A stretch of DNA of 64,000 nucleotides from Bacteroidaceae bacterium. GTDB lineage: Bacteria > Bacteroidota > Bacteroidia > Bacteroidales > Bacteroidaceae. A model generated the notes under the pieces. It was not told the DNA's origin, did no database searches, and was given only the letters and a program-made list of their open reading frames with translations. Location: positions 2,636,409 to 2,700,408 of the forward strand of contig OY776497.1 of NCBI GenBank assembly GCA_963675625.1. The letters are read 5' to 3'. The number at the start of each line of letters is the position of its first letter. Position 1 is the first letter of the stretch. Shown here piece by piece: positions 1 to 64,000 of the stretch. A program made the position numbers and the translations under genes.

Positions 1-3000
1 TACGCTTTAGCTACGGTAGAAGGAGTCTCTGAAGTCGCTTCTATAGGAGGTTTTGTACAAGCATATGAAGTTGTGGCTAACGCTGATCAACTACATCGTT
101 ATGGACTGACTTTATTAGATCTTGTCAAAGCTGTCAAGGAAAGTAATGAAGATACTGGAGCACAAACCATTGAGGTTAATAAAGTAGAGTATTTTGTACG
201 TGGTATAGGGTATGTAAAAAAAATAAAGGATATTGAAGAAGCTGTTGTCAAGGTGTATAAGAACACACCTATCTTAGTGAAAGACGTAGCACAAGTGGTA
301 TTGACTCCGTTGTCTAGACGAGGTATATTAGACAAAGAGGGAGCAGAAGCTGTTGGTGGAGTAGTCACAGCAAGATATGATGCAAATGCAATGCAAGTCA
401 TTCAAAAAGTAGAGAACAAACTGAAGATGATTAACGCCGGTATGCCCGAGAAAATTCTTCCAGATGGGCAAGTTTCCAAGTTGCATATTGTTCCGTTTTA
501 CAATCGTCGAACTTTAATTCAAGAAACCTTATACACATTGAATGAAGCATTGAGTTTGGAGGTCCTAATTACGATTATTGTCATTTTCTTGATGTTAACT
601 AGTGGGAGAATGTCGCTATTGGTTGCTGGACTATTGCCCGTTGCAGTCCTTTCCGTATTTATTTCGATGAAAATATTTGGTGTTACAGCTAATATTGTGT
701 CTTTAGCTGGTATTGCGATTGCGATTGGTACGATGGTGGATTTAGGTGTTATTCTTGGAGAGCGCATTGTCGAAAAGTGGCAAAAGCGTGCAGTAGGAGA
801 CAAGGCATCAAAAGTGGTTATGGAAGCTGTTCATGAGGTTGCTCCTGCTATGACAACTGCTGTATTGACAACTATTGTGAGCTTTATTCCAGTATTTGCT
901 TTATCAGGTGTTGAAGGCAAAATGTTCTTTCCACTAGCATTTTCCAAGACAAGTGCATTGGTGAGTGCATGGGTGGTGTCTCTATTTTTAATGCCTCCAT
1001 TGGCTGTAGCATTATTTCAAACTTATAGTTGGCAGAAATACTCCATTGTTAAGCGTATTATGTCATGGATGAGCGGTACTCGTGGATTATGGATACGCAC
1101 AGCTGTTGTCGTTATCGCATTGGTTACTTTGTTGGCTAGAATGTGGCACCCCATGAAGTTGCAAGGTATGTGGCTTAATTGGTTGTTGGTTGTATTGATT
1201 TGTGGAGGAACAGTAGGCCTATTTATGTGGTTCCAAAAGAGTTATCCTTATCTTTTAAGATGGTGTTTAGCTCATCGGTATGTGTTTTTCTTAGTGCCAA
1301 TCTTTTTGGTTATAGGTGGTATTTTGGCTTTTCACAAAATAGGAAGCGAGTTTATGCCAGCTCTAGATGAAGGTTCTTTTTTGTTGATGCCAACCTCTAT
1401 GCCACATACAGGTGTCTCAGAAAACAAACGTATATTGCAGTATATGGACAAGGCTGTAGCTAGCATACCAGAGGTTGAATCAGTTGTAGGAAAAGCTGGA
1501 CGTACTGAATCACCATTAGATCCTGCACCATTATCTATGTTTGAAAACGTGATTAATTATAAGACGGAGTATGTGCAGGATGAGAAAGGAAGAATACGTT
1601 TCTTTAAAACAAATAGTGAGGGATTATTTTTATTACATGATGGAGGAACAGTTGCCAATCCCAATAATACATTAGACAAACAAGGTACTGTGCCTTTTGC
1701 AGAGGTGACTGCACAAGATTTGGTCGAAGCTTCTGGTGGAAAGCCCTATAGACAATGGAGAAAAAATATTCTATCCAAAGAGGATATTTGGAAAGAGATT
1801 GTACGTTTATCTAAATGGCCTGGAGTAACTTCAGCTCCTATGTTGCAGCCTATTGAAACGAGGCTTTTAATGTTGCAATCGGGCATGAGAACTCCTATGG
1901 GAATACAAGTACAGGGCAAATCTTTAGCATACATTGAGCGCTTCTCTCAACAAATAGAACACCTATTAAAAGGAACTCCAGATGTGGATGCTGATGCTGT
2001 CTTTGCAGACAGAATCGTGTCTAAACCTTATGTTGTCATTGATTTGGATAGAAAGAAAATGGCACGTTACGGATTATCTATCAAGGCGGTACAACAAGTT
2101 ATAAAAACGGCGCTTGGAGGAATGCCACTTAGTCAGGTCGTATTGGGACGAGAACGGTATACCATGCAAGTACGATATCCCCGTGAATTGCGAGATTCTC
2201 CTGAGGATATCGCTAAGGTGTATGTGCCTGCTCCTACAGGGGAAACTGTTAGATTAGGACAAATTGCGAATGTACAGTTTGCCACAGGACCACAAGTGAT
2301 TAAGAGTGAAAATGGTTTTTTGGTGAGTTATGTATTGTTTGATAAGCTTGCGAAAGTTGATGCAACCAAATTAGTCGATAGGGTGCAGAAAAACATTTCA
2401 GAAGCTATTGACAAACGAGAAGTGATTGTGCCAAGTGGTGTGACTTACTCGTTTGTAGGTGATTATCAACAACAAAAGCATTCAAACAACACTTTGAAAG
2501 TAGTCATCCCATTGTGTTTGTTAGTCATCTTTCTAATTCTGTATTTTCAGTTCCGATCCATGACCACATCCATGATGATTTTTGTTGGGATTTCAGTTGC
2601 TTTCGCTGGTGGTATGATCATGTTATGGATGATGGATAAGAATATAAGCGTTGCCGTGTGGGTAGGGTTTATTGCTTTATTTGGGATCTCGACCGACGAT
2701 GGAGTAGTGATGACGACATACCTTAATAAATATGTGCGTCGTGGTCAAGTTGCCAATGTATCACAAGTCAGAGAGCAAGTACTTGCAGGAGCTACACAAA
2801 GAATTAGACCTTGTTTGATGACTACGGTTACCACCATATTGGCACTCTTGCCTATCTTAACCTCTACAGGTCGAGGTAGTGATATTATGATTCCAATGGC
2901 TATCCCATGTTTTGGAGGAATGCTGCTTGATGTGACCTCCTACTTTATGGTCCCCGTGTTGTATGCTTGGCGTGAAGAAATTATTATAAAGAAACTATGA
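1..3000 (+). CDS. CusA/CzcA-family heavy-metal efflux RND permease, 5'-truncated by window edge
   Basis: Frame 1 is open from nt 1 (YALATVEGVSEVASIGGFVQAYEV...). The ORF-track start at 73 is an internal GTG. Large RND-type protein with TM clusters and periplasmic loops, followed by outer-membrane factor and adaptor genes. Confidence 0.9.
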   Translation, partial: YALATVEGVSEVASIGGFVQAYEVVANADQLHRYGLTLLDLVKAVKESNEDTGAQTIEVNKVEYFVRGIGYVKKIKDIEEAVVKVYKNTPILVKDVAQVVLTPLSRRGILDKEGAEAVGGVVTARYDANAMQVIQKVENKLKMINAGMPEKILPDGQVSKLHIVPFYNRRTLIQETLYTLNEALSLEVLITIIVIFLMLTSGRMSLLVAGLLPVAVLSVFISMKIFGVTANIVSLAGIAIAIGTMVDLGVILGERIVEKWQKRAVGDKASKVVMEAVHEVAPAMTTAVLTTIVSFIPVFALSGVEGKMFFPLAFSKTSALVSAWVVSLFLMPPLAVALFQTYSWQKYSIVKRIMSWMSGTRGLWIRTAVVVIALVTLLARMWHPMKLQGMWLNWLLVVLICGGTVGLFMWFQKSYPYLLRWCLAHRYVFFLVPIFLVIGGILAFHKIGSEFMPALDEGSFLLMPTSMPHTGVSENKRILQYMDKAVASIPEVESVVGKAGRTESPLDPAPLSMFENVINYKTEYVQDEKGRIRFFKTNSEGLFLLHDGGTVANPNNTLDKQGTVPFAEVTAQDLVEASGGKPYRQWRKNILSKEDIWKEIVRLSKWPGVTSAPMLQPIETRLLMLQSGMRTPMGIQVQGKSLAYIERFSQQIEHLLKGTPDVDADAVFADRIVSKPYVVIDLDRKKMARYGLSIKAVQQVIKTALGGMPLSQVVLGRERYTMQVRYPRELRDSPEDIAKVYVPAPTGETVRLGQIANVQFATGPQVIKSENGFLVSYVLFDKLAKVDATKLVDRVQKNISEAIDKREVIVPSGVTYSFVGDYQQQKHSNNTLKVVIPLCLLVIFLILYFQFRSMTTSMMIFVGISVAFAGGMIMLWMMDKNISVAVWVGFIALFGISTDDGVVMTTYLNKYVRRGQVANVSQVREQVLAGATQRIRPCLMTTVTTILALLPILTSTGRGSDIMIPMAIPCFGGMLLDVTSYFMVPVLYAWREEIIIKKL

Positions 3001-4229
3001 GCATGAATAAATTACTAATTATAAGTTTGATGGTATGCAGTTGTTGGACTTGTGCCTGGAGTCAACCGTTACAGGTTGTCGTACAACATGCTATAGAAAA
3101 CAATGCTACCCTTGAAGCAGCAGAACTTGAGATGAAGATGGCAAAGATAGCGGTTGATGAGGCTTGGAAACTACCAGATTTGAAGGTGGGGTATGGCTGG
3201 TTTGCTTCTGAACCTCAAACCCGTACAGGTAGTCAAGAGTATAAAGTCTCTGTACAACAGATGCTACCTTGGTTTGGTGTCTTAAATAATAAGAAAAATG
3301 TAGCGAAGACGAAAGTGCAATTGAGTCATTCACAGCTACTTCTAGCTCGAAGAAAATTGATTTTTTCCGTGAGTAGGGGGTACTATAATTTGTTTGCTTT
3401 GCAGCAAAAGATACGTGTAACCAACCACTATATTGAATGGCTTGAAGATAAAAGAGGACTCATCTTAAATAGGCTGCAGAGCAATAAAGGAAATCTATCA
3501 GATGTATTGCTCCTAGATATGCGAGTGAATGATTTAAAACAGATGGTTGTAGAAGTAAAAGCAGAAGAAGCATCTATGCAAGCCTCTATGAGGGCGTTGA
3601 CAAATGAGGAAGATACGACAAGAATTACGACAGACGATTTGTTTTTACATTTGCCTGATGATCCAGAATATGTACCCGAATTGCTTAAAGATGTCGACCA
3701 ACATCCCGTTTTGAAGCAGATCGATGCCATGATGCATATTGTCAATGGGCAAGCGAAAGTGAACAACTCCTCCAATTATCCCAATATTGCCATAGGTATG
3801 GACTATATCAATATAAAGAAAAGAACAGATATGGTTGTCCCCAATAATGGAGATGATATTTATATGCTAATGGTTTCCTTCTCTATACCACTTTGGAATA
3901 AGTCCAAGTCGGTAGCTAAAAGACTAGCCATGCGACAAAGACAATTGCAAGTCGATAGACGACAAAAAAGTTTGGAGTTGCGAGCCGAACTTTTGGGAGC
4001 GGTTAGTCGTAAAAAGGCAGCTATGCAAACCTTTACTTTGCAAAACACCAATCGATTGACAGCGCAAAGAGCAGCTAAATTGGCATTAGCCAATATTGTT
4101 ACTGTCTCCGATGGCGTTGAGAGGTGGATTGATTGGCTTCGTTTGGAACAAGAGGCTGAATGGAAAATGATCCAAGCAGCAAAAACATATTATATGGAAT
4201 CTGCACTGGTCTTATACCTCGTACAATGA
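2997..4229 (+). CDS. TolC-family outer-membrane efflux protein
   Basis: The ATG overlaps the upstream stop (ATGA). Signal peptide and coiled-coil-rich OMF-like sequence, positioned inside the RND operon. Confidence 0.8.
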   Translation: MSMNKLLIISLMVCSCWTCAWSQPLQVVVQHAIENNATLEAAELEMKMAKIAVDEAWKLPDLKVGYGWFASEPQTRTGSQEYKVSVQQMLPWFGVLNNKKNVAKTKVQLSHSQLLLARRKLIFSVSRGYYNLFALQQKIRVTNHYIEWLEDKRGLILNRLQSNKGNLSDVLLLDMRVNDLKQMVVEVKAEEASMQASMRALTNEEDTTRITTDDLFLHLPDDPEYVPELLKDVDQHPVLKQIDAMMHIVNGQAKVNNSSNYPNIAIGMDYINIKKRTDMVVPNNGDDIYMLMVSFSIPLWNKSKSVAKRLAMRQRQLQVDRRQKSLELRAELLGAVSRKKAAMQTFTLQNTNRLTAQRAAKLALANIVTVSDGVERWIDWLRLEQEAEWKMIQAAKTYYMESALVLYLVQ

Positions 4230-4252
4230 TAAATAATTAAAAAGAAAGAGCA

Positions 4253-5938
4253 ATGAAAAAAAATGGATACTATAAAATTTTGATTTTGTTTGGTGCATTA
4301 ATGCTGTGGGGAGCTTGTGGTAGTAAACAGTCTGGTGATAAAGGTGAGAAACATATTGACCACCAATATAAACAAGAAGCAACTTTGTGGACTTGTTCAA
4401 TGCATCCACAAATAAAAAAGAATAAGCCAGGTGCATGTCCTATATGTGGTATGAGGTTAATTCCTCTAGAAGGTGAGCACAAAGAAGAGGCACAGGGACA
4501 TATGCCAGAGAGTCATCTTGATATGGGCAATACTTTGACATTAGCACATGTCCAAGTGTCCAAAATAGTACGTGGTACAGCCTATAATACCAAGAACTTT
4601 GTGGGAGAGATTGTACCCAATGATCAAGCCAAAGAAGTACAAGTTAGTTATTTGAGTGGGCGTATTGATAAAAACTTCATCACCTATGAAGGGCAAAAAG
4701 TACGTAAAGGACAAACACTGTCCCTTATGTATGTCCCTCAGATTATAGAGTTGCAGCAAGAATTAGCAGTGGCCAATGAGTTACGTGATACACAGCCTGA
4801 TATTTACACAGCATTGCGCAATAAAATGCATGTGTTGAAATTCTCACCCAAGCAGATCAAAATACTTGAGGAGACAAAAGAACCTATTGTTAATTTTCCA
4901 GTTTATGCTACAGTACATGGTACGGTCACCAAAATTTTAGCTACCCAAGGTGATCAAGTGAAGGTGGGGCAACCAATTTTTGAAGTCGTTGATTTCAGCA
5001 AAATATGGGTACGATTAGATGTCTTAGAACGCGAGAGCAGTGGCTTACGATTAGGGCAAACAGTAGAGGTGAGAATTCCTGCATTGCCTGGTCATGTGTT
5101 CAAGTCGGTTATTGATTATGTGGCACCAGTTGTTGATCCCCAATTGGGTACCATAGCAGTTCGGGCAACTCTTGATAATATAAAAGGGGCATTGAAAATT
5201 GGTATGCTTGTAGATGCTGTAGTCACTTTGTCAAAGAAAAGTAATGATGTCACGGATATAATTGTCCCTAAGTCTGCTGTACTATGGACGGGAAAACGTT
5301 CTATTGTATATGTACAGCAAGATCATAATAAGTATGCACTAAGGGAGGTCGTTTTGGGTGAGCGTACAGGGGATAACTATATAATACTGAAGGGACTGCA
5401 TGAGGGTGAGTATGTAGTCACAAATGGTGCATTTACTGTTGATGCTGCGGCTCAATTAGCAGGTTTACCATCGATGGTGCATAAAAAGCAGACTAATGGT
5501 ATGGAGGGCATGTCAAATATGAAACATGTACATTCCAGCAACTTGAAACTAGCTTTTGCTGAATACAGTTCCTTAACAAAAGCTTTATACCATGATGATT
5601 TTACAGAAGCTCAGAAACACATGCTTGCATTGAATAATGCGTTGAAAGACCAGATAACTGATGATAAAGTTTTCTTGAAAACACTTAACAAAGGAAGTAA
5701 ATCAATAGATATTGAGACACTCCGTAATGTCTATGAGGAAATTTCTAGTTGGATGATTGCACATGTATGTGAGCAAGGATTGGAACAAAAAGTATTTATA
5801 CAATTTTGTCCTATGGCTCATCGTAATCAAGGTGCTAGGTGGATTAGTGTAGAAAAGGAAATTAAAAACCCATATTTTGGAAGCAAAATGTTGCATTGCG
5901 GTAGTACTCAAGATTCCATAATGGGTAAAACGTATTAA
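4253..5938 (+). CDS. RND efflux periplasmic adaptor (CusB-like) with N-terminal Cys-rich metal-binding motif and C-terminal DUF3347-like region
   Basis: Lipoprotein-like leader. CSMHPQI...PGACPICGM motif, HlyD/beta-barrel core, and a C-terminal FCPMAH...HCGS region. Confidence 0.85.
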   Translation: MKKNGYYKILILFGALMLWGACGSKQSGDKGEKHIDHQYKQEATLWTCSMHPQIKKNKPGACPICGMRLIPLEGEHKEEAQGHMPESHLDMGNTLTLAHVQVSKIVRGTAYNTKNFVGEIVPNDQAKEVQVSYLSGRIDKNFITYEGQKVRKGQTLSLMYVPQIIELQQELAVANELRDTQPDIYTALRNKMHVLKFSPKQIKILEETKEPIVNFPVYATVHGTVTKILATQGDQVKVGQPIFEVVDFSKIWVRLDVLERESSGLRLGQTVEVRIPALPGHVFKSVIDYVAPVVDPQLGTIAVRATLDNIKGALKIGMLVDAVVTLSKKSNDVTDIIVPKSAVLWTGKRSIVYVQQDHNKYALREVVLGERTGDNYIILKGLHEGEYVVTNGAFTVDAAAQLAGLPSMVHKKQTNGMEGMSNMKHVHSSNLKLAFAEYSSLTKALYHDDFTEAQKHMLALNNALKDQITDDKVFLKTLNKGSKSIDIETLRNVYEEISSWMIAHVCEQGLEQKVFIQFCPMAHRNQGARWISVEKEIKNPYFGSKMLHCGSTQDSIMGKTY

Positions 5939-5961
5939 GAAACCCTAAGACTTAATCTGTC

Positions 5962-6897
5962 TTATCTATACAAGTAGACCATACCATCAGGACAACATAT
6001 TATCTGGTATAAGTCCTTATAACGAATGAGAATCTGACGAGAGTGTGCAGCTTCCAAAATAGCTTGTAAACGAGAGTAACTATCGGATGATGGGGGGACA
6101 ATGGCTTCTATCTCAGAAGTCCAAGTTTCAGTAGGATACTCGTTTTGAAGTTGTTTAATGGTAGTTATGACTTCTTCTGCTTCTAGCCAATATATATATG
6201 CTTTTAAATGACTTTCAACTTTTTCTGATAGTCCAATAGGTATTGTATATACATCTCCAAGATAGGGCTGATTACTATCAAGTAGATGAGCCAATTTTGG
6301 GCGTTGTATAGCCAAAGTCATATCTGCTTTTATAATAGATTCTAGGGGGAATTGTGAGTTATCTTCACAATGTAATCCCGATGGAATATCTATTGAGATG
6401 ATCGGAGTCTTTAGACTATTGATTTCTGATACAATATTAGCATATTCTCCGCTGAGTGGACGGTTCAATCCAGAACCGAAAAGGGCATCTAGGATGATAG
6501 GGTAAGGGGGGATGTACAAAAAATCCAATTCTTGTAATTTGGAAAACACGTTGTGCACCTCATCAATGTTTTCGATCAAAGAAAAATCAACTTCTTTAGG
6601 TAGCTTTTCTATGTTAATAGAGGTGTCTGAACTAATATTTCCCTGAAGATGAAACACATATAGTTTTACGAGGTACCCTCTATTACTTAGTAAACGTGCT
6701 ATAGCTACACCGTCGCCCCCGTTATTGCCAGGACCCGCAAAAATGATAACGGGATGATGAACGTTCCATTGAGTTGTAAAAAATACTGTTAGCGCTTCTG
6801 CAGCGGCTTCCATCAAATCGACAGAGGAAATACCTTTTTCTTCTATCGTGGCTTGATCCCATAAACGGGTTGTTTGGGCGGAATATATTTTTTTCAT
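5962..6897 (-). CDS. nnrE: NAD(P)H-hydrate epimerase (YjeF_N domain) with an unassigned ~95-aa C-terminal extension
   Basis: GPGNNGGDG motif and YjeF N-terminal-like sequence. The C-terminal part lacks dehydratase (HKG/Gly-rich) motifs. Confidence 0.7.
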   Translation of the reverse strand: MKKIYSAQTTRLWDQATIEEKGISSVDLMEAAAEALTVFFTTQWNVHHPVIIFAGPGNNGGDGVAIARLLSNRGYLVKLYVFHLQGNISSDTSINIEKLPKEVDFSLIENIDEVHNVFSKLQELDFLYIPPYPIILDALFGSGLNRPLSGEYANIVSEINSLKTPIISIDIPSGLHCEDNSQFPLESIIKADMTLAIQRPKLAHLLDSNQPYLGDVYTIPIGLSEKVESHLKAYIYWLEAEEVITTIKQLQNEYPTETWTSEIEAIVPPSSDSYSRLQAILEAAHSRQILIRYKDLYQIICCPDGMVYLYR

Positions 6898-6946
6898 GGT
6901 GCTAAATCTATATGCTCTATCTTAATTGTAAGATCTGATATGTTTA

Positions 6947-6954
6947 CAAATATA
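6947..6954 (-). promoter_or_regulatory. Bacteroidota -7 box (TATATTTG on coding strand)
   Basis: CAAATATA on the + strand, about 50 nt upstream of the ATG at 6897. Confidence 0.4.
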
Positions 6955-7040
6955 TGAATTTACTGTGTGTATTGCAAGGAAAGTGATGGAGAGATAAATT
7001 ACTTTATTTAGCGAAATAGTATGAAGTAACAAAAAATGTG

Positions 7041-7048
7041 TATATTTG
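7041..7048 (+). promoter_or_regulatory. Bacteroidota -7 box TATATTTG
   Basis: Exact TAnnTTTG match, 5 nt before the ATG at 7053. This argues against the GTG start at 7038. Confidence 0.4.
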
Positions 7049-7052
7049 TGCC

Positions 7053-8603
7053 ATGAAGAAGTGTATGGAAAAAAAGGCTGTGGTATGTATGTTTCTAATT
7101 CATGTCGCAGTAGCATTAAGTCGATGTTTATTTGTTATTTTCGGTCATTTAGACTTACATTATGAAGAGGCACAGTATTGGACATGGTCACAGCATTTGG
7201 ATTGGTCGTATTATTCCAAACCACCGTTGATCGCTTATGTGAATTATATATCACAGGCGGTTTTTGGGCATTCGGAATTTGCGGTACGTTTTAATGCCAT
7301 AGCATTGGGCTTTCTCAGTGCAGTGGTTTTGTATCTCTTGGCCAAGGAGATGACGCGAGACACAACAAAAGCAATATGGGCCTCTCTTTTGATTTATGTA
7401 ATGCCATTTTTTCAAGGGGCGTCTATGTTCTTTTCTACAGATGCATTACTATTATTCTTTTATCTTTGGGCACTTTATCTCGCTTGGATAGCAGTGAAAT
7501 ATGACCATTGGAAACATTGGTTATGGTTTGGTGTAGCATTAGGACTTGGATATTTGTCTAAGTATGCGATGTTATTTTTCCTTCCAGCCTTTGGTATATA
7601 TCTATGGATGATGGATAGGCGTGTGTTGACTAATACCAAATTGTATGTATCCATTGCCTTGTCATTCTGCTTTTTTATCCCTGTCATGATTTGGGGAGCA
7701 CAGCATGATTTTGTGGATTATAAACATCTAGCCCATCTTTCTGGAACTCATGATATACCATTGACGTGGGGGAAAAGAATCAGTAAGATTCTAGAATATG
7801 TAGGAGGACAGTTAGCTATTATTTCTCCATTATTTTTGGTCATGTACACAAAGGCTTTTCGACGCATTAAATGCAATAAGTCTATGTGGTTCTTGGCCTC
7901 TCACGGACTGATGATTTTTATCTTATTCCTATATGTGGCAGCTACACGTCGATCTGGTGCAAACATCAATTGGACTATGTTTGCATACGTGGGATTCCCC
8001 ATCGTCTTATCATCTTATCTAGTCGATGTGAAAAAGCAAAAGGTGGCCTCTGTACTTTCTATAATTACGATTATATTGCTTATAATTGGGACAAATTTGT
8101 CTTGTTTAGACGTGATTGGAATGAAACGAGTAATGCCTTCGACATCTGATCCGAGTAAGCATATGGTTGGATGGAATGAATTGTCTGATGATCTTCTTGA
8201 CCTGGAAAAAAGTTTGAATACAGACAAGGTGTTTTTCTTTTCTGATTCCTATCATGTGACATCCGAATTGCTTTTCTATATGTATCCTCAGCAGAATGTG
8301 TATTTTGTGAATGTAGGTAAGAGAATGAACCAATTTGATCTATGGAACAAGGAATTGGGAGGCATCAATCAATACGCCAATCAAGGATATACTGGAATCT
8401 TTATTAGTAGTAAATGTTTCCACAGTAAAGATCATCTTTTGAAAGATGCGCCACTTTTACCAGAAGTGGTGCAGGAATCCTTTGCACCTGGATATGAATA
8501 CCGTACTCACATCACTTATTTGCGAGGTGCGCCAGTGTATCAGTTTTATATCTATGTTTTGAAGGACTTTACCTCTTTCAAAGGAGAAACCGAGGGGTAT
8601 TAA
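7053..8603 (+). CDS. ArnT/PMT-like (GT39-type) membrane glycosyltransferase
   Basis: Polytopic membrane protein with EEAQYWTWSQHLDWSYYSKPPLIAY near the N-terminus. The start is ambiguous (7053, 7065 or 7089). Confidence 0.65.
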   Translation: MKKCMEKKAVVCMFLIHVAVALSRCLFVIFGHLDLHYEEAQYWTWSQHLDWSYYSKPPLIAYVNYISQAVFGHSEFAVRFNAIALGFLSAVVLYLLAKEMTRDTTKAIWASLLIYVMPFFQGASMFFSTDALLLFFYLWALYLAWIAVKYDHWKHWLWFGVALGLGYLSKYAMLFFLPAFGIYLWMMDRRVLTNTKLYVSIALSFCFFIPVMIWGAQHDFVDYKHLAHLSGTHDIPLTWGKRISKILEYVGGQLAIISPLFLVMYTKAFRRIKCNKSMWFLASHGLMIFILFLYVAATRRSGANINWTMFAYVGFPIVLSSYLVDVKKQKVASVLSIITIILLIIGTNLSCLDVIGMKRVMPSTSDPSKHMVGWNELSDDLLDLEKSLNTDKVFFFSDSYHVTSELLFYMYPQQNVYFVNVGKRMNQFDLWNKELGGINQYANQGYTGIFISSKCFHSKDHLLKDAPLLPEVVQESFAPGYEYRTHITYLRGAPVYQFYIYVLKDFTSFKGETEGY

Positions 8604-8617
8604 CCCCTGGTTTTTTT
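8593..8617 (+). terminator. Hairpin plus T7 tract at convergent gene ends
   Basis: aggggt-atta-acccct followed by ggttttttt. It overlaps both stop codons. Confidence 0.5.
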
Positions 8618-9814
8618 AGCTAGTGTTTTAATCCAGATTGTTAGTGCACACAAGCAGGCAAATAAAGCCATAATCCAACTCATATTCCATGGATTGCCAG
8701 TGTCGTTATTGAGCCAGCTCAATATTATAGTGGAGATAATGCCGCTACCATATTGCAAAGCTCCCAATAATGCCGAAGCTGAACCAGCCATTTCTGGCAC
8801 TAGATCTAGTGCTGCCGCAGTGGAAGTGGCGGCTATTACACCGTTCATCGCAAAAAAGAAAAATATAGGAATAACGACTCCGTATATTCCTCCAAGGTTT
8901 AATTTGACTAGCATCAATAAAGTCAGTCCCCCCAACATGGCAATCGTCGTAGAGACTTTTAATATAAGATCTAGTGTGTATTTACGAATGAGCAAACGGT
9001 TGACAAAACTTATTCCCATAACACCTACAATATTTAGCGAAAAAAGCCACCCATAATGTTGGGGTTGCACGTGAAAATAATTGATATATACAGCAGGGGA
9101 ACCAGCAATAAAGGCATACACACCGACGTAAAAAAACGTGACACATAGCGTGTATTGCATAAAATGGGTATTTCGCAACAACAATCGGTATTCATGAAAG
9201 GCTTTCCATACGGAGGTTTGTAAGCGTTTTTCTTCAGGCAAGGTTTCTGGTAATTGCTTAAACGAAATCAGCATCACCACTCCAATAATGGCAAGTAGCC
9301 AAAAGATACTATGCCAGCTACTCAACCGAAGTATCTGCCCACCCAGTAATGGGCCAACGATTGGAGCCAATGCCATTATAATCATTAAGGTAGATAGCAT
9401 CTCGGCTGCTTTAGCACGGCCGAATAAATCTCTCACCATTGCGCGTGAGAGCATAGGACCTACACAAGCACCAAATGCTTGAATAACTCGAGCGATGATT
9501 ATTTCTGTGATTGTGTGGGATAGGGCACAACAAATGGAACCAATGATAAATAAAATCAACCCTATTACAAGAGGTTTTTTTCTTCCGATTCTATCGCTGA
9601 TAGGTCCCCAAAATATTTGAGCTACCGCAAATCCAATTAAAAAGCCAGTGATTGTTAATTCAATATTGCCTTGTAATTCAACATCCATATGTGGCAAGGC
9701 AGGAAGATAAATATCCGTTGATAAGGAGGTCAATGCCATTAGACCACCTAGAATAAATAAAAATAGTATATTAGTTGGTACCAGATATATACCTGGTGCT
9801 TCTTTCTTTTTCAT
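8600..9814 (-). CDS. MFS transporter, Bcr/CflA drug-efflux family
   Basis: 12-TM MFS layout with GPISDRIGRKKPL motif A. Confidence 0.85.
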   Translation of the reverse strand: MKKKEAPGIYLVPTNILFLFILGGLMALTSLSTDIYLPALPHMDVELQGNIELTITGFLIGFAVAQIFWGPISDRIGRKKPLVIGLILFIIGSICCALSHTITEIIIARVIQAFGACVGPMLSRAMVRDLFGRAKAAEMLSTLMIIMALAPIVGPLLGGQILRLSSWHSIFWLLAIIGVVMLISFKQLPETLPEEKRLQTSVWKAFHEYRLLLRNTHFMQYTLCVTFFYVGVYAFIAGSPAVYINYFHVQPQHYGWLFSLNIVGVMGISFVNRLLIRKYTLDLILKVSTTIAMLGGLTLLMLVKLNLGGIYGVVIPIFFFFAMNGVIAATSTAAALDLVPEMAGSASALLGALQYGSGIISTIILSWLNNDTGNPWNMSWIMALFACLCALTIWIKTLAKKTRG

Positions 9815-9925
9815 ATTATATTGTTATCCTTGAAATCAATTAATTACCTGTTCGTCTTAAAATGAACAATAAGGAATCCCCCTTTTCGAAGAGAGATCCC
9901 TTGTTTTCTGTATGATGATTAATAC

Positions 9926-10570
9926 CTATTTATTAAGCCATTCTTTGACAACTGTCTTTACTTTTGGTGTCGATTTTTGTGCATCCGTTCCTCGTACTGC
10001 CAATCCAGAATAGACAGTTGCTCCTACGCAAGCTCGACGAATATATGTCTCCGTTTGAGAAAGGCCACTACCTTCGTGTGTGCAGAATGGAATCACTGTT
10101 TTTCCGTGCCAATCGTGACGTTCTATAAAGGTGTAAACAGGCATGGGCATATCTCCCCACCAGTTGGGATATCCAATAAAAATGACGTCATAGTCTTCAA
10201 TCTTCTTATCACCTTTAATCTCTGGTTTTGCTTTTTCTTTTCTCTCTTTTTGCGCTACTTTGGTACATTGATCGTAATCTGCAGGGTAGGGAGTGACTGG
10301 CTCAATATGAAATAAATCAGCAGAGGTTTCTGCGGCGATTAGTTCGGCCACAATTTCTGTATTTCCTTTCTCTATATAACCTACATTGTAATTCTCATCT
10401 GCTCGCGAGAAGTATACAACTAATGATTTCTTATTTTCAGTCATTTTTTGATAGCTTTGATTCGTTTGGGGCTTTGCTTTTTGAGGTAATTCTCTAGTGT
10501 TGTTTTGCCCTTTTATACCCAATACGTATAGTACAGTCATAAGGGCAACGAATGATATGGTCTTATTCAT
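9926..10570 (-). CDS. Flavodoxin-family protein with N-terminal signal peptide
   Basis: Hydrophobic leader, then a flavodoxin-like core (LVVYFS..., IFIGYPNWWG, PFCTHEGSG). Confidence 0.7.
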   Translation of the reverse strand: MNKTISFVALMTVLYVLGIKGQNNTRELPQKAKPQTNQSYQKMTENKKSLVVYFSRADENYNVGYIEKGNTEIVAELIAAETSADLFHIEPVTPYPADYDQCTKVAQKERKEKAKPEIKGDKKIEDYDVIFIGYPNWWGDMPMPVYTFIERHDWHGKTVIPFCTHEGSGLSQTETYIRRACVGATVYSGLAVRGTDAQKSTPKVKTVVKEWLNK

Positions 10571-10633
10571 GTTGACTTGCTGGTTTTAGTTATAACATTA
10601 ATCTGCATTATTTTATTCGCTATTATCACAATA

Positions 10634-10641
10634 CAAAAGTA
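10634..10641 (-). promoter_or_regulatory. Bacteroidota -7 box (TACTTTTG on coding strand)
   Basis: CAAAAGTA on the + strand, 64 nt upstream of the ATG at 10570. Confidence 0.35.
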
Positions 10642-10713
10642 CGGCGAAAGTATCAATTTCTTGTGATGTACATTACAGATTCTGTGACCAAAATTACTGA
10701 TGTTTACATATAT

Positions 10714-10764
10714 CAAAAAATCCATGCCCTCAAAAGTTGATGATATACTTTTGAGGGCATGGAT
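10714..10764 (-). terminator. Rho-independent terminator of the helicase gene
   Basis: Perfect 18-bp stem (atccatgccctcaaaagt / acttttgagggcatggat) with a 9-nt loop. The A-run on the + strand gives a U-tract on the minus transcript. Confidence 0.75.
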
Positions 10765-10789
10765 ACTAGGGCTCTGTATAAAAGCTTGT

Positions 10790-12055
10790 TTAGGCGTTTT
10801 TCTTTCTAAACTGTTTCTTTACACCAGGTTTGGCAGAGAATGGCTTAGTCGATTTATTTCTTTTAGGTCGATTGCTATTTTCTTTAGGCTTGGGTTGCTC
10901 TATAGGAATGGGCATTTCATCTGCATTGGCGCTAAAAGGGTGTTCGTCAATTCTATGAATACGTTGACGAATCAATTTTTCTATATCTACCACATAACTC
11001 CTCTCTTCGATATCACAAAATGAGATTGCTATCCCTTCTCGACCTGCGCGGCCAGTACGACCTATACGGTGTACGTACGTTTCAGGGATATTAGGCAATT
11101 CATAATTGATCACGTGTGATAAGTTGTCCACATCAATACCACGCGCAGCGATATCTGTAGCTATAAGTACCCGAATGTCACGTGATTTGAAGTCATTTAG
11201 TGCTTTCTGACGAGCATTTTGTGACTTGTTTCCGTGAATGGCTGCAGCAGAGATCTTGTTTTTGTTTAGAATACGTGCAATTCTATCTGCTCCATGCTTA
11301 GTGCGGGTAAAAACAAGAACCGATTCGAGTGTCTGATCTTCAAGTAGATAGACCAATAAATCACGCTTATCTGTTTTTGATACATGATATAATCGTTGTT
11401 CTACACGTTCTGCTGTCGAACTCTTTTGTGCGATTTCTATCGTTATAGGGTGTTTAAGCATACGTGCGGCCAACTGCTCTATCTGTTTAGGCATAGTAGC
11501 CGAAAAGAAGAGGGTTTGTCTCTCAGTTGGGATAATTTTCAAGATACGTTTGATATCATGAATAAACCCCATATCCAGCATACGATCGGCTTCGTCCAAC
11601 ACAAAATAATCGAGTGACTGGAGTTTGATATACCCTTGAGTATGTAAGTCGAGTAGGCGACCCGGAGTGGCCACTAGAATCTGTATACCATGTTTCAGAG
11701 CCTTTATCTGTGGAGCTGTATTGACACCACCAAAGATGACGGTATGGTGTACGTTATGTACATGCTGACTATATGTCGAGATGTTTTCACCAATTTGAAT
11801 GGCAAGCTCACGCGTAGGGGTGACGATAAGTGCTTTAATTCCTTGTCGTGGGTTGCTCTTCGCAAGTCCTTGAATGATAGGTAGTGTAAAAGCGGCTGTC
11901 TTACCAGTGCCAGTTTGAGCATATCCTAATATGTCTTTTCCTGCTAATATTTCAGGAATAGCGCGTGTCTGAATTGGAGTTGGTGCGGTGTATCCTGCGT
12001 CTTTGATTGCGTTTTGAATAGGCGTAATCAAAGGGAAATCTGTAAATTTTACCAT
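10790..12055 (-). CDS. DEAD-box ATP-dependent RNA helicase
   Basis: [15 protein letters not shown] and HRIGRTGR motifs, with a basic C-terminal tail. Confidence 0.92.
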
Positions 12056-12077
12056 TGAATAATTTTATAATAGGCGG

Positions 12078-12085
12078 CAAAGATA
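12078..12085 (-). promoter_or_regulatory. Bacteroidota -7 box (TATCTTTG on coding strand)
   Basis: CAAAGATA on the + strand, 23 nt upstream of the ATG at 12055. Confidence 0.45.
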
Positions 12086-12163
12086 CAATTTCTTTTTGAC
12101 ATGACCGCATAGCTTGGTGTGTATAGGTAGTAAAACTTGTTTCTGGGCGTTATAAAATGAAAT

Positions 12164-12194
12164 CGAGAATATGTGATTATAGGACATATTCTCG
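12164..12194 (-). terminator. Hairpin downstream of the 12281-12715 gene
   Basis: 11-bp stem cgagaatatgt / acatattctcg with a 9-nt loop and T/A-rich flanks. Confidence 0.45.
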
Positions 12195-12280
12195 ACTTTT
12201 CTATATGGATTACAGCTATTAAACTGTATCAGCAATCTCACTCAAATTTCTTCGTTCAAATAAGAATACTTAGAAATCGG

Positions 12281-12715
12281 TTAGAATTGATCTTGATCAA
12301 TATCAAACATGGCTAATTGTTCTACAGGAAGTGCTAAACCAGATGGAGCTAATGGGAAAGCATACTTTTGATCTTTCATAAAGGTGTAATTCCATTGCCA
12401 TTTCATGGTGATATAGCAGAATTCATCTGTGTATTTATAGGTGAAAGTACGACAAGGTTCCCACTTATCCCTATTTCTTGACCACATTCGAACCACCTTC
12501 TTCAATGGGCGATTATATTCGTCAAAATCTATAACTGACTTCTTGTAATTGCGCAATGAATTAAAATCATCCATTACATATACATTAATAATTTTAGTTC
12601 CCTCGGCTTCTATCACATTGTGATAAAAGTTCTTATCCTGGGCTAGAGAGGCACCTATACAGGTGAAAAACAACATAATTGTCACGAGTGCTGATTTGAA
12701 GATAATTGCTTTCAT
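12281..12715 (-). CDS. Small secreted hypothetical protein
   Basis: Clean signal peptide (MKAIIFKSALVTIMLFFTCIGASLAQ). I recognise no motif. Confidence 0.6.
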   Translation of the reverse strand: MKAIIFKSALVTIMLFFTCIGASLAQDKNFYHNVIEAEGTKIINVYVMDDFNSLRNYKKSVIDFDEYNRPLKKVVRMWSRNRDKWEPCRTFTYKYTDEFCYITMKWQWNYTFMKDQKYAFPLAPSGLALPVEQLAMFDIDQDQF

Positions 12716-12918
12716 GATTCTTCACTTTAAGGTTGATTAGATAGTTCATCAAAAATGCGCACGTTTAAAAAACCATCACTGATTTATTGTCTTCATGTGT
12801 AAGACGCAGCTAGGGTGGAAATAAGTTGCAAAAAAAACGAATTTAATATTCCATGGACACTCTCTTGACTGTGAGCTTGCGATATCTGTACTGCACAGAG
12901 GTTGTTTGTTCTCTTTGA

Positions 12919-13008
12919 GTATGCATGTATGTACATTTATACACGTATATATGTACATATATGTAGTCATAGATATACATGTACACGTGCATACATGTAC
13001 ATATATAC
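12919..13008. repeat. Three alternating purine-pyrimidine tracts (18, 28 and 36 nt) rich in ATGTACAT-type palindromes
   Basis: Direct reading: 12919-12936, 12938-12965 and 12973-13008 alternate R/Y without interruption. Confidence 0.85.
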
Positions 13009-13120
13009 TTGTGTAGTCTTATATTTATGTATGATTAAATAGGGTCGTATAATCGTTGGAGACTTACTTAGTGCTGTGCTTGTGTGCTATAAGTGGGGCA
13101 TTGCCTTATAATATAGTAAT

Positions 13121-13152
13121 AGGGTGCGTCAAAATCAATTTTGACACACCCT
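13121..13152 (-). terminator. nadA-downstream hairpin (GTCAAAA...TTTTGAC core)
   Basis: agggtgcgtcaaaa-tcaa-ttttgacacaccct, a 14-bp stem with one mismatch. Confidence 0.6.
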
Positions 13153-13179
13153 ATCTACACAGTATGAATAATTCTAATG

Positions 13180-14112
13180 CTATTGCAACATGCGCTTAAC
13201 AGGCAGTGCTGCACGTTCAGCTATATCTTCGGAGACAGTTACGACATATCGTTCTTCTTTCAAAGCAATATATGTGGCTTCCAAAGTAGACTGTTTCATT
13301 GATTCACATATTAGATCATCTCGCATCATGATAAATTCACGATCAGGAAAATCTTTTTTCATCTTATGCAATGTACCCATTTCTGTACCCAACACAAACT
13401 GTGTGCATGTGGAGTTGGCCACGTGTCTAAACATACCAGAGGTAGATGACATAAAACAACGGGGATGATTGACCACCTCGTCACTATGAGAACATTGAGA
13501 TTCGGGATGAATCAAAAACTCAGCATGAGGATATTTGGCTAGTTGCTCAAGTACAACTTCGGTTGTAATTTTCTGGTGCACATGACAGCAACCATTCCAC
13601 ATATGTAAATCGGTAGCTTCTCCTGCTTTCTGTGTCTTAGAAATATAAGTTCCTAAGTTATTATCGGGCACAAATACTACAGGAGTATTTTTAGGCATAG
13701 AGGCTACTATCTTTTGTGCGTTGGCCGATGTACAGCAGTAATCTGTTTCAGATTTAACGGCTGCCGTTGTATTGACATAACTAATGACTAGTCCTCCAGG
13801 ATGTTCAGCCTTCCAAGCACGTAATTGTTCGGCAGTCGCACCATCGGCCAAGGAACAACCAGCTTCTTGAGCTGGAATAATCACCTTTTTCTCTGGGCTT
13901 AATAGTGAAGCCGTTTCAGCCATAAAGTGAACACCACAGAAAACGATAATATCGGCATCTGTTTCGGCTGCTTTGCGAGCAAGCTCCAAGGAATCGCCCA
14001 AGAAGTCGCAGATGTCTTGAATATCAGGGTCTGAGTAATAATGAGCAAGAATGATGGCATTCTTCTCTTTTTTCATTTGGGTAATTGCCGCTATTAGTTG
14101 GTTTTTATCCAT
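13180..14112 (-). CDS. nadA: Quinolinate synthase
   Basis: Typical NadA sequence (ILAHYY, VHFMAE, conserved Cys residues). Adjacent to nadC and nadB. Confidence 0.95.
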   Translation of the reverse strand: MDKNQLIAAITQMKKEKNAIILAHYYSDPDIQDICDFLGDSLELARKAAETDADIIVFCGVHFMAETASLLSPEKKVIIPAQEAGCSLADGATAEQLRAWKAEHPGGLVISYVNTTAAVKSETDYCCTSANAQKIVASMPKNTPVVFVPDNNLGTYISKTQKAGEATDLHMWNGCCHVHQKITTEVVLEQLAKYPHAEFLIHPESQCSHSDEVVNHPRCFMSSTSGMFRHVANSTCTQFVLGTEMGTLHKMKKDFPDREFIMMRDDLICESMKQSTLEATYIALKEERYVVTVSEDIAERAALPVKRMLQ

Positions 14113-14132
14113 GTTCTTTATTTTAAGGCAAC

Positions 14133-14972
14133 TTATTGCACTTGAATATTCATGCTGATATCCATAGCAGTTACTGAATGAGTCAACGCACCGACGCTGA
14201 TAAAGTTTACACCTGTCTCGGCAACTCCATGTAGACGATCCACACTCATATTGCCTGATGCTTCTGTTTGGGCTTTATCACCAATCATTTGTACGGCTTT
14301 GGCCATTGTGGCATTATCCATATTATCAAGCATGATAATATCTGCATGAGCATCTATGGCTTGTTGTACTTCGTCTAGGTTTGTTGTTTCCACTTCGACC
14401 TTTATGTCTGAAGAGATGTGTGCGCGTACTTGTTCTACAGCCTTCGCAATAGAACCGGCCATTTTGATATGATTATCTTTAATCATGGCCATGTCATACA
14501 ATCCCATTCTATGATTGGTACCACCACCATGTTTAACAGCCATTTTGTCCAATACACGTAGCCCTGGAACAGTTTTACGTGTATCAAGAATTTCTGTATG
14601 TGTACCTGCTAGTTCCTTCACATATTTGGATGTAGCAGTCGCAATACCCGACATTCTCTGGAAGAAGTTTAAAGCTACTCGTTCTGCTTTCAACATAGCA
14701 GGATATTCTCCTTTAATCTTAAGAATAACATCACCTTTTTGTACATGTGCTCCATCTTCTACAAGTGGCATCCATTCAATGTCTTTTTGGAAACGTTGAA
14801 AAACAAGATGTACAATCTCCAATCCAGAAACAACACCTTCTGCTTTGGCAGTCATAGTAGCTGTCGCTTGTGTCTCGGCTGGGATGATGGAATCCGTGGT
14901 CACATCCCCTGTATTGATGTCTTCTTCAAAAGCTAAATCAATGATTTTAGTAATCAAATGTTCGTACTTCAT
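14133..14972 (-). CDS. nadC: Nicotinate-nucleotide pyrophosphorylase (carboxylating)
   Basis: QPRTase-like sequence (LDTRKT, KDNH, IMLDNM). Confidence 0.95.
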   Translation of the reverse strand: MKYEHLITKIIDLAFEEDINTGDVTTDSIIPAETQATATMTAKAEGVVSGLEIVHLVFQRFQKDIEWMPLVEDGAHVQKGDVILKIKGEYPAMLKAERVALNFFQRMSGIATATSKYVKELAGTHTEILDTRKTVPGLRVLDKMAVKHGGGTNHRMGLYDMAMIKDNHIKMAGSIAKAVEQVRAHISSDIKVEVETTNLDEVQQAIDAHADIIMLDNMDNATMAKAVQMIGDKAQTEASGNMSVDRLHGVAETGVNFISVGALTHSVTAMDISMNIQVQ

Positions 14973-14996
14973 TATTATAATGTAATTGATAAGTAA

Positions 14997-16559
14997 TTAA
15001 TTGACTTTCTTGGTTGTGATATCTTTGCCCAATTGCTGGATGATATGGAACTTGAAATGTTCATCTGCATGTGGGTAATCTTCACGGTAATGACCTCCAC
15101 GACTTTCCTTGCGGTACAATGCACTCTTAAGGATCAGTTCGGCCACAGTAAGCAAGTGATCCATTTTAACATGGAAATATTCATCGATGGATGTGTGCAA
15201 TGCTTCCCTTTCGGCTGCTATTTTCTTGAGCCCTTCTAGTATGTCGGCTTCATTACGGATAATCCCCGCTGATTCATCCATGATTTTTTGGACACGTGGC
15301 TGCAAAGCATGATAAGCATGCATCGCTACACCGTCTCTGTAGTATATATTTTCAAATTCTGGCCATGCGTTGATCGATTCGCCTTGTGTAGCATCTTGTA
15401 CAGCTCTGTCTCCGAAGACCAAACATTCAAGTAGCGAGTTTGAAGCGAGACGATTGGCTCCCATAATACCGGTAGAAGCTACCTCACCACATACATATAG
15501 GTGTTTAAGATCTGTGCGCCCATATAAATCGGAAGATACCCCCCCCACAGTATAGTGAGCAGCAGGAGCAATAGGAATTTGATCTGTTAAGTCATAGCCA
15601 AATTGTTGGCACGCTTTATTGATTGTAGGGAATCGTTTTTTGATGCGTTCTCCATCCAAATGTTTGAGTGAGAGAGTGATATATGGTAGACCATCTTTTT
15701 TCATTTGTGCGTAGTTGGCACGAGCCACAATATCTCTAGGCGCCAACTCTGCCAATTCATGTAAAGGTACCATATAGCGTTCGCCATCTTTATTCAAGAG
15801 ATGAGCACCTTCACCACGGACGGCCTCACTAATCAAAAAGGCACGATTCGTATCTGGGATATATAAGCCTGATGGATGAAATTGGATAAATTCCATATCC
15901 ACAATACGACATCCTGCTTTATAAGCCATTGCAATGCCGTCACCCACGGTAGTATTAGGATTGGTTGTACGTGAGAAAATGGCGGCGGCCCCTCCTGATG
16001 CTAAGAACGTATTTTTAGCATAGATCAGTACTTCTTTGTTTTCGGTCTTATCCCATGCACGTACACCGTAACAAGTACCGTCTTTTTCGAGCAGTTCCAA
16101 CACAGAGTATCGCTCTTCAATACTAATATTCTTATCGTGTAGCACTTTAGAAATTACAAACTCGGTAATTTCTTTTCCCGTAGAATCGCCTCCAGCATGG
16201 AGAATGCGATTCTTATGGTGTCCACCTTCTAGCCCTAAAGCCAAGTGGCCGTTCTCTTCATCAAATTGCATCCCTTCGGATATGATTTGTTCGATGCGGT
16301 CTGGACCTTCATGAACTAAGACATTAACAGGGGTCGTATCACATAATTCGCGACCAGCGATAATAGTGTCTTTAAAGTGATTTTCGGGTGCGTCTCCCTC
16401 TGCTACTACTGCGGCGATACCTCCTTGCGCGTTGTATGAATTGCTATCCCGTAGACCTTTTTTTGTGATGAGCATAACCTGACCATATGCAGATGCTCTG
16501 TGGGCTATAAACAGACCAGCTAGTCCGCTTCCCACAACTAAATAATCGACTGTATGCAT
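14997..16559 (-). CDS. nadB: L-aspartate oxidase
   Basis: N-terminal FAD fold VVGSGLAGL, HYTVGG, and RGGHYRED near the C-terminus. Confidence 0.95.
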   Translation of the reverse strand: MHTVDYLVVGSGLAGLFIAHRASAYGQVMLITKKGLRDSNSYNAQGGIAAVVAEGDAPENHFKDTIIAGRELCDTTPVNVLVHEGPDRIEQIISEGMQFDEENGHLALGLEGGHHKNRILHAGGDSTGKEITEFVISKVLHDKNISIEERYSVLELLEKDGTCYGVRAWDKTENKEVLIYAKNTFLASGGAAAIFSRTTNPNTTVGDGIAMAYKAGCRIVDMEFIQFHPSGLYIPDTNRAFLISEAVRGEGAHLLNKDGERYMVPLHELAELAPRDIVARANYAQMKKDGLPYITLSLKHLDGERIKKRFPTINKACQQFGYDLTDQIPIAPAAHYTVGGVSSDLYGRTDLKHLYVCGEVASTGIMGANRLASNSLLECLVFGDRAVQDATQGESINAWPEFENIYYRDGVAMHAYHALQPRVQKIMDESAGIIRNEADILEGLKKIAAEREALHTSIDEYFHVKMDHLLTVAELILKSALYRKESRGGHYREDYPHADEHFKFHIIQQLGKDITTKKVN

Positions 16560-16630
16560 GTCTATTAAATTTTGTCAACCTCCTTATTCGAAAAGGGTCG
16601 TATTGTGGTTGATGTTTGTTTTCGAGTGCC

Positions 16631-16638
16631 CAAAGTTA
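16631..16638 (-). promoter_or_regulatory. Bacteroidota -7 box (TAACTTTG on coding strand)
   Basis: CAAAGTTA on the + strand, 72 nt upstream of the nadB ATG. Confidence 0.35.
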
Positions 16639-16792
16639 CAAAAAAAAGCATACATCCTAACTGTTTTATGTATAAATAGCTATATTATCGGCGATTATCG
16701 TTGTATTTGTGATATGAAAAGATCAAGAATGAGAGACTGTTTTTCTTGTAGAATAGATTAGAAATATAAAAATAGAATATTCCAGGTTGTAC

Positions 16793-17455
16793 CTATTGTT
16801 GCTCTATATTGTAGTATTCTCCATATTTTTTATCCAAAAAATCAAGTAACCAGTATATATGCTCGCACCAATTTCTCCCATTTCTGGGTTGATATACTTC
16901 AAAACCCAATCGTTTTGCCAAGGAAATATTGGCACTTCCATCATCTACAAAAAGAGTTTCTTGGGGCAAAATACCACTGTCGGTTATCATGTAATCAAAG
17001 AATCTTTGATCGGGATTGGTATATCCGATTTTATACGAGCAATACATCTTATCGAAATAAAATGAAATAGGGCAATTGTCTTCTGAAAAGTCGAAAGAAT
17101 CTGCCCATAGCATAATATATGGGTTGGTGTTACTCAACAAGTATAGCATATAGTTTTTACTTAACTTGTTGAGACATCGAAGCTTTTCAACTTGTAACTC
17201 TGATGTAAAAGTTAACCAAGCATTAAAAATTTCTTCCATACTGACTTCTCTTCCAGATAAAGTACAACATGCTTGACGAAACTGTTGTGCATTCAATTTT
17301 CCTGTTTCTAAATCCATAAAGATACCTTGTTGTTGATAAGGATCTAAGTACAGGTCTATATCTGAGATCCCTAAATTACTGAACGCATTAAGGGCTGCAT
17401 ATTGATCAATGTTTGTTATCACTCCACCTAGGTCAAAAATGATATTTTTAATCAT
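16793..17455 (-). CDS. HAD-superfamily hydrolase
   Basis: IIFDLGGVI motif I and DD motif IV. The ORF-track start is a TTG; the ATG at 17455 (MIKNIIFDLGGV) is preferred. Confidence 0.75.
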   Translation of the reverse strand: MIKNIIFDLGGVITNIDQYAALNAFSNLGISDIDLYLDPYQQQGIFMDLETGKLNAQQFRQACCTLSGREVSMEEIFNAWLTFTSELQVEKLRCLNKLSKNYMLYLLSNTNPYIMLWADSFDFSEDNCPISFYFDKMYCSYKIGYTNPDQRFFDYMITDSGILPQETLFVDDGSANISLAKRLGFEVYQPRNGRNWCEHIYWLLDFLDKKYGEYYNIEQQ

Positions 17456-17560
17456 AACCTTACCAATTTTATACTGAAACTTCAATTAAACTTTCCTTTG
17501 GACTATTGTCGCAACTTTCATAGCAATCATCCCCTGTGGGTGTCCATATAATGTGAGTCA

Positions 17561-18715
17561 TCATTTTTTTATAAGCCAGTGTTTTTTCAACCATTCACGT
17601 ACTGGTGTGTCATAGAGACGTAGGCAGGCATAGGATACAGCAATGGTAAGCATATATATTGATATTGCCACACATATATGTGTACCTAAGGGAGCCTTTG
17701 GGTGATGTGCTACCCAATTCATATGAATATAAATAAAAGGATAGTGGGTAATGTATAATGGGTAAGAAATTTCACCAAGAAACTTACAAATAGTTTTAGA
17801 TTTAGTTCCTTTAATATGGCTTCCTGCTCCCATAGCCACTACTAAAGGAAACAGTATGAGGATAGCCACTGCATTGTAAGCACCATCTATCCAGGGTGTA
17901 TTGGCTGAACCTATGCAGGGAGTTACTAGTATGATAGTCACCAATATCGAGCACCACACAAAACCAGATCTTATTTTTATTAGCCAGTTCATACGTGAAA
18001 GCAGTACGCCAGCAAAGAAGGGATATAATAAGCGGGATAAACCTATGTACAACTGATCTAGAGAGAGACTAAAACCACCTATGACGGTGTATTGTGCCCA
18101 TCGACGTACCTCAAGGACTCCAAATGTGTCAATATTGAAAGCAATATCGATAGTTAGCAATGCAGAGAATGCAACGAAAATACCTAATAACAGTCGGGAA
18201 AATCGACGAATAATCAGTGCATAAAGAATGTTAGCCATGTATTCCCACATCAATGACCAGCTTGCGCCATTTAGAGAGTTTATTTCAGACCATCCACGGA
18301 TATCCATTGATGGTGGTGTAGGGAGCATTAGGCAACCGAGTAACATAATGAGCAACATCTTCCACCAAGGGGTAGTCATTACTAAATGAAATATGGGGGC
18401 ATCGCCGAAATAGAATAAAGCAGCACCGATAAGTGTACCAGCTATCAGCATGGGATGTAGACGAATAAGACGACGAGTGAAAAAGTCCCATGTTCTCATA
18501 TGCTTCCAACGATCATCATAAGCATAGCTGATGACGAATCCAGATAGGACGAAGAAAAAATCAACAGCTAGGTAACCGTGGTTTAAAATTTGGAATCTCG
18601 GACCTGCGGAATAGGTCTCGAATAGATGAAAAGCTACCACGATCAGAGCAGCCACTCCTCGAAGTCCATCAAGTATCTCGTAGTGGGGTTTGGATGTCAA
18701 ATAGTTTGTTGCCAT
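17561..18715 (-). CDS. Acyltransferase family 3 membrane protein
   Basis: LDGLRGVAALIVVAFH motif, polytopic. The -7 box at 18755-18762 overlaps the ORF-track start, so the ATG at 18715 is preferred. Confidence 0.75.
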   Translation of the reverse strand: MATNYLTSKPHYEILDGLRGVAALIVVAFHLFETYSAGPRFQILNHGYLAVDFFFVLSGFVISYAYDDRWKHMRTWDFFTRRLIRLHPMLIAGTLIGAALFYFGDAPIFHLVMTTPWWKMLLIMLLGCLMLPTPPSMDIRGWSEINSLNGASWSLMWEYMANILYALIIRRFSRLLLGIFVAFSALLTIDIAFNIDTFGVLEVRRWAQYTVIGGFSLSLDQLYIGLSRLLYPFFAGVLLSRMNWLIKIRSGFVWCSILVTIILVTPCIGSANTPWIDGAYNAVAILILFPLVVAMGAGSHIKGTKSKTICKFLGEISYPLYITHYPFIYIHMNWVAHHPKAPLGTHICVAISIYMLTIAVSYACLRLYDTPVREWLKKHWLIKK

Positions 18716-18754
18716 TTTGTACATTATTAGGAATGATATGATTTGTTTCGCGAG

Positions 18755-18762
18755 CAAAAGTA
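18755..18762 (-). promoter_or_regulatory. Bacteroidota -7 box (TACTTTTG on coding strand)
   Basis: CAAAAGTA on the + strand, 40 nt upstream of the ATG at 18715. Confidence 0.4.
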
Positions 18763-18876
18763 GAAAACATACTTAGGAATAGATTGAACAATTTTTGCTT
18801 TAGCTTGTATTATATTTGTATCAATGACTAATAATCAAATTATTATGATAGTATATTGCGAGTTACTCGAAAAATA

Positions 18877-18884
18877 TTAATTTT
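18877..18884 (+). promoter_or_regulatory. Bacteroidota -7 box TAATTTTG
   Basis: Exact TAnnTTTG match, 34 nt upstream of the ATG at 18918. Confidence 0.45.
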
Positions 18885-18917
18885 GCTTCTCATTGCATAA
18901 CCAATAACTACTTTTTA

Positions 18918-19742
18918 ATGGTATCTCCATCACATACATTTGACAACGTACATCTTACCTCAAACGAACAGATAGGATTGCATCAGCAGCCTACCTGGGA
19001 ACTGTCTTATATTATCATCGGTTCAGGTATGAGGTTGATTGGTAACACGACAGAACCCTTTAGTAGTGGTGAAGTGGTATTGATACCTCCAGACATTCCA
19101 CATTGTTGGTACTTTGACAATCAAAATACAGATAGTCAAGGACGAATCGCTAATATTACTATTACGTTTGAAAATGCATTATTGCAACGCTGTCTGGAGG
19201 CTTTTCCAGAACTAGAATTTGCACTTTCACAAATCATGCAGCGCAAAGATGCGGTGATGTTTGGTCAAGAACGTGCCAAAAATATTATTGATTTGCTAAA
19301 GGAAATGTGTGACCTTAATGCTGCAGAACGTGTAGCTCATTTGATTCGATTATTTCTACTCATTGGTGCCAAAGAGGATGAACAAGTTATTGGGCGTTAC
19401 AAAAAAATGGATACGAAACAGAGACGCCTTGAACAAATCAAGATATATATCGCTTGTAATGCCGACAGGGAGATTATGCTCGATACCATTGCTAAGCATG
19501 TGGGGATGAATCGTGCTGCATTTTGTGTATTTTTTAAGAAAGCGACTGGAAAGACGTTTGTCAATTTCCTTAATGAATATCGTGTAAAACAGGCTTGTCA
19601 AATGCTGGAACGACACGAAAAGAGTGTTTCAGAGATTTGCTATTTAGTAGGATTCAATAATGTATCTTATTTCAATCGTGTGTTCAAGAGAATGAAAGGA
19701 GTGTCACCCATTGAATATAGAAAGATCAATCCTGTTGACTAG
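18918..19742 (+). CDS. AraC-family transcriptional regulator (cupin-like N-domain)
   Basis: C-terminal double HTH (CYLVGFNNVSYFNRVFKRMKGVSP) and an N-terminal cupin-like VVLIPPDIPHCW. Confidence 0.88.
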   Translation: MVSPSHTFDNVHLTSNEQIGLHQQPTWELSYIIIGSGMRLIGNTTEPFSSGEVVLIPPDIPHCWYFDNQNTDSQGRIANITITFENALLQRCLEAFPELEFALSQIMQRKDAVMFGQERAKNIIDLLKEMCDLNAAERVAHLIRLFLLIGAKEDEQVIGRYKKMDTKQRRLEQIKIYIACNADREIMLDTIAKHVGMNRAAFCVFFKKATGKTFVNFLNEYRVKQACQMLERHEKSVSEICYLVGFNNVSYFNRVFKRMKGVSPIEYRKINPVD

Positions 19743-19914
19743 TTTATATTAATCTGGAGATATTTTGCCGTTTGGAAGGATAACGAATGATCAGTGAAAA
19801 GGTTTCTTTGTTCATCTGTTATATGACTTTTTATCTTTAAGTTTTCTGTGCAGTATTTGTGAATTCTTGTTCTTTATTTTTGATTATATTTTTTCTTGTC
19901 TCGCTTTTTTATAC

Positions 19915-19922
19915 TAGATTTG
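19915..19922 (+). promoter_or_regulatory. Bacteroidota -7 box TAGATTTG
   Basis: Exact match only 4 nt before the ATG at 19927. This implies a leaderless mRNA or use of the internal Met at 19954. Confidence 0.3.
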
Positions 19923-19926
19923 TGAT

Positions 19927-20574
19927 ATGAAAACACCAAAAAAAATCATCATCATGGCACTGGCTATTGCAGCGACCTGCGTTAGCTGTGTGACACAAGA
20001 AAGTGCTTCACATAATATCATGGCTATACATAAAGGTATGACTATGGATGAGGTGCTACACTTATTTAATAAACCACAGTATAGACGATTCAACCAAGAA
20101 GGCGAAGAGTGGGAGTATAAAATTACTAGTTTATGGAATGACGATAAAATGCTTGTTATCCAGTTTGAAGACCAACATGTAGTAGGAATGGACTCATATG
20201 TAGTACCAGCTAAAGAGTCTACTAATAATGTGGTGACTGTTGATAGTAATGCGTCTGATGAATACGATCATCACCATTTTTTCTCAAGAAGATGTAGCGA
20301 TGAAGAATTTCATCAGTTGTATGCAAGTATGAAAAGTGAGGCGTTTAATGATGACAAGATGAAACTCTTGGCATTGGGCGTTGACCATAAACTATTCACT
20401 TGTGAACAAGCTATCAAGTTGATGTCTCAATTTTCTTTCTCAGATGAACGAATGGATGTACTTGAAATACTCGCCCCTCGCATAGTCGACAAGGAACGAG
20501 TATCAAGTATTATAAAGAAATATCCTTTATTGGATGAAGATAAAATCTATGCTTTATTTATGAAGAGTAGATAA
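19927..20574 (+). CDS. DUF4476-like lipoprotein
   Basis: Lipobox (AATCVSC) and a C-terminal region resembling DUF4476 (DDKMKLL...FSFSDERMDVLEIL). Confidence 0.65.
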   Translation: MKTPKKIIIMALAIAATCVSCVTQESASHNIMAIHKGMTMDEVLHLFNKPQYRRFNQEGEEWEYKITSLWNDDKMLVIQFEDQHVVGMDSYVVPAKESTNNVVTVDSNASDEYDHHHFFSRRCSDEEFHQLYASMKSEAFNDDKMKLLALGVDHKLFTCEQAIKLMSQFSFSDERMDVLEILAPRIVDKERVSSIIKKYPLLDEDKIYALFMKSR

Positions 20575-21261
20575 AGCTTGGTCTACTTGCTTATATATAG
20601 CTTGCATGCCCACGATACTTGGGTGTCCATATTGCTTGTCAATATCGTGTAAGCTAATTATAGGCACGTTATAGTGTGCACAAATTGTGTATACACTTTC
20701 ATTGATCTCATCTTTCAATTCTGAATTTAGAATATAGTAGACTTCTGCTTTTTTGTAATAGTCCTTAATATGAGTCAGTAAAAAGGCTAATGCAGGACGA
20801 AAGGCCTTTTTGTCTTCTTGGCTAATGTCTTGGTACTTATATTCTCCGATAGGGGAATTGGCCCAACTATCATTGGTCGCTCCAAAAATTAAAATAATAT
20901 CAGGGTGCCCCAGACGTTTGTATCGTGTTACAAATGCGCTGTGGGTACTGTCTTTGGCATCATAGCCAGTGGTGCATATAGTCGACCCAGAATAGGAGTC
21001 ATTAACTTCTAGTGAATACTTGTCTGTATCGGTCAATAATTTCCACCAAGTTTGATCGACTTCTTTGACGTCATTATGTTCTCCTCCTTCATTGACCCCT
21101 TGGGCATACCACCATGCATAATCTTCTGGGATATAATTTTTAAAAGTGGAATAAGAATCTCCCATGATGGATACTTTCTTGACGACTTGTCTATCACTAG
21201 CACAACTAGTGAAGAGTAGAGATGAGGCTACCAAAATGGCAGCAAATACCTGTTTAATCAT
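20554..21261 (-). CDS. SGNH/GDSL-family hydrolase lipoprotein
   Basis: Lipobox LFTSC and block I MGDSYS. Its 3' end overlaps the convergent neighbour by 21 nt. Confidence 0.75.
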   Translation of the reverse strand: MIKQVFAAILVASSLLFTSCASDRQVVKKVSIMGDSYSTFKNYIPEDYAWWYAQGVNEGGEHNDVKEVDQTWWKLLTDTDKYSLEVNDSYSGSTICTTGYDAKDSTHSAFVTRYKRLGHPDIILIFGATNDSWANSPIGEYKYQDISQEDKKAFRPALAFLLTHIKDYYKKAEVYYILNSELKDEINESVYTICAHYNVPIISLHDIDKQYGHPSIVGMQAIYKQVDQALSTLHK

Positions 21262-21478
21262 TGTCTTATTTTTAGGTTATGTAATGGATGTACAAAGTAA
21301 ATGTTTTTTCTGTATCAAGACAAATAAATGGGGAAACAATAGATCATTTGCGAGAAATGATGTGTTTTTTAGAAAGAAAATCGCTTTTTATGGGCTTATT
21401 GAGTTATATGTAGTATTTTTGATACATCTATATTTTGTAAATAAAATCGTAACTTTTGTACATTAAAAAAAGAAGACT

Positions 21479-21817
21479 ATGAAAAATTTGATAGCTTGTT
21501 GTGGTTTAGACTGTGAACATTGTGATGCTCGTATTGCTACAGTCAACAATGATAATGAATTGCGTGAAGAAATTGCTCGAAAATGGAGTGAGATGAATCA
21601 GACCTCTGAAATTACAGCTGAAACTATCAATTGTATGGGATGTCGTACAGCTGGGGTAAAACTATCCTATTGTGATCATTATTGTGAAATTCGCACATGT
21701 GTCGTTAAGAAAGGCTTCGAGACTTGTGCTGAATGTAACAAATTGGATTCTTGTTTTATTGTAGGTGCAGTGTTAAAAAATGCCCCTGATGCAAAGAAGA
21801 ATTTAATTGATAATTAG
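21479..21817 (+). CDS. DUF3795-like small Cys-rich protein
   Basis: CCGLDCEHCDAR ... CMGCR ... CEIRTC ... CAECNKLDSC pattern. Confidence 0.7.
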   Translation: MKNLIACCGLDCEHCDARIATVNNDNELREEIARKWSEMNQTSEITAETINCMGCRTAGVKLSYCDHYCEIRTCVVKKGFETCAECNKLDSCFIVGAVLKNAPDAKKNLIDN

Positions 21818-21862
21818 CTTCCAATTTATTTGGTAATGTACAATTGATATTGATTATACAGG

Positions 21863-21912
21863 TTCTCTACTCTGTATAGTTTACCTACACAAAGTAGAGA
21901 ATATATTTTTTT
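21863..21912 (+). terminator. Hairpin plus T-run after the DUF3795 gene
   Basis: 9-bp stem ttctctact / agtagagaa, then tatattttttt. Confidence 0.45.
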
Positions 21913-21995
21913 ATTTGCAACTTACTTAAGGTATCAATAAACTAGCGGGTGAAAAATATCTTTGAAGCAATTCTGAAACTTAATTTGTTAGATAC

Positions 21996-22616
21996 TTAAA
22001 AGGATACATTGTTTATTATACCTTGTAATTCACTGAGAAAATGACTGGCATGAGCTCCATCCATTTGAACGTGATGAAATTGAAAAGAAATATTTAATTT
22101 CTTCCTAAAAAAGAAGCTTTTGTATTTACTCCAAATTAGATATGGATTGTTATATATTCCACTGTACATTCCCACTACGCCATCTAAATCATATTGAACT
22201 AAAGCTGAGGTCCCAATTACCATACAGTTCTCCGCATCATAGTTAGTGCATGTTTCTGCAACATGTTTTGTTAGACGGAGATATTCATCATTGAATTGTT
22301 TAATATTCTTGTCAAAAGGTATGTCACATGAATTAATACTACCATTTATGTTCATTACAATGGTGTTAATAGCTAATTGATCATATTGTATCAATTTATT
22401 ATTTACAGGAAGGAGTTGAAATTCTGGCACCCTGCTAGCAGCTAAACCAATGGCATAGCACATCATCATATTAAATTTCAACTTGTTTTTATTGGCATAT
22501 CTATATAGATGAGTCACATCCAATTTTTTGAAAAATGTAACCATGGGCATAGGTGCACTCATCCATAAGTCAAAAGCCATAGAACGCGACGTCTCTTTAG
22601 GGTTGACTTCTTTCAT
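21996..22616 (-). CDS. CatA-like (chloramphenicol acetyltransferase fold) O-acetyltransferase
   Basis: C-terminal catalytic motif FHHVQMDGAHASHF, about 206 aa. Confidence 0.7.
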   Translation of the reverse strand: MKEVNPKETSRSMAFDLWMSAPMPMVTFFKKLDVTHLYRYANKNKLKFNMMMCYAIGLAASRVPEFQLLPVNNKLIQYDQLAINTIVMNINGSINSCDIPFDKNIKQFNDEYLRLTKHVAETCTNYDAENCMVIGTSALVQYDLDGVVGMYSGIYNNPYLIWSKYKSFFFRKKLNISFQFHHVQMDGAHASHFLSELQGIINNVSF

Positions 22617-22664
22617 GTTAAGTTTGTATTGTTTATACTATTTGTTGTTGAAGTGCTGAACGTA

Positions 22665-22697
22665 TTTCAGGCGCTCTCGTGTTGAGAGCGCCTGAAA
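22665..22697 (-). terminator. 14-bp GC-rich hairpin between the Fe-ADH and CatA-like genes (no U-tract)
   Basis: tttcaggcgctctc-gtgtt-gagagcgcctgaaa. Confidence 0.45.
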
Positions 22698-22720
22698 CAA
22701 GAGTGATAGTAAAGTCGGGA

Positions 22721-23893
22721 TTACATACTTTCATTTAGCACTTGCATAAGTTCCTCTGGAGTAAGCTTATGATAGCCAGCGTCAAGGATAATACTACCTT
22801 TGGCAATGCCTTCTAGCATTTCTTTTGTACCTCCTAATTCGCTGATAGTTAGCGGAAGACCAATCTCTACCATCCATGCTTTCAATGCTTCAAGACCTTC
22901 TTGAGCGACTTGTACATCTGTTTTGCCCTCTGGGTTGATTTTCCATACATTTTCGGCAAATCGTTTGAACTTAGGAAGTCCGTCGTTAAGAATGAGTGTA
23001 TAATAAGGCAATGATACAGCAGCTAGCGCATATCCATGTGGAGCATGGGTATAAGCACCTACTGAGTGTCCTATCATGTGTACTTCCCAATCTTGTTGCT
23101 TGCCTGCACCGATAAGTGTATTCAACGCCCATGTTGCTGTCCACATGATATTTGAACGAGCTTCATAGTCTTGAGGATTCTTTACAGCTACACGAGAGGC
23201 CTTAATCAGTCCACACATCAATCCTTCAGCGATATAGTCGGATGTATTGTCATCATCGCCAGAGAAATATTGTTCCATAATATGCGACATGATATCAAAA
23301 ATACCAGCTTTCATTTGATTTTCTGGAACCGAGAATGTGTATTCTGGATTAAGTATAGAGAACTTAGGCATCATACGTTCGTCAAAGACATGACCAATTT
23401 TAAATGAATTCTTGACATCTGTAATAACAGAACCACCATTCATTTCCGAACCAGTACCTGCCATTGTCAAGACACAACCTATAGGGAGTACCTTTTGGTC
23501 GGCAGCAGGATCTTGTTGGTGAAGATAAAATGTTTCCCAAGGATCACCTTCGTAAAACGCTGCGGCTGCTACTCCTTTGGAATAGTCGCATACAGAGCCA
23601 CCTCCTACAGAAAGAATAAGATCGACATCATTTTCTTTGGCGATTTTAATACCTTCTAGAAGTTTTTCAAGAGTAGGGTTGGACATAACTCCTGGGTTTT
23701 CCACTACTTTCTTTCCAGCTTCTTTTAACACCGCAATTACTTGGTCGTAAATACCATTACGCTTGATACTACCGCCACCGTAGTTTAGCATGACAGTTGC
23801 ACCGTACTTGTCAAGTTCGTCTCGTAAAAACTTCAGAGATTCTTTTCCGAAGTACAATCTTGTTGGATTGTGAAAACTAAAATTTCCTAGCAT
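22721..23893 (-). CDS. Iron-containing alcohol dehydrogenase (butanol-DH-like)
   Basis: SVGGGSVCDYSKG, and the His cluster HMIGH...HG typical of Fe-ADH. Confidence 0.9.
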   Translation of the reverse strand: MLGNFSFHNPTRLYFGKESLKFLRDELDKYGATVMLNYGGGSIKRNGIYDQVIAVLKEAGKKVVENPGVMSNPTLEKLLEGIKIAKENDVDLILSVGGGSVCDYSKGVAAAAFYEGDPWETFYLHQQDPAADQKVLPIGCVLTMAGTGSEMNGGSVITDVKNSFKIGHVFDERMMPKFSILNPEYTFSVPENQMKAGIFDIMSHIMEQYFSGDDDNTSDYIAEGLMCGLIKASRVAVKNPQDYEARSNIMWTATWALNTLIGAGKQQDWEVHMIGHSVGAYTHAPHGYALAAVSLPYYTLILNDGLPKFKRFAENVWKINPEGKTDVQVAQEGLEALKAWMVEIGLPLTISELGGTKEMLEGIAKGSIILDAGYHKLTPEELMQVLNESM

Positions 23894-23920
23894 ATCTATA
23901 ATGTGTTAATTATTAAATCC

Positions 23921-24952
23921 TTATTTAAGTTTGTCATATTCTTCATCAGTGACTGGCTCAAGCCATTCATTGCTGGCGTCTTCACCGACTCTAGTATTGT
24001 ATGTCAAGTGTTGGAACCAACTGTCTTTTGCTGCTCCGTGCCAGTGTTTTACACCTTCAGGAATAGCGATGACGCTTCCTTCAGTCATTTCTACAGCTTC
24101 TTTACCTTCTTCTTGATACCAGCCGCGACCACTTACGCAGATAAGTACTTGAACACACTGATGATGTGTGTGCCAATTGTTGCGACAACGAGGTTCGAAA
24201 GTGACGTTTATAGGACCACCGTTTTGTGTATCCATAAGTGCTAGATAACTGTCGCCGATAAAATATTTGGCATATGCAGTGTTAAGTTCACCTTTAGGCC
24301 ACACGCTGAAATCAACTGGTGCACCTTCATTGAAAGGCTGTTGCAATATCCCAGCAATGGCTTTGCGTGCACGAAAAGCTTCCATCGAACCCACTTCCTT
24401 ATCTAATACTTCTGGAATCAGTTCCAATTCTTCTACTTGTACACCCATATTTAAAGCACCGCCTACATGTGATATTAATTGAGATTCTACTCCATCAATA
24501 GCAGACAAAGCACTTACTGTAACGATCTCTCTGTCTGATTCGGACAATACATCACTTGCGAAGATGTCTCCAAATAGATGGGCTTTTAAATAATAATCTG
24601 CTTGAGGGGCAAATGTATAATTAAATGGATTACCCCCACATAATTTGGTTTGTATATCTGTACCCGTTTTCAGTGCATCGAAGTCGTTAGGCATCACAAA
24701 GTCCTTACCTGTGACTGTTTCCTTTCCCTTTGTATCTCTATCCGATACGACTTTTTGCAATACGCCAAGAGCGTTTAGAGAACGAGGAAAACCTGCATAA
24801 GCATATAAATGTGATAGCACTTCTTTCAGTTCATTGACTGTTACTTTGTTATCCAATGCCTTATTGATTGCCTCTTCAAGGTTGTTCAAATCACCTTTTG
24901 CTGCTAATGCCGCAATTGCGACAAAGCTTTTTTGTTTATTGCTTAATTCCAT
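23921..24952 (-). CDS. Carboxymuconolactone-decarboxylase-family / cupin fusion protein
   Basis: Two CMD-like helical repeats, then a cupin core (NWHTHH...GRGWYQEEG...HWHG). Confidence 0.75.
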   Translation of the reverse strand: MELSNKQKSFVAIAALAAKGDLNNLEEAINKALDNKVTVNELKEVLSHLYAYAGFPRSLNALGVLQKVVSDRDTKGKETVTGKDFVMPNDFDALKTGTDIQTKLCGGNPFNYTFAPQADYYLKAHLFGDIFASDVLSESDREIVTVSALSAIDGVESQLISHVGGALNMGVQVEELELIPEVLDKEVGSMEAFRARKAIAGILQQPFNEGAPVDFSVWPKGELNTAYAKYFIGDSYLALMDTQNGGPINVTFEPRCRNNWHTHHQCVQVLICVSGRGWYQEEGKEAVEMTEGSVIAIPEGVKHWHGAAKDSWFQHLTYNTRVGEDASNEWLEPVTDEEYDKLK

Positions 24953-24969
24953 TTTATTTAATATTTTGT

Positions 24970-25488
24970 TTATTCTTCAACCAATGATAGTGTAACTGTA
25001 ACGCCACCCTTACCAAGAATGCTTTTTAGTGCTGTTCCTGTTATATTATCTATTTTACCTAGTCGAGTGAAACTCCAACTGTTAGGTGCATAATATATTA
25101 CCAGCATATTACCTTGATACAAGATAATATCTCCAGCTTCTGTTGTAATTGACGTGTCGTTTCGAGGAAAAGACTGTCCGAGAGATCCCACCTTCTCCAT
25201 ATTACCATAGTCATCCATGTCTACAACAATATTTTTTGTCTTCAAAACTTGTACCAAAGAGTCGACTGAACTATTACCAGCCAAAGTCGCTGTCAAGATA
25301 TGATTCCCTATCGCTAGTTTAATCTTTTTATTTTCCATATTATCGTCATTTGTTGAATTTTGTTGTGAATCAGTAGTTATAGTATTTTCTTCATTCTGCT
25401 CTGTTGGCAGGATGTCTCCTTTGCTACAAGCAGCTAGTGACATCGTCGTCAAGAAAAGAAACAATATAAAAAGTATTGTTTTGTTCAT
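24970..25488 (-). CDS. Cyclophilin-like-fold lipoprotein
   Basis: Lipobox (SLAAC) and a C-terminal GDIILYQGNMLVIYY motif, as in cyclophilin-like (non-PPIase) family proteins. Confidence 0.6.
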   Translation of the reverse strand: MNKTILFILFLFLTTMSLAACSKGDILPTEQNEENTITTDSQQNSTNDDNMENKKIKLAIGNHILTATLAGNSSVDSLVQVLKTKNIVVDMDDYGNMEKVGSLGQSFPRNDTSITTEAGDIILYQGNMLVIYYAPNSWSFTRLGKIDNITGTALKSILGKGGVTVTLSLVEE

Positions 25489-25515
25489 TTTCGTTCATTT
25501 TTCAAATTGTGTTTC

Positions 25516-25869
25516 TTATTTTAGCTCTACGGTAAAAGTAACATTTTCTGGTAGATTTCTCACTAAATAAAGGTCATTTTCATCAATATGCGCAATTATC
25601 ATCATGTGTTTATAGACATCTGACTTTTCCTCGCCATCAAAAAGAATGGCAAACCATCCTCCACCTAGCGATATATCGCCGTTCTTCCATCCAGTTTGCA
25701 TTTCATCAACATCGTAAAGACCTGACTCCGCTATGCAACAATAATCTACTGGCGAACGGTGCCCAAAGACTGTAAACGGGAGTCTCTTTTTAAAGTCATG
25801 TGCTGCAACAGTATTATTTAATTGTGCTGGAATCATCACATTGCCTGCCTTGATTATAATTTTATCCAT
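25516..25869 (-). CDS. Cyclophilin-like-fold small protein (cytoplasmic paralogue type)
   Basis: GDISLGGGWFAILFDGEE motif. No signal peptide. Confidence 0.6.
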   Translation of the reverse strand: MDKIIIKAGNVMIPAQLNNTVAAHDFKKRLPFTVFGHRSPVDYCCIAESGLYDVDEMQTGWKNGDISLGGGWFAILFDGEEKSDVYKHMMIIAHIDENDLYLVRNLPENVTFTVELK

Positions 25870-25890
25870 AGTAACTTATTTATTATGGTG

Positions 25891-25898
25891 CAAAGATA
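25891..25898 (-). promoter_or_regulatory. Bacteroidota -7 box (TATCTTTG on coding strand)
   Basis: CAAAGATA on the + strand, 22 nt upstream of the ATG at 25869. Confidence 0.45.
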
Positions 25899-25985
25899 GG
25901 GCATAAAACGAATGTAGTGGTTACGAAAATCCACTTTAAAATGTAGAAAACAGGAATATACTTGTGGATATACCATCCATTTCTC

Positions 25986-25993
25986 TATATTTG
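25986..25993 (+). promoter_or_regulatory. Bacteroidota -7 box TATATTTG
   Basis: Exact match 19 nt upstream of the ATG at 26012. Divergent from the 25891 box. Confidence 0.45.
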
Positions 25994-26011
25994 TACTGAA
26001 AATAAGAATGT

Positions 26012-26845
26012 ATGAAGATTCAATTAGTCACGCCAGAAAAGCCAGTATCTATTCTAGATGGTGTATTTCAAGAGTACATCAAAGATAAGATTGTAGTCGA
26101 TTGTGGTCATATTATACTGGTACGTAAGGGATCTGCTACACTAAAAGTAAACTTTCGTGAAGTGCAGCAGAAAAAAGATGTTGTGGTGATTCTATTTCCT
26201 GGTGATGCGGTGATGGTAGAAAATGTCAGTCCCGATTTTGAAATAGAATATATGGTCTATACCGAATTGATTCTAAACTATGCACTGCTGGGTCTGAAAT
26301 CCTTTTCGATTGAAACATTTAAAGAGTATTATCATTCCTCATCCAAAGAAATCTCTATTCTCGCAGATAGTCTGTTCAATATAATAAATGCTTCTATTGG
26401 TTTTGGTACAGTAGACGATGCTATCAGAATCTCCGTTTATCAGTTGAGTGCTTTTTTTACCGCATATCATGCCTATTTAGTAAGCACAGGGGTTGATGTC
26501 GGACATTATTCCTCGCGGTCGAAGGAGCTATTTGCTAAGTTCATTCAATTGCTTCATGATAATTTTAAAGAGTCAAGAAACGTGGCGTATTACGCAGATG
26601 CAATGAATGTAACGCCAAGATATCTTACCAAAATAGTTACTGAGTGTACGGGTTCATCAGCCAAGAAGAATATTGATGAGTATGTCATCATGCAAATTAA
26701 ATTGGTCATATTAAATACAGACGATGCAATCAATGATATAGCATGGAGTTTTAAATTCGAGAACTTCTCTTTCTTCTGCGACTACTTTAAGCGACACACA
26801 GGATTAACTCCTAATGAATATCGAAATAAGTATTCAAGGATTTGA
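26012..26845 (+). CDS. AraC-family transcriptional regulator
   Basis: C-terminal AraC HTH (DIAWSFKFENFSFFCDYFKRHTGLTPNEYR). Divergent from the cyclophilin-like operon. Confidence 0.88.
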   Translation: MKIQLVTPEKPVSILDGVFQEYIKDKIVVDCGHIILVRKGSATLKVNFREVQQKKDVVVILFPGDAVMVENVSPDFEIEYMVYTELILNYALLGLKSFSIETFKEYYHSSSKEISILADSLFNIINASIGFGTVDDAIRISVYQLSAFFTAYHAYLVSTGVDVGHYSSRSKELFAKFIQLLHDNFKESRNVAYYADAMNVTPRYLTKIVTECTGSSAKKNIDEYVIMQIKLVILNTDDAINDIAWSFKFENFSFFCDYFKRHTGLTPNEYRNKYSRI

Positions 26846-26854
26846 TGAATTTGT

Positions 26855-27157
26855 TTATTTAATTACCTCAATAAGAAAACTTACGGGCCGAAAACCGTCG
26901 TTGCAGGAAATCATGGCTGATTGAGGGTTCTTCATCCAGCCATTGTAAAAATTACCACCACCATGTGCCAAGGTCATCACGAATGGTTGCATGGATTGCC
27001 ATGCACTTTCACACAAGCCTTCTGGTCGCTGATTATCGACAGATATAAATGTCTGGCCTTCCTGCATGGAACAAGCATGTTCAATAGGATTTTCATACAT
27101 GGCCGACAAGTCTTCGTAATGAACCTTACGGATTACTGTTATTTTTACTTTTTCCAT
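26855..27157 (-). CDS. TIGR04076-like small Cys-containing protein
   Basis: 100 aa with HACSMQEGQTF ... GLCESAW ... ISCNDGFRPVSF, as I recall for this family. Confidence 0.55.
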   Translation of the reverse strand: MEKVKITVIRKVHYEDLSAMYENPIEHACSMQEGQTFISVDNQRPEGLCESAWQSMQPFVMTLAHGGGNFYNGWMKNPQSAMISCNDGFRPVSFLIEVIK

Positions 27158-27199
27158 TATCCTTCTTTTTTTGACTATAGACTTTGGAAGCTAGTATTC

Positions 27200-28630
27200 T
27201 TATTTTCCGATACAGAAATTCTTAAAGATATTACCCAGCACTTGATCTGTGGTGACTTCACCTATGATATCATTGAGATAATAGATTGCTTCACGAATGT
27301 CCTGTGAAAGTAAATCACCAGGAATCTCCATCTCTAGTCCGTCACGTACACGATCTATTGCTTCTAATGCGTGTGTCAAAGCTTCAAAGTGACGGGCATT
27401 GGTGACAATCAGTTGATGTTCATTTAGGTTTGGAATATTGGCTTCTTCCTGAAGCATATCTAGTAGTTCTGGGATACCTTGTTGGGTCTTCGCACTGATT
27501 GTAAGCGAATGAATGGTAGAAGAATCGATCGTTTTCTCTACTTCTGCCATCAATTCATTTTTTAAGCGCATATGACTTTCATCTAGACTATCTACCTTAT
27601 TAAAGAGCATAATCGTCGATTTCTCTTGCATATGTGCAGCTAGTTTAGGGAGCAGGTGGAGCACCTTTTTGATACCTTGTTGTAAGTCAATAATCCAAAG
27701 CACAATTTGTGCTTGGTCAATTTTTTGGTAACTGCGTTGTATGCCGATTCGTTCTATAGTATCTTCTGTTTCACGAAGACCAGCTGTATCAATAAAACGA
27801 TAGGTTACTCCATTGATATTGATTGTATCTTCTACCACATCGCGTGTGGTGCCATGAATATCACTAACAATAGCTTTATCATCTTGGAGTAGGGCATTGA
27901 GTAGAGTCGATTTGCCCGCATTTGTTTGTCCAATTAAAGCTACAGGAATTCCTTGTTTGATCGCGTTACCCACTTGGAAAGAGTTCGCCAATTTCTGAAT
28001 TACAGTATGCAATTCAGAGGCCAATCCTTTTAATTCCGTACGGTCTGCAAACTCAAGTTCCTCGTGATCAGAAAAGTCCAGTTCCAATTCCACCAACGAC
28101 GTAAAGTGCAACAATTGATCACGAAGGCGACGCAATTCAGAAGAAAAACCACCGCGCATTTGATTCATAGCCAATTGATGAGTGGCTTTATTGGTCGAAG
28201 CTATTAGATCGGCTACCGCTTCGGCTTGACTGAGGTCCATTTTGCCATTCATAAATGCTCGTTGTGTGTATTCACCAGGCTGAGCCAGACGGCATCCTTG
28301 AACAATCAGCAATTGAAGCACCTGTTGCAAAATGTAACTAGAGCCATGACAAGCTATTTCGATACAGTCTTCGCCAGTGTAACTATGAGGATTCTTATAG
28401 ACAGACACCAAGACTTCATCAATGATTTCTTTTGTTTGTGGATGAATAATTTGTCCAAAATGCACGGTATATGCATCTTGTGAGGCCAAAGAGAAGGTGT
28501 GGTCACCTTTACGATTGGATGTAAAAATAGTGTCGGCAATCTTAAAAGCATCTGGTCCCGACATGCGTACTATACCGATGGCACCTCCCTGTGCAGTAGC
28601 TATGGCCGCAATTGTATCTTGATGTAACAT
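27200..28630 (-). CDS. mnmE: tRNA modification GTPase MnmE
   Basis: G1 GQTNAGKST, G3 DTAG, G4 NKVD, and the C-terminal FCIGK. Confidence 0.95.
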   Translation of the reverse strand: MLHQDTIAAIATAQGGAIGIVRMSGPDAFKIADTIFTSNRKGDHTFSLASQDAYTVHFGQIIHPQTKEIIDEVLVSVYKNPHSYTGEDCIEIACHGSSYILQQVLQLLIVQGCRLAQPGEYTQRAFMNGKMDLSQAEAVADLIASTNKATHQLAMNQMRGGFSSELRRLRDQLLHFTSLVELELDFSDHEELEFADRTELKGLASELHTVIQKLANSFQVGNAIKQGIPVALIGQTNAGKSTLLNALLQDDKAIVSDIHGTTRDVVEDTININGVTYRFIDTAGLRETEDTIERIGIQRSYQKIDQAQIVLWIIDLQQGIKKVLHLLPKLAAHMQEKSTIMLFNKVDSLDESHMRLKNELMAEVEKTIDSSTIHSLTISAKTQQGIPELLDMLQEEANIPNLNEHQLIVTNARHFEALTHALEAIDRVRDGLEMEIPGDLLSQDIREAIYYLNDIIGEVTTDQVLGNIFKNFCIGK

Positions 28631-28667
28631 ATTTGAGTCTTATTATTTAAAGCCTATATAAGGAGTA

Positions 28668-28675
28668 CAAAGATA
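28668..28675 (-). promoter_or_regulatory. Bacteroidota -7 box (TATCTTTG on coding strand)
   Basis: CAAAGATA on the + strand, 38 nt upstream of the mnmE ATG. Confidence 0.4.
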
Positions 28676-28703
28676 GTGGTTTTTTCCGTGAATACAGAAA
28701 AAG

Positions 28704-29780
28704 TTAATCACTCAATTTTATGGGTAGCAAATCAAGAATGGTGTTGATAGCATCCCAATCGGCACTCGCGTCTGGAGATGAATACGTGAAGCGTAGTGGG
28801 GTGTAGGCCCAGAAAATGGATCCACCAGTTGGGCGATTAACCGCTCCATATTGCCCATGGGCATGGGTGATGATTTCGCGACATATAGATAGCCCCAAGC
28901 CTCGTGTTGACTTCTCAATACGAGATGGCTCTGTATCGTGAAAGAGGGTATTAATATCATCTTCATCAATACCGATACCTTCATCAGCAACATAAAACAC
29001 AGCTTGATTTTTTTCCACATGAATCATGCCAATACGTATCACTCCTTTTTCGCTAAATTTTACCGCATTAGAAATGAAATTTTTAGCCACCTGTACCATG
29101 CGATCTCTATCTTCATAGTAAGCTGCCTCTTTGTATGGATGATCTATTACAACATCTATCGTTTTATTGGTTTTCTGGATTAAAGACAATGCATACACTC
29201 TCATTTCAGTGAGAAATCTGCATGTATCTACTTTATTGCGATTGGCATCCGATGAACTTTGAAGAGTTGTGAGTGTGAGCACATCGTTTATAGTATTCAA
29301 TAGTTCATGAGCTCTTTTATCCAATACCGTAGCATATTCTTTTACCATATCAGGATCTTCTTCATCGATAATAAGTTGAGAGTATCCCACAATGGCATTT
29401 AGAGGAGTACGAATTTCATTGCTCATATTGGCCACGAAATTTGATTTCATAGCATTGTTGTTTTCTATCTTTTGGCGTGCTTCTACAAGAGCAGATTGAT
29501 TGGCAAAAGAAGTAATCTCATATTTGGTGTCATGATATTTAAACATACTTTTCAGGATCATGAATTTTCCCCTGATCTTACTGCCTTCTTCCCCCTTCTT
29601 TTTGGGCATAAAAGAGGTCTTATATGGCAATTGAGCAATCGTTTGTTCGGCAATAATGGCTTTGTCACATTTCGGTTGAAGTTTTTTTCGAATATGATAA
29701 AGATGTATAGCGTACCATAGTAATACGGCCGCTATAATGATATATATAATATATGCTACTAAATCTATACTCATAATCAA
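28704..29780 (-). CDS. Membrane-anchored histidine-kinase-like protein, H-box His replaced by Asn
   Basis: One N-terminal TM. H-box reads FVANMSNEIRTPLNAIVGY (AAT at 29418-29420). N box SNAVKFS, G1 ADEGIGID and G2 GLGLS are present. Confidence 0.85.
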   Translation of the reverse strand: MIMSIDLVAYIIYIIIAAVLLWYAIHLYHIRKKLQPKCDKAIIAEQTIAQLPYKTSFMPKKKGEEGSKIRGKFMILKSMFKYHDTKYEITSFANQSALVEARQKIENNNAMKSNFVANMSNEIRTPLNAIVGYSQLIIDEEDPDMVKEYATVLDKRAHELLNTINDVLTLTTLQSSSDANRNKVDTCRFLTEMRVYALSLIQKTNKTIDVVIDHPYKEAAYYEDRDRMVQVAKNFISNAVKFSEKGVIRIGMIHVEKNQAVFYVADEGIGIDEDDINTLFHDTEPSRIEKSTRGLGLSICREIITHAHGQYGAVNRPTGGSIFWAYTPLRFTYSSPDASADWDAINTILDLLPIKLSD

Positions 29781-29783
29781 TGT

Positions 29784-31094
29784 TTATACAATGTTTTGTT
29801 TTTCAACGTTGTCCTCTCTAGGTTGTCCCATTTGAGCTATGCCATCTTCGGCAAACCATATACCATCCCATCTACTGCTTATCAATTCTGTGATATCATG
29901 GAGCAATTCCTCATCTTCTACCTCTACGTCATACATGGCTGGAAGTTGAGCCCAAAATAAAAGCTTATGCCTACATTGTTTCACTCCAATATACCCCTTC
30001 TTCTGCATAGTTATTGCTTTACAAATACTTAATCCGAGGCCTGGTCCAGGGCTAAATGGGTCTATTTTATGAAAGCGTTTAAACATATGAATCAATTCCG
30101 AATCACTATATGTGCGGTCTACCTCATTGATACAATACATGACCTCATTGTCTCCTTCAAAATAAATACCCGAGCGAATGGTACCAGCACGTGTAAATTT
30201 AATCGCATTGCTGATAAATTGTTCAATGATATATGGATACACATTTTTATCATAACGCATCATGGCAAAACAGTAGGGAAATTCAAAAGTGAAATGAATC
30301 TCTTTTGTTGGTTTGATCGCTTTTTGAAATTTATACTCCAATTGATGAAGTTGAGGAATGATATCACCATCCTCAATTTGTGGTTCCATGCGTTTATTGT
30401 CCACATTGGCAAGCATAAGGATGTCATTGATTAGCACATTTAAATGCGTACTTTTACGGAGAATGATTTCCGCATATTCTTTTTGGGTGTCTTTAGAAAG
30501 AGACTCATGTTCATCAGCAAGAAGTAAAGAAAAACCAAGGATACTATTCAGTGGCGTACGTAATTCATAGCTAATCTGTTCTAGGAAGGTCGCTTTTTCT
30601 TTATCCGCCTTTTTAGCTTCACGGATGTGATGCTGGAGTTCAAAAATATTTAAGAAAGTACCCATAAGGTATCTTTTTCCTTTGATTTCTAATACTCGAA
30701 TAAGAGGTTGGGCTTCAAAGCTCACACCATCTTTAGTGTAGATTGTGTGATTTTCATCTTTCACCTCTTCCCCGTTAATGAGTCGATCAAAACTATCTGT
30801 CCACCGTTTGGCGGTTTGCTCTCCCAAGTTGTTGATCATTTGGTAGGGATTGACACCTAGGATTTGTCCACCTATTTTATTGTAAAATAGGTATCTCCCT
30901 AGATAGCTTCGACCATCCATTCCTGTTTGGATTTCACGTAAAAACATAGGGAAGGGAAGACGATGAATGACATAGGTGTATATACTCTTGTTTTGCAATA
31001 AACGACTCAGCTTTCTCAAGCGATAGACTTGAAAAGCAACGATCATTGCGAGCAAAAGTAACATACATATTATAGCGATGTGCATTTGAATCAT
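29784..31094 (-). CDS. Membrane-anchored PAS-like histidine-kinase-like protein, H-box His replaced by Tyr, G1 box degenerate
   Basis: One N-terminal TM. H-box reads FLEQISYELRTPLNSILGF (TAT at 30567-30569). N box SNAIKFT and G2 GPGLGLS are present. There is no DxGxG (reads CINEVDRTYSDSE). Confidence 0.85.
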   Translation of the reverse strand: MIQMHIAIICMLLLLAMIVAFQVYRLRKLSRLLQNKSIYTYVIHRLPFPMFLREIQTGMDGRSYLGRYLFYNKIGGQILGVNPYQMINNLGEQTAKRWTDSFDRLINGEEVKDENHTIYTKDGVSFEAQPLIRVLEIKGKRYLMGTFLNIFELQHHIREAKKADKEKATFLEQISYELRTPLNSILGFSLLLADEHESLSKDTQKEYAEIILRKSTHLNVLINDILMLANVDNKRMEPQIEDGDIIPQLHQLEYKFQKAIKPTKEIHFTFEFPYCFAMMRYDKNVYPYIIEQFISNAIKFTRAGTIRSGIYFEGDNEVMYCINEVDRTYSDSELIHMFKRFHKIDPFSPGPGLGLSICKAITMQKKGYIGVKQCRHKLLFWAQLPAMYDVEVEDEELLHDITELISSRWDGIWFAEDGIAQMGQPREDNVEKQNIV

Positions 31095-31185
31095 AATAAT
31101 TGTCTATATGCTATGTCCTTGTCATTAACTAAAAAAATTAGTGTAGTTACCGAGATTACCCGTGTATTCATATAAGCTCAATAGA

Positions 31186-31193
31186 CCAAATAT
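31186..31193 (-). promoter_or_regulatory. Bacteroidota -7 box (TATATTTG on coding strand)
   Basis: CAAATATA on the + strand, 92 nt upstream of the ATG at 31094. Confidence 0.3.
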
Positions 31194-31374
31194 ACGTATA
31201 ATCAAACAAATAGCCATCAAAACAAGGCAGCTATTATCAAAAAAGCAAAACGAATTAAACAATTGTCTTTTTTATTAATATTTATAAATACACAACCCGC
31301 GCTTCCTGCGTATAGTTTAACAGTTAAAGTCTAGATACTTTTATGGCTAGATTTGGAAACTCTACAAATTAGCC

Positions 31375-31382
31375 TTAATTTT
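31375..31382 (+). promoter_or_regulatory. Bacteroidota promoter: -7 box TAATTTTG with TTTG at 31352-31355
   Basis: TAnnTTTG plus an upstream TTTG 19 nt away. The box overlaps the ORF-track TTG start, so that start is unlikely. Confidence 0.45.
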
Positions 31383-31473
31383 GTGTCTAACTATGGCGAT
31401 ACATACACTCCAGATGGTAAATAGCTATCAAATGGATGTCAAAAGCTTTATTTTACAACCCAAAAGATTTATA

Positions 31474-33135
31474 ATGAAGAGAATTTTTTCGACCTTACTT
31501 TGCTTTGTAGTTGCTCTTGGTATAGAGTCTACAGCATGTACCAATTTAATTGTAGGTCCAAAAGCATCAGTAGATGGCAGTACCATCGTGAGTTACGCAG
31601 CAGATTCATACTATATGTATGGATGGTTATATCATTATCCTGCTGCTACCTATCCAAAGGATGCTAAATTACCAATATATGAATGGGATACCGGCAAGTA
31701 TCTCGGTAGTATCAAACAAGCCCGAGAAACATACAATGTTGTTGGCAATATGAACCAGTATCAGGTGACTATCGGAGAAACGACTTTTGGTGGTCGTCCC
31801 GAATTGGTTGACAGCACAGCTGTAATGGATTATGGTAGCTTGATTTATGTTGCGTTGCAACGAAGCAAATCAGCGCGTGAAGCCATTCATGTTATGACTA
31901 GCCTAGTCGAAGAATATGGATATTATAGCAGTGGGGAAAGCTTTACTATTGCCGATCCTACCGAGGCTTGGATCATGGAAATGATTGGTAAGGGACCGGG
32001 CGTACGTGGGGCAGTATGGGTGGCTCGTCGAGTGCCAGATGATTGTATCAGTGCTCATGCCAACCAAAGTCGCATTCGACAATTTCCGCTAGACGATAAA
32101 GACAATTGTTTGTATGCATCAGATGTCATTTCTTTTGCTCGTGAAAAAGGATATTTCAATGGGTTAAACAAAGACTTTAGCTTTGCTGATGCCTATGCAC
32201 CATTAGATTTTGGAGCACTTCGTTACTGTGAAGCACGCGTGTGGAGTTTTTACAACCGTTTCACAAAACGAGGAGAAGAGTTCTTACCATATATCTATGG
32301 TAAAGACAAAACACCTATGCCTTTGTTTATCAAGCCAGATCGTAAACTATCTGTGCGCGATGTACAAAATATGATGCGCGACCATTATGAAGGAACACCT
32401 CTAGCCATCAATGAAGATTTAGGGGCTGGTCCATGGAAAATGCCATATCGTCCATCGCCTCTACATTTCAAAGTAGATGGTAAGGAATATTTCAATGAAC
32501 GTCCTATCTCTACACAACAAACTGGTTTCGTGTTTGTTGCTCAGATGCGTGAAGATCTTCCCGATCCTATTGGCGGGGTACTATGGTTCGGATTGGATGA
32601 TGCCAACATGACGGTATTTACTCCAGTATATTGTTGCACTAATCGCATCCCTAAGTGTTACCAAGAAAATGGTTTGGATCTTGCTACTTTCTCTATGGAG
32701 AGCAGCTTCTGGGTGTACAACTGGGTATCTAACATGGTGTATCCACGATACAGCTTGATGATTGGTGACTTGAAGAAAGTACAGAAGAATTTAGAAGATC
32801 AATTCGCGGCCACACAAAGTGCCATCGAAACACAAGCATTGGCTTATTACCAAAAGGATCATAAACAAGCTGTTGATTTCTTGACCAATTATACAGGACA
32901 GATGGCTAGTGCTACTCATGACACATGGCGTAAACTAGGTAATTACTTGATTGTCAAGTACAATGATATGGTTGTGCAACCTACAGATAGTACTGGTCAT
33001 TTCAAGTACAACAAACAAGGTCGCCCAGCAGCACCAGTTCGTCCTGGATATGCAGAGTCATTCCTTAAAGAATATGTGAAGGCAACTGGTGATCGCTACT
33101 TGGTGCCACAAGAAAAGAAAGAAGAGACCAAATAA
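31474..33135 (+). CDS. C69-family dipeptidase (secreted)
   Basis: Signal peptide ending in STA, followed by the nucleophile Cys in CTNLIVG. The ATG at 31474 (MKRIFSTLL) is preferred. Confidence 0.88.
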   Translation: MKRIFSTLLCFVVALGIESTACTNLIVGPKASVDGSTIVSYAADSYYMYGWLYHYPAATYPKDAKLPIYEWDTGKYLGSIKQARETYNVVGNMNQYQVTIGETTFGGRPELVDSTAVMDYGSLIYVALQRSKSAREAIHVMTSLVEEYGYYSSGESFTIADPTEAWIMEMIGKGPGVRGAVWVARRVPDDCISAHANQSRIRQFPLDDKDNCLYASDVISFAREKGYFNGLNKDFSFADAYAPLDFGALRYCEARVWSFYNRFTKRGEEFLPYIYGKDKTPMPLFIKPDRKLSVRDVQNMMRDHYEGTPLAINEDLGAGPWKMPYRPSPLHFKVDGKEYFNERPISTQQTGFVFVAQMREDLPDPIGGVLWFGLDDANMTVFTPVYCCTNRIPKCYQENGLDLATFSMESSFWVYNWVSNMVYPRYSLMIGDLKKVQKNLEDQFAATQSAIETQALAYYQKDHKQAVDFLTNYTGQMASATHDTWRKLGNYLIVKYNDMVVQPTDSTGHFKYNKQGRPAAPVRPGYAESFLKEYVKATGDRYLVPQEKKEETK

Positions 33136-33164
33136 CATAAAACCAATTATTTAAACTCAAAAGT

Positions 33165-34295
33165 ATGAAAACAAATGGATTATGGCTAGCAGGAGCCATT
33201 GCATTAGGCTTTGCAAGCTGTACACCTAAAAATCAAGCGACTCTTAATGGAGATTTGCTTGCAGCAGATTCTCTGAATGTACAGTCAGTTGTCGTTAAAG
33301 GCATTGACGGAGTCGCTGACACTGTTAAAGTTGTCAACAACCACTTTACGTTCAAAAAAGTCATTGATGCACCTAAATTAGTTTTTGTCAGTTCAGCGAC
33401 TGATATTAATATTCCACCTTTGGAAGTTGTGCTTGAACCAAACTTGATCTCAACATTGACAATCAGTGCACATCCTGAAAAGGTGACTCGCACAGGTGGA
33501 GCATTGAACGAACAACTTGAAAAAGATCGCGAGAAAGCTATCGAAGTCAATGCTAAAATGACAGAATTGATTACAGCATTTCGGGCACTTGATCCAGAGG
33601 CAGAAGATGCACTAGCTAAGCGTGATAGTATTTCAGATGTGTATGATAAAGAAACAGAGGCTTTAGAATCCTATCTAAAAGACAACTTTACTGCACATAG
33701 CAGTGATGCACTTGGTGGATTGTATTTGAAGCAAGTTGTGGCACGTCATGCAATGACTCCAGACGAGATTATTGCTGCTATTTCTTTGTTGCCTGAAGAT
33801 GAACAAAAAACAGAAGACATTGCTAAGATCAGAGCACAAGCAGAAGTTGCTCGTAAAACTGCAGTTGGTCAACCTTATGTAGACTTCGAAATGAAAGATA
33901 TGAAGGGTAATGTAGTGAAGTTGTCTGATTATATCAAACCAGGTCAAGTAACTATAGTTGACTTTTGGGCAAGCTGGTGTGGCCCTTGCCGCCGTTCTAT
34001 GCCAGGTCTAGCTAAATTGTATAAGACATACAAAGCCAAAGGTTTCCAAATCGTAGGAGTATCATTGGATAGTCCTAAGTCTGAAAAAGCATGGCACGAA
34101 ACAGTGAAGAATCTTAAGATGACTTGGCCACAAATGTCCGATTTGAAATATTGGGATTGTGCTGCACGTCCTATCTACAATTTTAATGCGATCCCATTTA
34201 TGGTCATTGTTGACAAAGATGGTAAGATCGCTGCAAGAGGTTTGCACGACATCGTAGAAATCGAAAAAGAAGTCAAAACACTTCTTGCTAAATAA
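33165..34295 (+). CDS. TlpA/AhpC-like thioredoxin-fold lipoprotein (thiol-disulfide oxidoreductase)
   Basis: Lipobox GFASC, an N-terminal beta-rich domain, and a C-terminal FWASWCGPCR active site. Confidence 0.88.
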   Translation: MKTNGLWLAGAIALGFASCTPKNQATLNGDLLAADSLNVQSVVVKGIDGVADTVKVVNNHFTFKKVIDAPKLVFVSSATDINIPPLEVVLEPNLISTLTISAHPEKVTRTGGALNEQLEKDREKAIEVNAKMTELITAFRALDPEAEDALAKRDSISDVYDKETEALESYLKDNFTAHSSDALGGLYLKQVVARHAMTPDEIIAAISLLPEDEQKTEDIAKIRAQAEVARKTAVGQPYVDFEMKDMKGNVVKLSDYIKPGQVTIVDFWASWCGPCRRSMPGLAKLYKTYKAKGFQIVGVSLDSPKSEKAWHETVKNLKMTWPQMSDLKYWDCAARPIYNFNAIPFMVIVDKDGKIAARGLHDIVEIEKEVKTLLAK

Positions 34296-34316
34296 GTTTT
34301 CACTTACACATTATAG

Positions 34317-34350
34317 AAGAGGCTGTGTCAAAAGTAATTTGGCACAGCCT
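34317..34350. repeat. 34-nt direct repeat, copy A
   Basis: aagaggctgtgtcaaaagtaatttggcacagcct. Matches 34854-34887 at 32 of 34 positions. Confidence 0.85.
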
Positions 34351-34352
34351 CT
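34318..34352 (+). terminator. Terminator hairpin of the thioredoxin-like gene
   Basis: 15-bp stem (including one G-U pair) agaggctgtgtcaaa / tttggcacagcctct, loop agtaa. Confidence 0.6.
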
Positions 34353-34682
34353 CTTTAAATATTAATAAACGAACTTGTGATTGTACCCACCTTAACGTCT
34401 GCCGATTGGATGTGACGAAAATTTCTCAGAGAGAACAAAATTCCTTTATTTTCCATTTGATTTTTATAATTAATGTCCCACAAACACACAATTCACCCCC
34501 CACTACTACTTTTCCACCCCAAGACACCGCAAAATTCAACAAAAAAAATGAGTAATCAAAAGAACCCCAGATAAATTTCATCGCTTTTGGAGAAGATTTG
34601 CAAGAAAAAAAATAACGTGCAAATTTTATCCAAAACAACAAACATACAACACAAATCTTCGACGAATCACTTCACTTTTCCG

Positions 34683-34690
34683 TATTTTTG
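34683..34690 (+). promoter_or_regulatory. Bacteroidota -7 box TATTTTTG in an ORF-free region
   Basis: Exact TAnnTTTG match with no protein gene downstream. It precedes the hairpin/terminator pair. Confidence 0.3.
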
Positions 34691-34696
34691 TACAAG

Positions 34697-34777
34697 CGCT
34701 TGCACCTCAAAACGCAAGCGGTTGCACAAAGCTAAACATCCCGATATGTAGCAAATCGCAAGCGCTTGCGTTTTTTT
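34697..34777 (+). ncRNA. Candidate ~80-nt small RNA (unnamed)
   Basis: A -7 box at 34683-34690, a hairpin cgcttgc-(10 nt)-gcaagcg at 34697-34720, and the palindrome cgcaagcgcttgcg at 34757-34770 followed by T7 (34771-34777). The ends are inferred, not mapped. Confidence 0.25.
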
Positions 34778-34853
34778 ACTGATAAAAAGGCCAACATGGC
34801 CCTTATATTTATCCCTCCAGCCTACACCAAGGTTTTCAATATTTTCCGCTCGA

Positions 34854-34887
34854 AAGAGGCGGTGTCAAAAGTAATTTGGCACAACCT
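34854..34887. repeat. 34-nt direct repeat, copy B (degenerate hairpin)
   Basis: aagaggcggtgtcaaaagtaatttggcacaacct, 537 bp from copy A. Confidence 0.85.
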
Positions 34888-34902
34888 TTTTCTGATAACA
34901 CA

Positions 34903-34947
34903 TGTCCCGTCCTAACATATTGTGTAACGCTATGTTAGGACGGGACA
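34903..34947 (-). terminator. Strong hairpin downstream of the LruC-domain gene
   Basis: Perfect 17-bp stem tgtcccgtcctaacata / tatgttaggacgggaca with an 11-nt loop. Confidence 0.65.
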
Positions 34948-34973
34948 AATAATTTGCTACTATTCTTTATTCA

Positions 34974-36350
34974 TCATTTTTGGGGAAACATCCAATTTTT
35001 AGCTCCCTTACCATTTACCCAATCAGCAAAGCGTGTATATGACTTAGTAATAATTTGTTTTTCACTTGGCCATACCCAAGAAGTTTTGGTTGTCTCATCA
35101 GTTGAAATATCATTGACAACAATTGCCCAAGGAAAATTGTCTGCTGATGTATAATACCTATTAGTACTTAAGTCAGAATCATCGTTGCCTGTTCCAAAAT
35201 AATATGGAGATGCATTGCGCGTAGGTGCATATCCACTCATATGAATTTCTACGCGTTCTTTTTGTTTAGCTACCTCATCATCTACACGATAGATAAAGAA
35301 GTTTAAATTTGAGATGTTGAAATATTCAGGTTTTACTTTATGGCTATTGAAGTCTAAGCGAACAGTAAATTCTCGTCCCACTTCGCGTGTAGAGCCCGTA
35401 TTCAGTGTAGTACGGTCAGTTAGCTCCTCTTCACCTAGAAATAATTTATGCGCATCATAAGCAAGAGGAATGATAACCAATTCGTTCCCATTTCCATCTT
35501 CTCTTAAATCATTATTGCTGTGAATATCAAAAGCTCCCTCATCTGTCGGTTCTAGTCCAGGCATACCTCTAAGTGAATGAGTAATTATTTTTACGCTCGA
35601 ATTGAGAATTTTGTCAAACTGAAGTCCTATCCCCAATATATGAGTTGCCCCTACAGCCATCAACTCAAAAGTGAAAGTAGCACTTTGTACATAGTTTTTA
35701 TGTCCCTGTACTGTTTCCAAACTCTTCACATGCAATACTACATCGTTAAGATCATAATCGCCAAAAGAAGGCCATTGATCTTCAAAATTGATGGTATATC
35801 CAGCAGAATATGCCCCTTCAATATTTTCGTCATCTAATCGAGTGTTTATTGATGAACGAGTTGTTGTTGATTTTGTTGACGCGATAACTGTTCCCCCTTG
35901 TACACAAGAATAAGTCATATTTGTGTTTGTTTCAGGAGCGTTGTAACTATAGACTTTGGTTTGTCCCTCCGGATCAACAACCTTTATATACACCTTATCT
36001 GAATAGCTTGGTATATTTACAGATGAAGTCAGCGGAAAATTACCTCTAGCCACTCCAGTAAGAAAAGGCACCGCCTGACTGTTGGTCGCTGGATTTTCCG
36101 TGTACACATCCACGTAATAATCATAAACACTATCAAACTGGTCGTTTACTTTGATAGTGATAGTCGCATCATCCATAGTAGACCATGAAAAGTTGGAACT
36201 AGGAGTTAAATCACTTAAAGGATTGCTTTTAGCTTCTACTACAGGTCCATTGTAGACTGTATTAATATCACTTGATGTACAAGATGTATTGATTAAAGTT
36301 GCTGATAAACCTGCAATTATCGTGTACGATAAATTCTTTGTCCATTTCAT
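34974..36350 (-). CDS. LruC-domain (DUF4842-like) lipoprotein
   Basis: Lipobox (LINTSC) and the FEDQWPSFGDYDLNDVVL signature of the LruC domain. Confidence 0.75.
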   Translation of the reverse strand: MKWTKNLSYTIIAGLSATLINTSCTSSDINTVYNGPVVEAKSNPLSDLTPSSNFSWSTMDDATITIKVNDQFDSVYDYYVDVYTENPATNSQAVPFLTGVARGNFPLTSSVNIPSYSDKVYIKVVDPEGQTKVYSYNAPETNTNMTYSCVQGGTVIASTKSTTTRSSINTRLDDENIEGAYSAGYTINFEDQWPSFGDYDLNDVVLHVKSLETVQGHKNYVQSATFTFELMAVGATHILGIGLQFDKILNSSVKIITHSLRGMPGLEPTDEGAFDIHSNNDLREDGNGNELVIIPLAYDAHKLFLGEEELTDRTTLNTGSTREVGREFTVRLDFNSHKVKPEYFNISNLNFFIYRVDDEVAKQKERVEIHMSGYAPTRNASPYYFGTGNDDSDLSTNRYYTSADNFPWAIVVNDISTDETTKTSWVWPSEKQIITKSYTRFADWVNGKGAKNWMFPQK

Positions 36351-36395
36351 AAGCAGTATATTTAATTGTTTGTTCTAGTAATTGATTAGTAAACT

Positions 36396-37337
36396 CTATA
36401 TTAATACCTCTTTTAATTGAGATTCCCAATAAAACAACCCATGGAAAACCTTCTTTTGGGCCGCCGTATTCATGCCTTTTCCTTTATACACTAAGTACTC
36501 GGTAAACTTTTTAAACACCTCTGTGCTTTCATCAGATAGGCCTACTTCAGAAATCATGACTGGTGTATCATATTTTCTTACCAATTGCTCCAGGTTATAG
36601 ATACACGCATCTGCTACACCTTGCCAAGTTTCCACCTCAGGATGGAGAGACACTCCCACCATATCCCATTGAGCACCATTGGCTCGTAGACCATCCAGTA
36701 ACCATTGTAGGTGAGGCCATTCCTGCCCCCGATCTATATGCACCATCACCAGAGCTTTGGGACATATACTTTTGGCTGCGGTATAACCCGCTTGATGCAG
36801 CGCAGCATAATTTGTCATTGATTCCGATGCCCGCCCAGTAGGCCAAAGCATACCATCAGATGTTTCATTACCGATTTGTATCCATTTAGGTTCCACATCA
36901 TGATTGCGCAAATCACTCAATACATCACGCGTATGCTTACTCACAGCCTCTTGAATTTCCTCTAGAGAAAGCGATTCCCACGCCTTAGGCTTATTTTGTT
37001 TATCGGCATTCGCCAACCAATCACTGTAATGAAAATCAATCATCACATCCAAGTCCAACTCCCTTGCCCGCATAGCCTTTTGAACCACATCAACACGGTT
37101 ACACCATCCATCAGCAGGATGCACCAATACGGGTAGCCGGATAGCGTTGATTCCTAAGTTAGCCATCAACAGGGAGCGATCTATTTTAGTACCCCAAGAA
37201 AGATTCGTTCCTTTGATAATTGGATCATCCCCCGATTCCAGATCTGGTTCCTTTTGTTCCTTACTTGAAAATACCCAAAACAGCATCAACGCACAGAAGG
37301 CGATTAAAGTAAAAGTTAGTGCTTTATCCGACAACAT
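36396..37337 (-). CDS. GH53 arabinogalactan endo-beta-1,4-galactanase
   Basis: DFHYSDWLA, QIGNETSDGMLWP (acid/base Glu) and MISEVGL (nucleophile Glu). N-terminal signal anchor. Confidence 0.85.
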   Translation of the reverse strand: MLSDKALTFTLIAFCALMLFWVFSSKEQKEPDLESGDDPIIKGTNLSWGTKIDRSLLMANLGINAIRLPVLVHPADGWCNRVDVVQKAMRARELDLDVMIDFHYSDWLANADKQNKPKAWESLSLEEIQEAVSKHTRDVLSDLRNHDVEPKWIQIGNETSDGMLWPTGRASESMTNYAALHQAGYTAAKSICPKALVMVHIDRGQEWPHLQWLLDGLRANGAQWDMVGVSLHPEVETWQGVADACIYNLEQLVRKYDTPVMISEVGLSDESTEVFKKFTEYLVYKGKGMNTAAQKKVFHGLFYWESQLKEVLI

Positions 37338-37400
37338 AAGCAGTGGTTTTAGATGAAAGGTTTTGATATATAGAGATCAATTAATATGAGAGTAGGGAAC

Positions 37401-37922
37401 TTACCACCCAAAAGCATCTCCTTGCATCCACAAGTTCTTAGCCTTAAGTACCTGTTCGATGACATCGCGACCACACCCGTGTCCACCAACCTTTTGAGAG
37501 ATATACTTGCATACTGCCTTGACTTCAGGCACAGCATCTGCGGGGCAACATGGTAAACCAACTGTTTGAAGTATCTCAAGATCAGGAATATCATCGCCCA
37601 TATATAGAATCTCGTCATCTTGCAGTCCCAAGCTATCACGCCATTTACGGTAATCAAGAATTTTGACAGCAGAGCCCATATACAGTTCGCTTACCCCCAA
37701 TTTAGAGTATCGAGTGCGCACAGCCTCCGTATTTCCACCAGTGATAATCGCCACATGAATACCTTGTTTCACCGCCAATTGTAAAGCATATCCATCCTTA
37801 ATATTGGCCGTACGTAGCGGTTCCCCAGATGGATGCAGGGTAATGGTTTCGGCACTCAACACGCCGTCTATATCGAAGGCCAGTGCCTTAATTTTCTCTA
37901 AAGGGTAATTAATACTTGACAT
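37401..37922 (-). CDS. kdsC: KDO 8-phosphate phosphatase (HAD IIIA)
   Basis: [16 protein letters not shown] and YMGDDIPDL motifs, about 173 aa. Confidence 0.88.
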
Positions 37923-37939
37923 AGGTATATAGTGTAAAC

Positions 37940-38758
37940 TTATTGTTTATTATGTGTAGTTTGAGAAGCGATAATCGCCTCTGTCACCAATTTGTATATT
38001 TCTTGATAATGCGGAAAATCCTTCAACATGGCATGCTGCTTTTGTATCACATCGTAATCCAAACGCTTTGCAGGCCCCGTTTGTGCATCTACAGGAGATA
38101 AATCATGCACCTTGGCCGCTGTATTGTCCACCAAGGGCAACATGACCTCAAAAGGTAAGTCAAACTTCCTGAGTATTTCCTCTGCACAAACATACATCTG
38201 GTTACTGAAATTATTGATAAAGACAGCCGCAAGATGCATTGCTTGGCGCTGCTCACTATTGGCCTTATACGCATGACAAGTGATTGCTTGTGCCAAAGTA
38301 TATAGCATGGCTTCATCTTGTGCTTGTGCCGCCTCTACAAATATAGGTGCATCCTGCAAAGAGATCACTTGCGCCTTACTGACCGATTGCATTGGATAGA
38401 ACACCCCAATACGCGCTGTTGTATTGCCAAAAACACTCATATTCACTGTCCCAGCCGTGTGTACCCACAATTTGTTGGGCACAAGCGATGGAAGCGTAGG
38501 ACCTAGGTCCAACAAAGCATTATCAGTCAGTGCCACGATATACACGTCGGCATCTTTATTTAAGCTGTCTAGACTATCTGTTGCATCACAACCTAGTTGC
38601 TCAGCCAGACACGAAGCCGATGCCATCGTACGGCTATACACCTGCACAACAGCGCAGTGTGCTTCTCGTAATGCACAACCCAGATTGGTCGCCATATTGC
38701 CAGCTCCTAAGAGCACCACACGTACATTCTTTGCCTCAGCAGCCATAGATACCTCCAT
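37940..38758 (-). CDS. Rossmann-fold / DUF2520-like oxidoreductase-like protein
   Basis: N-terminal [14 protein letters not shown] dinucleotide fold, with a C-terminal region resembling DUF2520. Confidence 0.65.
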
Positions 38759-39490
38759 TTATTCAGGATTTCCTAGTTGCTCCAGTGGAGTACCATCTAG
38801 ACTTATTTTATTATCAATCACTTCACCCGAAGACTTGACTTCTAGCGCTGTTGACTCCCACAATGTAGGATCGAAAGATTCGCTGACAGTAGGATCAATG
38901 CCTGGTGTCGTTTCCCCTCCTTCCGTTTTGTCTTGTAGTACAGCATCACTAGGATCAATCTCAGGATATTCGTTGAGGGCGATTTTCTCCCAAGGCAATT
39001 TGGTCATATTATGAGCAGGATACTCTTTGGCCGCATGTCCCACAGTAATGATACATGCTACTTGCAATTGCAATGGAATATTCAACACCTCATGCAGGTA
39101 TTCTCCAGCCGTCATACCCGGTCCAGCGAAACGCTCACGCACCTGTACCCAGCAACTGCCCAACCCTAAGGCCGCAGCCTGCAGTTGGATATAACTGGCT
39201 GCTACACTCGCATCCTCTATCCACACATCGCTGGACAAAGGATCGGCTAGTACGACGATAGCCAATGGGGTGCGATCGACAAAGCTTGCGCCTTTTTCCT
39301 TGCACTTCGCAATCTTGGCCAGCTTTTCTTTATCATCCACAGCCAGAAATTGCCAAGACTGGCTATTCTTACTAGTAGGAGCCAATAAGCCCGCTTGCAA
39401 AAGAGTAACCACTTCTTCTTGCGTCAGTTGTTCCTCCGTATATCGACGGCATGAGCGTCTATTGATTAGTAATGATTCAAATGATGTCAT
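38759..39490 (-). CDS. Nitroreductase-family protein with ~70-aa acidic C-terminal tail
   Basis: RRSCRRYT ... PTSKNSQSWQF nitroreductase core. Its stop directly abuts the next ATG. Confidence 0.8.
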   Translation of the reverse strand: MTSFESLLINRRSCRRYTEEQLTQEEVVTLLQAGLLAPTSKNSQSWQFLAVDDKEKLAKIAKCKEKGASFVDRTPLAIVVLADPLSSDVWIEDASVAASYIQLQAAALGLGSCWVQVRERFAGPGMTAGEYLHEVLNIPLQLQVACIITVGHAAKEYPAHNMTKLPWEKIALNEYPEIDPSDAVLQDKTEGGETTPGIDPTVSESFDPTLWESTALEVKSSGEVIDNKISLDGTPLEQLGNPE

Positions 39491-39559
39491 CTTAATATCG
39501 GTATAAAATAAATGTATAGGAAGATGCTAGGACATATCCCCACATCTATATAACAGCTT

Positions 39560-39567
39560 CAAAGATA
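39560..39567 (-). promoter_or_regulatory. Bacteroidota -7 box (TATCTTTG on coding strand)
   Basis: CAAAGATA on the + strand, 70 nt upstream of the ATG at 39490 and just past the rnf terminator. Confidence 0.4.
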
Positions 39568-39588
39568 CGACATATTTTGATTCTATAC

Positions 39589-39623
39589 AAAAAAACTCCC
39601 TGACCATTGTATTGGTCAGGGAG
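39589..39623 (-). terminator. Rho-independent terminator of the rnf operon
   Basis: 11-bp stem ctccctgacca / tggtcagggag with a 6-nt loop. The A7 run on the + strand gives U7 on the minus transcript. Confidence 0.8.
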
Positions 39624-39651
39624 TCGGTACTGTCGATAGACAGTTTATAAT

Positions 39652-40335
39652 TTACGCTTTAAATACATAAGTAGCAGTGGTTGTTACTTCCGCTTGTATT
39701 TTAGCTTGTTCGTCAATCACCTTGACTTTTTCCTCTTTAGCCTTGTTGGCTTTCTCCATAGATTGTGTAATCCCAGAGAATCCCATAAATGCCATAGCCA
39801 ACATACCTGCCACGATTAGTGCGATAGGTGTACCCTTCATAGACTTAGGTAGGTCACTGAATTCCAACTGCTCACGAAGACCAGCAAAAAGGATTAAAGC
39901 CAAACCAAAACCTAGGGCAGTACTAAAGGCAAAAACAACTCCTTCGAGTAGGGCATAATCTTTTTGGATCACCAAGATAGCTACCCCAAGGATAGCACAG
40001 TTTGTTGTGATCAAAGGAAGAAACACCCCAAGTGCTTGGTACAATGCAGGAGATACCTTCTTCAAGATAATTTCCACCAATTGCACCAACGAAGCAATTA
40101 CAAGAATAAACGTAATTGTTTGCAGGTATTGTAGATTATTTGGATCCAACACCAAGTGTTGCAACAACCAAGTGACAATGGTAGCGATCGTCAATACAAA
40201 AGCAACAGCCATACTCATTCCAATCGCCGTTTCAATCTTCTTCGAGACTCCCAAGAAAGGGCAGATACCCAAGAACTGTGACAACACGATATTATTGACA
40301 AATATCGCACCGATAAATATTATTAGATATTCCAT
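39652..40335 (-). CDS. rnfA: Rnf electron-transport complex subunit A (with ~35-aa C-terminal extension)
   Basis: RnfA/NqrE-like 6-TM sequence. Last gene of the rnfBCDGEA order. Confidence 0.92.
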
Positions 40336-40354
40336 ATCAATTCGTTTTTATATT

Positions 40355-40945
40355 TTATCCTTTAGGAGTTAGACGATTCACAAGTGCAATAAGGTATCCC
40401 AACACGATAAACGCACCAGGTGCAAGCACAAATAGAAGCATACCATAATTGCTAGGCATGATAGCAAAATCAAAGATCTTACCAGTTCCTAAGAACTCAC
40501 GAGTAGCCCCAAGAATAGTCAAAGCAATCGTGAAACCGAGTCCCATACCCAGTCCATCAAAGAATGAAGGCACCACCTTATGCTTAGCAGCAAAAGCTTC
40601 CGCACGACCCAGTACGATACAGTTTACTACGATCAATGGAATAAACAATCCAAGCGATGCATACAATCCAGGAAGATACGCCTGCATCACCATCTGAAGC
40701 AAAGTCACAAAAGATGCAATTACAACGATAAAAGCAGGGATACGCACCATATCAGGGATAATACTTTTGATGCTTGATATTACCACATTACTACAGACAA
40801 GCACAAATAAAGTCGCTAGTCCCATACCAGCCCCGTTGATAGCCGAAGAAGTCGTCCCCAACGTTGGACACATACCAAGAAGAAGTACAAAAGTAGGGTT
40901 CTCCTTAACGATTCCGTTGATTAGAATTTGGAAATTATTTTTCAT
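40355..40945 (-). CDS. rnfE: Rnf complex subunit E
   Basis: RnfE/NqrD-like sequence (NPTFVLLLGMCPTLG). Confidence 0.92.
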   Translation of the reverse strand: MKNNFQILINGIVKENPTFVLLLGMCPTLGTTSSAINGAGMGLATLFVLVCSNVVISSIKSIIPDMVRIPAFIVVIASFVTLLQMVMQAYLPGLYASLGLFIPLIVVNCIVLGRAEAFAAKHKVVPSFFDGLGMGLGFTIALTILGATREFLGTGKIFDFAIMPSNYGMLLFVLAPGAFIVLGYLIALVNRLTPKG

Positions 40946-40953
40946 ACTTCGTA

Positions 40954-41589
40954 TTATTTCTGGTTTTTCTTAAAAGCCGTATACGCATTTCTCACTGCCA
41001 AAAGAAAAGCACGTGAAGTAATCGTTGACGCAGTGATTTCATCGATTTCACCACCATCTTTGTGTACGGTTAGATTATTTTTCTCTGGATTCTTACCTGT
41101 GATATCACTTTTACGTGGTGTAGAAGCCACAGTAAATCCAAAAATCTTTTCAATCAGAGTCGGTTTGGCAGCAACAGCAGGCTTAAACCAAAAACCAGCT
41201 TTTGATCCTAGTCCAGGAGTTTCATTGGTTTTCAAGATCGAGTACCCATTAATAGTACCGTCAGTAGTAAATCCTACAAGGATTTCCAAATCTCCACCAA
41301 ATCCATTTGTTTTACTCTTTACAGCCGCCCCTACAGACACACCACCTTTAGAAGCAGGATACACCACAAACTCCCCAGCAGGAGTTGTTACGTTTTGTGC
41401 TTCAGTAGATGGGTTATTATCAAATTCAGGAGCTACTTCCTTGATTGCTTCATTCAATGTTTTCGCTGCCGATTCAGCAATAGGCGCAGTGGTCAAATTA
41501 TTGACATAAGCCAGAATGGCAGTGGCCACGGCACAAACTAAAGTCAGTACCAGTAGCATATTCTTAAGAGATGATTCTAATTTCTTCAT
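40954..41589 (-). CDS. rnfG: Rnf complex subunit G (FMN-binding)
   Basis: N-terminal anchor and a C-terminal FMN-attachment region (ITASTITSRA). Confidence 0.9.
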   Translation of the reverse strand: MKKLESSLKNMLLVLTLVCAVATAILAYVNNLTTAPIAESAAKTLNEAIKEVAPEFDNNPSTEAQNVTTPAGEFVVYPASKGGVSVGAAVKSKTNGFGGDLEILVGFTTDGTINGYSILKTNETPGLGSKAGFWFKPAVAAKPTLIEKIFGFTVASTPRKSDITGKNPEKNNLTVHKDGGEIDEITASTITSRAFLLAVRNAYTAFKKNQK

Positions 41590-41616
41590 GTTATTCTACT
41601 TTTTAAGATTCCTCTC

Positions 41617-42606
41617 TTACTTAGCCTTAGCTACTACACCAAATCGACGAGGTTTGATGTACGTATTGATAAGTGGAACAAATGCATTCATAATTAATAT
41701 CGCAAACGACATACCTTCTGGATACGCTCCCCAGTTACGGATCACTACAGTCAACAGACCGATACCCACACCATATAGAAGCATACCTTGTTTCGACATT
41801 GGAGATGTCACATAGTCAGTCGCCATAAAGATAGCACCTAGCATCAAACCACCAGAACTCAACTGTACCAATGGAGACGCATAATGATCAGGATTGCCTA
41901 GATATAAAAGTCCAGTAAACACAAGCACAGTAGCCAAGATGCTCACAGGGATATGCCATGTGATAATCTTACGCCATAACATAAACGCCAAACCTACAAG
42001 AAGGGCTAGGGCAGATACCTCACCAAGTGATCCCGCACCAAGATTGTGGAATGAACCCACGAAAAGTTCAAAAGTAGAAGGCAATTTATCCAAACCAGCT
42101 CCCGAAGAGATCGCCTCCTTCATCAAGCTCAATGGCGTTGCCGCAGTTTGACCATCGATACCCATTTCCACTGGCCAAGTAGTCATCTGTACAGGGAAAG
42201 AAAGCAATAGGAACACACGGCCCATAATCGCTGGGTTAAACACGTTATTACCCAATCCCCCGAAAGACATCTTACCGACACCGATCGTAAAGATCGCACC
42301 GATAATAATGATCCAAGCTGGAAGATTTGATGGCACATTAAAAGCCAGAAGCAAACCAGTCAAGATAGCACTACCATCCGTGATAGTCAATCGACTGCGC
42401 TTCATCAGCCATTTATTAATCACAAACTCTGTAAGCACACAAGCCACTACAGAGGTCAGCAATACGCGCAACGCATCGAAGCCAAAGAAGACTACCGATA
42501 GGATCGTTGCTGGTGCCAATGCAATCAGGACACCATACATATTTTTCGCAATACTGTCTCCACTATGTACGTGAGGAGAGAGCGATACAACTAATTTCTT
42601 ACTCAT
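41617..42606 (-). CDS. rnfD: Rnf complex subunit D
   Basis: RnfD/NqrB-like polytopic sequence. The ATG at 42606 (MSKKLVVSLSPHVH) avoids overlap with rnfC. Confidence 0.9.
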   Translation of the reverse strand: MSKKLVVSLSPHVHSGDSIAKNMYGVLIALAPATILSVVFFGFDALRVLLTSVVACVLTEFVINKWLMKRSRLTITDGSAILTGLLLAFNVPSNLPAWIIIIGAIFTIGVGKMSFGGLGNNVFNPAIMGRVFLLLSFPVQMTTWPVEMGIDGQTAATPLSLMKEAISSGAGLDKLPSTFELFVGSFHNLGAGSLGEVSALALLVGLAFMLWRKIITWHIPVSILATVLVFTGLLYLGNPDHYASPLVQLSSGGLMLGAIFMATDYVTSPMSKQGMLLYGVGIGLLTVVIRNWGAYPEGMSFAILIMNAFVPLINTYIKPRRFGVVAKAK

Positions 42607-42634
42607 TGTTGTTATGGTAATAATGTTTAGGTTC

Positions 42635-43990
42635 TTATTTCTTATTTTCTGCCTCACGAGCAGCTGCTTGACGTGCACGGATCAAACCGCCAACTTTCAT
42701 CTTATTCAAACGACAGTAGTCCGTCAATGGGCGATTGGCTGGACAAACAAACGCACATGAACCACATTCGATACAGTCCATAGCATTTTCCTTTTCAGCA
42801 CGTTCCCAGTCTTGATTCATACCCACTGCCGTTAGCAGATATGGTTCCAATCCCATAGGACAAGCATCGACACACTTTCCACAACGAATACAATCCTGCA
42901 TTTCGCCACGTCTAGTTTCCTTCTCAGTCATGATCAAGATACCCGATGAACCTTTCACAGTAGCAATTTCAAGCGATGAAATCGCCTTACCCATCATAGG
43001 GCCCCCAGCGATTACCTTGCCAGCATCTTTTGGAAGGCCACCTGCCATATCCACCAGTTGCGACATCGGCGTACCGAAACGCGCCATAATATTTGAAGGG
43101 ATAGTTACCGACTTACCAGTAACCGATACAACACGTTCGATCAGCGGTTTATTTTTCATCACCGCTTGATACACCGCATAAGCCGTAGCCACATTCTGTA
43201 CCACCGCACCAGTTGTGATAGGCAATTTTCCGCTACCCACTTGTTTACCAAGTACAGCATCGATTAGCTGCTTTTCACCTCCCTGAGGATATTGCACCTT
43301 TAGAGGCACTACCGTCACACCAGGATAGCTTGCAGCCACCTTGGTCATCAACTCGATAGCATCAGGCTTATTATTTTCAATACCGATAAAACCTTTGTTG
43401 ACCTTCACCGCCTTCATCAGCAGATTGACACCTACTAGAATCTCTTCCGCATGTTCCAGCATCAATTGATGGTCGGCAGTAAGATACGGTTCACACTCCA
43501 CCGCATTGATAATCAAGCATTCTGCTTTTTCTCCAGGAGGAGGCATTAATTTGATGTGTGTTGGAAAACAAGCACCACCGAGTCCCACGATACCCTTATC
43601 TTTGACACACTCGATAATTTCCTCACTAGTAAGGCTTGTTTCCTTGACCAATTCTTCGCTACGATCGATATCCTCTAGCCACTCATCACCTTCAACCTTG
43701 ATGATGATACAAGGCTTAGCATAACCACTAGCATCTTGTATAGCATCAATTTTAGTCACTTTACCACTTACTGGCGCATGAATCGCCGCAGAGACAAATC
43801 CAGCAGGTTCTGCAATTTTTTGTCCCACTTTTACTTCATCACCACGTTGTACGATCGCCTTAGCCGGAGCACCGATATGCTGGCCAAGCATCACGACAGC
43901 TTCTGATGGAAGCGCAGCAGTCGTAATCTGCTGATGAGCCGAGAATTTATTTTCTTCGGGGTGAATTCCACCTATATTAAATGTCTTCAT
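42635..43990 (-). CDS. rnfC: Rnf complex subunit C
   Basis: Two 4Fe-4S motifs, CIRCGKCVDACP and CIECGSCAFVCP, plus an NADH/FMN-binding-like core. Confidence 0.93.
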   Translation of the reverse strand: MKTFNIGGIHPEENKFSAHQQITTAALPSEAVVMLGQHIGAPAKAIVQRGDEVKVGQKIAEPAGFVSAAIHAPVSGKVTKIDAIQDASGYAKPCIIIKVEGDEWLEDIDRSEELVKETSLTSEEIIECVKDKGIVGLGGACFPTHIKLMPPPGEKAECLIINAVECEPYLTADHQLMLEHAEEILVGVNLLMKAVKVNKGFIGIENNKPDAIELMTKVAASYPGVTVVPLKVQYPQGGEKQLIDAVLGKQVGSGKLPITTGAVVQNVATAYAVYQAVMKNKPLIERVVSVTGKSVTIPSNIMARFGTPMSQLVDMAGGLPKDAGKVIAGGPMMGKAISSLEIATVKGSSGILIMTEKETRRGEMQDCIRCGKCVDACPMGLEPYLLTAVGMNQDWERAEKENAMDCIECGSCAFVCPANRPLTDYCRLNKMKVGGLIRARQAAAREAENKK

Positions 43991-44006
43991 ATACTATTTA
44001 GGATGG

Positions 44007-44978
44007 TTAAGCATTAGATTCTGGTGTCTCTGAAGCTTCCGTCGCTTTGGGTGCTTCCGGAGCTTCTACAGTCTTAGGAGCCACAGGAGCCTTAGGCGCT
44101 TCTGTTGCAGCAGGTGTTTCAGCCTTAGTTACTACTGCCACCTTAGGCTTGCGAGCTGGGAAGTTCACTTCCACAATCGCGTGGGTAGGGCATACAGCTA
44201 CACATTTGCGACACAATTTACACTTTTCATAATCGATATACGCCACATTATTGACAAGCGTGATAGCACCGAATGGACATTCCTTGACACACTTACCGCA
44301 ACCGATACAACCGATATCACATGCTTTACGTGTTTTAGCTCCTTTATCTTGATTGACACAAGACACATACACTCGACGATTATTCTTGCCCTTATTGCGC
44401 AACTCGATGATGTTCTTTGGACAAGCCTCTACACAAGCACCACAAGCCGTACATTTATCCTCATCGACTTCAGGTAGACCTGTTTCAGGGTTCATATGAA
44501 TCGCATCAAATGTACATGCCGATACACAGTCACCACATCCAAGACATCCATAACTACAATCTGTTTCACCACCATAGGTTACCGCAGCAATGGCACAAGT
44601 CATCATCCCATCGTATTGCGAAGTGCGAGGACGGTGGTCACAAGACCCCTGGCATCGCACGACAGCCACCTTAGGAGTTGCTTCTTGCGCTTCCAATCCC
44701 ATGATACTAGCCACATCGGTCATGACCGGTTGGCCACCCACTGGACAATATAAACCATCAAGACTTTCGGCTCCCGCACATGCAGCAGCAAACCCACTAC
44801 ATCCAGGATAACCACAACCACCACAATTGGCTTGAGGTAACACCTCGTTGATTTCCGCAATACGCGGATCTTCATACACAGCAAAACGCTTACTAGCCAC
44901 GTATAAGATAGCCGCAGCTATCAGACCAATGGCAGCAATAGCGATCACTGCAATCATAATTCCACTCATAAGAATCAA
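44007..44978 (-). CDS. rnfB: Rnf complex subunit B, polyferredoxin type with Pro/Ala/Glu-rich tail
   Basis: N-terminal anchor, multiple CxxCxxCxxxCP clusters, and a C-terminal APKAPVAPKTVEAPEAPKATEASETPE tail. Confidence 0.9.
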   Translation of the reverse strand: MILMSGIMIAVIAIAAIGLIAAAILYVASKRFAVYEDPRIAEINEVLPQANCGGCGYPGCSGFAAACAGAESLDGLYCPVGGQPVMTDVASIMGLEAQEATPKVAVVRCQGSCDHRPRTSQYDGMMTCAIAAVTYGGETDCSYGCLGCGDCVSACTFDAIHMNPETGLPEVDEDKCTACGACVEACPKNIIELRNKGKNNRRVYVSCVNQDKGAKTRKACDIGCIGCGKCVKECPFGAITLVNNVAYIDYEKCKLCRKCVAVCPTHAIVEVNFPARKPKVAVVTKAETPAATEAPKAPVAPKTVEAPEAPKATEASETPESNA

Positions 44979-45037
44979 TCAGTTAATTTATAGGTCAATT
45001 TATTATTGTTTTTCACAGCAACGTTTGTCTTATTCCG

Positions 45038-45472
45038 CTATTCAGCTTCAATATGAAAGGCAAACTCTTTTTTAAGCATAAGCTTAAATCGCGATAATAT
45101 CAGATAATATACCGCCGTAGCACCCAGTGCCCATCCAGAACCTCTTACTTCCGTCATATGAAGTCCAGCGATGCACAAAAAGAGCACGCCCACCAACACC
45201 ACAAAAGGCATGATAAAAGCTAAAAGCACCGCTTTTAGCCCCAATTGCGTACTCCCTATAATTTGTACACGATCGCCCACATGCCATTGGCCAGAGTGAT
45301 CTATAATATCTATTTCGTGTTCTTTGCTTTCTGCACTATTGCACATGCCTTTAGCACTGCAAGACGCACACCCAGTAGTCTGTAGTATACGCACTATAAT
45401 ATGGGCTCCATCAATAGATTTGATGACCCCCGAATGTGAAATATTTTCTGCCATAATCATCTTAATTTGCAA
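45038..45472 (-). CDS. RseC/SoxR-reducing-system family membrane protein
   Basis: N-terminal CASCSAKGMC motif, two C-terminal TMs, and the usual position upstream of rnfB. The start may be 45454. Confidence 0.75.
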   Translation of the reverse strand: MQIKMIMAENISHSGVIKSIDGAHIIVRILQTTGCASCSAKGMCNSAESKEHEIDIIDHSGQWHVGDRVQIIGSTQLGLKAVLLAFIMPFVVLVGVLFLCIAGLHMTEVRGSGWALGATAVYYLILSRFKLMLKKEFAFHIEAE

Positions 45473-45492
45473 AGTCGAGTTTACAAACAGCG

Positions 45493-45500
45493 CAAATGTA
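45493..45500 (-). promoter_or_regulatory. Bacteroidota -7 box (TACATTTG on coding strand)
   Basis: CAAATGTA on the + strand, 21 nt upstream of the ATG at 45472. Confidence 0.4.
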
Positions 45501-45635
45501 GTAACTTATTAGCATTTCAGCAAAAGGAAGCGCCCTTTTTTTCAAGAATAATTTCAAATGAATCGAATAGACGAAATCTTGACAAATCCATCTGTCCTTA
45601 ATACGTGAATAATAGTAAATAAAATTCGTTGTAAT

Positions 45636-45673
45636 GCAAAAAAAGTGTGCCCCCATTCACCATGAGAGCACAC
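45636..45673 (-). terminator. Terminator after rlmD
   Basis: On the minus transcript, an 8-bp stem GUGUGCUC / GGGCACAC followed by U7. Confidence 0.55.
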
Positions 45674-45693
45674 CCTATATTATCAGTCTACGA

Positions 45694-47172
45694 CTAATCT
45701 TCTTTTTCTTCTTCGGTAGCTGCTTCTTCCACCACCTCCTTAATCAACGGTTCAGGACGTTTCTCAAGCAAGACCACATTTTCTACATGATGCGTATGTG
45801 GGAACATATCCACCGGCTGCACCTTGGCCACGCGATACATATCATCAAGCAATTGTAAGTCGCGTGCTTGCGTAGCTGGATTGCAACTCACATACACAAT
45901 GCGAGTAGGGGCTGCAAAACGCAACACATCAATCACATCTTGATGCATACCAGCTCGTGGAGGATCCGTAATAATGACATCAGGACGACCATGTTCGGCA
46001 ATAAATTCCGTCGTCAACATATCCTTCATATCCCCAGCGTAGAACTTTGTATTGTCCAATTTATTGAGCTCTGCATTTACCTTAGCATCCTCAATAGCCT
46101 CAGGCACATACTCTATACCGATCACCTCGCGGCATTGGCGTGCCACAAAATTGGCAATGGTACCCGTTCCAGTGTACAAATCATACACCAATTCCTGACC
46201 CGTAAGTCCAGCGAAATTACGCGCCACCTTATACAACTCATATGCTTGCTCCGAGTTCGTTTGATAGAACGACTTTGGTCCGATTTTGAAGCGAAGTCCC
46301 TCCATTTCCTCAAACATATGATCCTTTCCACTGAATGTCTCAATATCAAGATCACCGATTGTATCATTCTTCTTATTGTTGATCACATACAACAACGATG
46401 TAATCTGAGGGAATGTCTCATCGATATAAGCTAGCAGATCCATCATCTGTTGACGTTCTTCCTCCTCGTGCACCTGACAAGCCAAGATAACCATCAACTC
46501 ACCCGTTGAACTCGTACGCACGATAATATTGCGCAGCAATCCCACCTGTTGACGGATATCATAAAATGACAAACCATGTTCATGTGCATACTGACGAATG
46601 CCATTGCGCAACGCATTATTGATATCATCTTGAAGATGACATTCCGTAATATCCAGCACCTTGTCAAAGGCCCCTGAGATATGAAATCCCAGACCATCCA
46701 TCACGTCATACTGCACATTCTCCTTGATCTCCTGTTCCGTAAGCCAACGCTTATTGCTGAACGTAAATTCCAGTTTATTGCGATAACATTGCGTTTTCGC
46801 ACTTCCTAGAATAGGAGAGACCTCAGGAAGTTCCACCTTGCCCAATCGAGTCAAGTTGTCCACCACCTGCTGTTGCTTATACGCAATCTGCTTGTCATAT
46901 GGAAGTATCTGCCATTTACAGCCTCCGCACACACCAAAGTGCTTACAGAACGGCTCCACGCGATCTGGACTATACGAATGAAATTTGACAGCAACCGCCT
47001 CTGCGTGCTTTTTCTTTTTTCTTTTTATTTGTAGGTCGACCACATCACCTGGTACCACAAAAGGAACAAATACCACCATATCGTCTACACGCACCAGCGA
47101 TTTACCTTCAGCCGCCACATCCGTAATGGTAATATTTTCCAGTAAAGGAAGAGGTTTGTTTTTTCTTGCCAT
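45694..47172 (-). CDS. rlmD: 23S rRNA (uracil-5-)-methyltransferase RlmD/RumA family
   Basis: TRAM N-domain, Fe-S Cys cluster CKHFGVCGGCKWQ, SAM motif DLYTGTGTI, catalytic VSCNPAT. Acidic C-terminal tail. Confidence 0.88.
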   Translation of the reverse strand: MARKNKPLPLLENITITDVAAEGKSLVRVDDMVVFVPFVVPGDVVDLQIKRKKKKHAEAVAVKFHSYSPDRVEPFCKHFGVCGGCKWQILPYDKQIAYKQQQVVDNLTRLGKVELPEVSPILGSAKTQCYRNKLEFTFSNKRWLTEQEIKENVQYDVMDGLGFHISGAFDKVLDITECHLQDDINNALRNGIRQYAHEHGLSFYDIRQQVGLLRNIIVRTSSTGELMVILACQVHEEEERQQMMDLLAYIDETFPQITSLLYVINNKKNDTIGDLDIETFSGKDHMFEEMEGLRFKIGPKSFYQTNSEQAYELYKVARNFAGLTGQELVYDLYTGTGTIANFVARQCREVIGIEYVPEAIEDAKVNAELNKLDNTKFYAGDMKDMLTTEFIAEHGRPDVIITDPPRAGMHQDVIDVLRFAAPTRIVYVSCNPATQARDLQLLDDMYRVAKVQPVDMFPHTHHVENVVLLEKRPEPLIKEVVEEAATEEEKED

Positions 47173-47199
47173 TGTTTATTTAATCAATTGAATCACCCT

Positions 47200-48522
47200 C
47201 TAAAAGAAGGCCTTTATAATATCATTTAAGTTTGCATAAATCATCAGCGCAAAGAGTAGGAAGATACCCGCCATCGTAGCCCATTCCATAAACTTATCGC
47301 TTGGTTTGCGTCTCGTTATCATTTCATACAGCAAGAACAATACATGCCCACCGTCCAATGCTGGAATAGGCAGAATATTCATAAAACCGAGAATGATACT
47401 GATAAACGCCGTCATCTTCCAGAACAAAAACCAGTCCCAAGTAGGAGGGAAGATCTTGGCAATCGTACCAAATCCACCGACACTCTTCGCACCCTTTTCT
47501 GTAAACAGATAGCGCAAATCGCTCACATAGCCCTTCAGCGTATTCCAGCCCATGTCTATACCCGCACCCCAGCAGTTCAACACATTGTATCGTTGAGAAT
47601 CTACAGGTAGATAATCCGTAGCAGGCACACGGTAGATACCCAACATGAAAGGCTTCGCCAATTGCACGTCCGCCTCATGGCGTTCACCATCTTGCATAAA
47701 TGCGATAGTAGTCATACCCGTAGAGTCGGCCACCGCCAAGAGTTTTCTTAAGTCCGCATAGGCCGCCACATCGTGTCCGCCAAACCCTACAACCTCAGCA
47801 CCCTTCTTCATACCGATACTTTCCGCCAAACTACCCGGCATCACACTGTCCACCTTACAAGGATAGCGATAATCAGCAAAAGGCTGTTTATCCTCCATCA
47901 AGCTCAACATCCAATCCTTAGGGATATTGACAGCCACCTCTTGTCCATCACGAAGCACATATACCTTCTGTGCATTCACGATAGCTCTGAGAGATTCACT
48001 GTCATACTTGATCAACTTCTGATCATCGGCACGTAACAGCACATCGCCATCGTGAAAGCCGATAGATATAGCCGATTGGTTGAACGACATCCCCATTGAT
48101 ACCTGATCCAATGGCACATACTTTTCGCCCCATGTCAAAAGAATCATCGAGTAAATCACAAAAGCCGTGATGAAATTGACCAACACCCCGCCAATCATAA
48201 TCAATAGACGTTGCCATGCTGGCTTGCTGCGGAATTCCCAAGGCTCTGCAGGCTTAAGCATCTGCTCAGTATCCATCGATTCATCGATCATCCCAGCAAT
48301 CTTTACATACCCTCCAAGAGGCAGCCAACCGATCCCCCAGTCCGTATCACTACCTTTTGGTTTGCCGTGAATCAACGCAAACCAAGGGTCGAAGAACAAA
48401 CGGAATTTTTCAACGCGAACTTTAAATAATCGAGCAAAAACGAAGTGACCAAGCTCATGTAGCGTCACAAGAATAGTTAAGCAAAGCATCAGCTGCAATG
48501 CACGAATCAGGATAATGTCCAT
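47200..48522 (-). CDS. rseP: RIP site-2 zinc metalloprotease RseP
   Basis: HELGHF zinc motif, a PDZ-like middle region, and the C-terminal NILPIPALDGG. Confidence 0.92.
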   Translation of the reverse strand: MDIILIRALQLMLCLTILVTLHELGHFVFARLFKVRVEKFRLFFDPWFALIHGKPKGSDTDWGIGWLPLGGYVKIAGMIDESMDTEQMLKPAEPWEFRSKPAWQRLLIMIGGVLVNFITAFVIYSMILLTWGEKYVPLDQVSMGMSFNQSAISIGFHDGDVLLRADDQKLIKYDSESLRAIVNAQKVYVLRDGQEVAVNIPKDWMLSLMEDKQPFADYRYPCKVDSVMPGSLAESIGMKKGAEVVGFGGHDVAAYADLRKLLAVADSTGMTTIAFMQDGERHEADVQLAKPFMLGIYRVPATDYLPVDSQRYNVLNCWGAGIDMGWNTLKGYVSDLRYLFTEKGAKSVGGFGTIAKIFPPTWDWFLFWKMTAFISIILGFMNILPIPALDGGHVLFLLYEMITRRKPSDKFMEWATMAGIFLLFALMIYANLNDIIKAFF

Positions 48523-48569
48523 AGGGGCTATCTTTTTATTTTAAATTCTTATTCATTTATCTATACCTA

Positions 48570-49766
48570 TTACAATCGACCTATACATTCCGTAGCCCAG
48601 CATCTAGCCGCCGCATCCGTCTGCATATAATCTTCCAGCGATGGATGCGCCACAAAATCGACACGTTCCATACACTCCTCAATGATATCACTCATCGTCA
48701 AGAACGAAATATGACCTGCCAAGAAAGAAGCTACCACCACTTCATTGGCCGCATTCATAATACACGCCGCATTCCCGCCACGTTCCATAGCACGATACGC
48801 AAGCGCCAGATTGCGGAAACGTTCCAAATCTGGTTTCTCAAATGTCAGAGTAGGGCACTCCCACATATTTAATCTTTCCAAGCTACTAGGCATACGATTG
48901 GGATACGCCAACGCATATAAGATAGGCATACGCATATCGGGCATTCCCATCTGCGCCTTGATACTGCTATCCTTAAACTGCACCATCGAATGGATAATAC
49001 TTTGAGGATGCACTACCGCCTCTATTTTGTCGGGCGACACATTAAAGAGCCATTTCGCCTCAATAATCTCAAACCCTTTGTTGATCATCGTAGCCGAATC
49101 AATTGTGATCTTCGCCCCCATATCCCAGTTGGGATGATTCAGAGCCTGCGCAGGCGTTACCTGACGCATCTCGTCCAGAGACAGTGTGCGAAAAGGACCA
49201 CCCGAAGCCGTCAATATAATCTTCTCAACGCTATTCATATCCTCACCTTGCAGTGCTTGGAATACCGCCGAATGCTCCGAATCAACAGGAAGAATCTCCA
49301 CATGATATCTCTCAGTCAAAGCCATCACCAAGTCGCCAGCCACCACCAGCGTCTCTTTATTGGCCAGCGCAATCTGCTTATGCGCCTTAATCGCATTGAT
49401 AGTAGGGATCAAGCCCGAATAGCCCACCAGTGCCGTTACCACCGTATCGATTTCGGGAGCCGTTACAAGATCCGCAATAGCCTGCGCACCACCTAGTACC
49501 TCCACCTCTGGCATATCAGCCAGTGCATGCTTTAGTTTGATTAAGTGCGCCTCATTAGCGATAGCCACCACTTTAGGGCGAAATATCCTAGCTTGTTCGA
49601 TCAAGCGATCCACCCGGTTGTTAGCCGTAATCGCCCATGCCTTATAACAGTCAGGATGGGCCGCCACGATCTCTAGAGTTTGTTCCCCTATACTTCCTGT
49701 CGAACCCAATATAGCCAACCTCTTACACGAGATCGATTCATCTGTAGATTTAGTTGATTTGTTCAT
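48570..49766 (-). CDS. dxr: 1-deoxy-D-xylulose-5-phosphate reductoisomerase
   Basis: ILGSTGSIG NADPH motif and LANKE/DSEHSA catalytic motifs. Confidence 0.95.
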   Translation of the reverse strand: MNKSTKSTDESISCKRLAILGSTGSIGEQTLEIVAAHPDCYKAWAITANNRVDRLIEQARIFRPKVVAIANEAHLIKLKHALADMPEVEVLGGAQAIADLVTAPEIDTVVTALVGYSGLIPTINAIKAHKQIALANKETLVVAGDLVMALTERYHVEILPVDSEHSAVFQALQGEDMNSVEKIILTASGGPFRTLSLDEMRQVTPAQALNHPNWDMGAKITIDSATMINKGFEIIEAKWLFNVSPDKIEAVVHPQSIIHSMVQFKDSSIKAQMGMPDMRMPILYALAYPNRMPSSLERLNMWECPTLTFEKPDLERFRNLALAYRAMERGGNAACIMNAANEVVVASFLAGHISFLTMSDIIEECMERVDFVAHPSLEDYMQTDAAARCWATECIGRL

Positions 49767-49799
49767 GTGATTACATTCATTGGCAACAAGCTGGTCGCA

Positions 49800-50618
49800 T
49801 TAAAACACGATAATATGTTCCGGGTTGATGGCCTCGCCCTGCTTCCACATAGAGAAATGCAAAATATCTCCATCCGTAAAGTGCGCCAGTACCTGTCCCG
49901 TCGTGACCTTATCCCCCTGCTTGACCAGCATCGTGCCCTGCGCATGATACGACGATACAAAACCCTGTGGATGCTGTATACTGATCAAGAAGAATCCCCC
50001 TTTCAGCGATTCCGCAATGATCACAGTACCCCCAAGCGTCGCCATAATAGGCTCCTTCTTATCGGCCGTAATCCACACACCCAGAGCCTTCTCCTGCTTC
50101 AAGTCAGGCTTCATCATCAGCCCCCTCAAAGGCGGCATAAATAAAAGCTCATTGCCCTTTACCTTAGCGGTAATGGTTGTTAAGTTATATTTTTCTCTGG
50201 CCTCATATTCCTTTTGAAATTGAGTTTCCAGATATGATTTATCCATTAAAGTATCCTGCTGATATTGCGCCAAACTATCTATCGCATTGATGCTATCCAA
50301 AGGAATCTCCCCCGACATCACATTTTGGAAATTCGCGATATACTGCTTTTGTACCAGCGCCACCTGCTGCAAACTATCCAAACGTAGCGCATTGGTCACA
50401 ATCTGCTTGCGAGCCGACACATCCAAGTAGCCAGGCAAAAACTGCTTCAATGGCGTCGTAGCGATCAGAAAGAACGTCACGACACACAGCGCGGCCACGA
50501 TAGCTAAGATCCCCATCGTCAGCGAAGCTCGCGAGATACGGAACGAAGTCACCTTGTGCCCATTGATTTCATTGCGTACCGTAATACGGTAGCGAAAAGC
50601 GAAGAGTTTTTTTCTCAT
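49800..50618 (-). CDS. M23-family metallopeptidase (membrane-anchored)
   Basis: N-terminal TM and a C-terminal LytM-like beta domain (HPQGFVSSYHAQG ... HFSMW). The ATG at 50618 (MRKKLF) is preferred. Confidence 0.75.
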   Translation of the reverse strand: MRKKLFAFRYRITVRNEINGHKVTSFRISRASLTMGILAIVAALCVVTFFLIATTPLKQFLPGYLDVSARKQIVTNALRLDSLQQVALVQKQYIANFQNVMSGEIPLDSINAIDSLAQYQQDTLMDKSYLETQFQKEYEAREKYNLTTITAKVKGNELLFMPPLRGLMMKPDLKQEKALGVWITADKKEPIMATLGGTVIIAESLKGGFFLISIQHPQGFVSSYHAQGTMLVKQGDKVTTGQVLAHFTDGDILHFSMWKQGEAINPEHIIVF

Positions 50619-50707
50619 GTGTCGACAAAAATACGACAAAATAGGGGAAAACAAGCGCTTCGCCCCAACTTTTTTAGCGAAAGCCGAGCGTTTTCACCGA
50701 CTTTGAG

Positions 50708-50715
50708 TATATTTG
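50708..50715 (+). promoter_or_regulatory. Bacteroidota -7 box TATATTTG
   Basis: Exact match 29 nt upstream of the ATG at 50744. It overlaps the ORF-track GTG start, which is therefore unlikely. Confidence 0.45.
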
Positions 50716-50743
50716 TGTGCAAATAACGAAAATAAAAATAACT

Positions 50744-53056
50744 ATGAGAGATATAGCCCTGATCAACGTAGGCGACGCCAAAACAGTATATAATATACTC
50801 CAAGAAGTCATCATCCTATTAGATAAAAAACGCATGTCTTTGGCCCTCAAGAAATACCACGAGGCCCGCCATTACAGTTCCGAGTTCGCTCAACTGCTCC
50901 CCTCGGCTAGTCCCGTATATGGTACCTACCAATCCATGAAACACTATATCCTTCAAGGCATTCAGGACACCGAACGCGGCAATATCTATGCCCAGCTCAC
51001 CGCCCAATTACTCAGTGATGTCCACTGCTGCATGGCCTATTTGCACGCAGTCATCTACTATCCAGACTATTATAAGAATCACCGCGGAAGCACCGCCGCC
51101 AAGTCTTTGCTCGAACAAGGCTTCGCCCTTGTAGCTCTCGCCGAAGAGCGAACCGACGAGTTCTACCAAGCGCGTGATCAGTATATCGACACCCTGCGTT
51201 TTTCCATGCCATGGCGCGTAGAAGATACTGGCCGTTTTATGGAGATTTGGAATAATACCGCGCTCGAAACCACCGATCGCCTATTTATCCTTACCGGCAT
51301 CTACCTCAGCCTGCACGCCAAGCCCGATTATACCAAAGCCAACGTGCTATCCATCATCGCTTCCGATGAAATGGACGCCCACCTGCGGTATCGCGCCAAA
51401 CTGCTTATGCTTCTGTACGAACACCAAGTATATCCTCAAAATGAAGGGCGAGTAGAGACCAAGTGGGACAAAACCTCCTTCAAGAAATTTCATATCTACG
51501 ATGAAGACATGCATATAGATCACAAACGTGAATTTACGCAGATCTACCAAATCGTGATTGAAAACCTATATACCCCACACCTCGTACAGATATTCAAAGA
51601 AGATATCATACCAGGGCTCACCCAAGACATGCACAAAGCGATGGGATCGGATGATGAGATGATCCGTAAACATCCCGAATTCGGCCTCTCCAAAGAAGTT
51701 GAAAACAATATGCAGCGCATCTCCGAGCTCAACGAGAAGGGGCACGACATCTACTACATGACCTTCTTGCCCCTCAAACGTCTGTCTTTCTACAACCGAC
51801 AAGTCAACTGGCTGATGCCCTTCGACTTTCGTCATCCCGAACTCAAGAGCGTACTCAGCAAGACCGCCCTTGGCGAACGTCTGCGTCGCGTCTGTGAAAG
51901 CGCCATGATGTGCGATAACGACAAATTCAGTTTGATGAAACTAGTCGACGAAATGGGTGAACACGTAGGCGAAGCCATCCTCAGCAAGATGGAAGGCGAT
52001 ACCGAAGCCTGGGAGCAACTGGCCGACGATATGATAGAGCGCAATGCGCATCCTATCAACGAAACCCGCCACTTCCTCCACGACCTCAATCGCTATCTTA
52101 CCCTCAAAGAAGGACGTGATTTCAAGAAGTCCGCCCTCAATATCAACACTTCGTTTACCCAAGACGATTGCATCGCCAACAAGCTCGACCTCGAACTGCC
52201 CATGGCAGACTATTGCGACTTCCTAGCCACCCACCGATGCTATCTCGAAGCCCTTCGTTTGCCCATTGATTACGACACCTGCTCCTTCGACACCATCCGT
52301 CACATCGTATATGCCCAAGACAAACTAGCCAAAGGCGAAGGCGGCGTGACCCATGATGACATGCAGGAATTTCCAGATCCCATCCAACTCATCAAGACCA
52401 TACGCACCAAACGCGTGATGACAAGCGATGAAACTTATTGGATAAAACGCCGCGAAGCCTATTTCTATGTTCAATCCAAAGACCCTGCATATATACAACA
52501 AGGACATGAGATCTATATCGAACTCTACGAAAAAGTAGACCAACCCGACGACACCATCTCCTTCAATGCCGCTAGCGCCTATATCCATCTGAACCGCGTA
52601 AAAGACGCCATCAAGATCTACCAGCGCCTGCTGTTTACCTACGAAGAAAATGGTAAAAATCTCCTATACGTATGGCAAGGACTAGCCTGGGCCTACCTGT
52701 TTGATTGGCAGCTAGACAAAGCCCAACAATACCAAGACCTCGTCGTCTCGAAAGAAGATAATAGTTATACAAGTCCCGAAACCGATGTCGTAGAAGCTGA
52801 CGACTTGAGTCAATACTGCAAGGCCACCACCTTGCACGACAAAGCCGCCCTACAAAACATGCTCTATATTACCTTCTTTAGAGGCAAGACTAACCAGTTC
52901 CAAGCCTTCTTGGCACTATATAAAAGCATCGAATTGGACAAGAAGAAACAAATAAAGATTGAACACACCCTAGTAGATGATTGCAATCAGCTGCTTCAGA
53001 TCGATCAAGTCACCGAAGCCGATCTTGCTGTGCTTCAAGATCTGATGGAATTGTAA
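50744..53056 (+). CDS. Large (770 aa) helical hypothetical protein, TPR-like C-terminal part
   Basis: Long ORF with coding-like periodicity and C-ending codon bias. I recognise no catalytic or nucleotide-binding motif. Confidence 0.7.
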   Translation: MRDIALINVGDAKTVYNILQEVIILLDKKRMSLALKKYHEARHYSSEFAQLLPSASPVYGTYQSMKHYILQGIQDTERGNIYAQLTAQLLSDVHCCMAYLHAVIYYPDYYKNHRGSTAAKSLLEQGFALVALAEERTDEFYQARDQYIDTLRFSMPWRVEDTGRFMEIWNNTALETTDRLFILTGIYLSLHAKPDYTKANVLSIIASDEMDAHLRYRAKLLMLLYEHQVYPQNEGRVETKWDKTSFKKFHIYDEDMHIDHKREFTQIYQIVIENLYTPHLVQIFKEDIIPGLTQDMHKAMGSDDEMIRKHPEFGLSKEVENNMQRISELNEKGHDIYYMTFLPLKRLSFYNRQVNWLMPFDFRHPELKSVLSKTALGERLRRVCESAMMCDNDKFSLMKLVDEMGEHVGEAILSKMEGDTEAWEQLADDMIERNAHPINETRHFLHDLNRYLTLKEGRDFKKSALNINTSFTQDDCIANKLDLELPMADYCDFLATHRCYLEALRLPIDYDTCSFDTIRHIVYAQDKLAKGEGGVTHDDMQEFPDPIQLIKTIRTKRVMTSDETYWIKRREAYFYVQSKDPAYIQQGHEIYIELYEKVDQPDDTISFNAASAYIHLNRVKDAIKIYQRLLFTYEENGKNLLYVWQGLAWAYLFDWQLDKAQQYQDLVVSKEDNSYTSPETDVVEADDLSQYCKATTLHDKAALQNMLYITFFRGKTNQFQAFLALYKSIELDKKKQIKIEHTLVDDCNQLLQIDQVTEADLAVLQDLMEL

Positions 53057-53087
53057 TCACTAGTTATTTACCTAGTGTAACATAAAT

Positions 53088-53126
53088 AATAAGGGGTATG
53101 TCAAATCGTTTGACATACCCCTTATT
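53088..53126. terminator. Perfect 18-bp hairpin between convergent genes
   Basis: aataaggggtatgtcaaa-tcg-tttgacataccccttatt. Confidence 0.7.
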
Positions 53127-53178
53127 GTATTCTATCTATCCTAATGATAGAGTCATTTAATGAGCAAGTGTACTATCG

Positions 53179-54012
53179 TTAAAATGTAAATTGCACTACC
53201 CAAAAATCATTGGCGTAAGCTGCATCCTCATTGACGTGATAATCATCTCTATCCTCTGAATCAGGATTAGAATAATGTCTACAAACGACAAATGAGTGAG
53301 TTTTTTTATTCGTATAGTATACATGTATATTTTGATGTTGTTCCACTGTAGATTCATAAAGCTTAAGCGCCTCTTCATATGTTATTGACCTTGAAGTCAT
53401 CAATTGTTGAAGATAAGTTGCTTTTGCAGAAGGCGTAAGTCCCGTTGTCATATCAAAAGAATGATCTTCTAATTGTTCTAGTTTGATATCTAGTATATAT
53501 GATTCTGTACCTTCAGGATACGCTGCTATTCGGTTATTAAATCCTTTCTTAATCCATGTGTCATAGGCCTTTTCATACGCATATACATACATATGCCCTT
53601 CGTAGATATAGAGGACAAAGATTTCATCATTGTCTTCTTTATATGCGGTATATGAACCATTCATCTCATCGAGTGTATATACCGTGGTACATGGATTGTG
53701 GTCCAACACATAATTTGTGACCACTTGATTGTTATCATTAACCAATGCATAATTTGCTGGAATATGCGCTTTTGCATCAGCATTAGCATCAGCTATCACC
53801 TGATTAATATCCACTTGCTGTCCACCGATTTCAAAAGTGTCGCCTGATATAACTTGTACGAACTCATTAGGCACTACTAGTGTTTCTTTTGGGTCGTCGC
53901 TACTATCACAACTAGTTAGCCCTAGTGTTAAGCACGTACACAATAAAAAGATAGGGGAAATCTTACGCATCAATTTAGATACTTTCGATAATTCGAAATA
54001 ATTTTTTCTCAT
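53179..54012 (-). CDS. Hypothetical lipoprotein, tandem paralogue 1
   Basis: Lipobox LGLTSC after MRKISPIFLL. Start at ATG 54012 or 53970; the ORF-track TTG start lies within the -7 box. Confidence 0.7.
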   Translation of the reverse strand: MRKNYFELSKVSKLMRKISPIFLLCTCLTLGLTSCDSSDDPKETLVVPNEFVQVISGDTFEIGGQQVDINQVIADANADAKAHIPANYALVNDNNQVVTNYVLDHNPCTTVYTLDEMNGSYTAYKEDNDEIFVLYIYEGHMYVYAYEKAYDTWIKKGFNNRIAAYPEGTESYILDIKLEQLEDHSFDMTTGLTPSAKATYLQQLMTSRSITYEEALKLYESTVEQHQNIHVYYTNKKTHSFVVCRHYSNPDSEDRDDYHVNEDAAYANDFWVVQFTF

Positions 54013-54054
54013 AATTTTTATGGATTTGATTAATAGTGTTAAGTTTTTGTTGCA

Positions 54055-54062
54055 CAAATATA
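54055..54062 (-). promoter_or_regulatory. Bacteroidota -7 box (TATATTTG on coding strand)
   Basis: CAAATATA on the + strand, 43 nt upstream of the ATG at 54012. Confidence 0.45.
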
Positions 54063-54162
54063 GATATAAATACTAACTGTGAAAAATAATCACCAAAGAA
54101 AAATCAAAAAATAAACCTTAAAATCAGGATCATTATTATCGAATAGTGTACCATTCATAAAT

Positions 54163-54201
54163 AATAAGGGGTATGTCAAATCGTTTGACATACCCCTTAT
54201 T
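54163..54201 (-). terminator. Second copy of the perfect 18-bp hairpin
   Basis: Identical to 53088-53126. Confidence 0.7.
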
Positions 54202-54247
54202 GTATTCGATCTATCCTAAGGATAGAGTTGTTAAATAGACAAACATA

Positions 54248-55078
54248 CTACCCAAATGTAAAGCTCACTACCCAAAAATCATTGGCGTAAGCTGCATTAT
54301 CACTGACGTTGTATCTATCTCTATCATCAGCATCAGGAGTAGAGAAATGCTTACAGAAGACAAAAGAGTGAGTACTCTTGTTTGTATAATACACATTCAT
54401 ATTTATATGTTCCATACGAGATTCATAAAGCGTAAATGCTTGTTCATATGTCATTTGTTCTGCATTCATGACCTGTTGAATATAGGCTTCTCTTTGAGAA
54501 GTAGGATACCCCATCATCAAATCAACAGAATTATCTTCTAGTTGTTTTATTGTGATATCCATGATATATATTTCTGTAGGTCGAATCATCGCTGATTTGT
54601 TCATTGAATTAACATTCATCCATGTGTCATTCGATTTCTCATATTCATATACATACGCATGTCCTTCGTAAATATAGAAAATAATGATCTCATTATCACC
54701 CGCTTTAAATGCGGCGTACGAACCATTCATCTCTTTCAATGTATATGCCTTAGTACAAGGATTGTGATCCAACACATAGTTTTCGATTACTTGATTACTA
54801 CCATTAGTTACTGCATAATTTGCTGGAGCATGCGCTTTAGCATCAGTATCAGCATCGGCTACTATCTGAGTGATATCCACTTGCTGACCAGCGATTTCAA
54901 ATGTATTACCTGATATAACTTGTACGAACTCGTTAGGTTCTACTAGTTTTTCTTTTGGATCATCATTGCTATCACAACTAGTTAGTCCTAGCGTTAAGCA
55001 TGTACACAATAAAAAGATAGGGGAAATCTTACGCATCAATTTAGATACTTTCGATAATTGAAAATAATTTTTTCTCAT
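54248..55078 (-). CDS. Hypothetical lipoprotein, tandem paralogue 2
   Basis: Same leader and lipobox as paralogue 1. The conserved C-terminus AAYANDFWVV-FTF is shared. Confidence 0.7.
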   Translation of the reverse strand: MRKNYFQLSKVSKLMRKISPIFLLCTCLTLGLTSCDSNDDPKEKLVEPNEFVQVISGNTFEIAGQQVDITQIVADADTDAKAHAPANYAVTNGSNQVIENYVLDHNPCTKAYTLKEMNGSYAAFKAGDNEIIIFYIYEGHAYVYEYEKSNDTWMNVNSMNKSAMIRPTEIYIMDITIKQLEDNSVDLMMGYPTSQREAYIQQVMNAEQMTYEQAFTLYESRMEHINMNVYYTNKSTHSFVFCKHFSTPDADDRDRYNVSDNAAYANDFWVVSFTFG

Positions 55079-55120
55079 AATTTTTTCGGATTTAATTAAT
55101 AGTGTTAAGTTTTTGCTATA

Positions 55121-55128
55121 CAAATATA
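55121..55128 (-). promoter_or_regulatory. Bacteroidota -7 box (TATATTTG on coding strand)
   Basis: CAAATATA on the + strand, 43 nt upstream of the ATG at 55078. Confidence 0.45.
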
Positions 55129-55185
55129 GGCATAAATCTTAACTGTGAAAAACAATTATGAAAGAAAATTTAAAAAAAACACCCA

Positions 55186-56217
55186 CTAATTCAGAATCAT
55201 CATCACCAAATCGCGCAATAGCGCACCATCCGTTTGATTGGCCGCCCCAATCCCCTTGCTACGGGCATCTGTGGTACGTATCATACTGATAATCTGCATC
55301 GTTTTCGTCCCAGAATACACCCGCATAGCCGCCACATAATCACGCGCCAGCCAGTCAGCCCGCAGTCCGATAAACTGCGCAACCCCCCGCTCATCTCTAT
55401 GCGGCGCATAATAAGCGATCATCAGATTGCTGAAAAACTCAAATAACGTCCCCAGCAATAGCGGCAACACCAACGTCTTCGGATTCTGCTCGTAAAACAA
55501 AACGATACGCATCGCCATCACCGCATCCTTCTGCACCAAAGCCCTCTGCAATTCAAAGGTATTGTACGTCTTACTGATCCCCACAATCTGTTCCACCAGT
55601 TCCGCCGTAATCTTCTTCTGCTTAGGTCCTAGCGACGTCACCAACTTATCAATCTCATTGGACAAACGTGTCAAATCCGCCCCCACATGATCCGCCAACA
55701 TCTGCGACGCCTTCGCATCGATCGTTACTTGACGAAGCGTACAGAAATTGGTAATGACCGGACCCAAAAGATGCGGTTTCACACTTTCACTTTCAAACAG
55801 CACACCGCCCGCCTTCTTAATCTCCGAAAAGATCTTCTTGCGCGCATCAATCTTCTTATGCTTATGGCAAAAAATCAAGACCGTCGACGGCATCGGCTTC
55901 TTGAGATAATCCCCCAATCGGTCCAAATCCCTCAAGTTCTGCGCCTCCTTTACGATAATCACCGTGCGTTCCGCCATCATTGGATATCGGCGCGCCTCAT
56001 TACAAATATCCGCCGTCTTCCTATCCGGCGTCGCATAGATCACCGTCTGATTGAACCCCTGTTCCTCAGGTTTCAGCAGATGCGACTCCGCCCAATTGGC
56101 CACCTGGTCAATATAATAAGCCTCCTCCCCATGCAAGTAATACACCGGAACCGACGCCCCCGATTGGAGCATCTTTATAATATCGCCACTCGTCAGAAAT
56201 TTTGCTTGCTTCGCCAT
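55186..56217 (-). CDS. holA: DNA polymerase III delta subunit
   Basis: About 340 aa with HolA-like layout (VYYLHGEEAYYID N-terminus, helical C-domains). Confidence 0.8.
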   Translation of the reverse strand: MAKQAKFLTSGDIIKMLQSGASVPVYYLHGEEAYYIDQVANWAESHLLKPEEQGFNQTVIYATPDRKTADICNEARRYPMMAERTVIIVKEAQNLRDLDRLGDYLKKPMPSTVLIFCHKHKKIDARKKIFSEIKKAGGVLFESESVKPHLLGPVITNFCTLRQVTIDAKASQMLADHVGADLTRLSNEIDKLVTSLGPKQKKITAELVEQIVGISKTYNTFELQRALVQKDAVMAMRIVLFYEQNPKTLVLPLLLGTLFEFFSNLMIAYYAPHRDERGVAQFIGLRADWLARDYVAAMRVYSGTKTMQIISMIRTTDARSKGIGAANQTDGALLRDLVMMILN

Positions 56218-56231
56218 GCTGTATATATCAC

Positions 56232-56270
56232 GAGAGCAGTCACGCCCGAATAAAAGACGTGACTGCTCTC
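56232..56270 (-). terminator. 13-bp hairpin between the cyd operon end and the holA start
   Basis: gagagcagtcacg-(13 nt)-cgtgactgctctc. There is a T5 run on the + side only. Confidence 0.4.
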
Positions 56271-56316
56271 AGGTTTTTGTAGAGCAAAGATACAAATTGC
56301 TCGGCAATCAGCCAAA

Positions 56317-56421
56317 CTATTTGTCCCTCATATTTCTCATTGCGCGTTTGATGATCACATAACTCACCACAATCATCGCAGGCCACATCAAGTAGCCCAA
56401 AATAGCTCCCGTATATATCAT
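56317..56421 (-). CDS. Unlisted 34-aa single-TM ORF downstream of cydB (candidate small cytochrome bd accessory subunit)
   Basis: My own translation: MIYTGAILGYLMWPAMIVVSYVIIKRAMRNMRDK*. The ATG lies 40 nt after the cydB stop, and it shares the G-ending codon bias of its neighbours (ACG, TTG, GCG, GTG). Confidence 0.45.
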   Translation of the reverse strand: MIYTGAILGYLMWPAMIVVSYVIIKRAMRNMRDK

Positions 56422-56460
56422 ATTCTAAAGGATTAAGTCATTCCACATCCCGACACCACA

Positions 56461-57591
56461 CTAGTATGTGTGATTCGTTTCATCCAGCATCTCCGCCTCA
56501 TTGATCGGCACCTTGTTGATACTCCGCCACGCATACACGATATACGCCAATACAAACGGAATAGCTAGCGACACATAACTCATCGTCACCAGCGTAAACT
56601 TACTCGAGCTCGCATTCTGTATCGTCAGCGAACTCTGCGGACTAGTCAACGACGGATAGAAAGTCGAATCATTCAATCCCGCCAGCATAAACAGCATCCA
56701 CACCGTGATCACCGTGCCGATCCCCGTGTACCAGATGCCCTTGCGGCTACCCAGCCAAATCGTCAAACCGATCCCCATCAACACCAGCATCACCCCAGCG
56801 AGAAAGAGCACCAACACCACCGGCATATCCCATAGATTATGCCAATACTTATATGGTTCAGGAATCACCGTACCATCACTCACCACCGTATAGCCCGTAT
56901 GCACCATAATGGCCGCACAAAACGTTAGGAAACACAACACAAACGGCACCGCATTCAAAATCATCTGCTGTTTCGCATGCACCCTGATCGCCTCACTATC
57001 TATCGTATTGATAAAATACATCAACCCCAACACCCGTGCCAAGAAAAACACCGTGAACCCCAGACAAAGATTGCGCCAATTGGCCGCCGCCTCCAATCCG
57101 TGTAGCGGATGATCCCACGTCATATGATTCATAATATCCAGACTGAAGTTCGCCCCCGTAAAGAACGTCCCCACAGCCGTACCAATCAAAATCGTGCCCA
57201 CCAATCCGTTGAAAAACAGCAAGCCCTCATACGTCTTACGTCCCAACCAATTGCCCGGTTTCGTGCGGAACTCATAGCTCACTGCCTGCACCACAAAAGC
57301 AATCAATATCAACATCCACACCCAGTATGCACCTCCGAACGACGTACTATAAAACAGCGGAAACGACGCAAAAAACGCCCCACCGAAAGTTACCAGTGTC
57401 GTAAACGTAAACTCCCATTTACGTCCCAGCGCATTGACCAACATCGTCTTCTCCACCTCCGTGCGTCCCAGCGCGCCAAACAACGTCTGGCCCCCCTGCA
57501 CAAACATCAGAAACACGAGTAGGGCACCCAGCAGCGACACGATAATCCACCAATATTGTTGTAAAGTCAACAAGTCCAATTGTTCAAACAT
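56461..57591 (-). CDS. cydB: Cytochrome bd ubiquinol/menaquinol oxidase subunit II
   Basis: CydB-like polytopic sequence. The ATG at 57591 (MFEQLDLLTLQQYWW) lies 1 nt after the cydA stop. Confidence 0.92.
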   Translation of the reverse strand: MFEQLDLLTLQQYWWIIVSLLGALLVFLMFVQGGQTLFGALGRTEVEKTMLVNALGRKWEFTFTTLVTFGGAFFASFPLFYSTSFGGAYWVWMLILIAFVVQAVSYEFRTKPGNWLGRKTYEGLLFFNGLVGTILIGTAVGTFFTGANFSLDIMNHMTWDHPLHGLEAAANWRNLCLGFTVFFLARVLGLMYFINTIDSEAIRVHAKQQMILNAVPFVLCFLTFCAAIMVHTGYTVVSDGTVIPEPYKYWHNLWDMPVVLVLFLAGVMLVLMGIGLTIWLGSRKGIWYTGIGTVITVWMLFMLAGLNDSTFYPSLTSPQSSLTIQNASSSKFTLVTMSYVSLAIPFVLAYIVYAWRSINKVPINEAEMLDETNHTY

Positions 57592-57592
57592 C

Positions 57593-59212
57593 TTATTCTC
57601 CTCCATCTTTAGGTGAAACCTCCAGTTGCGCATCCTCTCCCTTCTTGATCTGCTTCAGCATGATACCGACCTCCGCAATCAGCAGTCCCGTAAAGACCAC
57701 CCCAAACAGCACCGTCGTCATCACCACACTCATACTATCAATCTTCGTCACCGCCTGCGTCGTATTCATCAAATCTTGAATAATCCACGGCTGACGGCCC
57801 ACCTCATTGACAATCCATCCACACTCACTGCAGATCCACACCAATGGGATACTCCACACCGCCGCATGCAGCAACAACCTATTTTTGTGCACCTTGCCCC
57901 GCATCACCAAGACAATCATCAAGATAAACAAAAGCGTAAACCAGAAACCCAAGAACACCATGATATGAAACGAATAAAACGTCATACTGATAGGCGGCAC
58001 CACCGCCAAGACATTCTCCGCCTTATCGTCCGCACCCGCCTTATAATACGAGCCATACCCGAAATAGCGGAACGTCTCCTTCATCCACTTTTGATCCTCA
58101 AAAGGTCTACGCAATTGCTCCGCCTCCGGCATTCCCGCCAGCTTCGCCTCCTTGTAAGCCAACAGCGCCTCCTGCGCCTCATGGCCACGACGTATCTTCT
58201 CCTGCGTCGACAAGATACCATGCGTATGATCCCCATATAATAAATCCGTGATACCCGGCACAAAACTCTTACCATCCCCGTTGGTCAACCAACTCAACGC
58301 CTCCGGAATCTCCAGTGCGAAGACCATACCATCATCCTTGCCCGTATAGTCTCGCAGCGCCTTGTCCTCATCCCCCACGATACCCAGCGCCTTCAGCGGC
58401 ACCGCATTGTACCCCTTGAAATGCGCCTCCATCGCCGCAAACTTCATCGGTTGATTTCTCGCCACATTTCTCGCCGTGCGGTCCCCCGTATAGATCGTAG
58501 CCAACGCCGCAATCAGTCCGAAGATACTCGCCATCAAGATACTCCGCTTCGCCAATATCCGTTCCCGATTATGCAACAGATACCACGCCGACACCCCAAT
58601 CACAAAGACCGATGCCAACATATAACTCGACATCACCGTATGATTGAACTTATCCACCGCCGTATGCGACAAGAACACATCCCAGAAATTCACCATCTCA
58701 TGGCGCGCCGTATCCGGATTGAACTGCATCCCCTGCGGATCCTGCATCCACGCATTGGCCACCAAGATCCACACCGCCGACAAGTTGCTCCCAATCGCCG
58801 TAAGCCACGTCGACATCAAGTGAAAGCGCTTGCTCACCTTATTCCAGCCGAAAAACATCACCGCAATAAACGTACTCTCCATAAAGAACGCCATAATCCC
58901 CTCGATCGCCAGCGGCGCCCCGAAGATATCCCCCACAAACCAGGAATAATTGCTCCAGTTCGTACCAAATTCAAACTCCAGAATCAGCCCCGTCGCCACC
59001 CCAATGGCAAAGTTGATCCCAAATAGACGCATCCAAAACTTGGTGATATGCTTCCATTTAGCATCGCCCGTACGCACATACAGCGTCTCCATAAAGGCAA
59101 TTAAGAAACTAAGTCCGAGGGTAAGCGGTACAAAAAGCCAGTGATACATAGCCGTGAGCGCAAATTGCACCCTCGACCAATCTACTAAAGCGGTAATGTC
59201 AGACTGCATCAT
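57593..59212 (-). CDS. cydA: Cytochrome bd oxidase subunit I
   Basis: YHWLFVPLTLG N-terminus, a long Q-loop, and the GWIVNEVGRQPW motif. Confidence 0.95.
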   Translation of the reverse strand: MMQSDITALVDWSRVQFALTAMYHWLFVPLTLGLSFLIAFMETLYVRTGDAKWKHITKFWMRLFGINFAIGVATGLILEFEFGTNWSNYSWFVGDIFGAPLAIEGIMAFFMESTFIAVMFFGWNKVSKRFHLMSTWLTAIGSNLSAVWILVANAWMQDPQGMQFNPDTARHEMVNFWDVFLSHTAVDKFNHTVMSSYMLASVFVIGVSAWYLLHNRERILAKRSILMASIFGLIAALATIYTGDRTARNVARNQPMKFAAMEAHFKGYNAVPLKALGIVGDEDKALRDYTGKDDGMVFALEIPEALSWLTNGDGKSFVPGITDLLYGDHTHGILSTQEKIRRGHEAQEALLAYKEAKLAGMPEAEQLRRPFEDQKWMKETFRYFGYGSYYKAGADDKAENVLAVVPPISMTFYSFHIMVFLGFWFTLLFILMIVLVMRGKVHKNRLLLHAAVWSIPLVWICSECGWIVNEVGRQPWIIQDLMNTTQAVTKIDSMSVVMTTVLFGVVFTGLLIAEVGIMLKQIKKGEDAQLEVSPKDGGE

Positions 59213-59268
59213 AAATAATGTGTTAGTTGGTTATTGGTTTGGTTATCAAGACAAGGTCCTTGAACAAG

Positions 59269-59505
59269 TTATTTCTTTATCAGCGCATCATCCGTCGGCG
59301 TATCCACAATATCCTGAATCACCGCCTCCGTGCGCTGCGCCTCCGTATCATAGCGCGTGTTGAGTGTATCATTAAAGAAAAACACCTTCAGCACCCCAAA
59401 CATAATGATCAGCTTGATCACAATCACCGTCCACACGATGCGCCCCCAGCGAGGCATCTGGCGAAAACCATCGTAATATAATCGGAAGAATGGGTGCATA
59501 TCCAT
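59269..59505 (-). CDS. DUF4492-like small membrane protein preceding cydA
   Basis: 78 aa with one TM, in the position typical of Bacteroidales cyd operons. Confidence 0.7.
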   Translation of the reverse strand: MDMHPFFRLYYDGFRQMPRWGRIVWTVIVIKLIIMFGVLKVFFFNDTLNTRYDTEAQRTEAVIQDIVDTPTDDALIKK

Positions 59506-59539
59506 GTAGTCTATAGGGTGTTAAACTTTATAATCGATT

Positions 59540-59547
59540 CAAATATA
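59540..59547 (-). promoter_or_regulatory. Bacteroidota -7 box (TATATTTG on coding strand), cyd operon
   Basis: CAAATATA on the + strand, 35 nt upstream of the ATG at 59505. Confidence 0.45.
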
Positions 59548-59718
59548 GTACATTTTTTTTGATTTGTCAGAAGAACTCTCTGAAAAATATCCTCTAAAAT
59601 AGACTAGACAAATGACAAAAATCAGTGTATGTACATGCTAAAGAGTCATAATAACACCATTGTTCTTACTTTTACAAAAAGAAATTACTATTTGTCTATG
59701 TTATTAATTACAAATGTG

Positions 59719-59726
59719 TATATTTG
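59719..59726 (+). promoter_or_regulatory. Bacteroidota -7 box TATATTTG
   Basis: Exact match 50 nt upstream of the ATG at 59776. Confidence 0.4.
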
Positions 59727-59775
59727 CCCCCGTTAAGATGAAAAAGATTGTATAATTAACTAACCAATTAAAGGT

Positions 59776-60009
59776 ATGAAACAGACAGTTATTAAATCAC
59801 TTCAACTAGGCCTATGCCTTTCATTCGCACTAGTATGTTATTCTTGTCAAAGCACTAAGAAAAAAGTAGCTGAAAAACCAGCTACAGAAATTGCTGATTC
59901 TACAGCTACATGCTGCAAGGGCGATTCTACAAAGTGCGACTCAACAGCGACTACACCATGCTGCAGTGCTGATTCAGTTAAGTGCGATTCAACTGCTACT
60001 GTGAAGTAA
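59776..60009 (+). CDS. 77-aa lipoprotein with Cys/Asp/Ser/Thr repeats
   Basis: Lipobox-like LVCYSC, then ADSTATCC-KGDSTKC-DSTATTPCC-SADSVKC-DSTATVK. Confidence 0.6.
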   Translation: MKQTVIKSLQLGLCLSFALVCYSCQSTKKKVAEKPATEIADSTATCCKGDSTKCDSTATTPCCSADSVKCDSTATVK

Positions 60010-60034
60010 ACAGCTATCGTTAAAGAAAAGGAAG

Positions 60035-60076
60035 TCACGCGTCTGGGTACATGGTATCTAGGGGCGTGATTTTTTT
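60035..60076 (+). terminator. Hairpin plus T7 after the mini-lipoprotein gene
   Basis: tcacgc ... gcgtga followed by ttttttt. Confidence 0.4.
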
Positions 60077-60088
60077 ATGTGATATCTC

Positions 60089-60541
60089 TTAGTCGCGACA
60101 AGAAAACTCCATCATAGTAAACACCAAGCCGCGAGCTGAACACCTATTATCTAACACCTTAAATCCTAGACTCTTATAGATATCCACAGCATAGGTTGAT
60201 GCTTTAACCAAAATCGTATCTACTCCACTATCTTTTCGCGCAAATAAGAATAACTTTTTACCGATTTTCTGTCCTTGGTACTCCTTGAGAATAAAAAACA
60301 GAGAAAGGTGTCTGCCACCTTCCTTGAAACCGATGACCCCTACGAGTCGATCACCTATAAATGCCCCATACAATATCATTGCAGATATTTGCATTGGGTC
60401 ATTGACAAAACTACAAAAGGTCGAGTAACCTTCTTCAGAATAATCTTCCGAATTACACTTGGTAAACACATCAAGGGATATGTTTAGCGCCTCTTCAATG
60501 TCTTTTGGAGAATCGATTTTTCGTATTGATACATTATCCAT
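60089..60541 (-). CDS. GNAT-family N-acetyltransferase
   Basis: Acetyl-CoA motif A-like region (YQGQKIGKKLF). The ATG at 60541 (MDNVSIRKI) is preferred. Confidence 0.75.
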   Translation of the reverse strand: MDNVSIRKIDSPKDIEEALNISLDVFTKCNSEDYSEEGYSTFCSFVNDPMQISAMILYGAFIGDRLVGVIGFKEGGRHLSLFFILKEYQGQKIGKKLFLFARKDSGVDTILVKASTYAVDIYKSLGFKVLDNRCSARGLVFTMMEFSCRD

Positions 60542-60785
60542 ATTTATTTCATTTACCTTAAACGACAAATGTAATGAAAATATGTATGTATGCAAATAGT
60601 ATTTGGAGGGAAGTTATATACGGGGAATGTTTTATTTTTCATGTGATAAGAAAACAGCCCCACATGCGCACAAATGTGACATTGAGGGGCGTTTTTGTGT
60701 CAATATACCGTAAATTCTTATCAAATATCCCAAAGTGTCAAGTTTTTGTCAAGTATTTTCTGGTGAATTACTCAGTTAGATTACA

Positions 60786-60793
60786 TAGTTTTG
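60786..60793 (+). promoter_or_regulatory. Bacteroidota -7 box TAGTTTTG
   Basis: Exact match 25 nt upstream of the ATG at 60818. It overlaps the ORF-track TTG start. Confidence 0.45.
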
Positions 60794-60817
60794 TGGCTTC
60801 ACATAAGTCAATCTACA

Positions 60818-61669
60818 ATGAAGCAGAAACTTTACAACTTACTCTACAACACCTCTTGGCTCGATCACAGCATCATGATGCTGATCGTCTTTAGTGTGCT
60901 AGGTATTATCCTAGACACTATCCCAAGTGTACACCACACCATAGGCAACTATATAAACATCTTCGATACCTTTAGTGTCGTTATCTTCACTATAGAGTAT
61001 CTCCTTCGCATCGTTGTAGCAGACATCTCCCATCCAGCCACCACCAAATGGCGTTCCATTCTTAGGTTTATGACTTCCATGTATGGACTCATAGACCTTG
61101 TCGCTGTTCTGCCCTTTTACTTACCATTACTCTTTACAATCGACCTCCGATTCCTCAGAATGATACGTCTAGTTCGCATCCTTCGCATACTCAAGGTCAA
61201 CCGATACAATAACTCCATGCATTTAGTGGGGAGTGTGATTAAAGAGAAGAAATACGAACTTCTCGTCACTAGTTTTGTAGCCCTTATTGTGATTATTATC
61301 TCCACCTTGTTGATGTACTCGCTTGAAGGGCCCGAGCAGTCAGGCGCCTTTCCCAACCTTTTTGCTGCTTTTCAGTGGACGCTCGGCACCATGGCCTCCA
61401 TAGGAAGCAATAACCTATTTCCTACAACAGCCACAGGACATGTAATAGGGGGCATTATCGGTTTCTTTAGTATTGGACTTGTAGCACTTCCCACCAGCAT
61501 CATTGGTGCAGGGTTTATCGAGCGTGTGGAACAAAAAAAGGTGCATAAGCAGCAGTATATAATCATCAAGGAGAAGTTGATGTTGCTTCAGGATCTGTAT
61601 GATGACGGAGTGATATCAGAAGCAGAGCATGAAGAGGTTAGGCGTAAAATGCTAAATAAATTGGAATAA
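60818..61669 (+). CDS. Voltage-sensor-type ion-channel homologue with a non-canonical pore and a SHOCT-like C-terminus
   Basis: S4 helix LRFLRMIRLVRILRILKVNR (a basic residue every third position). Pore WTLGTMASIGSNNLFPTT. C-terminal LLQDLYDDGVISEAEHEEVRRKML. Confidence 0.8.
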   Translation: MKQKLYNLLYNTSWLDHSIMMLIVFSVLGIILDTIPSVHHTIGNYINIFDTFSVVIFTIEYLLRIVVADISHPATTKWRSILRFMTSMYGLIDLVAVLPFYLPLLFTIDLRFLRMIRLVRILRILKVNRYNNSMHLVGSVIKEKKYELLVTSFVALIVIIISTLLMYSLEGPEQSGAFPNLFAAFQWTLGTMASIGSNNLFPTTATGHVIGGIIGFFSIGLVALPTSIIGAGFIERVEQKKVHKQQYIIIKEKLMLLQDLYDDGVISEAEHEEVRRKMLNKLE

Positions 61670-61726
61670 TCATCTTATTATGTATGTAATTGCGAAAATA
61701 TACAATAGAAAAGTCGATAATTTTTC

Positions 61727-61734
61727 TATCTTTG
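61727..61734 (+). promoter_or_regulatory. Bacteroidota -7 box TATCTTTG
   Basis: Exact match 31 nt upstream of the ATG at 61765. Confidence 0.45.
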
Positions 61735-61764
61735 TGAGATTCTAATCTTAAATAATAAATAACT

Positions 61765-62862
61765 ATGGATTTTAAAGATACCATTGCTCAGCTGAGCACA
61801 CGAGTGAGCCAACTCAAGGGGCAGATCAATACAGAAGAAGCAACAAAGAATGCTTTTATCATGCCCTTCATCCAACTACTAGGCTATGATGTATTCAACC
61901 CACTAGAAGTCGTCCCAGAAATGGATTGTGATCTAGTAAGGAAAAAAGGCGAAAAAATAGACTACGCCATCATGAAAGAAGGCGAACCAATTATGCTTAT
62001 CGAATGCAAGCACTGGGAACAAAATCTATCCTTACACGACAACCAACTCCAAAAATACTTCGTCGCATCCAAAGCCAAATTCGGAGTCCTTACCAATGGC
62101 GTCACATACCGCTTTTATACCGACCTAGTTGCCAAAAATCTGATGGACGAGACTCCTTTCCTCGAATTCAATATCGAAGACTACACAGAACACCAAGTCG
62201 ATGCCATCAAACAATTCCATAAATCATATTTTGACCTAGACAGTATACATAGTTCAGCAAATGACCTCAAATACATGTCCGAACTAAAGGCCCAAATTAA
62301 AAACGAGTTTTCAAATCCCTCGTCAGAATTCGTCAAACTATTCGCCCGCAAGGTCTATGATGGTATGATCACCCCTCGCTTACTCGATCAGTTCACCACA
62401 TTAGTAAAGCGTTCCGTAGGCAATCATATCAACGACGTTATCTCCAACCGCCTGAATCAAGCCATGCAATCAGAAGAAGGCACTACACCCATTCAAGTGG
62501 CTAGTCCTGCCGAATCTATGGCCTCCGCCGATGCTTCCAGCATAGAAGAGGAGTCAGCACGTAAGAGCAATATAGAGACTACCGAGGAAGAACTAGAAGG
62601 CTTCTATTTGGTGAAATCTATCCTGCGAGATACACTCCCTCCCGAACGAATCACCTATCGCGATGCAGTATCATACTTCGCCATCCTTCTGGACGACAAC
62701 AACCGCAAACCCGTTTGTCGTCTGTATTTTAACAACCCAGAGAATAAGCGTATTGCGTTGCTCGATGAAGACAAGAAGGAAACGAGATATAGTCTTGAAA
62801 GTCTGGACGATATTTATGAGTATGCGGATGAGTTGAAGGAGAGTGTGGAGAGATTTAAGTAA
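61765..62862 (+). CDS. HsdR_N-like (PD-(D/E)xK nuclease fold) domain protein, stand-alone
   Basis: N-terminal EEATKNAFIMPFIQLLGYD ... KIDYAI ... IMLIECK, resembling the type I restriction R-subunit N-terminal domain. No helicase, methylase or specificity gene is adjacent. Confidence 0.6.
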   Translation: MDFKDTIAQLSTRVSQLKGQINTEEATKNAFIMPFIQLLGYDVFNPLEVVPEMDCDLVRKKGEKIDYAIMKEGEPIMLIECKHWEQNLSLHDNQLQKYFVASKAKFGVLTNGVTYRFYTDLVAKNLMDETPFLEFNIEDYTEHQVDAIKQFHKSYFDLDSIHSSANDLKYMSELKAQIKNEFSNPSSEFVKLFARKVYDGMITPRLLDQFTTLVKRSVGNHINDVISNRLNQAMQSEEGTTPIQVASPAESMASADASSIEEESARKSNIETTEEELEGFYLVKSILRDTLPPERITYRDAVSYFAILLDDNNRKPVCRLYFNNPENKRIALLDEDKKETRYSLESLDDIYEYADELKESVERFK

Positions 62863-62877
62863 TTAATAGAGATCAAG

Positions 62878-63348
62878 ATGCAAAACAAAAATAGATTCAT
62901 CACCACCTTATTACTCTTGGCTTTTGTCAGTCTTTCAGCATACAGCCAACTTATTCGTTACACGACTGCAAACATACATTTGAGAGACGGGGCTAGTTTA
63001 TATAGTCAATCATTGATGACTATACCTAAGGGAACTCCGGTGTATCTTAGTGAAGAATGTGATTGCAAGTGGATAGGTGTCGAGTATCAAGGTAAAATAG
63101 GGTACGTATATTCTAAATACTTGACCGAGAGCAAGCCTAGTTTATATAGAGACTCGTCTACAAATACAAGACATACGACGAGCAGTAAATATTATACTAA
63201 TAGTCAAGGAGAAAGAGTACAGTCACCCACATATTATAGCTCTAGACCTAAAGGTGCAACTGCTCTTTGTCGCGATGGAACGTATAGCTTTAGTAGAAGT
63301 CGTCGCGGTACATGTTCACACCATGGAGGTGTAGCTCAATGGTATTAA
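62878..63348 (+). CDS. Secreted SH3-like / DUF3761-like protein
   Basis: Signal peptide, an SH3b-like segment (KGTPVYL...WIGVEYQGKIGYVYSKYL), and a C-terminal CRDGTYSFSRSRRGTCSHHGGV. Confidence 0.65.
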   Translation: MQNKNRFITTLLLLAFVSLSAYSQLIRYTTANIHLRDGASLYSQSLMTIPKGTPVYLSEECDCKWIGVEYQGKIGYVYSKYLTESKPSLYRDSSTNTRHTTSSKYYTNSQGERVQSPTYYSSRPKGATALCRDGTYSFSRSRRGTCSHHGGVAQWY

Positions 63349-63367
63349 CAAAATAACAAATTTGATT

Positions 63368-64000
63368 ATGGCCTTAATAAACTGCCCTGAATGTGGCAAA
63401 CAAGTAAGTGATTCTGCAAAGATGTGTCCGCATTGTGGATATGAGCTTTTTGATTATAAGCTACGTAATGTAAAGAAGCCACCGCAATACGCTCCTCAAC
63501 CTAAAAAGAAGAAGAATGGGTGCTTGTTGGCCTTTTTAATTAGTGTCATTATACTATTCATTCCTTTTGTGGTTGCTAACGATGACTCATCAGATGATGC
63601 TAATACTGTCTCAAACCAAGAGCAGGTTACTTCCAGTGGGACTATACCTTTAAAATATAAGATTCTTAAAAGTGATAAGATTGATGTCCCTCTGAAGACT
63701 CAGGTTGCATTGACTATAGTTCTAACGGACGAAGCAACCAAAATAAACAAACAATCAATCTCAAAATTACTCTCCAATCTTTATAATGAGATAAAGAATA
63801 GAACTGGATTTAAGTACCATACTCATCCAACTAACGTTTATGTTTGGGCTTTCACGACCAAAGATAAAGCAAATGCTGGAATGGGACAGTGGGTCGGTAT
63901 GATATCTGGAGTAGGAACAGCACCAGAGCCAGACTTGAAAATTAGTGATATACAGTTAAACTCCTTGTCACTTAAACCAGTTGAGAAATTTGGGTTATCA
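63368..64000 (+). CDS. Zinc-ribbon membrane protein, 3'-truncated by window edge
   Basis: My own translation from the ATG at 63368: MALINCPECGKQVSDSAKMCPHCGYEL..., then a TM (GCLLAFLISVIILFIPFVVA). The frame stays open to nt 64000 and is absent from the ORF track because no stop is reached. Confidence 0.65.
   Translation, partial: MALINCPECGKQVSDSAKMCPHCGYELFDYKLRNVKKPPQYAPQPKKKKNGCLLAFLISVIILFIPFVVANDDSSDDANTVSNQEQVTSSGTIPLKYKILKSDKIDVPLKTQVALTIVLTDEATKINKQSISKLLSNLYNEIKNRTGFKYHTHPTNVYVWAFTTKDKANAGMGQWVGMISGVGTAPEPDLKISDIQLNSLSLKPVEKFGLS

What the first reader, a model, noticed from the sequence alone, without database searches (positions are those of the whole stretch)
28704..31094. Two co-transcribed histidine-kinase paralogues that both lack the phospho-acceptor histidine (His to Tyr, His to Asn), with no response regulator nearby
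HisKA kinases read S-H-E-[LI]-R-T-P-L at the phospho-acceptor site. The upstream gene reads FLEQIS-Y-ELRTPLNSILGF (TAT at 30567-30569, minus strand). The downstream gene reads FVANMS-N-EIRTPLNAIVGY (AAT at 29418-29420). Each codon is one nucleotide away from CAT, and the two substitutions differ.

The Tyr variant also has no recognisable G1 box (DxGxG; it reads CINEVDRTYSDSE), but it keeps the N box and G2 box. The Asn variant keeps N, G1 (ADEGIGID) and G2. Both proteins have a single N-terminal TM and no periplasmic sensor domain.

The genes are 3 nt apart. No receiver-domain gene is adjacent: mnmE lies downstream and a divergent dipeptidase lies upstream. Caulobacter DivL is an established precedent for a Tyr-substituted kinase that acts as a non-phosphorylating signalling scaffold.

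Inference: this is a pseudokinase pair. One partner may be ATP-binding-competent and the other ATP-binding-defective, and the pair may signal by protein-protein contacts or non-canonical phosphotransfer.
Basis: partly seen in the sequence, partly recalled or inferred. Interest (0 to 1): 0.7.

Follow-up and report, generated by a model that had tools for sequence, protein, structure and literature searches.

The report
Conserved pair of histidine-less sensor kinases
Two adjacent genes in a gut-type Bacteroidaceae genome encode sensor kinases that have both lost the histidine they should phosphorylate, yet selection keeps them intact; relatives suggest the two proteins first split the kinase job between them and then lost it.

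Summary
HK1 (29784-31094, minus strand) and HK2 (28704-29774) are HisKA+HATPase_c proteins. Tyr176 (TAT 30567-30569) and Asn (AAT 28418-29420 region; 29418-29420) sit exactly in the phospho-acceptor column. HK1 also lacks the G1 ATP-binding box, while HK2 keeps N, G1 and most of G2.

This is neither sequencing error nor decay. Six independent loci, down to 67-80% identity with saturated dS, keep Tyr (TAT/TAC) and Asn (AAT/AAC). dN/dS is 0.02-0.1, gene order is conserved, and the H-box is the best-conserved segment of each protein. No receiver domain occurs in the 64 kb window or in any related locus.

HK1 belongs to a Bacteroidales kinase family with a C-terminal RWxGIW[F/Y] tail. All six members I looked up lie in tandem, usually overlapping, kinase gene pairs. 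Some pairs are fully canonical. A second lineage shows the same complementary decay: gene 1 has lost G1 (acceptor H, N or N) and gene 2 has lost His (K, Q or E) but keeps its ATP motifs.

Best reading: a co-expressed, probably heteromeric pseudokinase pair that signals without His phosphorylation. The function is untested. It is a new variant of a known kind (DivL-like pseudo-histidine kinases).

The parts
29784..31094 (-). HK1: gene 1 of the pair, 436 aa. Layout is TM helix, divergent PAS-like region, DHp with Tyr in the acceptor column, CA domain without a G1 box, and a conserved C-terminal tail. The NCBI/ENA record calls a start 10 codons later, at 31064.
30990..31091 (-). HK1 N-terminal transmembrane helix (residues 2-35). 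Only about one residue lies outside, so there is no periplasmic sensor.
   Evidence: AF2 helix 2-35, pLDDT 90-97
30660..30989 (-). HK1 residues 36-145, a divergent PAS-like region. BLASTP aligns it to the PAS_4 domain of P0050. It has no Pfam PAS hit of its own and low model confidence.
30399..30659 (-). HK1 DHp domain (two helices, 144-194 and 201-232). The H-box FLEQIS-Y-ELRTPLNSILGFS is 18/20 invariant across six loci.
30567..30569 (-). TAT, Tyr176, in the phospho-acceptor column of HK1. It is TAT or TAC in all six orthologous loci.
29937..30398 (-). HK1 CA (HATPase_c-like) domain. N box, F box and G2 (GPGLGL) are kept. It scores 25.8 bits, below the Pfam cut-off.
30111..30128 (-). HK1 G1-box remnant N-E-V-D-R-T in place of x-D-T-G-x-G. 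The Asp and both Gly residues are replaced.
29820..29936 (-). HK1 C-terminal tail after the CA domain (strand, helix, then the 'RWDGIWF' hairpin), modelled at pLDDT above 90. This tail is the family signature.
28704..29774 (-). HK2: gene 2 of the pair, 356 aa from the ATG shared with orthologues (358 aa if the TTG at 29780 is used). Layout is TM helix, about 60 aa of disordered linker, DHp with Asn in the acceptor column, CA domain with intact N and G1 boxes, and a short conserved tail.
29418..29420 (-). AAT, Asn, in the phospho-acceptor column of HK2. It is AAT or AAC in all six orthologous loci.
29256..29504 (-). HK2 DHp domain. The H-box FVANMS-N-EIR[T/K]PLN[A/G]IVGYS is 17/20 invariant. 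The +4 Thr is Lys in 3 of 6 loci.
28797..29255 (-). HK2 CA domain (HATPase_c 68.2 bits). N box and G1 are intact, the F box is lost, and G2 reads T-R-G-L-G-L.
28971..28985 (-). HK2 G1 box D-E-G-I-G. The Asp and both Gly residues are invariant in both clades of gene-2 proteins.
28707..28796 (-). HK2 C-terminal tail PLRFTYSSPDASADWDAINTIL... (strand plus helix), shared with clade B gene-2 proteins (PLKFEY..[ND]W).
31187..31194 (-). TATATTTG, a match to the Bacteroidetes -7 promoter consensus TAnnTTTG about 95-100 nt upstream of the HK1 ATG. It is present in all six loci and is the likely promoter of the bicistronic operon.
   Evidence: the consensus is from my own knowledge of Bacteroides promoters
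28668..28702 (-). Operon boundary. A conserved hairpin (TTTTTCTG-N6-CGGAAAAA, 28681-28702) directly follows the HK2 stop. It is followed by a conserved TATCTTTG (28668-28675) 45 nt before the mnmE ATG, so mnmE probably has its own promoter.

Best explanation
The two genes form a bicistronic operon that encodes two membrane-anchored pseudo-histidine kinases. Selection maintains both, and they most probably act together as one complex.

They are the most degenerate known members of a Bacteroidales family of tandem, translationally coupled kinase gene pairs. Gene 1 of each pair carries a C-terminal RWxGIW[F/Y] tail.

Inferred history: a canonical pair first divided the labour. Gene 1 lost its ATP-binding G1 box but kept the acceptor His. 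Gene 2 lost its His but kept the ATP pocket. That intermediate state is still seen in locus L018. In the window's lineage, gene 1 then replaced His by Tyr.

Inferred mechanism: HK1 and HK2 associate through their DHp helices or their tails. Neither can autophosphorylate on His. The strongly conserved H-box surfaces serve as docking sites for an unlinked response regulator or another kinase. HK2's retained nucleotide pocket and HK1's PAS-like region act as allosteric inputs.

Shown here: domain identity, the column assignment, conservation, selection, synteny, motif states and the absence of a linked receiver. Inferred: heteromer formation, loss of ATP binding by HK1, and phosphorylation-independent output.
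For: - Domain and column assignment.
- Tyr and Asn are kept with synonymous codon variation in six loci. dN/dS is 0.014-0.098 for both genes with dS mostly saturated, against 0.009-0.047 for mnmE.
- The H-box is the most conserved segment of both proteins, 18/20 and 17/20 invariant. The HK1 CA domain is 75% invariant despite its dead G1 box.
- The gene order Peptidase_C69 / HK1-HK2 / mnmE is conserved. A TAnnTTTG motif lies upstream of HK1 and another before mnmE, with none between HK1 and HK2.
- A profile search of 1.84 billion representative proteins (HMMER's standard filters) found full-length relatives that share the tail.
- All six family members I looked up lie in tandem kinase pairs with 4-8 nt overlaps or short gaps.
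- Clade B repeats the pattern. Gene 1 has lost G1 (acceptor N, N or H). Gene 2 has acceptor K, Q or E and no HisKA hit, but its N box, G1 Asp/Gly and G2 GLGL core are invariant.
- Pfam scores are complementary. HATPase_c scores 24-28 bits in gene 1 and 68-71 bits in gene 2.
- No receiver domain occurs in the window or in any pair locus, with a working positive control.
- Precedents: DivL (PMC4211667), PsmA (PMC12963549) and RetS-GacS heterodimers (PMC12189002).
Against: - There is no direct evidence that HK1 and HK2 interact. Too few sequences exist for co-variation analysis.
- Tree support for a single origin of the degenerate pairs is weak. Clades 1A and 1B are sisters in 57.5% of bootstraps, and 2A+2B+L021 gene 2 group in 49.5%. 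The decay could therefore be convergent.
- Loss of ATP binding by HK1 is inferred from motifs only. Glu324 might partly replace the G1 Asp.
- HK2's lost F box and imperfect G2 could also impair nucleotide binding.
- The partner regulator or kinase is unknown, because only 64 kb of the genome could be read.
- The PAS-like assignment is weak, with no Pfam hit and pLDDT below 50.
Confidence: 0.5

Rival explanations
1. Split kinase with a non-canonical acceptor. HK2's intact CA domain binds ATP and phosphorylates HK1 in trans within a heterodimer, on Tyr176. The L018-type ancestor would have done the same on His. The output would be a phospho-Tyr signal or onward transfer.
For: - Motif loss is complementary between the two genes.
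- In locus L018, gene 1 has His but no G1 box, and gene 2 has G1 but no His. That pair can only be an active kinase if phosphorylation is in trans.
- Tyr is strictly conserved with synonymous codon changes.
- The E+1, R+3 and T+4 residues around Tyr are invariant.
Against: - Sister lineages of clade B have Asn at the gene-1 acceptor position, and Asn cannot accept phosphate.
- DivL, the only well-studied Tyr variant, shows no autokinase activity in vitro (PMC4211667).
- A histidine-kinase CA domain is not known to make a stable phospho-Tyr in vivo (my own knowledge).
- HK2's F box and first G2 glycine are lost.
Confidence: 0.12
2. Dedicated response-regulator phosphatases. One or both proteins keep the HisKA phosphatase motif and only dephosphorylate an unlinked response regulator, acting as kinase-negative, phosphatase-positive sinks.
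For: - HK1 keeps E at +1 and T at +4 (Y-E-L-R-T-P) in all six loci, and the H-box is the most conserved segment.
- Some His substitutions in HisKA kinases, such as NtrB H139N and EnvZ H243V, are reported to retain phosphatase activity. This is from my own memory and I did not verify it here (searches returned nothing usable).
Against: - In HK853 the acceptor His takes part in the phosphatase reaction, and H260A has diminished activity (PMC5727384).
- HK2 has Lys instead of Thr at +4 in 3 of 6 loci.
- Clade B gene 2 has lost the whole motif.
- DivL, with Tyr at this position, lacks phosphatase activity (PMC4211667).
Confidence: 0.15
3. Two independent pseudokinases. Each forms homodimers and has its own separate, non-catalytic job, and adjacency only reflects an old tandem duplication.
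For: - The two proteins are only 29% identical.
- Kinase paralogues usually evolve to avoid heterodimers (my own knowledge).
- Their tails and N-terminal regions differ.
Against: - The pairing, gene order and overlapping or near-overlapping reading frames are kept in every lineage examined, across different genomic contexts.
- The motif losses are complementary rather than random, and they recur in two lineages.
Confidence: 0.18
4. Sequencing error, strain-specific mutation or decaying pseudogenes.
For: Each acceptor codon is one nucleotide away from CAT.
Against: - Six independent assemblies carry the same residues with both synonymous codons.
- All reading frames are intact, and dN/dS is at most 0.1.
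- A further metagenome contig is 99% identical.
Confidence: 0.01

Closest known systems
DivL of Caulobacter crescentus (pseudo-histidine kinase with Tyr550 in place of His)
   Same: HK1 has a HisKA-type DHp with Tyr in the acceptor column. The residues around it are highly conserved and form the response-regulator docking surface in DivL. HK1 has a PAS-type region N-terminal to the DHp and is maintained by selection. The HK1 model matches the DivL structure 4q20 (E 1.4e-13).
   Different: DivL keeps the N, G1, F and G2 boxes (PMC4211667), whereas HK1 has lost G1. DivL is a single alphaproteobacterial protein of 769 residues (constructs numbered to 769) with multiple PAS domains (PMC4211667). 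HK1 is 436 aa, from Bacteroidaceae, and always paired with a second His-less kinase. HK1 is no closer in sequence to DivL (E 7e-13) than to ordinary kinases such as SrrB (1.5e-18). It is an analogue, not a family member.
RetS-GacS and related kinase-kinase heteromers in Pseudomonas
   Same: One kinase-fold protein modulates another through DHp contacts rather than through its own phosphorelay (PMC12189002). Both window proteins hit RetS kinase-region structures.
   Different: RetS and GacS are unlinked hybrid kinases, and GacS has a working His (PMC12189002). Here the partners are co-transcribed, small, and both lack His. No interaction was tested here.
PsmA of Streptomyces (hybrid pseudo-histidine kinase of the polarisome)
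   Same: It is a conserved kinase-like protein without the H-box His, shown to lack autokinase activity, with PAS domains required for function (PMC12963549).
   Different: In PsmA the acceptor position is variable (E, D, Q, V, Y) and the E/DxxT/N motif is gone. In the window's clade the substituted residues and the rest of the H-box are strictly conserved. PsmA is a single hybrid protein, not a pair.
Plant ethylene receptor subfamilies (ETR1/ERS1 with kinase motifs; ETR2/ERS2/EIN4 degenerate)
   Same: Kinase-fold receptors with canonical and degenerate members work in mixed complexes (my own knowledge, not checked here). HK2 weakly matches the ERS1 DHp structure 4mt8.
   Different: These are eukaryotic, with a different sensor domain and different evolutionary origin, and they are not organised as an operon.
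Canonical tandem pairs of the same Bacteroidales family (loci L020, L022)
   Same: They share the same gene order, overlapping reading frames, the RWxGIW[F/Y] tail on gene 1, the PAS-like region, and the absence of a linked response regulator.
   Different: In those pairs both proteins keep His and the DxGxG box. Several members carry a periplasmic SBP_bac_3 sensor domain that the window's proteins lack.

Membership tests
HisKA-family (class I) sensor histidine kinase | DHp domain matching Pfam HisKA (PF00512) | tested here: met
   HK1 scores 52.6 bits and HK2 55.7 bits against a 26.9 cut-off.
HisKA-family (class I) sensor histidine kinase | Phospho-acceptor His in the H-box | tested here: not met
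   HK1 has Tyr176 and HK2 has Asn, both aligned under the His of SrrB, VicK, GacS and HK853. The column is at least 90% His in about 100 homologues. No alternative His lies in DHp helix 1.
HisKA-family (class I) sensor histidine kinase | GHKL ATP-binding domain with N, G1, F and G2 boxes | tested here: inconclusive
   HK2 scores 68.2 bits for HATPase_c, with N and G1 intact, the F box lost and the first G2 Gly replaced. HK1 scores 25.8 bits (cut-off 26.4), with N, F and G2 present and G1 absent. Nucleotide binding itself cannot be tested here.
HisKA-family (class I) sensor histidine kinase | Cognate response regulator | tested here: not met
   No receiver domain occurs in the 64 kb window or in any related pair locus, using an HMM with a positive control. 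An unlinked partner elsewhere in the genome cannot be excluded.
DivL-type pseudokinase | His replaced by Tyr in an otherwise complete kinase core (all boxes retained) | tested here: not met
   Tyr is present in HK1 but G1 is lost. DivL retains the H, N, G1, F and G2 boxes (PMC4211667).
DivL-type pseudokinase | Orthology to alphaproteobacterial DivL (multi-PAS architecture, closest sequence relatives) | tested here: not met
   DivL 4q20 ranks twelfth among PDB sequence hits. The nearest relatives are Bacteroidales kinases with the RWxGIW tail.
DivL-type pseudokinase | Binds a phosphorylated response regulator and controls another kinase without catalysis | not testable with these tools
   This needs binding assays.
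   HK1 has 'RWDGIWF' 29 residues from its end. Fourteen of the 418 fetched proteins match a strict motif pattern.
   This holds for the window and for L001-L005 and for L013/L017/L018, L016, L020, L021 and L022.

The most novel reading that the evidence does not exclude
The family is a natural 'split' histidine kinase. It would be an obligate heterodimer in which one subunit supplies only the ATP-binding catalytic domain and the other only the phospho-acceptor helix. That state is preserved in locus L018.

The window's lineage would then have gone one step further, in one of two ways. It could be an HK-fold enzyme that phosphorylates a conserved Tyr in trans. Or it could be an ATP-gated, phosphorylation-free membrane switch. 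Either way the series would record, step by step, how a two-component kinase turns into a pseudokinase complex.
Probability: 0.2. Interest if true: 0.8.

Novelty: new variant of a known kind. Interest (0 to 1): 0.62.

Why it matters
Few pseudo-histidine kinases have been characterised (I found DivL and PsmA), each as a single protein. This case is a co-transcribed pair in which the phospho-acceptor and ATP-binding functions decayed on different partners. Living relatives represent the canonical, half-degenerate and fully His-less states.

If the pair is a heteromer, it would be a natural counterpart of the classic trans-complementation experiments between His-minus and ATP-minus kinase mutants. 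It would also show how kinase paralogues can become mutually dependent instead of insulated from each other.

It also flags a practical problem. Proteins like these may be counted as ordinary sensor kinases on the strength of their domain hits, as one relative's NCBI name suggests, which would inflate kinase counts and mislead network reconstructions for gut Bacteroidales.

The proteins are small and the acceptor-site mutations are obvious ones to make, so the hypotheses are cheap to test.

Tried and rejected
- Sequencing error or decay: rejected by six assemblies, synonymous codon variation and dN/dS of at most 0.1.
- Alternative acceptor His: none lies in DHp helix 1. His217 in HK1 helix 2 appears, from my recollection of the HK853 sequence, to match a non-acceptor His there, and His196 lies in the hairpin loop.
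- Recent duplication: rejected, because HK1 and HK2 are 29% identical, no closer than to unrelated kinases.
- Linked response regulator: none in the window or in 20 related loci.
- Plasmid or mobile origin: no match in the plasmid collection.
- RNA elements: no Rfam hit in the window. The sigma-70 promoter scan was no better than shuffles and does not apply to Bacteroidetes.
- PAS assignment for HK1 residues 36-145: no Pfam hit even when the region was searched alone. Only a BLASTP alignment to a PAS_4 domain supports it, and AF2 confidence is low.
- Organism and habitat: the look-up of encoding contigs had no record for P0001, and searching papers for the sample accessions found nothing. The only names available are 'MAG: Bacteroidaceae bacterium' for L002 and L003.
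- Metagenome scan: it added only one 99% identical locus.
- P0250 looked like a close HK2 relative but is an assembly-duplicated ordinary kinase whose score is inflated.
- The first tree script timed out, and the second had invalid distances. One search is the valid run, and its support for deep nodes is weak.
- Literature searches for tandem or heterodimeric kinase pairs in Bacteroidetes found nothing relevant.
- I could not verify the remembered NtrB H139N and EnvZ H243V phosphatase-positive results in the library.
Full report
**1.

The region contains two minus-strand ORFs. HK1 spans 29784-31094 (436 aa). HK2 spans 28704-29780 (358 aa from a TTG start). All orthologues of HK2 begin at the ATG equivalent to 29774 (MS[IL][DE]...), so 356 aa is the likelier product.

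Pfam finds HisKA and HATPase_c in both proteins. HK1 scores 52.6 and 25.8 bits, the latter just under the 26.4 cut-off. HK2 scores 55.7 and 68.2 bits. NCBIfam gives only sub-threshold matches to many kinase equivalogs, so neither protein belongs to a named system.

Residue-by-residue alignments to solved kinases confirm the column assignment.
- HK1 Tyr176 lies under the His of SrrB and VicK.
- The HK2 Asn lies under the His of GacS and HK853.
- The codons are TAT 30567-30569 and AAT 29418-29420.

In alignments with roughly 100 homologues each, the acceptor column is at least 90% His. The G1 positions D, T, G and G are at least 90% conserved. HK1 reads E-V-D-R-T at G1, while HK2 keeps D-E-G-I-G. 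HK2 has lost the F box, and its G2 reads T-R-G-L-G-L.

By regex, 225 of the 229 non-orthologous homologues have a single His in the acceptor column. Three of the other four also read SH at the H-box on inspection; only P0129 lacks His. Two adjacent His-less kinases are therefore far from a chance expectation.

**2. It is neither error nor decay**

The word-index protein search found four orthologue clusters for each protein, at 100/79-81% identity for HK1 and 99/67-73% for HK2. After that, identity falls abruptly to about 30-40%. The contigs that encode these clusters, plus two GTDB species representatives, give six independent loci including the window. The two representatives are 'MAG: Bacteroidaceae bacterium' OY764867 and OY787448, both about 2.8-2.9 Mb chromosomes.

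All six loci show the following.
- The order is Peptidase_C69 (divergent), HK1, HK2, mnmE.
- Both reading frames are intact.
- HK1 has Tyr, encoded by TAT or TAC.
- HK2 has Asn, encoded by AAT or AAC.

Between the deep lineages dS is saturated. Where it can be estimated, dN/dS is 0.014-0.093 for HK1 and 0.054-0.098 for HK2. The neighbouring mnmE gives 0.009-0.047.

The H-box is the most conserved segment of each protein, with 18/20 and 17/20 invariant positions. The HK1 CA domain is 75% invariant even without a G1 box. These proteins are functional, and the surface around the former acceptor site is what selection guards most.

**3. Operon structure and context**

A match to the Bacteroidetes -7 promoter consensus TAnnTTTG lies about 95-100 nt upstream of HK1 in all six loci. 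Another lies 44-46 nt upstream of mnmE. None lies between HK1 and HK2, which are 3-21 nt apart. The consensus itself comes from my own knowledge.

A conserved hairpin directly follows the HK2 stop codon. The pair is therefore most likely its own bicistronic unit.

I built a receiver-domain HMM from 40 sequences. It detects an OmpR control it was not trained on at E=8.6e-28. It finds no receiver in the 64 kb window or in any locus that carries a pair of this family. The window holds no other kinase.

**4. Architecture**

The AlphaFold models give the following layouts.

HK1 (mean pLDDT 79.6):
- a TM helix (residues 2-35);
- a poorly predicted region (36-144);
- a two-helix DHp;
- a CA domain;
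- a confidently modelled C-terminal extension (strand, helix and a small hairpin, pLDDT above 90).

HK2 (mean pLDDT 74.0):
- a TM helix (3-32);
- a disordered linker (32-90);
- DHp and CA domains;
- a shorter strand-plus-helix tail.

BLASTP aligns HK1 residues 25-150 to the PAS_4 domain of P0050. HK1 has no Pfam PAS hit of its own, so I call this region PAS-like only. The HK1 model matches HK853, WalK, DivL, CusS and RetS kinase cores at E of 1e-10 to 1e-15.

The two proteins are 29% identical to each other, no more than to unrelated kinases. They are old relatives, not recent duplicates.

**5. The wider family, the main new result**

I searched 1.84 billion cluster representatives with the HK1 orthologue profile. 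The search returned proteins that match HK1 from the TM helix to the tail. They share a C-terminal RWxGIW[F/Y] motif.

Nine representatives keep His and a canonical DxGxG box: P0239, P0240, P0243, P0246, P0254, P0256, P0262, P0273 and P0339. Some of the long (~690 aa) members, such as P0240 and P0243, carry a periplasmic SBP_bac_3 domain.

Every family member whose contig I could read sits immediately upstream of a second kinase-fold gene, usually with overlapping reading frames.

| Locus | Gene 1 | Gene 2 |
|---|---|---|
| L020 | P0262, His | 454 aa, His, canonical |
| L022 | P0243, His | SBP-type, His |
| L021 | P0339, His | 664 aa, Glu in the acceptor column, G1 intact |
| L016 | P0239, His | TM plus PAS-like ORF, cut by the contig end |
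| Clade B: L013, L017, L018 | about 433 aa | 353 aa, 4-nt overlap |

Clade B lies in a different neighbourhood from the window's pair, between a PIF1-type helicase and oadB.

- **Clade B gene 1:** the G1 box is destroyed in all members (NSF[F/D]KP). The acceptor residue is Asn in P0238 and P0383 but still His in P0384, which reads NISHEIRTPL.
- **Clade B gene 2:** the acceptor column holds Lys, Gln or Glu, and the H-box no longer scores as HisKA. Yet the N-box Asn residues, the G1 Asp and both glycines, and the GLGL core of G2 are invariant. HATPase_c scores 69-71 bits.

The motif table shows the same complementary pattern in the window's clade A. Gene 1 keeps a canonical-looking H-box but has a dead G1 box. 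Gene 2 keeps G1 but lacks His.

A neighbour-joining tree on 218 core columns puts clades A and B of gene 1 together in 57.5% of bootstraps. It groups the gene-2 proteins of A, B and L021 in 49.5%. Common descent of the degenerate pairs is plausible but not established. If they are independent, the pattern arose twice.

**6. Interpretation**

The series is most simply explained if the two proteins of each pair work as one unit. The series runs from both canonical, to gene 2 His-less, to gene 1 G1-less with gene 2 His-less, to both His-less. In such a unit one acceptor site and one ATP site suffice, so redundancy decays on different partners.

The L018 state can only be an active kinase if gene 2's CA domain phosphorylates gene 1's His in trans.

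In the window's clade no His remains. The pair can no longer run a canonical phosphotransfer. I consider a phosphorylation-independent complex the most likely reading (confidence 0.5). In this reading the conserved H-box surfaces dock a regulator or another kinase, and the HK2 nucleotide pocket and HK1 PAS-like region act as inputs. DivL is the precedent. It keeps the docking surface, binds DivK~P, and lacks kinase and phosphatase activity (PMC4211667).

The rivals are as follows.
- **Trans-phosphorylation of Tyr176 by HK2 (0.12).** It is attractive because Tyr is strictly kept. It is weakened by the Asn variants in clade B and by DivL's lack of activity.
- **Dedicated phosphatases (0.15).** HK1 keeps E+1 and T+4. 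However, the His takes part in the phosphatase reaction of HK853 (PMC5727384), and HK2 has Lys at +4 in half the loci.
- **Two unrelated homodimeric pseudokinases (0.18).**
- **Error or decay (0.01).**

**7. Comparison with known systems and novelty**

The proteins have the HisKA-family kinase fold but fail its defining catalytic feature. HK1 works like DivL in having Tyr and a conserved docking surface. It is not a DivL family member, because G1 is lost, the architecture and phylum differ, and it has no special sequence affinity for DivL.

PsmA of Streptomyces is another conserved pseudo-histidine kinase. Its acceptor position drifts and its phosphatase motif is gone (PMC12963549). RetS-GacS shows that kinase-fold proteins can regulate one another through DHp contacts (PMC12189002).

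I found no paper describing tandem kinase pairs of this type in Bacteroidetes, or a natural pair with complementary motif loss.

I rate the finding a new variant of a known kind, with interest 0.62. It is clean, conserved and cheap to test, and the evolutionary series is unusual. The function is unknown, and the distribution of the fully His-less form is narrow: one small Bacteroidaceae clade, plus part of clade B.

Noticed in passing
window 29820-29936 (HK1 residues 387-425); also P0238-P0240, P0243, P0246, P0254, P0262, P0339: A conserved C-terminal extension follows the CA domain. It consists of a strand, a helix and an 'RWxGIW[F/Y]' hairpin. It has no Pfam or NCBIfam match, is modelled at pLDDT above 90, and marks a whole Bacteroidales kinase subfamily. 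Its role is unknown; it could be a partner contact or lie close to the membrane.
   Followed up: partly
window 28681-28702, minus strand: A hairpin TTTTTCTG-N6-C[A/G]GAAAAA lies directly after the HK2 stop codon and is conserved in all six loci, with a U-G wobble in the window. No T-run follows it, so it is not a classic intrinsic terminator. It could be an mRNA 3' end, a stability element, or part of the mnmE promoter region.
   Followed up: partly
window about 31347-31372 (between HK1 and the divergent Peptidase_C69 gene): A nearly invariant 26-nt element CTAATTTGTAGAGTTTCCAAAT[C/T]TAG is present in all loci. Its reverse strand contains TA[GA]ATTTG, which fits the Bacteroidetes -7 consensus for the peptidase gene. 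The listed TTG start at 31381 is probably too far upstream. Orthologues are 552 aa, which fits the ATG at about 31474.
   Followed up: partly
L008:941-2542 (protein P0129, ENA ERZ28564700): An unrelated 533-aa kinase with an otherwise perfect H-box reads NMS-N-EIRTPL. It is an independent His-to-Asn variant with intact G1 and G2 boxes. It is a singleton cluster on a 3.3 kb contig, so either a real variant or an error is possible.
   Followed up: partly
L021:9367-11361: The gene-2 partner of P0339 has an SBP-like periplasmic domain, a TM helix and a PAS-like region. It has Glu in the acceptor column and a degenerate G2 (TTMGFGIA), while its gene-1 partner is fully canonical. This looks like another independent stage of one-sided decay in the family.
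   Followed up: partly
protein P0250 (438 aa): This library representative contains the same roughly 190-residue kinase segment twice. It is probably an assembly artefact, and it inflates its scores against any kinase query.
   Followed up: yes
window 26012-26845 (+) against L001, L003 and L005 downstream of mnmE: Downstream of mnmE, the window and L002 carry a 277-aa ORF whose C-terminal sequence looks like an AraC-type HTH regulator (by eye; it was not scanned). The other lineages carry a 183-aa nitroreductase instead. Synteny therefore ends at mnmE.
   Followed up: no
window 31064 against 31094: The public record for the identical protein (P0001, 426 aa) starts at the internal Met11. The orthologues support the upstream ATG (MIQ[VM]HI...). 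With the shorter start, the TM helix would be truncated.
   Followed up: partly
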